Positions 1 through 38,621 of a stretch of DNA of 38,621 bases are shown one piece after another. The notes under the pieces were generated by a model. It searched no databases. It saw only the letters and a program-made list of their open reading frames with translations, and was not told the DNA's origin. Source of the stretch: a virus (lineage: Duplodnaviria; Caudoviricetes). How positions within the stretch are numbered: the stretch's first letter is position 1; each line of letters opens with the position of its first letter. The stretch is taken from positions 1 to 38,621 of the IMG/VR virus record IMGVR_UViG_3300032281_000336; one strand, written 5' to 3'. A program made the position numbers and the translations under genes.

Positions 1-193
1 ATCATATATATATATCTTCTTATTTATTTCATAAATAAAGTAGTATTCTATATATCATATCTTATTCTATTTATCTTTTTATATTCCTTTCAAAGTAAGA
101 AGAAGGGATTTTTCTGGATTTTCAACACAAGGGGTAGTGGTGCTGGTTTGGCTCGGCCACTATGGGCTGTGGTTGCATTAGGCATCTAGGCAC

Positions 194-232
194 AAAAAAG
201 CAGGTGAAGGGATTGGAACCCCACACCCGCTT
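194..232 (-). terminator. Intrinsic terminator-like hairpin ending the early block
   Basis: Minus-strand RNA AAGCGGGUG-UG-GGG-UUCCAAU-CCC-UU-CACCUGCUU running into a U6 tract. Confidence 0.7.
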
Positions 233-245
233 GTTGCATCCTTTT

Positions 246-347
246 TTATTTGCTGTGGTTTTTTATGTAGCTAACCAGCCCCAAAAAGAGCCAGCCTAGC
301 ACGATAAGAATCTTAACCCCTGCCCAAAGGTCTTTAGTGGGCTCCAT
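246..347 (-). CDS. 33-aa single-TM peptide (not in ORF track)
   Basis: Hand translation MEPTKDLWAGVKILIVLGWLFLGLVSYIKNHSK; ATG overlaps the end of the upstream gene; hydrophobic core. Confidence 0.55.
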   Translation of the reverse strand: MEPTKDLWAGVKILIVLGWLFLGLVSYIKNHSK

Positions 348-1083
348 AAATTACAATCCTTTCACGCTTGTCCCAACATTTCCGGCAGTCCATACACTTG
401 TGTCCCTGTTTGGGAGCGGGGCACGTTGCCACACCTTCGAGCCTAGTCACCCCGGACACTACTGCCCCAAGCTTATCCGCAATTGTTAGGGGAAGTTCGC
501 CATCAATCATATAAGCAGAAAGGCGAATGGTAAGATTTGGCGGGATAATTCCCCCCTGTGCTATGTAATCCCCGATAAGCTTATATTCTCGACTAGGCAG
601 CCAAAAGGAGACGTTTGAAAGTAAGGTGGCAATTTGACATATCCGATCTAGATGCTCAAAACTTTGCAAGTCTCCCGAATCGTGCCATCTAAAGAATTGA
701 TTCCCATCGCATTTTATAAGGTAAATCATCGCCTCAACCCATCGTTTGTGCTTAATCGCTTTAAAGCGTCTCGCCATTGCGTTAATTACGTTTGGATAGT
801 TAAAGTTATTTCGGAAAGCGTAGCAAATTCTACACGTTGAGTTTACAATTTTTCTGAGCTTTGCCCCTACTTTGCAATGCTTCGCCGGGATTGAGTAAGC
901 TTTGCAAGGCATTTTTGAAGGGGAGGATAACCCTCCTGTGATCTGAAAGGCTTTTTCCTCGTTCATGGCTCCCCGTGTTGACGGAAAGTTTTTAAACGAG
1001 GAGTAATCTTTAGGATGTTTAAGCGGAACAGGTGTCGCTGTTGCTGTGGTTGTGATAGTTGATGATAGTTTTTTAGTATTCAT
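334..1083 (-). CDS. GP88-like Cys-rich (radical-SAM-related/Fe-S) phage protein
   Basis: Motifs YSIPAxxC...CxxCYA, RWHDSGD, WLPSRE, NLTIRLS and C-terminal CPA...CxxCRxCW; AAGGAG SD upstream. Confidence 0.75.
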   Translation of the reverse strand: MNTKKLSSTITTTATATPVPLKHPKDYSSFKNFPSTRGAMNEEKAFQITGGLSSPSKMPCKAYSIPAKHCKVGAKLRKIVNSTCRICYAFRNNFNYPNVINAMARRFKAIKHKRWVEAMIYLIKCDGNQFFRWHDSGDLQSFEHLDRICQIATLLSNVSFWLPSREYKLIGDYIAQGGIIPPNLTIRLSAYMIDGELPLTIADKLGAVVSGVTRLEGVATCPAPKQGHKCMDCRKCWDKRERIVIYGAH

Positions 1084-1107
1084 TTTAAGAATTCTCCTTT
1101 TTATGGT

Positions 1108-1146
1108 GGAAAGGCAAGAGGAGGATTGAACTCCCCCCGCCCCTCC
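1108..1146 (-). other. 16-bp intergenic RNA hairpin with 7-nt T-loop-like cap
   Basis: GGAGGGGCGGGGGGAG-UUCAAUC-CUCCUCUUGCCUUUCC pairs fully with 5 G-U pairs on the minus strand. Confidence 0.7.
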
Positions 1147-1153
1147 TGTTCCC

Positions 1154-2038
1154 CTAGCTAATTAAGACAGGGAGAGTTTCCCCCCTTTGGATTGATTCAG
1201 TTGCGTCCCATAGTTTCCGATTAATGTCGATGCTTTGGGATATGCTCCTGATGGTTCGCATCCTGCGGGGCCGGATGTCCATCCCCTGTTGAGTCCTGCG
1301 GGGCATACTCACGCTAAACCCTCCCCGAATTACGTTTTCTTGTATTCGGTTGAATACGTTCCAAAGGCTAGGCGATGCGTCCTCAGTCCTGCGTATCTTA
1401 ACTACTTCATCAACCCGGCGGGTGAACTCTTCCCGCATGAACTCCACTCCAACCCCCGCCTCTTCTAAGCGTTGGGAAGTTTTGGTGAAGTTGTCCCCGC
1501 CAAAGTAATCCCGCCAACGTAGGCCAACGGCAAACCCCGCAAGGTTACGTTGTTGAGAGTCGTTAAGGGTGATACTTTGCCACTCTTTAATCACTTGTGA
1601 GGAGCGTTGAAGGTCGTTTTCAGTATGGGCTACGGCTTCCCCCAAAGCTTCCCCAAGTTTATCCGATGATAGCGAATGGCGAATTCGGATTGAGGAGTAT
1701 TGAGTGCCTACCATCAGCCCATTGGTGCAAATTAGGCGATAGAATCCAGCGAACAACTCAAAGGACGCTGAACCATCGTTAGCATTTCGTAGGTTAATTC
1801 TGGGAAGGTATTCACCAACCTGCTTCTCTTCTCCAACCCTTGCCAAGCTTACAAAGTGTTTGGCAAAGGCCCGGCGCTCGACATCACGGGAGCGAACTTG
1901 AGAAGAGGCAAAGGGCGTCCACCCTAACCCCTCGAACTGGCTCATAACGTCAGCTGTTCGAATGTTGTTAAAACGTGGAGTGGTAGTCTGCTCGAATCGT
2001 CCACGCTGGTTTAGTGTATCTTGGATTAGTATATTCAT
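1154..2038 (-). CDS. DUF932/DUF945-family protein
   Basis: Motifs NANDGSASF, GFYRLICTNGLMVG, IRHS, RRTED, LWNVFNRIQENVIRGG, INRKLW; AGGAGG SD. Confidence 0.85.
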   Translation of the reverse strand: MNILIQDTLNQRGRFEQTTTPRFNNIRTADVMSQFEGLGWTPFASSQVRSRDVERRAFAKHFVSLARVGEEKQVGEYLPRINLRNANDGSASFELFAGFYRLICTNGLMVGTQYSSIRIRHSLSSDKLGEALGEAVAHTENDLQRSSQVIKEWQSITLNDSQQRNLAGFAVGLRWRDYFGGDNFTKTSQRLEEAGVGVEFMREEFTRRVDEVVKIRRTEDASPSLWNVFNRIQENVIRGGFSVSMPRRTQQGMDIRPRRMRTIRSISQSIDINRKLWDATESIQRGETLPVLIS

Positions 2039-2172
2039 TATTTTATCCTCCTGTTCAATTCATTAACGATTTCATCGCCATACTTTGAGGTGTGCTGATT
2101 CTTCACCATTAGTGAGTCCAGCTTGTCTCTAAGCTGAAAGCGTTTCATTTTATTGATTTTTTTGTGTTTCAT
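2038..2172 (-). CDS. 44-aa basic early protein (not in ORF track)
   Basis: MKHKKINKMKRFQLRDKLDSLMVKNQHTSKYGDEIVNELNRRIK; TAATG stop/start overlap with the DUF932 gene. Confidence 0.65.
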   Translation of the reverse strand: MKHKKINKMKRFQLRDKLDSLMVKNQHTSKYGDEIVNELNRRIK

Positions 2173-2178
2173 TGTGTT

Positions 2179-2280
2179 TTATTTTTTCCTATTTAATAGG
2201 ACATATACCGCACCCCAGAAGAATCCTGCCACAAGGCAAAGAATCCCGAAGGTGAGGAGAGTCCAAGTTTCGTTTTGCAT
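2179..2280 (-). CDS. 33-aa single-TM peptide, first early gene, probably leaderless (not in ORF track)
   Basis: MQNETWTLLTFGILCLVAGFFWGAVYVLLNRKK; ATG follows the -10 box after 6 nt. Confidence 0.6.
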   Translation of the reverse strand: MQNETWTLLTFGILCLVAGFFWGAVYVLLNRKK

Positions 2281-2286
2281 AAGGTG

Positions 2287-2315
2287 AAGATACTGGAGAG
2301 AGTAAAGAGTGTCAA
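2287..2315 (-). promoter_or_regulatory. Host sigma70-type early promoter
   Basis: TTGACA (2315-2310), 17-nt spacer, TATCTT (2292-2287). Confidence 0.8.
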
Positions 2316-2798
2316 GGGATATTTATCTGTTTATAAAAAGATTTTAAGTCCGTTTCTAGATAGAGGATAGCGGAAAGAGGGCAAGAGCGTTTCTAAGGCC
2401 ATTTACGGCTCACCTTGTCGATTTGAGTTTTTGGCAAGCGAAAAAAAGTGATAGAGAATGATAGTAGGTGGGCTACTAGGTCACTTGAGCTTTTCTAATG
2501 TTTACAAGGTATAATAAAAAAACGAATTAAAACTCTTTTTGCGTCACGATTGCGAGCGTTGCACCATAAGCAAAGCCCGTAAAACTCCCTTGCCCCCGGC
2601 ATCGACCCCGCTTGCCCCCGGTGCGAGCTGGGAAGGCGTTGCATCGGCGGTGTAAACATTCTCAATCTGTTCACTCCCCTGCTACGGCCTGTCATGTTTG
2701 CCCAATTCCTGCCCGATCTTTTTCTGGTTGCATCCATCGTGCAACGGCTGGTGTTGATAGTGGTTCGGCACGGCTTCGACCGCCCAAAAAAACGGCTT

Positions 2799-2856
2799 GA
2801 CCCCATAGGGGGGAAAACGCACCAGTAATTTACGTTAATACTCTCTCAGATTTTTT
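2799..2856 (-). other. T7-like terminal-repeat start / terminase cleavage signature
   Basis: Minus strand AAAAAATCTGAGAGAGTA-TTAACG...TTTTCCCCCCTATGGGGTC resembles the T7 end as I recall it (AAAATCTGAGTGACTA-TCTCAC...TTCCCCCATAGGGGGTAC); lies in the non-coding gap between the last late genes and the early promoter. Confidence 0.6.
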
Positions 2857-2907
2857 CACCAAAATCTTAAGACCCCTATAAGCTACCCTTTTAACTTACA
2901 GCACCCC

Positions 2908-2936
2908 TTTACAAACCCGTTTGTACCTAGTATTCT
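2908..2936 (+). promoter_or_regulatory. Host sigma70-type promoter for the plus-strand cassette
   Basis: TTTACA (2908-2913), 17-nt spacer, TATTCT (2931-2936); ATG at 2943. Confidence 0.65.
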
Positions 2937-2942
2937 ATCCGT

Positions 2943-3215
2943 ATGAAAACACTATTAATTGCCTTAACCTTCCTAACCGCAACCTTACAAGCTGAAGATA
3001 ACTGGTCAGAGTTTTTAGGTGTGTCCCATCAGTCCAGAGGCACGACTACAATCGTGAACAACACAGCCTTCACCAGTACAGGTGTAGTGACTAAAGTTCG
3101 TGACACCTATTTCGGTGCTGGTGGAATCACCATTAAGCAGGGCGACAGCTATTATGGCCCTCGTACCTACACAACCAAGGTTGGTAGTGACTACTTTAGT
3201 AGTGGCTCTAGGTAG
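2943..3215 (+). CDS. Small secreted protein with ~14-aa beta-hairpin-like repeats
   Basis: Signal peptide MKTLLIALTFLTATLQA; repeats GVVTKVRDTYFGAG / GITIKQGDSYYGPR / TYTTKVGSDYFSSG; promoter directly upstream. Confidence 0.75.
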   Translation: MKTLLIALTFLTATLQAEDNWSEFLGVSHQSRGTTTIVNNTAFTSTGVVTKVRDTYFGAGGITIKQGDSYYGPRTYTTKVGSDYFSSGSR

Positions 3216-3216
3216 T

Positions 3217-3372
3217 ATGCGTACTGCTTTATCTTGGCTTCTGTACCATCTAGGCGACCTTGTAAGCCGTACTAGCCTTCAATATGGCTACGGATACAGG
3301 CTCTACAATAAGCTTATGTGCTGGTCGGTTAAGCTAGATGTGGATTATGCGGTCTGGAAGTCGATTAAGTAA
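3217..3372 (+). CDS. 51-aa hypothetical protein
   Basis: ATG one base after the upstream stop; MRTALSWLLYHLGDLVS...; preferred to the track start at 3100. Confidence 0.55.
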   Translation: MRTALSWLLYHLGDLVSRTSLQYGYGYRLYNKLMCWSVKLDVDYAVWKSIK

Positions 3373-3673
3373 TAAACCCCTTAGTAAAGCTAGGGTTGTC
3401 CTTAAGCACTTGCCCTAGTGTTGCCTCAAGGGTCTTTATGTCCCGTTCTGACAGCTTAACCTCGTAAAGGAAGTTAATAGCCTCAAGCACTTCATGGAGC
3501 AAAGTCAGTTGCTTGCTTTGTGGGTCTTGAAGGCTGTTAATGAGAATCTGAGTCTTGGGGTATGTCTGGCAGATACCGAACATATCAGAGGAACCCTCGC
3601 TCCCCATAAGCTTTTTGTAGGCTGAAGTGGAGTCGTACTCTACGACCTCAAACTCCAACGGGCCGATCTTCAT
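3365..3673 (-). CDS. Zincin-like (HExxH-related) small phage protein
   Basis: MFGIC...ILIN...TLLHEVLEAI; ATGA overlap with the upstream gene. Confidence 0.65.
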   Translation of the reverse strand: MKIGPLEFEVVEYDSTSAYKKLMGSEGSSDMFGICQTYPKTQILINSLQDPQSKQLTLLHEVLEAINFLYEVKLSERDIKTLEATLGQVLKDNPSFTKGFIT

Positions 3674-3915
3674 TGAGGCACGTTTACACCAGAAGATTCA
3701 GTAGGTATAGTTAAACCATAAACTCCACGCAATCTAGTTCTTTTTTGTTTTGCTGGAGAGGACGCTGAAACTGCGTCAGTCGCTAAAGGGCTTGCTGTAG
3801 CTTGTGGAGCAGAAGCCGTTTGAGGTTGACCTAGACCCCGTGCTCTGGCTTGGTTGCTAATTTCTGAAAACACCCTTTCCCGAACAGCGGGAGCATTATT
3901 CAATACTGAACACAT
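3670..3915 (-). CDS. gp7.3-like small virion protein, second copy
   Basis: Met-Cys start, Ala/Pro/Gln-rich middle, basic patch, C-terminal GLTIP...SGVNVPQ matching the tail of ORF 26860..27081. Confidence 0.6.
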   Translation of the reverse strand: MCSVLNNAPAVRERVFSEISNQARARGLGQPQTASAPQATASPLATDAVSASSPAKQKRTRLRGVYGLTIPTESSGVNVPQ

Positions 3916-3918
3916 ATA

Positions 3919-4050
3919 TTATTCAGCAAACCCACCAGACTTATTCTTCATCTTCTTATAAATCTTAAGGTCAATCGTAGAGTTCTTTTTGCTACGGCTA
4001 ATGCCTAGCTTCTTGCGTCTGTTGATATTGTAGTAAAGTCCTTTTTTCAT
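3919..4050 (-). CDS. 43-aa Lys/Arg-rich protein (not in ORF track)
   Basis: MKKGLYYNINRRKKLGISRSKKNSTIDLKIYKKMKNKSGGFAE; ATGA overlap with the upstream ORF. Confidence 0.65.
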   Translation of the reverse strand: MKKGLYYNINRRKKLGISRSKKNSTIDLKIYKKMKNKSGGFAE

Positions 4051-4193
4051 TTGCTACGACCTTTCGAGTAAGCAATAGCAAGAATCTGAGCCATGCTACG
4101 CTTTTTACCAGAAGCACCTTTGGCTTTACCTTTTTTCTTATTGTCAGCCATAAGTTCCTTGATGTTCTTTTGTATGTTGAGTCCTAAAGGCAT
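4047..4193 (-). CDS. 48-aa Lys-rich protein (not in ORF track)
   Basis: MPLGLNIQKNIKELMADNKKKGKAKGASGKKRSMAQILAIAYSKGRSK; resembles small phage proteins with an NIxEL...QxxAIAYS pattern. Confidence 0.65.
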   Translation of the reverse strand: MPLGLNIQKNIKELMADNKKKGKAKGASGKKRSMAQILAIAYSKGRSK

Positions 4194-4237
4194 TTAAGTT
4201 TTCTAAGTAACTTTATTCATTTTGTAAAGGACATATA

Positions 4238-4363
4238 TATGATTAATCATACATTGGTTATGTAAGAGTATGATTGAAGTTTAGAATAGGTTATTACTTA
4301 CTAGTATTTTTTAAAGAATCTATATCTATGATTAATCTCATTATTCTAATATATGATTAATCT
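4238..4363. repeat. Three copies of TATGATTAATC in an AT-rich non-coding gap
   Basis: Copies start at 4238, 4327 and 4352; the first extends to the perfect 14-bp palindrome TATGATTAATCATA. Confidence 0.8.
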
Positions 4364-4541
4364 ATATACCCCCTTACCCCCATAAAGTAACCTTAAACTA
4401 TACCCCCTTAAGATTCGTTTAAGTAAGGAGAATCAGATCGTCTCCCTCTACTATACAGACAATTCCCATAAGGGAAAACTATAAACTATTAACTATAAAC
4501 AACTTAAGTCTAGGCTTGTAGTAAGCTGTACTTTTTTTGTG

Positions 4542-5333
4542 TTACCCCGTAGGGGAGCTACCAGATAGCTTACTAAAAGTCTTATATTCATCATTGTAGC
4601 GGTTGATAAGCCCTTTACCAAAGAGGTCACCCCATCTACCTGTCTGGGTGTTACCATTAGCCATCTTGATGCTGTCTGTCTTGTTCCAGTAATGGGTCTT
4701 GTCATACAGCTCTCTGGCTTGCCGTAGCTTGGTATGGAACTCCCCAGCACTCATCCCATTCAAAACCTTAAGGGCTTCTGGTGTGATGTCCTTACGGCTG
4801 AACTCGATCTTGTCAGAACTTGTACCAACAGCGTTTAGGATTGCCCTAGCACCCGAATCACCCCTCATGTGTGCAACAGACATAATGGCCCCAATCATGC
4901 CAGCATCGGTTACATTGGGTAACCCTACGACCTTGAGCTTTGAAGAAAGCTGACCTGCTACAGCATTGGTAGCTTGTTCGCTATTCGCACCGAACTTCTG
5001 GACAGCTTGGCTGACCTCTTGGTAGCCGGGGTTGCCCTCTCGGAAGCCATAGGTCTCTTTACGGCCAGATTGGACGGCTGAAACACCTTCTGCTTTCATA
5101 ATGGCCTGTGCAGAGTCACGAATGATGCCTGTAAGGGAATCTACTTGGTCGCTATTTAAGTTCATTTTTAAGGCCATTGTAGGCTCATTTTGAGGCATTG
5201 TAGAGCCTTTTTCTGCAACCTGTGGTTGGGTAGGGGTAGTTTGAGGGGCTTTGGGGGTTGGTAAAGGAGCACTAAAAGATGGAGCAGGGCGTTCCCACTT
5301 CATTGTTGCTCTGTTAAGAATCCAATCTGACAT
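4542..5333 (-). CDS. Putative GH108-like lysozyme/endolysin with Pro-rich N-terminal extension
   Basis: IMKAEG...ETYGF resembles the GH108 EGG...ETxYGI motif; C-terminal FGKGLINR resembles the FxxGWxNR peptidoglycan-binding motif. Confidence 0.5.
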   Translation of the reverse strand: MSDWILNRATMKWERPAPSFSAPLPTPKAPQTTPTQPQVAEKGSTMPQNEPTMALKMNLNSDQVDSLTGIIRDSAQAIMKAEGVSAVQSGRKETYGFREGNPGYQEVSQAVQKFGANSEQATNAVAGQLSSKLKVVGLPNVTDAGMIGAIMSVAHMRGDSGARAILNAVGTSSDKIEFSRKDITPEALKVLNGMSAGEFHTKLRQARELYDKTHYWNKTDSIKMANGNTQTGRWGDLFGKGLINRYNDEYKTFSKLSGSSPTG

Positions 5334-5338
5334 AGCCG

Positions 5339-7015
5339 TTATCTATTTATCCAAGTTGGTTGTTTTCGTTTTTTTCCAAATACGCTGTCTGCAAATCTAG
5401 CAAGCTCATCATCTAAAAGTCGATCTTTTTGTTCGACCAAAGCCAAGTCTGTATCTCTGCCCATTTGCTCTACCCAGTACTGCACAGCCATAGCTAAAGC
5501 ATCAAGTCGATCATCATTAGACAAAGCACCCCTGTCCCTTGTGATACGGCTCATCTGGTAAAACAGGCTGTATTTAAGGGCGGTGTCTAAGCCCCGCACA
5601 TCGCAATCGGCATAGTCCTTTCGTACTAGGTCAGAGTCCACAATCAGCTTATGGCTACTCATAACAGGCTCCAATACATCAATAATACGAGCCTCTTTCT
5701 GCTTGCTGTGCCGGACTTCTTCTATGTTGCACGGGTGTATACGGGCGAATACAGGCTTGATAAGGCTGGTAAACATACCACCACCGAAGTTTTCTTCGAT
5801 GATTACAGCGTTTACGCCATGTTTTTTGGCTACTTCAGCCAGCGTTTCTAGGCTTTTAGGGCTATAACCCTCCATTAAACCGCCTATTTCAGATAAGAAT
5901 AGCTGTCCGTGGAGCATCTTGACCACCGCATAGGCTGTTTCGTCCCTGCCCTTACCCGATGGGTCTATGCTCATGCAACAGCCATCGTACTTAACCCAAG
6001 GCTCAACGATGCTCATTGGCCTGTAAAACCTGTCTCCGTTAAGGCCGACATTGGGTAATTCGTTCCATGCAAGCTCCGGGCTAGATGCCCATACAGCTTT
6101 CTGTGGCCCCATATCGGGGTTAAGGGTCATTACAATCAAGTCAGACAGCTTGAGGGGATACCTATTCTGGTCGGAGAGGCTGGTGTTTAGCTGGAACTGC
6201 AACGCAAACCCAGAGCGACCATAGCTGGCCTCACGCTCCATAAGGTCGGCCTCACTAAACCGCTGGGGGTCTGTGGGTTTACCTAATAGTGTGGGGTCGT
6301 TATGAAGTTCGTCACGCAGATCGACAGAGAACGAGTCACCATAAGCGATGCGTTCTGTTTCTGAAGGGAATCTGCTAGGCCATACACAAGTCTTAAAGCC
6401 TCGCTCTGGAAGCATCTTGTAAATACTATTGTAGCTCTGCGGGGTTCCCAAGTAGATCACCTTGCTGGTCTCTAGAGGCTTGATAACCGCATCAAACTCC
6501 TTGATTGTTTCCGACAGCTTGTGACGCATCCCCTCAGTAGCAGAGTTGTTAAGAACCTCTACGTCATCAGCAATAATCACATCAGCTCGGCTACCCGTAA
6601 TCTGTCCTGTGATGCCGATACTCTTTACGCTAGGAGCTTGTGAAGCTGGAGCACCATTGATGTCAAAGGCAACCTTGGAGCACCGCTGTTCCTCGGTAGG
6701 CTTAAGGTGTTCGAGCAGGGGCATCTCGCTTAAGAGACGCAAGCAGAAAGTTGAGAAATCGTCAGAACGACTTTTGCTGGCCGAGATAACCAAGAAGTTC
6801 AGCTTGGGGTCAAGAAGAAGTCTCCATAGCACATACCCAGCGGAGACATAGCTTTTACCGCATCCTCGGAAGGCTTGGATGACGCACCGCTTTGGCCCGT
6901 GCTGAAGGTACTCAGCAATCTGGTACTGAACCTTTGTAGGTGTAGGGAGACCTAAATGCCCCCAAGCCATGTATAAAAAATTACGAAAGTCCTTTAATCT
7001 AGGGTCTAGTTGCAT
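5339..7015 (-). CDS. terL: Terminase large subunit (T7 gp19-like)
   Basis: IQAFRGCGKS Walker A, GSRADVIIADDVE, YLGTPQ, IDPSGKGRDETAY nuclease motif, DDRLDAL. Confidence 0.97.
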   Translation of the reverse strand: MQLDPRLKDFRNFLYMAWGHLGLPTPTKVQYQIAEYLQHGPKRCVIQAFRGCGKSYVSAGYVLWRLLLDPKLNFLVISASKSRSDDFSTFCLRLLSEMPLLEHLKPTEEQRCSKVAFDINGAPASQAPSVKSIGITGQITGSRADVIIADDVEVLNNSATEGMRHKLSETIKEFDAVIKPLETSKVIYLGTPQSYNSIYKMLPERGFKTCVWPSRFPSETERIAYGDSFSVDLRDELHNDPTLLGKPTDPQRFSEADLMEREASYGRSGFALQFQLNTSLSDQNRYPLKLSDLIVMTLNPDMGPQKAVWASSPELAWNELPNVGLNGDRFYRPMSIVEPWVKYDGCCMSIDPSGKGRDETAYAVVKMLHGQLFLSEIGGLMEGYSPKSLETLAEVAKKHGVNAVIIEENFGGGMFTSLIKPVFARIHPCNIEEVRHSKQKEARIIDVLEPVMSSHKLIVDSDLVRKDYADCDVRGLDTALKYSLFYQMSRITRDRGALSNDDRLDALAMAVQYWVEQMGRDTDLALVEQKDRLLDDELARFADSVFGKKRKQPTWINR

Positions 7016-7039
7016 GAACCGCCTTGTGTTTTATTGAGC

Positions 7040-7264
7040 CTAGTGTTTGGCTCTGTTGTACTTTATAGAAGTAATGCGTAAATTGCCGTGGGAGTTGTTC
7101 ATAGGGTTTCCGTCTTTATGGTCTACATCCTTGCCCTTAAGCTTTGATTTACCATGCTTACGAATCATTAACCTACGGGCAGAGTTGCGTTTAGCCCGGT
7201 GCTTAATTTGCAAGGAATTTCCGTGGTACTCCCTGTATTCTTTCTTGTAATCCCGTGCTTTCAT
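7040..7264 (-). CDS. Small HNH endonuclease-like protein
   Basis: RDYKKEY...GKDVDHKDGNPMNNSHGNLR...NR. Confidence 0.8.
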   Translation of the reverse strand: MKARDYKKEYREYHGNSLQIKHRAKRNSARRLMIRKHGKSKLKGKDVDHKDGNPMNNSHGNLRITSIKYNRAKH

Positions 7265-7539
7265 AATCCAACAGCCTTATCTACTTGGTCGGGTGCTGGC
7301 AAGCTGAAAGTCTTGGCTGGAGCCTCTATTAGCTGTTGCTCCTCAAAAGGCAATACCATAGCTAGTTTCTGAAGAGGGGAGCCTCGCAAGGCAACTGCAT
7401 CAATTCCGTTATCTCTTAAGAACTGCCTAGCTCCGTTAAGGTCGGCTGGAGTTGCATCACCCATCTTTACCCTTCGTAGAAACTCATTGGCAAGCTCAAC
7501 GTGAAGCTCCTCCATAATCTTTGAAACTTCGACACTCAT
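7261..7539 (-). CDS. terS: Terminase small subunit (T7 gp18-like)
   Basis: ADLNGARQFLRDNGI motif; position before terL. Confidence 0.85.
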   Translation of the reverse strand: MSVEVSKIMEELHVELANEFLRRVKMGDATPADLNGARQFLRDNGIDAVALRGSPLQKLAMVLPFEEQQLIEAPAKTFSLPAPDQVDKAVGL

Positions 7540-7745
7540 AGTTTGCTTTTAAAATAATCCCATGCCCAGTTCAACCCAAATACCAGCACTCCAAATGCAC
7601 CCATAGCTTTCATTTGAGAGCCTTCTAGCTTATGTAAACGAGTGTCGTGCTTTTCAAAAGTGTACTTAAACTCGTCTTGATTAGCTAAAATAGAGTCAAT
7701 CTTGCCCTCTATTCTGCCTATATCACGCTGTAGTTCTTCGCTCAT
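7536..7745 (-). CDS. Coiled-coil protein with C-terminal TM helix (holin-like), at the T7 gp17.5 position
   Basis: MSEELQRDIGRIEGKIDSIL...AMGAFGVLVFGLNWAW; ATGA overlap with the fibre stop favours start 7745. Confidence 0.6.
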   Translation of the reverse strand: MSEELQRDIGRIEGKIDSILANQDEFKYTFEKHDTRLHKLEGSQMKAMGAFGVLVFGLNWAWDYFKSKL

Positions 7746-9874
7746 TGTATTCGTTCTATTAAAAGGTCTACTATTGAGTCGTTCCATGTATTAGGGTATG
7801 CACCTCCCAGATTGCCTGTCCAAGCAGGAGGAATATAAAAGTCATCGGGGTAAGATTCCATTCCGTATCCAAAACCACAAGGTATGTTAGTAGGAGGAGC
7901 TTGCTGATTTACATCGTGGTAATAATATTGAACAGGAAAATTTACAGTAGTTCCTGCTTGAAGAGTAAAAATTGTTGTGGCAGAAAAAGTTCTATAAGAA
8001 TACTTGTCGGGAGTATTAGTATAAGCATTTGTAAAAATGATTGATATTACTGATTTTGGGGTTGTGTAAGGACTTCCTTGAAAGGAATAAGAATCTGAAA
8101 TAGGTTTAATATACAAACTTGCACCAACTCTAGCGGTAGTAGCAAAACCAGTTAATGTTATTAAAAATTTTTTTTCAGTATTATTACCAGAATTATTAAA
8201 TACAATTTCTCCCGAGGTAGCCAAAGGAACTATTGGCGTTCCAACTAAACTAATTTCTGGATTCTCATTATAGACAACATAATTAAATGGTATATTAGCA
8301 ATCTGTTTGAAAAAAAATGTAGGATACTTACTTGTACCACTATTAACATAATCACTTCCGTATTGAGTACCTCTTCTTCCCTGCCATTTCATTAATGTTC
8401 TTCCAAATTTATTTCCAAGTAAATTGGGATTTTTAGCTTGAATTTTATAAGCATAATGTCCGTCATTAACACCCGTAGTAAAAAAAGTTAATTCTGGAAT
8501 AGTGCCAGTAAATTGATTTAACGTGGATGGTAAGATAGTTGTATTTGGGTCACTTTTTACTGACCCAGAAGCAAGAGTTAGAGTACCTGCGTTTACTTCA
8601 TTAGATTCATTAAGAGTTAAAATTTGCTTTTTATACAAATTATTAGCGTTAATTGTTGCATTAAAAGCGTTTATTGTGCCAGCGGTTGTATTTATTGTTG
8701 AATGAGTAGAACCCAGAGTAGATGGGTCATAAGTAATACCAGAATTTTGAAGTTTAGAGGCTGGGATACTATTATTAAGAATAACACTACCGCCGATTAA
8801 AGTTTCATTGGCTAATTTAGCTGAAGTAATTGTTCCATCTAAAATTTTATCTGCTGTAACAGAATTAGCACCCAGCTTAGTATTTGTAACTGCTCCTGTA
8901 GCTATTTTAGCTTCTAGTACTGCACCATCATTTATAGCAACAGTAGTAACAGCACTAGCACCTAATTTTGCTGAAGTTACTGCTCCTGTAGCTATTTTTA
9001 CTCCTATTACAGAATTACTACCTAATTTGTCACTTGTTACTGCTCCTGTGTTTATTTTTTGATTTGTTACAGCACCAAACCTAATAGTTGCTGTACTTAC
9101 AGCTTCTTCTCCTACTACTTTTCTTAAAAGCGTTTCTGTAATTGAATCGTCAGCTATTACAGGAGCACTTCCACCATTTAGTGTTAAGCCATCTACATAA
9201 GCCTTATTAACGGCATCAGAAGCAAGCGCAGGTGTAGGAACATTTTGAATAGTGCCACCTTGAAGAAATACTCTAGGTGTGGCAACTCCGTCTCCAGATG
9301 TTTTAACTTGAAGCCTACTAACTTGAAGTAATTCACCTACATTAGAAAAATTTAAAGTGCCAGTTAAAGTATCACCAGTTTTATCTACCTTTAAATTAAG
9401 TTTTGAAGCTAAATCAATAGTGTTTACTGAATCAATTCCTTCAAGAGCTTCTTCTGAATTATATAGACTTTGTAAAAGAATAGCATTTAAATCAGAAGCT
9501 TGAATTGGACTACCATTAGAAAAATAAGTGCTATTGGTAGTTGCTGTTCTTCTATAAATTGTAATACTAAATTCTTGAAAACCTGTTCCACTAATTGCAT
9601 TTAAAGGTCTAACTGGTGAAAATTTAATTTTGTCTACACCATTTTCAAAAACAATCGAATAATACCCAAAAGGGTAGCTTGTTTCTCCATTTACTAAATT
9701 AGTATTCCAAGTTGCTATCGGTACATAAATCCATTGTAAAACAGCTTCATTAGCTGTATTTATCGACCTTACTTTTATATCTTCAGCATTTAAGAATTTA
9801 AATGGGATTGTGTACTCGGTAAGGTCTGTGTCATTTGTCGAGTTAGCTGTAAAAGAAACGTAGGTATTAGGCAC
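7742..9874 (-). CDS. Tail fibre protein (T7 gp17-like N-terminus)
   Basis: YTIPFKFL...ITIYRRT...FSNGSPIQASDLN adaptor domain, DAVNKAYVD motif, 10-aa repeats, beta-rich C-terminus. Confidence 0.9.
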   Translation of the reverse strand: MPNTYVSFTANSTNDTDLTEYTIPFKFLNAEDIKVRSINTANEAVLQWIYVPIATWNTNLVNGETSYPFGYYSIVFENGVDKIKFSPVRPLNAISGTGFQEFSITIYRRTATTNSTYFSNGSPIQASDLNAILLQSLYNSEEALEGIDSVNTIDLASKLNLKVDKTGDTLTGTLNFSNVGELLQVSRLQVKTSGDGVATPRVFLQGGTIQNVPTPALASDAVNKAYVDGLTLNGGSAPVIADDSITETLLRKVVGEEAVSTATIRFGAVTNQKINTGAVTSDKLGSNSVIGVKIATGAVTSAKLGASAVTTVAINDGAVLEAKIATGAVTNTKLGANSVTADKILDGTITSAKLANETLIGGSVILNNSIPASKLQNSGITYDPSTLGSTHSTINTTAGTINAFNATINANNLYKKQILTLNESNEVNAGTLTLASGSVKSDPNTTILPSTLNQFTGTIPELTFFTTGVNDGHYAYKIQAKNPNLLGNKFGRTLMKWQGRRGTQYGSDYVNSGTSKYPTFFFKQIANIPFNYVVYNENPEISLVGTPIVPLATSGEIVFNNSGNNTEKKFLITLTGFATTARVGASLYIKPISDSYSFQGSPYTTPKSVISIIFTNAYTNTPDKYSYRTFSATTIFTLQAGTTVNFPVQYYYHDVNQQAPPTNIPCGFGYGMESYPDDFYIPPAWTGNLGGAYPNTWNDSIVDLLIERIQ
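8810..9110 (-). repeat. Coding 30-nt/10-aa tandem repeats (AVTxxK[IL]xx[GN]) in the fibre shaft
   Basis: About 10 consecutive units, e.g. AVTNQKINTG, AVTSDKLGSN, AVTSAKLGAS, AVTNTKLGAN. Confidence 0.85.
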
Positions 9875-9877
9875 GGC

Positions 9878-12800
9878 TTAAACTCCTTGTAAGGACTCAA
9901 TCAAGCCTTCAACACTTCTACCAGACCTTCTTCCTTCCTTAATCTGTTCAACAACTCGAAGTTGCTGTCTAACCTTGGGAAGTTCACGTTGTAGCTGAAG
10001 CCTAGCCTGTTGGCGATACTTGTTGACCACCTTCTTGATTTCAGAAATCCTTGGAGAATCATCAACAGAGTAAAGCCGATCTTCTGGCAACCTCTGGTAT
10101 TGGTTGCTTTTGATTAGCTTGTCTAGGCTTTGGCGTAGCGTCTTGCCAGCTAGTTTAACTTGCCCAGTAAGTTCCATGTAGCGGTCGTAAGCGGTCTGTC
10201 CGTTCTCCATAGAATAGTCTAGCAGTTCAAGCCCGTTAAGTTTTGTGCTGGGATTACGGAAGCCGTGTTGGAGCCTAGAAAGCTCGTTTATAACTGCGTC
10301 ATTCTTGTCTTTAGATACCGCAGTAGGAACAAGGTAATCGACAATAGAGGGTGAGTTGCGGGTGATCTTTTCGCCCAGCATATTACGCTTGCTCTCTACA
10401 GCGTTGGCTCCGGGGATTCTAGCAAGAATAGCGTCACCGATGCTACGGACTTCGGCCAGCTCTTCGTTATTAAACAAGGGAGCCAAACCACCGATTGCAG
10501 AAGGAACCATAGCTCCAACCTTTATTTGTACAAACTTCTCCATAAACCTGTCTGGTTGTGAGATTGCTTCGTCAAACTGCTTAAGAGAGGCTAGGTAGGT
10601 CTTGTTGGTTACGTTCTTGGCGAAAGCAATACCGATAGCAGTAGCAAACATCTGTAACCCGTCTTGCCTGTGGTTCTCACTTAGCTGGCTCATCTTGTCC
10701 ACAAAATCAGCCGTAAGGCCAAGGAAGCTGGCAAAGGGGTCTAGCTTGGCGTAGGAAATGTAAGTATCACCATTAGGGGTTGGGATGCGGAAAGAGTTAG
10801 GTTGCCAACCAGTTTGAGTAAGAAGGTTAAGTTCCTCTGGGTCTCTGGGGCCAGAACCAGTAATTGCACCAGAGCCAGCGGTCATCAACGCACCCACAGA
10901 AAGCAGGTTACCCATAATGATTCTGCCCTCTGCCGATGCCATTCTAGCTGGGTCTCCAGAAGCCATGTCGTTAATAAGTTGCTTATGAAACCCTTTAATG
11001 CCGGGGATATTGGTCGTAATGCTTGGAAACAGCCTTTGACCCACCATCTTCATTAGGTTCATAGGCGTATTAACAAAAGGAAGTGCAACAAGGCGAACCA
11101 AAGGAGAAGAACTAGCAATATTACTCACTAACTGCGAAAAGCCTTTTTCATAGGTCTTGCCGTCAGCACTTAACACTCCCTGCCGTGTAAATGTAGCCTC
11201 TTGGCTAAAGTCTTTAGCAAGGCTTTCAATCCTAGAAAGTTTAGGTTGATACTCTGAAACCATATTGTTTTCTAGGTCTGCGATGTCAAACTTGTTCAGC
11301 CCCCTAGCCTTACCGATACGCTGGGCTTGTTGACGGATTGCCAGCTCGCTGTTTAATGCTCCTTCTTGCGTTACCAGCTTGGCTAGTCCTTCTTCAACAT
11401 AAGCAACAATCTGAGCAGGGTCTTTAATTCCTTTTTCAATAGCTTCACCATGAAGGTAGGCAGAAGCAGACGCACGAACATGAAGCTGTTTAAAGCCTTC
11501 GTCCACCGCTTGCATGAACCTAGTCGGGCTGGTCAGCAACACATCAATACCATTTAGAGCCTTGGCAAGCATGGGGGCGTTGGTTTCGAGATACTTCACG
11601 CCACCCAAAACCTGTTGTTTACCTGCTTCGGCAACCGAGCTTTGAGAACCAATAAAGCTTTGTCCTTCTTTGAGCGACTTTACAAACCAGTTACGGGCTT
11701 CCCCAGCTAGACGATTGTAATAGCCAATTACTCGGAGGGAGTTTTTAGACTCAGCTAGGTCACCCCTAAACAAAGCTCCTGTTGCACGTTCTAAAGGCAA
11801 ATAGAGGCTTGTAAGGCTGTTGCTGGCAAACTGAATAGTGGCAAAGGTACTGACCTTGCTCAACATAGCGTTGATTGTGTAGGTAGCCAGCCTGTCCAAG
11901 CCAGTACGAGTGCCGTCTACAAGCTTTGTAAATGCAACCTCGTTATCCCCGGCCAGTTTGATCTTCATAGCCAAATCCTCAAGTCTCCTTAAACCTCCCT
12001 TTGAGTTGACAGCTCCCATCAAGGCTTGGGCATCCTTACCAATAAACTCTCTTCCAGAACCTAGAATCTCTTCTACGGCTTGTGCTGTGTTGTCTTTCCT
12101 AAACACACGCAACGTCCTAGATGCACCAGCACCAATTTGTTTGATATATCCAGACATAGCTTTCTGGGCTTCTAAAATCTGAAGGAAACTACGAGCAGAG
12201 GGAGGAAGTTCACCAGCTAGAGCCTTGGCTGTGCCAGCAAAACCCTTAAATTTAGGCATTTCAGCCAGAAACTCATCAACAGCGTTCTTTGAAGCGGTAT
12301 GGAATAAGGTGTTGGCTACCTTGTAAGCCTCTGTAAGCACGGGCAACTGGCTTGCAAACTGGGCAGACGATCTAGCACCTCCCAAAATGGTCTCAAAACC
12401 ACGGGCATCTAGGGTTTCTTTGAGGTAGTTTAACCCCTTTTCAGCCCTAACTGCATCTGGTAGCACCCCGCCCTTGCGGTTCTTAAGGAATCCTTCAAAA
12501 GCTGAAGCAAAAGAACCAAACCATTCTTCAGCATCCTTGCCAGTTTTAAGGTTCTTGATGCTTGTGATAATCTCTGGGGCTTCACGGGCAATATCTTCAC
12601 CCACTAGCTCTCCATTACCCGACAAGTAAACATTAAATAGCTTTCCTAGCTGGGCTTCACTAATAGGAGCAGAAGTCACAGGTACAGGGACAGCATTAGC
12701 ACCTAGTTCCCTGTCTGGACGAGCACCCTTCTTCATGTTTGGTTGCATTTCGGTAGCCAAGGCAGGAACAGCTTTAGCTTGGGCTAGGGCATCCTCTTCA

Positions 12801-13522
12801 GAGGTACGCAGAATGTTGATTGACCCTTGGATTGAGGGGTCTTTCTTAAGAGCCTCTACAACTTCCTTGGCTGATTTACCAGCCAGCTTCATTTTGTTGG
12901 CCGTAAACAAGGCTTTAGCAGAACCCATGAATAGTTCTGTTGCACCACCAAGAAGAACCCCCTCTGAAGCCGATTTTAGTCGTGCAACGAACTCGCTGTC
13001 TGAATCGCTCTGGGCCAAAAGGTCAGCGAAAGGAATACCCGCTTCTTCAGCGATGTTTGAGAGCCGTTTGGTATGCTCATCAAAGAAGGCAAAGTCTGTA
13101 ACAGCACCAGCAATCGTTCCCCGTGCAAACTTATTGGAAAGCACCGAGCCAACTGCATCAGCCATCGCAACCCCTTTTAATGCTTTAGTGGCAGTAGCAA
13201 TCTTCCCCAGTACACCCACAGCAGGGAGGAAGCCCACAGCAAAGTTACCAATGCCTTCAGCAAGCTCCTCGCCTCCAGTCTGGCTTTCACCAAACACATT
13301 CAAGAAATTGTCATCAATCTTACCAAAAGAGGCTACTTGAGCGATTTCACCGATGCCTTTAGCCCCGCCCCTCAAGAAAGCCGTTCCAATTCTGTTAGCT
13401 GTTCCTAGAACACCCTCTTCTGCATCTGGGGCGGGAGCCATAGGTACTTGAGGCTCTGTTGCACCCATAGGGGGTACTGGTGCATTTAGGGAGGGCAGTT
13501 CGTCAAATGAAGGTAGAGCCAT
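9878..13522 (-). CDS. Large internal virion/ejection protein (gp16 position)
   Basis: 1214 aa, helical, Ala/Gly-rich; ITGSGP...GWQPNS...YISYAKLDPF pattern; synteny. Confidence 0.8.
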   Translation of the reverse strand: MALPSFDELPSLNAPVPPMGATEPQVPMAPAPDAEEGVLGTANRIGTAFLRGGAKGIGEIAQVASFGKIDDNFLNVFGESQTGGEELAEGIGNFAVGFLPAVGVLGKIATATKALKGVAMADAVGSVLSNKFARGTIAGAVTDFAFFDEHTKRLSNIAEEAGIPFADLLAQSDSDSEFVARLKSASEGVLLGGATELFMGSAKALFTANKMKLAGKSAKEVVEALKKDPSIQGSINILRTSEEDALAQAKAVPALATEMQPNMKKGARPDRELGANAVPVPVTSAPISEAQLGKLFNVYLSGNGELVGEDIAREAPEIITSIKNLKTGKDAEEWFGSFASAFEGFLKNRKGGVLPDAVRAEKGLNYLKETLDARGFETILGGARSSAQFASQLPVLTEAYKVANTLFHTASKNAVDEFLAEMPKFKGFAGTAKALAGELPPSARSFLQILEAQKAMSGYIKQIGAGASRTLRVFRKDNTAQAVEEILGSGREFIGKDAQALMGAVNSKGGLRRLEDLAMKIKLAGDNEVAFTKLVDGTRTGLDRLATYTINAMLSKVSTFATIQFASNSLTSLYLPLERATGALFRGDLAESKNSLRVIGYYNRLAGEARNWFVKSLKEGQSFIGSQSSVAEAGKQQVLGGVKYLETNAPMLAKALNGIDVLLTSPTRFMQAVDEGFKQLHVRASASAYLHGEAIEKGIKDPAQIVAYVEEGLAKLVTQEGALNSELAIRQQAQRIGKARGLNKFDIADLENNMVSEYQPKLSRIESLAKDFSQEATFTRQGVLSADGKTYEKGFSQLVSNIASSSPLVRLVALPFVNTPMNLMKMVGQRLFPSITTNIPGIKGFHKQLINDMASGDPARMASAEGRIIMGNLLSVGALMTAGSGAITGSGPRDPEELNLLTQTGWQPNSFRIPTPNGDTYISYAKLDPFASFLGLTADFVDKMSQLSENHRQDGLQMFATAIGIAFAKNVTNKTYLASLKQFDEAISQPDRFMEKFVQIKVGAMVPSAIGGLAPLFNNEELAEVRSIGDAILARIPGANAVESKRNMLGEKITRNSPSIVDYLVPTAVSKDKNDAVINELSRLQHGFRNPSTKLNGLELLDYSMENGQTAYDRYMELTGQVKLAGKTLRQSLDKLIKSNQYQRLPEDRLYSVDDSPRISEIKKVVNKYRQQARLQLQRELPKVRQQLRVVEQIKEGRRSGRSVEGLIESLQGV

Positions 13523-13523
13523 A

Positions 13524-15863
13524 TTATTTTCCTAGTAGCTGTAGCTTGAGTTTTTGGTTACTCATAAACGCTATTAAAGCATCTTCGTCTTTTATCCCAT
13601 ATAAGTCAACCAAAGTCTGAATATAATACCCTTGGGCAGAACCCTCGAAAGTAGTGAATCCGTTAGCGTCCGTCTTGATTGCGTTCTTATAGTCGTCATG
13701 GGCTTTTTTGGCTTCAGCACTAGACTTGAAGAATAGTGTAGAATCAGTAGACAGGGTCTTAGGGTCAAACTTAATACCATCAGACGTAACACCGCTGGAA
13801 AGCTCGGTAGACGAGAAGCCCATACGACTTTTAATCTTTAGGTAGTCTGCATTGTACTTTTCCATCTGTTCTGGGGTAAATGTGTAAAATTCAGAGTTGC
13901 GGTCATCGCCAAACATATCAGCAACTTCAACCCCACCAGCATTAATAAGCTTAGAAAGCTGGGTCAAATAGTTTTGTGATTTATTAGCCATGAATTGCTT
14001 CAGTTCCCCCTGTTCCCTTAAAGCCTGTTCTGGCCTAAACTCTGGAATCTTTGTGCCTTGGGCGGTTACATCTAGCTGGTTCTGTAGCTGTTCTAAGCGG
14101 TTCCACCTAGACAAGAGTACTTCATTAGGATTTGGGTTTGTGTTAGGGAACACAAGAGAAGCAAGTTTCCACTCGGCTACTGGGTTTACTTTAGGGTCTT
14201 GAGCACCAGTTTTAATTTCATTTTTTAAACGAGGGCTTAAGTACGCCTGTGTTTCCAGAGCTTTTTGATTCTGCACCTTAAACAAGTCGTTTTTAGTTTT
14301 CTCTGTAATTTTAGGAAGCTCTTGACGCAATAACTTATTGACTTCTGTGTTAGGCATCGCTGGGTCAAGACTCTCAATAAATGAGGCCACGTTAGAATCA
14401 AAAACAGCCCTAGAGTTAAGAACAAATACTTCTTGTTCAGATTCCGTCATAGAATCAAACATTGTATTTGTTTTAAAGCCGTCAGACAAAAGCTTATAAT
14501 AAGAATTAGAAGCGGGGCTGTTAATTAACTGCAAGTTGTCGTTGGCTTTTGTAAAAGCTTGTTTTAGCTGTTGACTAGCTTCCCAAGAAATAGTTTTACC
14601 TTCAGCATCACTAACAAACTGAATTGCTTCGTCTGGATTTGTTTTTGCCAGCTCGTAAGCGTAATTAACTGCTTGTTGTTGATCTGGAGCAGAAACCTGT
14701 GCCATTTTTTCTCTAGTTGTCTGTGTAACACTAGCAAGATCGGCATTAGGATTAGTTTTCCTTACCTCGGCTACAATGCTAGGAACAATAGCGTCATCTA
14801 ATAGATTTGCCCCAGAATCCACAAACTTTTTGATATTAGAATCAATCTCTACATTAGCTCTAAAGTTCTCCCTACGTTGATTACGTTCCCAGTTACGCTC
14901 TTCCTTATCCAAGGATGAATCAATAATATTCTGAAGGTCATCAACTACTGGTGTCAATATTTCGCCAAAAGAAGCTGTGCTTCCATCTCTTCGAGTAATA
15001 ACCATAGTAGTAATCTCATCCAGCACTTGCCCTGCTTTATCTGGGTCGTCTTTAGCAATAGACCTAATTGCATTACCAACGTCCCTAGCTGTTAAGGCAT
15101 TTACATTAGGAGCATATTGCGACCTGTTGTTGTAAAGTTCCCTCAAGCTAGTTAGAGCATTGGCTTTATCCTCTGGGGTTATCGCTAGTTTTAATGAAGA
15201 AATTGTTTTGGTGATAGCTAGAGCATCTTTTTCTTCAGTTACAATTTGAGTGAATTTAGCCTTCTCTCCAATAACAGCGTTTTTAAAGCTTTGTTCAGCT
15301 TGGTTAGCTTCAGAAAGAAAGCCCTGCTGTGCATAGAAGTTTTCCCCTACCTGTTCCGCAAACTTCTGACGCTCTTGAGCGATAAGCTGATCTTCAGTAA
15401 TCTTTGAATAAGGGCTGTTTACTTCATCCCTACGCTTTAGAAGAGCTTCACGATATTCTTGCCCAGCAATCTTTCCCGTGGTCTCATAAAGACCCAAACG
15501 CATATAAGGGTTGGCTCCGGGGTCAATCAAGCCCTGCTCTGAAGCTTTCTTAAAGCCTAGCTTTGTGATCTGTCTAGCTTTAGCCATGTCCTCCATAGCC
15601 ATTTGCTGACCCTGTTCTAAATTCTCTTTATTTGAAATTCGTGTATATACCGAACCCAAGCTAAAAAGATTTTGGTTAAAAAAACCTAAAGAATTAGCAA
15701 TCTGGCCTAGTTCGCTCTGTTCTGGTCTAAGTGGCCTAACAGCTTCCGCTGGAGCCGTGGCTTTAGGAGTGGCTACTTGAACAACTGGAGCAGGAGCAGG
15801 GATGTTAGGGGCAGGTAGTCGCCCTACACTTACACCCCGCCTATTGACTAATTCTACAGCCAT
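13524..15863 (-). CDS. Internal virion protein (gp15 position)
   Basis: 779 aa, helical, Gln/Ala-rich; synteny between gp14-like and gp16-like genes. Confidence 0.7.
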   Translation of the reverse strand: MAVELVNRRGVSVGRLPAPNIPAPAPVVQVATPKATAPAEAVRPLRPEQSELGQIANSLGFFNQNLFSLGSVYTRISNKENLEQGQQMAMEDMAKARQITKLGFKKASEQGLIDPGANPYMRLGLYETTGKIAGQEYREALLKRRDEVNSPYSKITEDQLIAQERQKFAEQVGENFYAQQGFLSEANQAEQSFKNAVIGEKAKFTQIVTEEKDALAITKTISSLKLAITPEDKANALTSLRELYNNRSQYAPNVNALTARDVGNAIRSIAKDDPDKAGQVLDEITTMVITRRDGSTASFGEILTPVVDDLQNIIDSSLDKEERNWERNQRRENFRANVEIDSNIKKFVDSGANLLDDAIVPSIVAEVRKTNPNADLASVTQTTREKMAQVSAPDQQQAVNYAYELAKTNPDEAIQFVSDAEGKTISWEASQQLKQAFTKANDNLQLINSPASNSYYKLLSDGFKTNTMFDSMTESEQEVFVLNSRAVFDSNVASFIESLDPAMPNTEVNKLLRQELPKITEKTKNDLFKVQNQKALETQAYLSPRLKNEIKTGAQDPKVNPVAEWKLASLVFPNTNPNPNEVLLSRWNRLEQLQNQLDVTAQGTKIPEFRPEQALREQGELKQFMANKSQNYLTQLSKLINAGGVEVADMFGDDRNSEFYTFTPEQMEKYNADYLKIKSRMGFSSTELSSGVTSDGIKFDPKTLSTDSTLFFKSSAEAKKAHDDYKNAIKTDANGFTTFEGSAQGYYIQTLVDLYGIKDEDALIAFMSNQKLKLQLLGK

Positions 15864-15866
15864 AAA

Positions 15867-16499
15867 TTAAGGAATTGCCAGTACTGATTTTGACTTATTT
15901 CGGTCTGGATTCATGCCACCACCATAGTCTAAATAAGCTCCATAAGCACCGACACCCTTACCAAGCAATTCAAGACCAAGGGCAGTACCGCTAGGACGAG
16001 CAATAGGTTGTGATGTAATAGGTCTGTTCATTTCAGCCATAGTAAAGGCAGAGGCCATTCTATTTTGACGAAGTTGTTCGTTGTAAAACGCATCTTTATT
16101 CTGTTGCTCCCTCAAGATGCCCTCTTGGTAGCCTAGCTCTTGGCGGGTAAAGTCAGCTAATAGTGCGTCAACTGAAAGGCCACTAACACCTGCTTCTCCA
16201 GTCTGCACTAAAGCGGTTGCCTGTGCTGACCTAAACTCTTTAGAAGCTTGTCCCTGTTGTCTGGCAAGAGCCTGTTGTTCTTGAAGTTGTCTAGCCCTTA
16301 CAGCATTACTTTCCGCTTGAAATCTTTCGCCTTCTAATTGAATAAGTCTATTTTGATATTCTTGTTGCTGTCTAATTGCATCGCTTTGGGCTTGAGCTTG
16401 CTGATTAGCAAAGTCACTTTGAGACTGATACTGGGCAACGCTCTGGGCAATCCCAACAGCTAGGCCGACACCTGCAAAAGCTAAAGCTGGACTACACAT
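15867..16499 (-). CDS. Internal virion protein (gp14-like)
   Basis: MCSP start, hydrophobic N-terminus, Gln-rich coil, GEAGVSGLSVDALL motif. Confidence 0.8.
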   Translation of the reverse strand: MCSPALAFAGVGLAVGIAQSVAQYQSQSDFANQQAQAQSDAIRQQQEYQNRLIQLEGERFQAESNAVRARQLQEQQALARQQGQASKEFRSAQATALVQTGEAGVSGLSVDALLADFTRQELGYQEGILREQQNKDAFYNEQLRQNRMASAFTMAEMNRPITSQPIARPSGTALGLELLGKGVGAYGAYLDYGGGMNPDRNKSKSVLAIP

Positions 16500-17007
16500 T
16501 ATTTTTTATCCTCACAAACTCGTAAAAGGTTTCTCCATTTATACCAAAGTTTTCTTTTTTGCTTATAATTGAAAAGCCCAACCAACGCAACCACTTAATG
16601 TGTAGGGTGTTCTTTTCGTGTATAAAGTTAAATAAAACTGGCTTTAATTCAAGCAAATAGTTAAGCCACTCTTTAGAAGCCTTTAGAAAGGTATGTTTTA
16701 TTTGTAACACCTTGTCAGTACCCATCATCCACACAACTCCTACATCCTTTTGGGGGCATAAACCGAACAAACCAATAGGTTCCCCGTATACGCAAATGGT
16801 ATAACAAGGGTTACTTAACCACACACTAGTCATTAGAGCAACATCTGGCTTGGCTGGGGAGTTAGCTTTAAGTTCTCTAAGGTCTGCTTTGCGAAGTCTT
16901 GGGGCTATATACTTTACGTCTGGCAACAAGGTCTTTCTGACAACAACCCCATTAGAATAACTAGCCAATACGTTTTGATCTTGCACTATACAGAGCCTCC
17001 CACTCAA
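16492..17007 (-). CDS. gp13-like GNAT-fold protein
   Basis: LRKADLRE...GVVWMMGT...NFIHEKNTLHIKWLRWLGF; start codon uncertain. Confidence 0.8.
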   Translation of the reverse strand: MSGRLCIVQDQNVLASYSNGVVVRKTLLPDVKYIAPRLRKADLRELKANSPAKPDVALMTSVWLSNPCYTICVYGEPIGLFGLCPQKDVGVVWMMGTDKVLQIKHTFLKASKEWLNYLLELKPVLFNFIHEKNTLHIKWLRWLGFSIISKKENFGINGETFYEFVRIKNNV

Positions 17008-20000
17008 GACTCAACAAAGCACACGGATAAGGAGATTCATTTAATATACTAACTTTTACGTCATCAGTACGGCAAAACACAGGGAATTTAAAGGCTCCAT
17101 CTTCCATGTGCATATAGTCAAGATTAGTTGGCCCAACCCCTAAATAATTAGGGACAAAGTTATAAAGATAAGTGTAATTATAGGTATCTCTATATTTAGG
17201 AGTCACTAGTACTTGGAAGAATCGGCTGTTGTCGTACAGCATAATCCCGTTCTTAAGCTGTAGTCTCCCGTCAGCTACCGCCGATTGACCCTTGCCAGAA
17301 GCAGAACGAAGGATTGGACGGCCTAGTTCATAAGTCATAGGGTACGGAATACCAATTACTCCAGTAACTCCTGTTAAATTAGCCTTTACAAATAATCTAG
17401 TATTAGAGCAATACCCAATCGAGCCAGCTACAGGCACTCCCGCTACTCCAGAAGAGTTGTAAATTGCATAGTAAGTATCGTAAGCTACTCCAGTACTACT
17501 TATAAATTGATAAGGACTTTTGTTATACATCAGTCCAGTTGTTCCAAAATTAAGAGATGAAGCACTAATATAGCTGGGAAATAGATAGCCATTAATAGTC
17601 GGGTTATTAGCATCTCTATAAAAAGAAAAAATCTTACTATTAGAAGAATGAAAAGTTAATCTAAAATAATAAGTTTTTTCTTCAGCACCTCCTTTTAATT
17701 CAACAGGAGCGTCAAAATCGGTTGCAACGGGAGTTACGGGTGCACTTCGTATTCCTATCTGAGAAAAATCTGAATTATTATTACTATAAAATAATGTTAC
17801 TATACCATTTGGAGGTGACGAATTAACATTTGTAAGAAAATTATAAATACCAGTTAAATAAAAACTTTTATATTTACCCAACGTAATAGAAAATTCAACA
17901 AACTGATTTGTGGACATTGCTAAAGAAGCACTAGTAGCAAAAGACCCTACTGGAGTTAGAAAATATCTGTATCCAGAACCAAAAAGACCTTCTGTACTCG
18001 AAAATCCAGAACCTATTTTAAAATTATTAATTGTTATATCTGAAGTAGATAAGAAAGAATAATTAGGTATGGTAGGCGTATTAAAACCAGTCGTGGCAGA
18101 AAAAGGAGCAACATAAGAATTGTAAGGGCTTGTAATCTTTATTTGGCTTTGAGTTAAAGGAATAATAGTTCTATTATTTAAAGTAATAAGTGAAAAAGTC
18201 CCGTCCCCGTTACTTAAAGTAGAGGACAAGGTAAAATTAGAAGATTTATAATCTACAAGAGCTTGAATATTTGGAGTACCGATAGCGTCCTTTTTAGTAG
18301 TGTCTAAATCTAAAGACACCATAGATAACTCTGTATCAGAAGAACCTACACTTTCTATAATAAAATAGATTTTGTCTCTTTTTATGTAAGCCAGCTTTAC
18401 ATTATTGTTAATACCAAACGACCATTTTGACCAAGCTGATTGAACTTTTTCATCCCCAGAATAAAAGAATTTGTAAACGCCTACTTCATGTGGTTTAGTG
18501 TCCCCCAAGCAGAGCAATACGGATGATATGTCAGAACCAGCAAATTTACTTATTCCACCATTAAGATAACTAGGGACATTAGCACTAATATCGTTGCCAT
18601 CCAATAGGATTGTATTAGGGTTAATAAAGTACTCTTGTACGCCCGAATAATCTGTTTTTCTGTAAGAAAAGTAAATTTTATTTCCAATAGCGACTGGTTC
18701 TGCTGTAACATCAACATTAAAGGAAGTGCTTTGCTGTAAAGAAACTGATCTGGTAGTCATCTCTCCATCAGATTGTAAAGAGAATTGAATACCATCAGCA
18801 AATAGCACTACTCTGTCGTAGAATGGAACAGCATGGTACAAAGTACCGATTTCAGTTGTAGACGAAGTAATATCAATAGGGTCTGAATCTAAAACTTGTG
18901 CTGTCGATGCTTTAAAGAAATTAAAAAACTCCCCAGCTTCGCTCATTATTACTGATTCTCCAGCCAGAAACCCAAGTCGATTTTTAAAGAAGAACAAATT
19001 ATTTATTGTTTTACCGATAAAACTAGGGTTTGGATTGCTTTCTAAATCTCCCGAATCTCGGCTTCCCCAAGAAGGAGCAGTATACGCCTTAGTTCCGCTA
19101 CTACCCCCGCCAAGCGTATAGGTTGCAGTAGCTCCATTTAAAGGAGTAAATAAAAAGTTATTCGAGTCCAACTTAACAATAGCATGAGGCATAGTGGCCG
19201 AATCTAATTTATATTGAATACTTGGCCCACCAGTTTCCGACCAAGTACCCTCATTAACCGCAAAGATTCCTACAGGAGAGGTAGCAGACCCACCAACCAA
19301 AAACGCTCCAGTATAATTACTATCATGCTTTACATAATACTCGTCGCCATCCGATTCTGGAATACCAGTAATTTTAGCAATAAAGCCGTGAGGAGCAATA
19401 ATGGGTAAATCTGAAAAACTTTGTACGTCATCTTTTACACTATAAAAAATAGTTCCTGCATAGCCGTCATTAACAATGATTTTAAAATCTAAAGAAGAAT
19501 GTTGAATATATACATTAGAGCCAAACGAAGCTATTCTTCCTCCTGCAGTCCAAGCATTATTCTGGACACCATTCGATAATTTAGTTGCTATATCAGTAGC
19601 TATTACTGAAGGTGTTCCTCCTAAAGAAGCTGAATCGGGATTCCACTCTGTACTGGTTCCAGAGGCTTGCACATAAAGAACATCATTAGTTCCTATTACT
19701 TGAACAGACCAGCTTATTTCGCCACTTGGTCTTTGTCTGTTATTTCCAGTATATCCAGTTTTAACAACAACCATCCCTTGATTTACTTGAGTACCGCCAA
19801 AACCAGCGGTAGCTTTAGTTGACAGGTCAGCAGATAAAGCTGTTGTTTTAGCACTATTTACTAAAAATGTGTAATCAGCTATTGAAAGGCTCTTAATGTT
19901 ATTACCAAGAGTTTCTGTAGTAAGAGAAGAAAAATAAGAATTTATAGCTGTTTGATTATTGCCGTAATACAGGACATTTTTTTCATTACCGGCTAGATCA

Positions 20001-20365
20001 AAAATTTTAAGGGTTTTATCGCTTGTTGCTGGGTTGTTAAAAACAATTCCAAAGTAATCAGTAAACTCACCAGAAGAAATAGTGAAGTATTTTAATGGCG
20101 TTAATTTAGGATATACAGCATTACCACTAGCCCCATAGGGATAAGTAGCAACACCCGCAGGTTGATTAAAGTTTATTTCTGTAAGTAATGAAGTAGAGGG
20201 TCGCTTAATTAAGCCGTCTACAACGCTAGATACAGCATTTATCTGTTCATAAGCTTGTGTAGTCAGCTTAAAAGAATCGGCTTGTTGGGATACTCCAGAA
20301 ATAAGATTAGGTACACTTGTCCTAATAAGGCTCCGTGAGGCTCCCTTAACATCTGCTATTGCCAT
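16961..20365 (-). CDS. Tail tubular protein B / nozzle (gp12-like), enlarged
   Basis: PNLISGVSQQ N-terminus, ADYTFLVN, NPNPSFIG, FFKNRLGFL, QSAWSKW, GRLQL, C-terminal WEA. Confidence 0.93.
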   Translation of the reverse strand: MAIADVKGASRSLIRTSVPNLISGVSQQADSFKLTTQAYEQINAVSSVVDGLIKRPSTSLLTEINFNQPAGVATYPYGASGNAVYPKLTPLKYFTISSGEFTDYFGIVFNNPATSDKTLKIFDLAGNEKNVLYYGNNQTAINSYFSSLTTETLGNNIKSLSIADYTFLVNSAKTTALSADLSTKATAGFGGTQVNQGMVVVKTGYTGNNRQRPSGEISWSVQVIGTNDVLYVQASGTSTEWNPDSASLGGTPSVIATDIATKLSNGVQNNAWTAGGRIASFGSNVYIQHSSLDFKIIVNDGYAGTIFYSVKDDVQSFSDLPIIAPHGFIAKITGIPESDGDEYYVKHDSNYTGAFLVGGSATSPVGIFAVNEGTWSETGGPSIQYKLDSATMPHAIVKLDSNNFLFTPLNGATATYTLGGGSSGTKAYTAPSWGSRDSGDLESNPNPSFIGKTINNLFFFKNRLGFLAGESVIMSEAGEFFNFFKASTAQVLDSDPIDITSSTTEIGTLYHAVPFYDRVVLFADGIQFSLQSDGEMTTRSVSLQQSTSFNVDVTAEPVAIGNKIYFSYRKTDYSGVQEYFINPNTILLDGNDISANVPSYLNGGISKFAGSDISSVLLCLGDTKPHEVGVYKFFYSGDEKVQSAWSKWSFGINNNVKLAYIKRDKIYFIIESVGSSDTELSMVSLDLDTTKKDAIGTPNIQALVDYKSSNFTLSSTLSNGDGTFSLITLNNRTIIPLTQSQIKITSPYNSYVAPFSATTGFNTPTIPNYSFLSTSDITINNFKIGSGFSSTEGLFGSGYRYFLTPVGSFATSASLAMSTNQFVEFSITLGKYKSFYLTGIYNFLTNVNSSPPNGIVTLFYSNNNSDFSQIGIRSAPVTPVATDFDAPVELKGGAEEKTYYFRLTFHSSNSKIFSFYRDANNPTINGYLFPSYISASSLNFGTTGLMYNKSPYQFISSTGVAYDTYYAIYNSSGVAGVPVAGSIGYCSNTRLFVKANLTGVTGVIGIPYPMTYELGRPILRSASGKGQSAVADGRLQLKNGIMLYDNSRFFQVLVTPKYRDTYNYTYLYNFVPNYLGVGPTNLDYMHMEDGAFKFPVFCRTDDVKVSILNESPYPCALLSLEWEALYSARSKRIG

Positions 20366-20368
20366 AAA

Positions 20369-20962
20369 TTAAACTATATAACGCCTGTAGGCAGTTACTT
20401 TAGCTACATCATATTGATCAAAAATATTATGGTTTGCTGTCTCATCTTCTGAATCTTGTAAAGCCATAAGAGCTGTAGTCTCTTCTTCAGCACTAAAAGC
20501 TGAACCTGTTGAATCACCAATCATTCTCTGTTGAAACAACCTAGCAGACCTAACTACAATATAGTATCTGGCTTGTTCTGGAAGGTCTGTAAAAGGAAGC
20601 AAGTAAACAATTTCAGCTTTAATAGCTGAATCAAACAAAAATGTTTTGTTCTTTTTGTCGTAAAGACGTGTGCCTCTTTGGACAATATCAATGTTTGTAT
20701 AAGTACGTTTATCAATACTGATTCTTACAACATTGTTACCAAGAGTAATTTCTTTTGTACTTACATTCGGAGTAAGGGTAACTTCTTTTTCAGTATTCCA
20801 ATTCCAACCTTTAATCTGCGTTGCACGATCTACTTCTTGAAGGATGAGTTGAGCAATCCGAGTATCGGCGGTAGAGGCACTAATGCTATTGACAGGAGAC
20901 TCACCAATGGTGGTCAGCATTGTGTTGATTGCATCAAGCTCTGTGGAGGCAATTACTGGCAT
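20369..20962 (-). CDS. Tail tubular protein A / adaptor (gp11-like)
   Basis: TELDAINTMLTTIGESPV, GWNWNTE, RGTRLYD, LPEQARYYI. Confidence 0.93.
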   Translation of the reverse strand: MPVIASTELDAINTMLTTIGESPVNSISASTADTRIAQLILQEVDRATQIKGWNWNTEKEVTLTPNVSTKEITLGNNVVRISIDKRTYTNIDIVQRGTRLYDKKNKTFLFDSAIKAEIVYLLPFTDLPEQARYYIVVRSARLFQQRMIGDSTGSAFSAEEETTALMALQDSEDETANHNIFDQYDVAKVTAYRRYIV

Positions 20963-20977
20963 AGGGTTAATTTATAC

Positions 20978-21080
20978 AAAAAAGAGACCGCCAGCCAAGC
21001 TTAAATTCACTTCACTCGCCAAAGGGAAACACAATAACCTTTGGTTTGCCGAGGATGTGACAAGCTTGACTGACGGCCCC
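20978..21080 (-). ncRNA. ~100-nt extended hairpin plus U6 tract after the capsid gene (terminator position; candidate sRNA)
   Basis: 19-bp basal stem (21080-21062 with 21002-20984, 4 G-U pairs), inner helices UCAC/GUGA, CUCG/CGAG and CCAAAGG/CCUUUGG, 12-nt apical loop. Confidence 0.65.
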
Positions 21081-21096
21081 TAGAGTACCTAGTTAA

Positions 21097-22083
21097 TTAG
21101 GTGTTGGTAATTTCAACCGCACACTCTGGACGGAGAACACCATGACCGACAGCATACTTGGCAACCATGAGGGTTGCTTGACGCTCGATCTGATATTCGC
21201 TCTCAACACCGATGTCGAGGAGCTTAACAGTACCAGTAGCATTAGGATGGAACACCACGCAAGCAGTCTTGGCAAAATAGCCTTGACGTGAGCTATGAGT
21301 GTTAGCATCGCTGGACAAGTCCGTGGAAGGAATGTTGTTGCTCTTAACGATGGTTGCACCACCGATCATAGCAATCTTTCCGTTCTCAAACACGCCAGTA
21401 ACGCCAGTATAAGGAGCTTTGAAGTCGCCCTTTGTGAGAGCTTCTACAACGAGCCAATACTGGGCAGGGCGAAGAGCTACATAGCGGTTATCGGAAGGAA
21501 CATCGTTCTCATCCAATTTCCGCAACGCAATCAACACCTGCTGTGCAAGTACCACGCCGTCTGTCAATGCGTTAGCAACTGACAAAACATTAGCACTAGC
21601 GTTCCAAGCATTTTCAGCTCCACCAGAGGCGAAGTTAGAAGCTACTCGAGCTGCGATAATGGTTGTCTGTGCAACAGCCTTATCAAACGTCTTAGCCAAC
21701 GCACGACCAATTTCAGACGAATAGACGGAACGCACATCATAGTGGTTCATCGCTTCATCGAGGTTGGAAAGCATCGCAGAAGAGGTCAAGAGACCTTCGA
21801 TTGCAATAACTTTTTCCGTGTGGGCCATATTGTTGAGGTAAGTACCCGTTTCAATCAAGCTGTCCCCCGGAGTGTGGTACTTGGACAGAGCCACGCCCAC
21901 AGCAGGGAATTGAGCCGATTTACCATTTTGAATGGTACGAGTGTTAGTGAGGTCTTTAAACACAGCCTCGGTTTCAAAAGTCGTCAGCACTTCGCCAGCG
22001 AACTTTTTAAGGAACAATTCGGATGCGTCTGCGCTACCGCCTTGTTTCTCACCGGGCCGAGAGATAACATTGGATAATGCCAT
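21097..22083 (-). CDS. Major capsid protein (gp10-like)
   Basis: LFLKKFAGEVLTTF, RTIQNGKSAQFP, YDVRSVYSSEIGRALA, GHGVLRPECA. Confidence 0.97.
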   Translation of the reverse strand: MALSNVISRPGEKQGGSADASELFLKKFAGEVLTTFETEAVFKDLTNTRTIQNGKSAQFPAVGVALSKYHTPGDSLIETGTYLNNMAHTEKVIAIEGLLTSSAMLSNLDEAMNHYDVRSVYSSEIGRALAKTFDKAVAQTTIIAARVASNFASGGAENAWNASANVLSVANALTDGVVLAQQVLIALRKLDENDVPSDNRYVALRPAQYWLVVEALTKGDFKAPYTGVTGVFENGKIAMIGGATIVKSNNIPSTDLSSDANTHSSRQGYFAKTACVVFHPNATGTVKLLDIGVESEYQIERQATLMVAKYAVGHGVLRPECAVEITNT

Positions 22084-22112
22084 ATTATTTCTAGCTTTCT
22101 TTTGTTGTGTTG

Positions 22113-22237
22113 AAGCCCGATTAAATCACACGATTCAAAACGAACTCCAACAATTCTTGGTTGTTCGCTCTGGTATATCAATCTGTTGCACCAGCGATTG
22201 TCCTCCGCAGAGGGTCGGGGCTTAGGAAAGCTTTTCC
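22113..22237 (-). promoter_or_regulatory. Structured 5' leader of the capsid gene
   Basis: Closing helix AAGCCCCGA/UCGGGCUU encloses hairpins CCUC-UGCG-GAGG, CUGGU..ACCAG and CGAAC..GUUCG. Confidence 0.5.
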
Positions 22238-22250
22238 AAAACTTGAGTGT

Positions 22251-22517
22251 TTATTTACTAGATTGAGGAGCTTTGTCAAGCCCTTCTTTAGCGTCAGCCC
22301 CTACAGAACCAGCGTACCAACCTTCGGGAATCTTTATCTTGTTCTGGCTCAATGCCCAATGCTCACCATCCCACACATAAACTTGACCAGTTACATTCGG
22401 CCCAATACGAACAAACCCACCAGACTCATCTACGAATACTACCTTTTTTGAGTCGGTTAAACTCGCACACCCTGTCGTTAAAAGCCCTACGAATATAAAG
22501 AGGCGGGGGAGAGCCAT
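22251..22517 (-). CDS. Lipoprotein (o-spanin-like)
   Basis: MALPRLFIFVGLLTTG-C lipobox; overlaps the upstream TM ORF; ATG at 22517 preferred. Confidence 0.65.
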   Translation of the reverse strand: MALPRLFIFVGLLTTGCASLTDSKKVVFVDESGGFVRIGPNVTGQVYVWDGEHWALSQNKIKIPEGWYAGSVGADAKEGLDKAPQSSK

Positions 22518-22611
22518 CAGAAGCTTTAACTTCACGGACGGCCCTCCCCGCCAACGAGGATACCCAAGCTTGCACTAGATAGGCAAGAGCTTGAAATATC
22601 GCCAACCACAC
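22426..22611 (-). CDS. Small N-terminally anchored membrane protein (i-spanin-like)
   Basis: Hydrophobic N-terminus; fills the gap between the holin-like and lipoprotein genes. Confidence 0.45.
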   Translation of the reverse strand: MWLAIFQALAYLVQAWVSSLAGRAVREVKASDGSPPPLYIRRAFNDRVCEFNRLKKGSIRR

Positions 22612-22616
22612 TATTG

Positions 22617-22808
22617 TTACTCTTTGTTCTTAAGGGACAACCTTGCCCCAGTATAGCCAAGTGCAACAAGGGCAGTAGTGGCTACCCCTAGAATCTGTTG
22701 CCAAGCTCCTTCTGCGGGAATGAGACCGCTGGCTGATACAGCACCAATAATCATGGCGACTACGGACAACCAGAACTCTGTAGTTTTGTAACCTGCTTTA
22801 TTTTGCAT
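22617..22808 (-). CDS. Two-TM holin-like protein
   Basis: MQNKAGYKTTEFW followed by two hydrophobic helices and a basic C-terminus; AAGGAG SD upstream of ATG 22808. Confidence 0.7.
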   Translation of the reverse strand: MQNKAGYKTTEFWLSVVAMIIGAVSASGLIPAEGAWQQILGVATTALVALGYTGARLSLKNKE

Positions 22809-22821
22809 ATATATATCTCCT

Positions 22822-23580
22822 TTAGTTGAATACATTAGACCTGCCAAGCTTTTCTTCAACATCCTTTCGGTAGGCCGTATCAGATTTATACTTGGGGTTT
22901 TTCATGGCTTCAACGACTTCTGCTGTGCTTCTAAATACATCAGTTGGGCCAGAAATCCTCGTATCTCCAGCTAGGAGCCTTGGTTCCCGACCACCGATAC
23001 CGCTTTTAAACCGAGCATACATACCTTTAACAGCAAAAGAGGCTTGTTCTCTATTACCGCTAGATACAGCTTGATTATAGATATTCAAGTCATCTTCAGA
23101 CAGGTTCTCACTTGCCCATTCACTCATCGCTTTAAATTCAGTTTCACCGCCTACATCAGCGATGATAGCGTTAGATTCAGCCTGTTGGGTCGCCTCAAAG
23201 CCTTTCATATACTGATCGACATACTCTTTAGGGATGCCTTTTGTAGCCAATTCAGTATAAGTCTCATCAGAGAGCTTCCCGTTGGAGAAGTACTCTTCGC
23301 TGTACTTTTGGAAGCCAGCTACGGGCTGTTGGGTTCCGTCTTGAGGCTGGTCTGTCTTGGTTGCATCTTGTTTAGGCTGGCTGAATCGTTTCTCTAATTC
23401 AGAGTAGGATTTAGCCATTTCTTCTGGAGATTTAAACTTCTCTGGAAGCCAAGTAGGACGAACCTCTTGAGTAGTTGTTTGGTTATCCTGCTGGATAAGA
23501 CCGCCACCTCTAGGGTCAGCAATAGGCTGATTAGGTGCGTCAGCAGGTGTTTGAGTTACGGGTGTGCTAACTGCTTGCAT
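22822..23580 (-). CDS. Capsid scaffolding protein (gp9-like)
   Basis: RPTWLPEKF, MAKSYSELEK, VGGETEF, AMKNPKYKSDTAYR; follows the portal. Confidence 0.93.
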   Translation of the reverse strand: MQAVSTPVTQTPADAPNQPIADPRGGGLIQQDNQTTTQEVRPTWLPEKFKSPEEMAKSYSELEKRFSQPKQDATKTDQPQDGTQQPVAGFQKYSEEYFSNGKLSDETYTELATKGIPKEYVDQYMKGFEATQQAESNAIIADVGGETEFKAMSEWASENLSEDDLNIYNQAVSSGNREQASFAVKGMYARFKSGIGGREPRLLAGDTRISGPTDVFRSTAEVVEAMKNPKYKSDTAYRKDVEEKLGRSNVFN

Positions 23581-23607
23581 TGTGTGTTTACTCCTTTGTT
23601 GTGTTGT

Positions 23608-25194
23608 TTACTGACTAGGTTGAGGCTGTTGCTGATATTGGCTAAAGGCTTGGGCTAGTCCAGCTTTAAATTCTGGGCTGTCGTTAGCAATCTGACCAGC
23701 AGTTGAAATAGCTTGAGGGCCAAGAGCTTCCGTCATACGAGCCATCATCTCATTTTGGCTGGCTCCTTGAGCTTCTTGGGCTACTGCTTGTTGATCTTTA
23801 ATCAGTCCTTCAATATCAATACCAAGGCTTGTAGCCCTTCTGGTAAGGTAGTTGTCCATGTTAATGAACTGAGCCAGCCCTTGTGGGCCTAGAATCGAAG
23901 CGATGCCCTGCACGAAGAGGTCTAGCTTATTCAAGTCACTAGCTCTGCCTAAAGCGTCCACACCAGTAGTAACGACTGGCCGAATGATCTTATTGTCGAT
24001 CTTAGGAAGCCTGTTCTGTCGTTGCATCCTATCCATAATCCGTGAAACCAAGGGTAGCTGAAACTCTTGGGAAAGGACGCTGTAAGCACCACCTAAAGCC
24101 GTTTCAATCTCATTAGAGAGGTAACGGATTTCTTCAGCAGTCACACGCTCTGCATTACGGACAGCAGAGGCATTAAGAAGGAAAGCATAACCTAAACGCA
24201 GGGTAATAGCTTCCATGACGTTTTGAGCGATACGAAGGTCAGCTTGTTTCTCTACCTGCAAGCAAGCTACGTCATTCCTGTCACCTGTGATGATTGCACC
24301 ATTACGAGCCTCGGCCAGCATCTTCTTATTGGTTACTCCGTTAGGACGCACCAAGAATACGACTTTAGCAGAAGCAGAAGAAGCCTCTACGACTGATTGG
24401 GTAAGAGCCTCAAGCGACCTTAAATCGCCAAGATACTCCTCTACAAAACCACGCCCATAATCTTCACCATCTACTCTAATAAATCGAAGAGTAATCCAAG
24501 GAAGCTTATCTAGTTCATATTCGCCCTCAGAGCCGGGGATAATGTTGTCTTTAATTGTCTGGTAAACATACCATTTGTCATTTTTCCTGTGGATACAGGT
24601 AAACAACTCAATATTAGGCTCATTCGACTCGCTCTTTGCTACAAGTTTCTTTGCTTCCTCTGGGAGAGCAGTAACAGAAAGCTTTTCACGGGTAACTATG
24701 TCCAGCACATTACCGAATGAATCACGCTTAACGACATAGTTCTCTAGTCTAAACACACGCAACCCGCCAGTAGCAGGAAGATATAGCAAGCAGTTCCCGC
24801 CGACAAGAAGATGCCTCAAGGCTTCAAATGTAGCTACACGGACTGAAGAAGTCTCAATGTCAGTCATAATGGCTTTTTCAACGCCAGCCAAAGCTTTCTC
24901 CATCTCTGCTTTGAGTGTCTGGTCGCCTTGAAGCTTTTTGAACTTAAACTCATCAATAGAGAATTTAAAGAATGGTTGGTTAGGCGGTAAAAGAGCTAGA
25001 AGCAATTTACTAGCCAGATTGTTTACACCTCTAGCTCCTATGCCTTGAAATGGGGTGCTGTATTCAGTAGCAGAGCCGTGACCAGAAGGAGGAATTAGGG
25101 TGGGGATTGTCAGTTCGGAGCAGTCCCTAGCCCGATCTAGGTAAGTACTTCTAGCTAGCTCCAATTCAGAATATAAAGATTTTCCAGTTTTCAT
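23608..25194 (-). CDS. Portal / head-tail connector (gp8-like)
   Basis: QGIGARGVNNLASKLLLALLPP, GEDYGRGFVEEY, AERVTAEEIR, TGVDALGR. Confidence 0.97.
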   Translation of the reverse strand: MKTGKSLYSELELARSTYLDRARDCSELTIPTLIPPSGHGSATEYSTPFQGIGARGVNNLASKLLLALLPPNQPFFKFSIDEFKFKKLQGDQTLKAEMEKALAGVEKAIMTDIETSSVRVATFEALRHLLVGGNCLLYLPATGGLRVFRLENYVVKRDSFGNVLDIVTREKLSVTALPEEAKKLVAKSESNEPNIELFTCIHRKNDKWYVYQTIKDNIIPGSEGEYELDKLPWITLRFIRVDGEDYGRGFVEEYLGDLRSLEALTQSVVEASSASAKVVFLVRPNGVTNKKMLAEARNGAIITGDRNDVACLQVEKQADLRIAQNVMEAITLRLGYAFLLNASAVRNAERVTAEEIRYLSNEIETALGGAYSVLSQEFQLPLVSRIMDRMQRQNRLPKIDNKIIRPVVTTGVDALGRASDLNKLDLFVQGIASILGPQGLAQFINMDNYLTRRATSLGIDIEGLIKDQQAVAQEAQGASQNEMMARMTEALGPQAISTAGQIANDSPEFKAGLAQAFSQYQQQPQPSQ

Positions 25195-26429
25195 GCAGAA
25201 AGATTCACATCACGTCTAATCCAATGTAATAGACCAGTAGGGCCATAAAAATTTTGTTCAATCAAGGTATTGTACCAGCCAGCTTGAGGAAGCACAAGAG
25301 GATTAGTTGAAAAATGTGTCAGAGTACTTCCAGCATCATCATTATAAAATGTCCAATTTGGAAAACTCTGTCCAGATACCGCTTGTGTTCCCGGTGCTAT
25401 TAACATAGTATAATAATCTGTATAATAAATACCTGTTCCTGTAGTTGATTCAAGTGCAGCATTACTGCCAGCATCAACATAAGTTCCACTCCAAACATCG
25501 TAAATGTCATTTACATTAATTGAAGTTATTCCTGCCAACAACTTGCTTAAAACAGCTCTTTTAAATACTTTTTGTTGGTTAAGAATGGGTAAGAATCTAA
25601 AAGTGGAACTTGACTGACGAGCGATATAAATACCATCTCCATTTTGAATTGGGTAATCTCCTGTTGGTAATCCGGGGTATGTGTCTGTACCAGAACTAAT
25701 TCTCCAAACATTATCTGTTCCTACATAAGCCCTGTATCGTCTTTGTGTTGTGGTTAGACCAAACCCAGACACATTTGGATTTGGAAATACATTTATTGTA
25801 TCGGCTCCACTAACTAAACTGCTTTTCTTTAAAAAATTAGTATCAAATAAATTGCTTAAAGTACTTGAATTGCCCGATTGGTAAACATAAACATTTTCTC
25901 TATAACTTCTGTTTTCAGTAGAGCTTGTTTTATAAGTTCCTCCTACTCCAGAATTATTAGTAAAAGTCAAAGAATCTAATATAGATACAAAGTTTGAATA
26001 AGAATTGGGGTCTATTAATTCAATCTCATCAGTACCACTATTTTGACCGCCAACCCATCCTCTTTTGGGAATAAGAGTGGCCGTTCCAGTAGCCGACCAG
26101 CTAGTTATTGTAGAAGATGTAGTGGTATTTACTAGCGATAAAGTCCAAGTTTGAGTACCAGAAGTGTACGACAATTCAAATTTACTATTCGCACCATTAA
26201 AAAAATTAGTGTCGGAAATAAAAATAGGATTGCTACTTCCTTGTTTTACTAGAGGCCCGTTTGGAAGTGTATAATTGTGTGAAGCTAACCTCCAATTCGC
26301 ATTGGTGTCTGTAAAACCTAAAATAGTTATTTCAGACGTTGAATCAAGGGGCAAGAAAAGCGTTAAGTCTAGGCCACCCCCAGCAAAGCTATGTCTTGTC
26401 AAATCTAGTCCTAATCCTAGTTGTGGCAT
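25191..26429 (-). CDS. Ser/Thr-rich virion fibre, probable head spike
   Basis: N-terminal LGLGLDL motif, beta-rich composition, AT-rich DNA. Confidence 0.6.
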   Translation of the reverse strand: MPQLGLGLDLTRHSFAGGGLDLTLFLPLDSTSEITILGFTDTNANWRLASHNYTLPNGPLVKQGSSNPIFISDTNFFNGANSKFELSYTSGTQTWTLSLVNTTTSSTITSWSATGTATLIPKRGWVGGQNSGTDEIELIDPNSYSNFVSILDSLTFTNNSGVGGTYKTSSTENRSYRENVYVYQSGNSSTLSNLFDTNFLKKSSLVSGADTINVFPNPNVSGFGLTTTQRRYRAYVGTDNVWRISSGTDTYPGLPTGDYPIQNGDGIYIARQSSSTFRFLPILNQQKVFKRAVLSKLLAGITSINVNDIYDVWSGTYVDAGSNAALESTTGTGIYYTDYYTMLIAPGTQAVSGQSFPNWTFYNDDAGSTLTHFSTNPLVLPQAGWYNTLIEQNFYGPTGLLHWIRRDVNLSA

Positions 26430-26432
26430 AAA

Positions 26433-26603
26433 TTAAAATTTCCCGTAATTAGGGTCAGTTACCCAATATGGAGGAACATCTGGATATTTAGTGTATTCTT
26501 CATCGCTCTGTGATGTTTTACCAGAGCAAGAAGTTAGAAGCAACCCTAAAAGTAAAGCAATTAAAGCCTTATTGCAATTAGAGGCTAAAGGCTTTATAAG
26601 CAA
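26433..26603 (-). CDS. 56-aa putative lipoprotein (TTG start; not in ORF track)
   Basis: MLIKPLASNCNKALIALLLGLLLTS-CSGKTSQSDEEYTKYPDVPPYWVTDPNYGKF; lipobox LTSC; fills the intergenic gap exactly. Confidence 0.55.
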   Translation of the reverse strand: MLIKPLASNCNKALIALLLGLLLTSCSGKTSQSDEEYTKYPDVPPYWVTDPNYGKF

Positions 26604-26847
26604 TTATTTTACCAGTCAACAGCGTTACGGCTGTAAAGGTTCCAAAAATAGTAAGACCTTTGGGGTAGGTAATTGTTGAGCCAGTATAACTGCTACTAGT
26701 AGTACCAGCAGACCAGTTAGATGCGGTTAAAGTCGTGAAAGTAGTGTCCTCAAGCATCGTAATAGCACAATAGTTTTTGCTAGTTCCAGCAGTTGTGTTG
26801 CTGATGTATTCTGCTCCGTATCGGCCTAAAGATTGGTAGTCTAACAT
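26578..26847 (-). CDS. Small beta-rich structural protein, probable spike base
   Basis: 89 aa, Thr-rich, PKGLTIFGTFTAVTLLTGKIIAY end; precedes the LGLGL protein. Confidence 0.55.
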   Translation of the reverse strand: MLDYQSLGRYGAEYISNTTAGTSKNYCAITMLEDTTFTTLTASNWSAGTTSSSYTGSTITYPKGLTIFGTFTAVTLLTGKIIAYKAFSL

Positions 26848-26859
26848 ATTATTTTTCCT

Positions 26860-27081
26860 TTAACTTGGTACGTTTACTCCACTAAAATCTTCTTGTTGGT
26901 TAGCAATTACTAAAGCTCCACGGCCTCTCCTACGATAATCTTGTCTTTTAGAAGCCCTAGAAGATTCAGTAGGCATCACACCTTTAGCCAACTGCACAGG
27001 GGCAGGAGGGGGTGGAGGCGGGGGCGGGGGTGGCGGGATAACTGGTGCTTTATAACTTCCTCCTCCTCCTCCCATACACAT
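26860..27081 (-). CDS. gp7.3-like small virion protein
   Basis: MCMGGGGG, poly-Pro, basic patch, ALVI...SGVNVPS; upstream of the portal. Confidence 0.7.
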   Translation of the reverse strand: MCMGGGGGSYKAPVIPPPPPPPPPPPAPVQLAKGVMPTESSRASKRQDYRRRGRGALVIANQQEDFSGVNVPS

Positions 27082-27085
27082 AAAT

Positions 27086-27301
27086 TTATCTCCCTATTTC
27101 CTGTTGTTCGTCAAATTTACTTTGTAAGAATCTTACAAGTTGACGCTGACCACTATAAATCCAAATATCCCGATCAGACTCACTAGAATCTGGACATCGT
27201 TCTGGAACCATTTGTTGCAATACATCTAGTAAAGCTTTAGAGACTTTTGGAAATTCGTCAACATTTTTTTCACTTTTACTGATAATTTTATAGCCAGCCA
27301 T
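27086..27301 (-). CDS. Conserved-type hypothetical protein at the T7 gp6.5 position
   Basis: FPKVSKALL...PERCP...GQRQLVRFL; ATG at 27301 preceded by AGGAGG. Confidence 0.6.
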   Translation of the reverse strand: MAGYKIISKSEKNVDEFPKVSKALLDVLQQMVPERCPDSSESDRDIWIYSGQRQLVRFLQSKFDEQQEIGR

Positions 27302-27662
27302 AATCCTCCTTTGGCAAGTCATCCAACTCCTTTGGTAGCAAGCCTTTGTCAATCCTATGTTTTGTCTCTATCATCGCTCCAATATTCCACAGAGTAGCCA
27401 CGTCATGCCTTTCATCCTTCATTCCAGCAAGATGTTTAGTTAAATGACGCAACGCAGAATTAGCGTAACGACTCAATGGCTGGCCTTTTTCCCAGTTGCG
27501 TGATGCGTATTTCTTGGCTCCTTCTTCAAGTTGCCTAGCCCACATAAACAAAGCGTAAGGAGGAAGCAGATCAAACCGACCCTTGTTCTCGTTGGTATCC
27601 CTAACAGAACCAGTATCAAAGTTCTGTCTTTTACCAGAGTCTTTAACAACTACATCACTCAT
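27288..27662 (-). CDS. dATP/dGTP diphosphohydrolase-domain (DUF5664-like) protein
   Basis: FDTGSVRD...KGRFDLLP...GAKKYASRNWEKG...SALRHL...H...WN. Confidence 0.8.
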   Translation of the reverse strand: MSDVVVKDSGKRQNFDTGSVRDTNENKGRFDLLPPYALFMWARQLEEGAKKYASRNWEKGQPLSRYANSALRHLTKHLAGMKDERHDVATLWNIGAMIETKHRIDKGLLPKELDDLPKEDYGWL

Positions 27663-27961
27663 TCGTGTTCCCCCAATGTCAAGATATTACATTCCCGTGC
27701 AACCAAAGCTTCTAGCAAAGCCCCGGCACTCTTCTCAAACCCCGGAAGGAACACAATACGATCAGAGTTTAGAAGGTTTTTAATATCCTCCTTTAGATAC
27801 ATATACCTTGGCAGAGTAATATCCCCATCAAAGTTTTCTGCTGGATTACGAACTATGTACCCTTTAGCTCTTAACTCAGTAGCTTTAGCATGAAACGCAG
27901 GGTAGTTGTGATTCGGTAGTCCAGTCATCGCTCCGCTTATGTATACGCTCAAGGTTGCCAT
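27659..27961 (-). CDS. DUF4406-like (nucleoside deoxyribosyltransferase-fold) protein
   Basis: VYISGAMTGLPNHNYPAF...NPAE...LPGFEKSAGALLE. Confidence 0.8.
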   Translation of the reverse strand: MATLSVYISGAMTGLPNHNYPAFHAKATELRAKGYIVRNPAENFDGDITLPRYMYLKEDIKNLLNSDRIVFLPGFEKSAGALLEALVARECNILTLGEHE

Positions 27962-28692
27962 AGTATTACCTCATTGTTTTTGTATTCACCTTTTCTCAAG
28001 ATACGAGAAACCCTAGCTTGTACTAAGGCTTCTGATTCTGGAACGCCTTCTTTAGCGTAAGCCTTGAGAACCTTATCCCAGAGTCCAGTAGACCCCACAG
28101 GCCCAAGTATCTTTTCTGCGGTCTTTGGGCCACAGCCCACCAGCCCTGTGTAGCCGTCTGTCTGGTCACCCGTAAGGGCTTGGAATAGATGCCACCAATC
28201 GGCTTGCTCCTTGGATACCTCAATCACTCCTTCTTCAGCCTTGTGAGGGTTGTAATGCTTTGCTGGGAGCTGTTTAAAGTCCTTGTCCTCGCCAACAACA
28301 ATAGCTTTACCATCTAGCTCAGTAGCCCAGATACCCAGCAAATCGTCTGCCTCTAGGGTTGGTTGCATCTCGGCCTTATACTCAGCAACAAGCCATTCTC
28401 TAACCCTTGGGTAAAGAAGGGGCTTTCTAAGCTTTTTACGGCTTTCTTTGTAGGTAGGAAGAATCCTCTTTCTCCAGTTTGTGCTGTCGGACAAAGCTAC
28501 TTTGATACTATCGGCCTTCAGCTCCTCCTTTAGCTCTACAAGAAACGCAGTAATGGTCTGCGTAGCTGTTTTGACATCTCCGTGGAGAGTCCACATATCG
28601 TTGCCCCAATCACAGGGGTATTCATTGGTAATTGTATGCCAGAAGGCAAGCCAATCGCCGTCTATTAGTAGTGTGTTTTTTGTGTTTTTCAT
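27949..28692 (-). CDS. 5'-3' exonuclease (gp6-like)
   Basis: LLIDGD, NWRK..PTYK, LEADD, DKDFKQLP, GDQTDGY.GLVGCG. Confidence 0.95.
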   Translation of the reverse strand: MKNTKNTLLIDGDWLAFWHTITNEYPCDWGNDMWTLHGDVKTATQTITAFLVELKEELKADSIKVALSDSTNWRKRILPTYKESRKKLRKPLLYPRVREWLVAEYKAEMQPTLEADDLLGIWATELDGKAIVVGEDKDFKQLPAKHYNPHKAEEGVIEVSKEQADWWHLFQALTGDQTDGYTGLVGCGPKTAEKILGPVGSTGLWDKVLKAYAKEGVPESEALVQARVSRILRKGEYKNNEVILWQP

Positions 28693-28696
28693 AAAT

Positions 28697-29077
28697 TTAG
28701 TATTTTACTCTTTTTAAGCTCTTAATTTGCATAGAATATTGGGCTTTAGTATGAGCATCCTTTGAGGAGCTATATTTAATAAACAATCTAGCTTGCTCTT
28801 TTTTCTCACGCAGAAATGGGAATAAACTGTTGATAACATAGAGGGCTTCGTCTCCGTATATCCGAAAATAATAAAAATGCCTCCATATTTTTGTTTTGCC
28901 CTTATTAGGCAGTTTTTTAAACCAGCCCCCATATATTTTATAAAATCTCTGAACAACTTTCGGGTAGCACGATTTAATAGCAACAACCCTAGCTCCAATT
29001 TTTGAGATATGAATACAGCCTTCTCCGTCAAAGTACCCAGCAAGATACGAAAGTTCAATTTCATTAGGTTGTCTCAC
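28697..29077 (-). CDS. Single-motif LAGLIDADG homing-endonuclease-like protein
   Basis: YLAGYFDGEGCI motif and PFLREKKEQA; basic protein, AT-richer DNA than the flanks. Confidence 0.85.
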   Translation of the reverse strand: MRQPNEIELSYLAGYFDGEGCIHISKIGARVVAIKSCYPKVVQRFYKIYGGWFKKLPNKGKTKIWRHFYYFRIYGDEALYVINSLFPFLREKKEQARLFIKYSSSKDAHTKAQYSMQIKSLKRVKY

Positions 29078-30916
29078 TCAATGGGTCTCTGCCCAATTAA
29101 AGCCGATTTTAAACTCTCCGTCAAGGGGGCATCGGAACTTAAAATCGCTACCTGCTTGGCGTATAGAGGCTACTGCTGTATTACCGACTAGCTCCTCAAT
29201 GCCACATTTAGCCTCAATCTGTAGTTCATCGTGGATGTGGGCTACAATACCATAGTCCTTAGCAAACTCGTAGCCTTGCTCCTTCAACGACCTAACTAAA
29301 TTAATGGTTGCCCTCTTCATAATCAAAGCACCTGCCGACTGAAGAAGAACATTCAAAGAGGCGTGAGCAGAGCGAACAGGAAGGTGTCTGCCATCCAGCC
29401 CGATCAAGTAACCCCTCTGGTTTACTGCCAACTCAACGGCATCCTTAAGCCTCTTGATTGCTGGGAGCTTGGTCTGGAACTGGTCAATAATCTTACGGCC
29501 TTCCCTCTCGCCTTTGTTGATGATGCTACCAATCTTGGCTGGCCCTGCTCCGTACAAGAAGGCGTAGATAAAGGTCTTGGCATCGTTTCTAGTGGGCAAC
29601 CCAGACGCTTGTTGATTAGCTGTGTGGATGTCTCCTTCAAGAAGCACCTTGGCGTAGCTACCTCCGTCATAAGGAGCCATGAAGTGAGCCAAGCAACGCA
29701 ACTCAATCCCGCTGGCATCTGCTCCAATCAGTTTAAAGCCCTTTGTAGCTACAAATAGGCTACGGCACTCTTCACCATAAGCTGACCCCACTCTGGGTAC
29801 TTGAGCCATGTTTGGCCCTCGGTGCGTGCAACGACCTGTTACTGCTCCGTTAGTGATTACCCTTCCGTGCATACGACCATCAGCTTTAACCAGCTTCATC
29901 CAAGCCTCGTTACCCTCTGCAAGCTGGCCTAGTCGTTTAGATACTAGCAAGTATTCTAAGAGGGGTTTGGCCTCTGCGAAGCCCAGCCTTTCAAGAGCCG
30001 TAAGCACTTGTTCGTCAACTTTGGGTTTGCCATCTGGTGTAAACTCTTGGGGCTTCCATCCCTTTTTGATGAAGCGGTTTGCGATCTGGTCTCTACTTCC
30101 GGGGTTGAACGGGATGATTTTCTTTTTCTTGCCACCTTTAACAATGTCCTTTGCCTTGTAACCAGCCTGTACTGCTGACTTCTTAGTTGTCCATTCTTTT
30201 CCGTCTTGTGTTACCCATAAGTTAGACTTCATCTCTTCCTCATCTGGAGGAAACACCGCTTGCATATTTGCCTCAATCTCTGCCCTCTTCTTCTGAAGTA
30301 AAGCACATAGAGCTTCAGCTTTGGTATGGTCAAACTTAAAGCCGTAGGATTCTTGATTCTGCATTATTTTTGCAAACTCATGTTCTAGATCAACACTAGC
30401 TTTAGATGGGTTCTTGGTCTGGATGAGTCTGTAGAGTTTCAAGGTAACGGCTACATCTTGTACGCAGTAATCCTCCATAGCTGGAGTCCAGACTTCAAAG
30501 CTGTTGTTCTCCTTGAAGTCACCCTTCTGCAATCCAATACGGATACCCCAAGCCTTGAGCGAGTGGGAACCAATCATCTCTTTGGGGAAACCATCGTTAA
30601 GCCTAGAGAAGTCATTCTCCTTTAGGTCGGGCCAGATAAGCCTAGTCAGTACTAAAGTATCCTCTATCACCTTTGGAGCTACGAACCAGCTATAGAGCTT
30701 CTTAAGAACAAGCAGGTCAAACCCGATTATGTTGTGGCCTATAATCCTGTCGGCACTCGCTAGTTCTTTGATGCCAGCTTCAATAGAGTTGCCGTTAGGC
30801 TGTTGGTTGTACCTTGTGGTTGCACCAGAATCCATATCTGTAATTACAAGACAATGAATCTTGGTGGTCTTTTCTACTAGGTGGTCTGATTCTAAATCAA
30901 ATATAAGTGTTTTCAT
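29078..30916 (-). CDS. DNA polymerase family A (gp5-like) with 3'-5' exonuclease
   Basis: FDLE, GHNIIGFD, YCVQDV, DASGIELR, AKTFIYAFLYG, IHDELQ, NWAETH. Confidence 0.97.
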   Translation of the reverse strand: MKTLIFDLESDHLVEKTTKIHCLVITDMDSGATTRYNQQPNGNSIEAGIKELASADRIIGHNIIGFDLLVLKKLYSWFVAPKVIEDTLVLTRLIWPDLKENDFSRLNDGFPKEMIGSHSLKAWGIRIGLQKGDFKENNSFEVWTPAMEDYCVQDVAVTLKLYRLIQTKNPSKASVDLEHEFAKIMQNQESYGFKFDHTKAEALCALLQKKRAEIEANMQAVFPPDEEEMKSNLWVTQDGKEWTTKKSAVQAGYKAKDIVKGGKKKKIIPFNPGSRDQIANRFIKKGWKPQEFTPDGKPKVDEQVLTALERLGFAEAKPLLEYLLVSKRLGQLAEGNEAWMKLVKADGRMHGRVITNGAVTGRCTHRGPNMAQVPRVGSAYGEECRSLFVATKGFKLIGADASGIELRCLAHFMAPYDGGSYAKVLLEGDIHTANQQASGLPTRNDAKTFIYAFLYGAGPAKIGSIINKGEREGRKIIDQFQTKLPAIKRLKDAVELAVNQRGYLIGLDGRHLPVRSAHASLNVLLQSAGALIMKRATINLVRSLKEQGYEFAKDYGIVAHIHDELQIEAKCGIEELVGNTAVASIRQAGSDFKFRCPLDGEFKIGFNWAETH

Positions 30917-30933
30917 GTTGTGTTTTACCTACC

Positions 30934-32529
30934 CTATTCCAATTCTTCTGGCACTTCAATCTCTGAATCGGGTATAGCAATCTCCTTGAGCCGACCTGTT
31001 TCCTTGCTGTATTCAAGGCGACAACTAATACCAGTTTCTCCAGTAAACCTATTCTTAAGAATACGAACACTAGTAATGTTCCTGTCGTTACCCTCGGCTT
31101 GCTGGTCACGCTCTAGGCCAATCACAATGTCTGAAAGCTGGGCAATACCAGCAGAGCCTCGAAGCTGTGACAGGCTGGTGGTTGCACCATCTTCATGCCC
31201 CCTGCCTTCTGGACGCTTAAGATGGGAAACAAGAATCATCCCGATCTTTAGTTCTTCCACAAGACTACGGAGCTTGGTCATGGTGTTGTCGATAAGCCTA
31301 CGCTCGTCTCCGTCACCCATACCAGATACCACAATACTCAAGTGGTCTAGTACGATGTACTCACAACCACAACCCCTAGCCATGTACCTTACTCTGTTGA
31401 GTAGGTTGTCCGAATCCAAAGAACCGAAGTGGTCATAGGTGAAAAACTTCTGACTAATAGTACCATTGAAAAGGTTCTTTAGTTCCTCTTGGGTTATGCT
31501 GTCTGGCTTTAGGTGCAACGGCTTACTGGCTTCAATCGCTAGGATGCCCAATGCTGTACGCCTTACTGACTCCTCAAGGGCGATGTAGCCAATGCTCTTG
31601 TTATTGCGTAGAAGCCAATGAGCAATCTCCCTACAGAACTGGCTCTTTCCAATACCAGAACCAGCACAAATGGTAACTAGCTCGCCTTTACGCAATCCGT
31701 GGGTCATAGCCGATACACCTGCGTATGGGTAAGATACAGATTCTTCTAGGTCAACCTTGGTAATGTAATCCCAAAGCTCGTTACCCCCTACAATTCCATC
31801 TGGCCTAAACTCTTTAGCACTCCATATAGCATCAATAATCTCTGGCCCTCTGCCAGCAACAAGTAACTCGTTAGCGTCCTTCATCTGCAACGAAGCAATC
31901 CTAGCTTTCCCCGGACTCAACAAAGATGCACATTCCTTTGAAGCCTTCTTACCTGCCTCATCCATATCGAACATGAACACGACCTTCTCAAACTTCTCCA
32001 CCCAATCTATGTTTCTACGAAGTGCCTTGGTAGCCGATTGAGCACCAGTAGGAATGGATACTACAGGCCACTTGTTGCCTTGAGCTTGTGATACGGAAAG
32101 GCAATCAATCTCACCTTCAGTAATGACAAGCATCTTGCCACCATCCCTAAACAAATGCTGGCCGTACAGGGTCATCTCAGAGGCTTCCCCAAGAATCATA
32201 AAGTCCTTGTTAGGGAAGCGTAGCTTCTGGGCTACTGGGTTTCCTTCTTTGTCTTTGTACTCTGCGATCTGAACAGGCTTGCCGTTAAACTCGCCCAGCT
32301 TGTAGCCAAACTTCTGACAGGTCTCCATGTGGATATTGCGTTTGGTCAAAGCAGTAACATTACCATCTATTAAGTTAGCCATATAAATATTTGGTTTCTC
32401 CTTTATCTCCCCGTTGCTTTTAGAATATGCGGAACAAGAGAAGCAGTAAGCTGACCCATCAGAATATTCTGCACGGGCATCTGATGAGCCACACTTACTA
32501 CACTCTGTATGTCTTATAAAGTCAGCCAT
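30934..32529 (-). CDS. Primase/helicase (gp4-like)
   Basis: CxxCGSSD...CFSC zinc finger, TOPRIM EGEID/FDMD, GSGIGKS Walker A, LDHLS, LRGS. Confidence 0.97.
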   Translation of the reverse strand: MADFIRHTECSKCGSSDARAEYSDGSAYCFSCSAYSKSNGEIKEKPNIYMANLIDGNVTALTKRNIHMETCQKFGYKLGEFNGKPVQIAEYKDKEGNPVAQKLRFPNKDFMILGEASEMTLYGQHLFRDGGKMLVITEGEIDCLSVSQAQGNKWPVVSIPTGAQSATKALRRNIDWVEKFEKVVFMFDMDEAGKKASKECASLLSPGKARIASLQMKDANELLVAGRGPEIIDAIWSAKEFRPDGIVGGNELWDYITKVDLEESVSYPYAGVSAMTHGLRKGELVTICAGSGIGKSQFCREIAHWLLRNNKSIGYIALEESVRRTALGILAIEASKPLHLKPDSITQEELKNLFNGTISQKFFTYDHFGSLDSDNLLNRVRYMARGCGCEYIVLDHLSIVVSGMGDGDERRLIDNTMTKLRSLVEELKIGMILVSHLKRPEGRGHEDGATTSLSQLRGSAGIAQLSDIVIGLERDQQAEGNDRNITSVRILKNRFTGETGISCRLEYSKETGRLKEIAIPDSEIEVPEELE

Positions 32530-32903
32530 TCCTGCGGAATTACTTTTTCACTCCAGAGGAACCCGTTTGTCGTTGACCACTCTCCGTAGGTGGTGCGGGA
32601 CTTCTTGTTTAGACGAGCTGTAGACTTGGAAAAAACCAATCGAATGTCTAAACTTGGGTCTTGCTTCTTTAATAGGAGTAACTTGCTCCTGTCCTGCGGA
32701 GTGAACCAACCCTTTCCTTCGATCAGCACTCCGTTTGGAAGTATAAAGTCTGGAATGTAATGACATATTCTTTGATATTTTAGTCGAATAGTTTCGTAGC
32801 CAAACTGCACCCCAGCCTTTTCAAGCTGGGACGCAATCTGGACTTCGAGACCGCTTCTATATTTAGAAGTCCTCTGGTAGTTCGGGCGTTTTGCTCGGTA
32901 CAC
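32514..32903 (-). CDS. Endonuclease I / Holliday junction resolvase (gp3-like)
   Basis: YRSGLE, YIPDFILPNG, IEGKG, LDIRLVF, TYGEW. Confidence 0.93.
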   Translation of the reverse strand: MYRAKRPNYQRTSKYRSGLEVQIASQLEKAGVQFGYETIRLKYQRICHYIPDFILPNGVLIEGKGWFTPQDRSKLLLLKKQDPSLDIRLVFSKSTARLNKKSRTTYGEWSTTNGFLWSEKVIPQEWLTL

Positions 32904-33504
32904 TTGAGGACTCCTTGGGTTTGGTTAGTTCTGGGAATGTTTCGCCTTGAGCTACAAAACCCTCTTCTTCCGAAGAGAAGCCGAAGCTTTCAAAGCTAGA
33001 GCCACCAGAAGAAGGCTCTTTGAGGTCGATCACTTGCACCGCACGGAGACGAAGGGTTACCCCAACTCCCAACGCTGGTACAAACCACGGACTAGCTTCA
33101 CAGCCAATCTTGATTGTAGAACCGCCACCGATCAACTTGTCGCACGGCGACCCTTTGCTGTCGAACAAGGCGGGACGCATCTCAATGATTTCCCCGTTCT
33201 TGGTCTTAACCTTGGCTGGCAATTTGAAGTTAATCTCTAGCTTGTCACCATCCTCGTTTTCTTTCCAAGGGTAGTCTGCGAGCTTGAGCTTATTCTTCTT
33301 CTGCTGTTTGCAAGTCTCCTCGTAGTATTCTTTGAGGAGCTGTTTTACCGACTGAACAAACGAAGTAGCTTCTTCTTTGGAAACTAAAAGTTTCGTAGAA
33401 TAAACACCATCTTCGTTGAATTTAGTATCAGCTCTGTTGAGCTTTGGGTACATCGCCACACCTTTAGGGCTGGTCAAACGTACACGATTATACTTCTTAT
33501 CCAT
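32863..33504 (-). CDS. ssDNA-binding protein (gp2.5-like)
   Basis: TSPKGVAMYP.L..D, IGGGS, GVTLRLRAVQVIDL, acidic tail ending in Phe. Confidence 0.93.
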   Translation of the reverse strand: MDKKYNRVRLTSPKGVAMYPKLNRADTKFNEDGVYSTKLLVSKEEATSFVQSVKQLLKEYYEETCKQQKKNKLKLADYPWKENEDGDKLEINFKLPAKVKTKNGEIIEMRPALFDSKGSPCDKLIGGGSTIKIGCEASPWFVPALGVGVTLRLRAVQVIDLKEPSSGGSSFESFGFSSEEEGFVAQGETFPELTKPKESSSVPSKTPELPEDF

Positions 33505-33554
33505 TTTGTGTTTTTACCTTTCTGTGTTTTGTGTTGTTGTGTTTTAGCTCTAGC

Positions 33555-33794
33555 CTACTTGGAATTTAATTCAAAACCAGTTAGGTTAGGCTGAAGTGGG
33601 TCAGTATCTTCATCGTCCACAAATTCAAGACGACCAGACGGATAAAAACCGCTACCTCTTAAGAATTGCTGGAAACTTTGAAGGACTTCAAAAATATCCT
33701 TAGCTTCAAATTCAATAGTAGTTTTAGATTTTGGAAACCCATAGGATTCCCCCGTCTCAATGTCCTCACTTGTGAATGTGTATTTTGTTGTCAT
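33555..33794 (-). CDS. Hypothetical protein
   Basis: ATG one base after the RNAP stop; EVLQSFQQFLRGSGF helix. Confidence 0.7.
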   Translation of the reverse strand: MTTKYTFTSEDIETGESYGFPKSKTTIEFEAKDIFEVLQSFQQFLRGSGFYPSGRLEFVDDEDTDPLQPNLTGFELNSK

Positions 33795-33795
33795 A

Positions 33796-36054
33796 TTATT
33801 TAATAAGGTAGGGACTATGGATTATCTGGTCAATATGAAAACCGCCGTAGAAAGGCTCTAAAATGAAGTTAGTAGGCAAACTAATAGATGAAGCTACTTC
33901 CGTCTTAAGAGCCTTGAGCAAAGGATTTTTAAATATGTCCCTCATAGTTTCTGCCACAACTTTCCTCATAGCAGGAACACGACTTGCATGACAACCAAAA
34001 CAATCGTGAATTGTAAAAAGGCTTTTTATGTTTGCCTTATTCATCCTCTGCACGGAGACATGAACAACACTTGCATCGAGGCTGTGAATGAAGTTGGGGG
34101 CAAAGCTATTGATCTGTGCTTCCCTGTCTAGCTTGCTGGTTATCTGGTTGGTTAAGTTCATGTACCTAATGGTGTCACCAATACGCAACTTGACGGACTT
34201 GGACTTGCTTACGAAATAGGGCTGGTATACAGGGAAACCAGAAGGACTAACCCATACCATAGGACAGCCATTGTCTGTTGGTATTTTGGCTAGTTGCTTC
34301 AACCAAACCATAGTCTCTTGTGGAGCTTGAACCAGTTCACCCAACGCTTTGATTATCAAATCAGCTAGGTAAAGCCCTTGGACTATAGAGCAGTTGGTTT
34401 GTTCCATAAGCTGTTGAGACATTCCATACCTAGATACCCCATACGGAATGGTCATAACGGGCCTCTTTACCAGCTTCCTGTCGCATCCGTGGTGCAACCA
34501 GAAGGTAGCCAGCTCCCCCGGAGTACCCAATAGGTTGTGTTGTACCTTTAGAGCTATAGCCCCGTAAATGTCCTTGGGTACATCGCTGGGTAGGACATTG
34601 GTGAGTAGGGCTGTCTCTGCATCGCCCGTGAGCAGGGAAAGAATCTGTAAGCCGTTACTCGTAGCATCTAGGCATACTGGATACCTTTCAGCTCCCTTAA
34701 CCCAAGCAAAGCACCACCTCAAGAATTGCCAAGGCTCGTCTGCTTCATGCCACCATTTGCATCCGTATGGGTCAGCAACGACTTTCCTAATATCGCTATC
34801 ATGCAATTCAGCCCACGCTACACGCTCCTCATAGCTAACCTTGTCACATCCAAAGTGAGCAGAACCAGCTACCTTGAACCAGTACTTGCCTTCCTCAGTC
34901 AAAGGAACGGCTTCATCAAAGTCACCCAAGGCTTTAGAGATGTCATCTCGCTGTGGCCCAATATGGGTAGGCAGGTAATACACCCGACCTCTGAAGTCTA
35001 GTTGCACGGGTAAGTAGTAGGGCTGGCCTTGGAGTTCTTTAGCCATGAGAATCTGTTGAGTGATGAAGTAACCCCTAGCTCTGTTCCAGACATTGTAAGT
35101 ATGCGACCTCCACATTCCCTTGATTCTGGCTTTGGCTTGGTCTGGGGTAAGAGCATCCAAGTTCTCCCTAATCACCTCCTTGTGGCAGTTCACGGGTTCC
35201 CCATTAATCTCTAGCCCGTTCTTGTAATAGGTATCCAGCACCTCTAGCACATCCGTATTAATCCTCCATGCCACCTGTTGCATACCATGTACGCAATCCC
35301 GTACAACTTCTGGCTGGGTCTTGTAAAGGGCTTCCTGCTTCTTTGATCTGCACTTAACCCAGAATACATTAGGGTCTGAACCAGCCTCTACCCTTGGAAG
35401 CATAAGAGGCCGAAGAACCTCCGTACCCTCAAACTCCTTCATCCACTCAGAACAGGATTTAGTTGCAACAATGTAGTTCATCCTCGTCTTACTAGTCCTT
35501 GTAGTCACCACCTCACAAAGCCCTGTGCTTTTAATAAAGAGTTCGATGAGTACGCCACCTATTGAAGCCTTCTCAATCGTACCCCAAGATATAGTCTTGT
35601 TACTCATCCCACGGAAAGCCGTCTGCATCTTGTGTCTATGCCCCTTGCGTAGTTTCATCCTCCTCTTGATTCTGTTCCACTCTTTACTGGGGCTTTCCTT
35701 TAGCCTTGCTTCGTGCTCTACAAGCCTACCTAGTTCAAAAGCTACAGAGGCAAAGGCTCTCTGGGTGGATATGCCATTCAGCACCGCCCTACAGGTGAGG
35801 GCCGAAAGCTCCAGAGGCTTTAGTTGCACCATCAAAGCAGCCGACTTGTGCTTGGGGCCGGGTGAAGTCTGGGCCTTATCAATCCATAGGGCTATTGTCT
35901 CAGCTACGGAAGCAACTGAATGGCGTAACAAGAAGCCTTGACCACCAGATAAGCTCTCCCTGCCAGAAGAGACATTCCTAGCCTTGGCTTTGTCCCGCTT
36001 TAGTTGTGCTTCGTATACTGCCTTATGGTCTAGTTGTGTTTGCGTTAAACTCAA
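33796..36054 (-). CDS. Single-subunit T7-type RNA polymerase (compact, 752 aa)
   Basis: LDFRGRVY, LDATSNGLQ (motif A), RKLVKRPVMTIPYG (motif B), APNFIHSLDAS, IHDCF (motif C). Confidence 0.97.
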   Translation of the reverse strand: MSLTQTQLDHKAVYEAQLKRDKAKARNVSSGRESLSGGQGFLLRHSVASVAETIALWIDKAQTSPGPKHKSAALMVQLKPLELSALTCRAVLNGISTQRAFASVAFELGRLVEHEARLKESPSKEWNRIKRRMKLRKGHRHKMQTAFRGMSNKTISWGTIEKASIGGVLIELFIKSTGLCEVVTTRTSKTRMNYIVATKSCSEWMKEFEGTEVLRPLMLPRVEAGSDPNVFWVKCRSKKQEALYKTQPEVVRDCVHGMQQVAWRINTDVLEVLDTYYKNGLEINGEPVNCHKEVIRENLDALTPDQAKARIKGMWRSHTYNVWNRARGYFITQQILMAKELQGQPYYLPVQLDFRGRVYYLPTHIGPQRDDISKALGDFDEAVPLTEEGKYWFKVAGSAHFGCDKVSYEERVAWAELHDSDIRKVVADPYGCKWWHEADEPWQFLRWCFAWVKGAERYPVCLDATSNGLQILSLLTGDAETALLTNVLPSDVPKDIYGAIALKVQHNLLGTPGELATFWLHHGCDRKLVKRPVMTIPYGVSRYGMSQQLMEQTNCSIVQGLYLADLIIKALGELVQAPQETMVWLKQLAKIPTDNGCPMVWVSPSGFPVYQPYFVSKSKSVKLRIGDTIRYMNLTNQITSKLDREAQINSFAPNFIHSLDASVVHVSVQRMNKANIKSLFTIHDCFGCHASRVPAMRKVVAETMRDIFKNPLLKALKTEVASSISLPTNFILEPFYGGFHIDQIIHSPYLIK

Positions 36055-36338
36055 ATGAGCTTCTTTGTTTTAGCAAGCTTTTTAGCAGACTTCCATACCT
36101 TCTCATCATCCTCAACGGCTATACGAACCAGCTTCCTGTGCTCATCCGTATCGGTGTCTACTTGGTAAGCCCCTAGTGGAGAGCTTGCCCAAACATCATT
36201 GGAATCTATGTAACGAAAGGGATACTCCTTATCATCAACAACCTCAAAGGTCGCCACTCCGTTAATGTATTGGGCTGTATCTGCATCACCATGACTCATG
36301 TAATAAACATCCCTAAAGGGTACTTCAAAGGTAGTCAT
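36051..36338 (-). CDS. Hypothetical protein
   Basis: Stop/start overlaps on both sides. Confidence 0.7.
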   Translation of the reverse strand: MTTFEVPFRDVYYMSHGDADTAQYINGVATFEVVDDKEYPFRYIDSNDVWASSPLGAYQVDTDTDEHRKLVRIAVEDDEKVWKSAKKLAKTKKLI

Positions 36339-36511
36339 TTGTTTAAATGTAGGCTGGCTTGCCGTAAGCTGTCGAATGATTTCAATAGCCGTTCATACAC
36401 ACGGGGTTTGAAGATGCCTGTTTCAAGTACCTGCTCAAAGACTCCCCACTTCTGAATGTATCGTCCATAGGAATCTGTAAGTTGCTTTATAAATTTATGA
36501 GTCTTTGTCAT
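36335..36511 (-). CDS. 58-aa hypothetical protein (not in ORF track)
   Basis: MTKTHKFIKQLTDSYGRYIQKW...; AGGAG SD; ATGA overlap with the next gene. Confidence 0.65.
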   Translation of the reverse strand: MTKTHKFIKQLTDSYGRYIQKWGVFEQVLETGIFKPRVYERLLKSFDSLRQASLHLNK

Positions 36512-36668
36512 TGTATCTCCTAATTTCTAGTTCTTCTTTTATTCCGTCTACGAATCTTTCTCCTAACCACCAGAGAAAACAAAGAAGCAATAAGCCAACT
36601 CCTAGCCCTACAGAGCCAAAAAGAATTAGCAGTAGGTAAATTGTTAGATCGGTTATTGTTTTGCACAT
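36495..36668 (-). CDS. 57-aa membrane protein (not in ORF track)
   Basis: MCKTITDLTIYLLLILFGSVGLGVGLLLLCFLWWLGERF...; TAATG overlap with the upstream gene. Confidence 0.6.
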   Translation of the reverse strand: MCKTITDLTIYLLLILFGSVGLGVGLLLLCFLWWLGERFVDGIKEELEIRRYNDKDS

Positions 36669-36907
36669 TACAAAAGCTCCCTCTCAACAACTGACCAGCC
36701 AAGTTCCATGAAGATTCGCTTGAGCCTTCCGTTCACTTCGCTGTTGTCGCCGACTACTTGCACAACTTTACGATTGTATTGAGGCTTCCACACGGAGAAG
36801 CCCGAAGGAACAACCCATGTACTTCCTGCTGGATAAGTGTGAATTCGGTCAGCAAGTTCAAGCATAGCCATAGTGCTAGGTTTCTGTTCAACACCATTGG
36901 TAATCAT
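36668..36907 (-). CDS. Hypothetical protein
   Basis: TAATG coupling to the upstream gene. Confidence 0.65.
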   Translation of the reverse strand: MITNGVEQKPSTMAMLELADRIHTYPAGSTWVVPSGFSVWKPQYNRKVVQVVGDNSEVNGRLKRIFMELGWSVVERELL

Positions 36908-37143
36908 TACACACCTGCCTCACCTTTGAGTCTGTTTATGGTTTCCCTGCCTATGTATCTAGCAGAGTCCACTTGAGTACAAATGTTTTGAAGCTCTTTC
37001 CAAAATCCGTTGGGAAGAGACGAGTTCATTTTCTTTAGGTTGTATAAGGCTTGGTTCAGCAAGTCCTCTTGCCATTCCAATCTCCTGTGTGCTTCAATCT
37101 TCATGTAATCTACCTCCGTTGTTATTGCTTCTAGTTGTTTCAT
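36907..37143 (-). CDS. Hypothetical helical protein
   Basis: Coupled stops and starts on both sides. Confidence 0.65.
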   Translation of the reverse strand: MKQLEAITTEVDYMKIEAHRRLEWQEDLLNQALYNLKKMNSSLPNGFWKELQNICTQVDSARYIGRETINRLKGEAGV

Positions 37144-37307
37144 ATTTCTTCATCATCGCTACGATTTTCCCTATCTTCTCGGTCAAGCTTGTTAGAGATG
37201 TATTCATCCCACTTGCATTGTTCACCGATTTCTTTGTCCCACTCTTCTTGAGCTTTGGTACGCTCCACAAAAGTATAGGTTTTTTCATCTGGTTTAGGGT
37301 TGTCCAT
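37140..37307 (-). CDS. 55-aa acidic protein (not in ORF track)
   Basis: MDNPKPDEKTYTFVERTKAQEEWDKEIGEQCKWDEYISNKLDREDRENRSDDEEI; starts one base after the integrase stop; ATGA overlap downstream. Confidence 0.6.
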   Translation of the reverse strand: MDNPKPDEKTYTFVERTKAQEEWDKEIGEQCKWDEYISNKLDREDRENRSDDEEI

Positions 37308-37308
37308 G

Positions 37309-38292
37309 TTAACTCTCCAACGCCCCGACTGCTTCCAGTAGGTTTGTAGGAGCTAGGTGTGCGTATCTCATAGTCATCTGGATTGTTTTATGTCCCAGCC
37401 ATTCTTTGACAACTACAATCGGTACGCCTCGTTGAACAAGTCTGCTTGCACAGGTATGACGAAGGGAATGAGGAACAAACTCTTTGTCGTCCGTCAAGCC
37501 CATCTGGTCTCTTATGCTTGTCCAAGCCCTGTTCACCTCAAACTGCTTAATGTGACCGAAAGGGCTATCCCCTCCAACCTCCATCAGCTCGTTCATAACA
37601 ATGACTAGGCCAGTTGTCATCGGGATGCTCCTGCTTTCACCACTCTTGGTATCCCAGAATGTGACCACCTTGTTAGTCCAGTTGAAGTCAGCCCAAGTCA
37701 GCTTCAAGGCTTCACCAACTCTTGCCCCCGTGTAGAGCAAGAAGATAAACAAAGGCTTCAGCTTGTCACTTACCTTGGATAAGATTACAGCTTCTTCCTC
37801 TGGAGTCACAAAGCGGATTCTGCCTTTGGTTTCCTTCTTGATCGGAAAGATAAACCTTTTGGTTACCAATCCTCTTTCAAGGGCAAACCGAAGCATACGG
37901 CTTAAGCAAGACAGCTTGCGGTTTATGGTCGCATCTGAGTTGCCTAAAGCTTTTAAGGATACCACCCAGTTGTCTAGGTCTCCTTGAGTGAAGTGAGCTA
38001 CGGGTGTACTAGCACCGAAGTAACGCACTACATGGTCGCTGTTGAGCTTGCTTGTGTTCTCGCTTTTGGCTCCCTTCCAAACAAGGGTGTAGGTCTGGTC
38101 TTTGAGTTCTTGCCAAGTCGTAAGGTTGCTCTCGGTCTCTGGCAAAGGCTTTCCAGCTATGGAAGCCCTGCGTAAGTCCATTAGGTAACCTTCAGCTTGC
38201 GTCATCGAACCGAAGCGTCTGCGTATACGCTTGCCTTTGGTTGTGAAGGATACATTAAATGAATCCCCTGCTGATTGAATGGAGCCGTTCAA
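37309..38292 (-). CDS. int: Tyrosine integrase/recombinase
   Basis: TINRKLS, TGARVGE (Arg), TKSG (Lys), HSLRHT (HxxR), WLGHK, TMRYAH (Tyr). Confidence 0.95.
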   Translation of the reverse strand: MNGSIQSAGDSFNVSFTTKGKRIRRRFGSMTQAEGYLMDLRRASIAGKPLPETESNLTTWQELKDQTYTLVWKGAKSENTSKLNSDHVVRYFGASTPVAHFTQGDLDNWVVSLKALGNSDATINRKLSCLSRMLRFALERGLVTKRFIFPIKKETKGRIRFVTPEEEAVILSKVSDKLKPLFIFLLYTGARVGEALKLTWADFNWTNKVVTFWDTKSGESRSIPMTTGLVIVMNELMEVGGDSPFGHIKQFEVNRAWTSIRDQMGLTDDKEFVPHSLRHTCASRLVQRGVPIVVVKEWLGHKTIQMTMRYAHLAPTNLLEAVGALES

Positions 38293-38459
38293 AGGACGAT
38301 TCCTTTCATGTACTCAACGACATACTTTAAGTACCCAACTAGAATCTCATTACCATTCCAGTTGACGACATCGGTTGGTTTCTTTCCCTCACAAATGCTG
38401 TTGTCGTATAGCAGTTGAAGGTTGTAGTAGTTGTCTTTGGTTATGGCTATGTGTTTCAT
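38289..38459 (-). CDS. 56-aa hypothetical protein upstream of the integrase
   Basis: MKHIAIT...ILVGYLKYVVEY; stop overlaps the integrase TTG start. Confidence 0.6.
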   Translation of the reverse strand: MKHIAITKDNYYNLQLLYDNSICEGKKPTDVVNWNGNEILVGYLKYVVEYMKGIVL

Positions 38460-38470
38460 ATCCGCTGAAC

Positions 38471-38566
38471 ATAAACGCACGGGTAATTAAAAGCAAAGGG
38501 AAAAACACTCTGTTTGAAAAGTATAAGCACATCTTATAAACGCACAGGTAAAACGTACAGGTAATT
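38471..38566. repeat. Three direct repeats AAACGYACRGGTAA upstream of the integrase operon
   Basis: Copies start at 38473, 38538 and 38551; the last two are tandem with a 13-nt period. Confidence 0.8.
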
Positions 38567-38621
38567 GCCAGCCAAATGTGGCTCGCTATCATAATTCACT
38601 ATCATATATATCTATCATATA

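Follow-up and report, generated by a model that had tools for sequence, protein, structure and literature searches.

Introduction

Regulation in T7-like phages is, in the textbook account, a matter of promoters, RNase III and terminators. In bacteria, GcvB is a stand-alone gene of ~200 nt whose RNA is Hfq-dependent. In enterobacteria and Pasteurella the single-stranded, G/U-rich seed of the GcvB RNA is directed at words rich in A and C that lie close to the start codons of many genes, with the target consensus AACACAACAT (PMC5900567, partial text). The phage sRNAs sar, OOP, c4, PreS and VpdS control translation by pairing; they are cis-antisense or few-target RNAs with promoters of their own, and the words 'capsid' and 'integrase' have 0 occurrences in the partial text of the review that covers them (PMC12197685). 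Regulatory sequence in a 3'-end hairpin loop or 3' UTR is described, in partial texts, for RepG (PMC8295292), for the terminator loops of SdsR, RseX and ArrS, which likely act without base-pairing (PMC11979758), and for CisR (PMC13250501), all of them host-encoded. Gene starts of cluster K mycobacteriophages carry a 13-bp repeat that contains a Shine-Dalgarno (SD) sequence, with one reverse copy in three phages, its function and partner being unknown (PMC3203893, partial text).

Here, a hairpin at the 3' end of a phage capsid gene (the rod) was analysed computationally, following an original prediction that its loop is antisense to a motif at the starts of replication genes. The rod is real, conserved and statistically tied to gene starts. 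As in GcvB, a predicted accessible, G/U-rich seed is complementary to A/C-rich words at several starts; the GcvB consensus nearly equals the start motif of this phage and is found letter for letter ahead of its DNA polymerase gene.

Genome and position of the rod

The window, meaning the whole stretch of DNA analysed (38,621 nt), is a virus record, 99% complete, from a T7-like phage. Its minus strand carries RNA polymerase, SSB, primase/helicase, DNA polymerase, exonuclease, portal, scaffold and capsid genes, together with those for tail tubes, internal virion proteins, terminase and integrase. Capsids of the best-matching isolates are 47% identical to the window capsid. No tRNA or tmRNA was found. 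A host search in genome contigs via the tail-tube protein gave no match, and the best integrase matches, 38% (a Ferrovibrio MAG) and 28%, were too distant for host assignment.

The rod (20978..21080, minus strand) begins 16 nt past the stop codon of the major capsid gene (21097..22083, minus strand; phrog_267), its upstream neighbour and the likely source transcript. Downstream lies the tail tubular protein gene (20369..20962, minus strand; phrog_446). The rod thereby occupies what we take to be the place of the T7 post-capsid terminator T-phi, between capsid and tail-tube genes.

Other features were recorded nearby and elsewhere. The capsid leader (22230-22085, minus strand) holds a small hairpin of the GCCCC..CTRCGG..GGAYAAY type, common to G000, lineage v2 (below), G004, G024 and G029 and without an Rfam match; a TTGACA box lies near this leader, at 22279. 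The second strongest fold (-50.7; 22601-22492, minus strand) comprises two hairpins in small genes ahead of the leader. A 90-aa reverse-strand ORF (2943-3215, plus strand) with a hydrophobic N-terminus and no Pfam match is situated near the probable genome end.

Predicted structure

The minus strand of the rod folded at -56.1 kcal/mol (z -7.6; 0 of 200 shuffles equally stable), the plus strand at only -36.1, and among all 110-nt segments of the coding strand the one at the rod folded most strongly (-53.2 versus a mean of -23.0, sd 6.6). The basal stem has 19 bp, four of them G-U (21080-21062/21002-20984), and the apical stem 7 bp (21044-21038/21025-21019). The 12-nt apical loop, UUAUUGUGUUUC (21026..21037, minus strand), varies at its third base alone, A in lineage v1 and C in v2, and is predicted to be accessible, opening of 9 nt costing 0.7-0.8 kcal/mol. 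That base is the single v1/v2 difference in the otherwise invariant 26-nt apical stem-loop (21019..21044, minus strand), where the 3' arm, CCUUU, allows pairing to run on into a Shine-Dalgarno site. Six U residues (20978..20983, minus strand) follow the GC-rich helix end in the manner of a terminator. The description originally given of the rod (basal stem with its G-U pairs, loop coordinates, U6 tail) was borne out by fold and sequence, and the proposed single-stranded state of the loop agrees with the predicted fold and the low opening cost.

The rod shares with 3'UTR-derived base-pairing sRNAs its place at the 3' end of an mRNA and a helix resembling that of an intrinsic terminator, followed by a U tract. 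It was missing from the list of a simple terminator scan because that scan allows only loops of 3-8 nt. A plain terminator of the T-phi type would be a short hairpin with a small variable loop; the rod has ~100 nt and a 12-nt loop with 11 invariant bases. Rfam covariance models, including GcvB, c4 and OOP, gave 0 matches in the window at the gathering score, on which ground membership of the rod in an Rfam family was rejected; one chance miRNA match lay elsewhere (E 0.78).

Conservation among close relatives

The rod was present in 20 of 20 viral contigs that reach the region (tail-tube identity of at least 69%), in one of them partially, beside capsids of 65-97% identity. In L190 (tail 66%) no rod was found within 170 nt upstream. 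The close relatives form two lineages, v1, which includes the window, and v2. The loop seed UUGUGUUUC is invariant in all close relatives that carry the rod; it is conserved more than its flanks and is matched by targets across lineages, single-target compensation being weak. Free variation of the loop beside a conserved start motif had been named as evidence against an antisense role; here the seed stayed constant, and several start-site motifs are lost in v2.

Stem changes between v1 and v2 leave the pairs intact. Among 6 distinct rod sequences 24 of 24 counted pairs were kept, with one two-sided and two one-sided changes; this covariation is not significant (82 of 500 shuffles did as well), and all of it comes from one lineage split. 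Three further two-sided changes in the middle stem, read by hand from alignment versus folds, belong to the same split. The v2 rod additionally has an unpaired anti-SD bulge, CCUCCUUU.

A scan with the loop pattern returned 54 matches, 20 of them homologues and the remainder chance. A covariance model of the rod, run on 65 sources, found its own clade plus a weak match in L005 (24.5 bits), so that the rods of other lineages are analogous or remote. Compared with the window, L081 and L082 have tail tubes of 100% and capsids of 69% identity, with a near-identical hairpin between the two genes, a pattern that represents capsid gene swaps.

The start-site motif

The loop was confirmed to be complementary to the motif named for it, AAACACAA. 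This 8-mer occurs 9 times in the genome against 2.5 expected (0 of 100 shuffles reached 9), with 8 copies on the coding strand and 1 reversed, the latter inside the rod loop. Starts came from a heuristic, with correction by hand in the window and v2. None of the 8 sense copies falls outside the -40..+25 stretch around a start, and such stretches make up 8.2% of the genome. The seed complement AAACACA ranks 1 of 12,100 7-mers for start enrichment, with 10 of 14 copies at starts, and ranks 3 in v2. That the loop is the single antisense copy of the 8-mer also held: three other reversed TTGTGTT copies exist in the genome, none of which fits it in full.

Copies on the minus strand stand twice before SSB (33506..33544; 8-bp matches), before DNA polymerase (30918..30925), 16 nt before terL (7024..7031) and at +13 of RNA polymerase (36034..36041); these four starts are without the motif in v2, though v2 keeps the seed. 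The copy in codons 2-5 of the exonuclease (28680..28687, minus strand) is kept in both lineages. The genes originally listed as bearing the motif do so, but the RNA polymerase copy falls inside the ORF (TTG start), and terL, which had been counted among replication or early targets, belongs to the late genes and serves packaging. Scaffold (-25) and capsid (-28) are likewise preceded by a shorter form, AACACAA. Most structural genes (starts 22083, 20365, 15863, 13522, 26429 and 26847) have a second class of start, AAUAAUAUG or AAUUUAUG, with which the loop pairs poorly.

AAACACAA might alternatively be a DNA or protein-binding site, either a start-associated sequence or a promoter element, with the loop copy as one reversed site; the single reverse-strand copies of the cluster K start-associated sequences in three genomes (PMC3203893, partial text) offer a precedent. 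We consider this very unlikely. The reverse copy coincides with the loop of a helix that contains four G-U pairs and is far more stable when folded from one strand than from the other; at the targets most variation is between A and G facing a U (gene 36511), as RNA wobble pairing would permit; and the spacing from motif to start ranges from -40 to +13.

Predicted loop-start duplexes

Duplexes were ranked with the opening costs of both RNAs using a ViennaRNA script, an IntaRNA-like approximation. The best predicted site (-14.2, rank 1 genome-wide) is a 14-bp duplex at early gene 36511 (58 aa) that takes in the SD, the spacer and the AUG (36507..36520, minus strand); it reaches -8 or lower in 6 of 8 v1 alleles and is lost in v2. 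A predicted 12-bp site (27663..27674, minus strand; -10.6) covers SD and spacer of gene 27662, which has a dATP/dGTP diphosphohydrolase domain (PF18909), and is strong in 2 of the 6 listed v1 alleles. Two seed matches surround the AUG of early gene 2172 (2162..2179, minus strand; -9.9); these are the two 9-nt matches of the original prediction, both present. At the scaffold start a 7-8-bp seed match (23578..23589, minus strand) is kept in v1 and v2, and the exonuclease likewise keeps a 7-8-bp site in both.

A further predicted site (38445..38457, minus strand; -9.8) lies just past the AUG of a 56-aa gene (38459-38289) whose stop overlaps the TTG start of integrase. This pre-integrase gene has 6 close homologues only and no family, and it is the sole strong site common to v1 and v2. 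A core of 8 bp is found in 8 of 8 v1 alleles, and v2, where the N-terminus differs, has 14 bp. Translation in v2 could really begin at an internal GTG, and the site would then lie in the leader. Only 2 of 8 v1 alleles form the 13-bp duplex, which leaves the apparent compensation from A-U to C-G weak, and the compensatory pair was downgraded. The leader of this gene also contains GUGUUUUUCCCUUUG, similar in the sense orientation to the loop and 3' arm of the rod. Upstream (38570-38460, minus strand, and 1-60) lie three direct repeats, ATTACCYGTRCGTTT, together with AT-rich TATATGAT repeats; they are kept in v2 and are possible attachment arm sites or an origin.

Five of 49 starts reached -8 kcal/mol or lower (36511, 27662, 2172, 38459 and 37104), compared with 1% of 150 non-start windows. 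The top three start duplexes beat 120 of 120 accessibility-matched loop shuffles in the window and 119 of 120 in v2, a genome pieced together from contigs overlapping at 97%; the best non-start duplexes were no better than shuffles (80 and 40 of 120 equally good). The count of strong starts and the mean were not significant in v2 (31 and 20 of 120 shuffles equally good). Most sites have 7-8 bp and background-level energy. RNA polymerase, SSB, DNA polymerase, exonuclease and terL, originally named as targets, are weak in that role: their duplexes have 8 bp and -6.1 to -6.9 kcal/mol, energies equalled by the best 6% of non-start windows.

At a threshold of -6 the loop matched 10 of 23 early/middle starts and 0 of 9 virion gene starts (p 0.018, the threshold having been chosen after the values were seen; rank test p 0.065). 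The corresponding counts in v2 were 11 of 23 and 1 of 6 (p 0.18; rank test p 0.04). The predicted bias toward early and middle targets is modest, and scaffold and terL also match. In the v2 primase/helicase gene (L294:11100-11125) an internal SD and AUG ~45 codons in match the loop over 11 bp, the duplex ranking second for this contig; this internal start presumably resembles that of T7 gp4B.

Rods and loops in other lineages

A crude rule sorted 122 distinct capsid-tail loci into 77 plain terminators, 26 large-loop hairpins and 19 rods, two of the 19 wrongly (G030 and L222 were misclassed). Most relatives have a hairpin of ~25-50 nt with a short loop at the same position. In another lineage the terminator is followed by a small hairpin, GTGCAG..CTGCAC, that is conserved in the capsid-tail spacers of L105, L107, L113, L115 and L116. 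In a tail-tube tree the deeper placement of the clade was unsupported (0.26-0.52), so a single origin of all rods is not established.

Cognate and swapped pairings were compared for the 12 genomes that have rods or large loops and enough genes. Across these related phages with different loops, own starts paired better than swapped ones (p 0.002), as they did with one representative per lineage (p 0.002; alternative representatives p 0.03), and non-start windows had no effect (p 0.48). Only 4 of 12 rods paired best with their own genome, and G023, G025, G027 and G006 had no cognate energy advantage. In 8 of 12 genomes the ten 7-mers most enriched at starts included the complement of an unpaired segment, a loop or bulge (p 0.003; ranks 1, 3, 1, 4, 57, 143, 4, 10, 3, 1, 19 and 832). 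Matches had been seen by eye before testing in 4 of the 12 (v2, G004, G006 and G008); the five genomes added afterwards gave ranks 4, 57, 143, 4 and 10. Among the predicted pairings, a bulge in G004, CCUUCCUU, pairs with AAGGAAGG at SSB and scaffold, G024 forms 12 bp at scaffold, and the G008 loop forms 10 bp over the RNA polymerase AUG.

These comparisons bear on two further explanations. The rod may be an enlarged intrinsic terminator or an RNase III or stability hairpin, whose U-rich loop matches A-rich starts incidentally, for instance after an inverted duplication, with the start motifs kept solely as translation enhancers. It stands where most relatives have plain terminators (the 77 loci above, by the crude rule), its helix, at 19-25 bp, is longer than the minimum of 11 bp for RNase III (PMC1540722, partial text), YAAG/CUUG recurs in basal stems of several lineages, ACA motifs alone enhance translation (PMC3879156, partial text), and most duplexes are short. 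Termination or cleavage, however, needs no invariant 9-nt loop seed; same-composition shuffles were worse at starts only, and lineage-specific loops follow lineage-specific start words. We regard an explanation by termination or processing alone as improbable.

The loop may also pair with starts to some other end: with host mRNAs, in decay or activation, or in cis with sequence downstream. Several related loops contain generic anti-AUG or anti-SD words, suited to other genomes as much as to their own, and no single phage target is as constant as the seed. In L020:3447-3592, L021:10958-11100 and L022:10916-11042 the loop CUCAUUU complements AAAUGAG directly 3' of the U tract, a possible pseudoknot or antiterminator in that lineage. 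Own-genome preference was nevertheless significant overall, and the window is without a downstream complement. Pairing in cis with the rod's own capsid leader was rejected, since L002 and L010 have an unaltered loop but no longer the match (8 loci compared). Such other uses appear unlikely, about as much so as a bare terminator.

Transcript data

A small part of the capsid region recurs in 24 RNA runs; the word shares are small and the capsid stretch was the basis for choosing the runs, so genes cannot be ranked by coverage. Contigs assembled from 8 of the 24 came from relatives and none was hairpin-only, contigs being unable to show RNA ends. One contig ends at 21048; another, of 15 kb and from a relative, spans the hairpin.

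Proposed function

On the sequence comparisons above, the rod is somewhat more probably than otherwise a multi-target antisense seed, borne on a terminator and GcvB-like, that would dampen early, middle and non-virion protein synthesis late. Conservation, start enrichment, shuffle controls and the cognate-versus-swapped comparison support the one-to-many seed as originally proposed, but the replication genes named as its targets are weak. As a multi-target seed, the rod would work as follows. The helix and U6 tract, at the T7 terminator position, would end and protect the capsid transcript, and the long stem would stabilise the RNA and keep the loop open. The seed UUGUGUUUC would nucleate on (G)AAACACA(A) and, at the best sites, extend over SD and AUG. 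Pairing would block ribosome loading, as GcvB does on ACA enhancers, and repression would set in once capsid transcripts are abundant, late in infection. The acting form may be the full capsid mRNA or a released fragment. Since the most constant strong site lies in a gene translationally coupled to integrase, integrase output may fall in late lytic growth.

More tentatively, and less probably than not, T7-like phages of lakes and seas may repeatedly have turned the post-capsid terminator into a lineage-tuned RNA against ribosome-binding sites, through which the capsid message throttles integrase, replication, scaffold, terminase and perhaps host messages. If true, the most abundant phage transcript would itself carry a late switch that acts on translation. 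With a terminator serving also as a multi-target antisense seed, these phages would gain a layer of timing beyond transcription.

Comparison with known systems

No description of such a capsid 3' RNA was found in the literature searched, a scope outside which most subscription journals fell, and the viral candidate structured RNAs of Fremin 2023 (PMC10690425) gave 0 matches in 6 of 9 supplementary files. The rod shares its helix and U tract and its long helix with the T7 T-phi terminator and RNase III sites (determinants in PMC1540722, partial text), but is three times longer than T-phi and has an invariant 12-nt loop. Unlike GcvB, it carries its seed in a hairpin loop at the end of a phage mRNA and is without an Rfam match. 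It resembles RepG, SdsR/RseX/ArrS and CisR in the placement of the regulatory sequence, although none of these, as far as the partial texts go, is a phage capsid 3' rod. With sar, OOP, c4, PreS and VpdS it would share the control of translation by pairing, but differs in its many proposed targets and in its place at the end of the capsid message. The start-associated repeat of cluster K mycobacteriophages is, like AAACACAA, a gene-start repeat with a lone reversed copy, unlike it in length and SD content; a loop-borne seed such as that proposed here would offer a candidate partner for such unexplained repeats in phage genomes.
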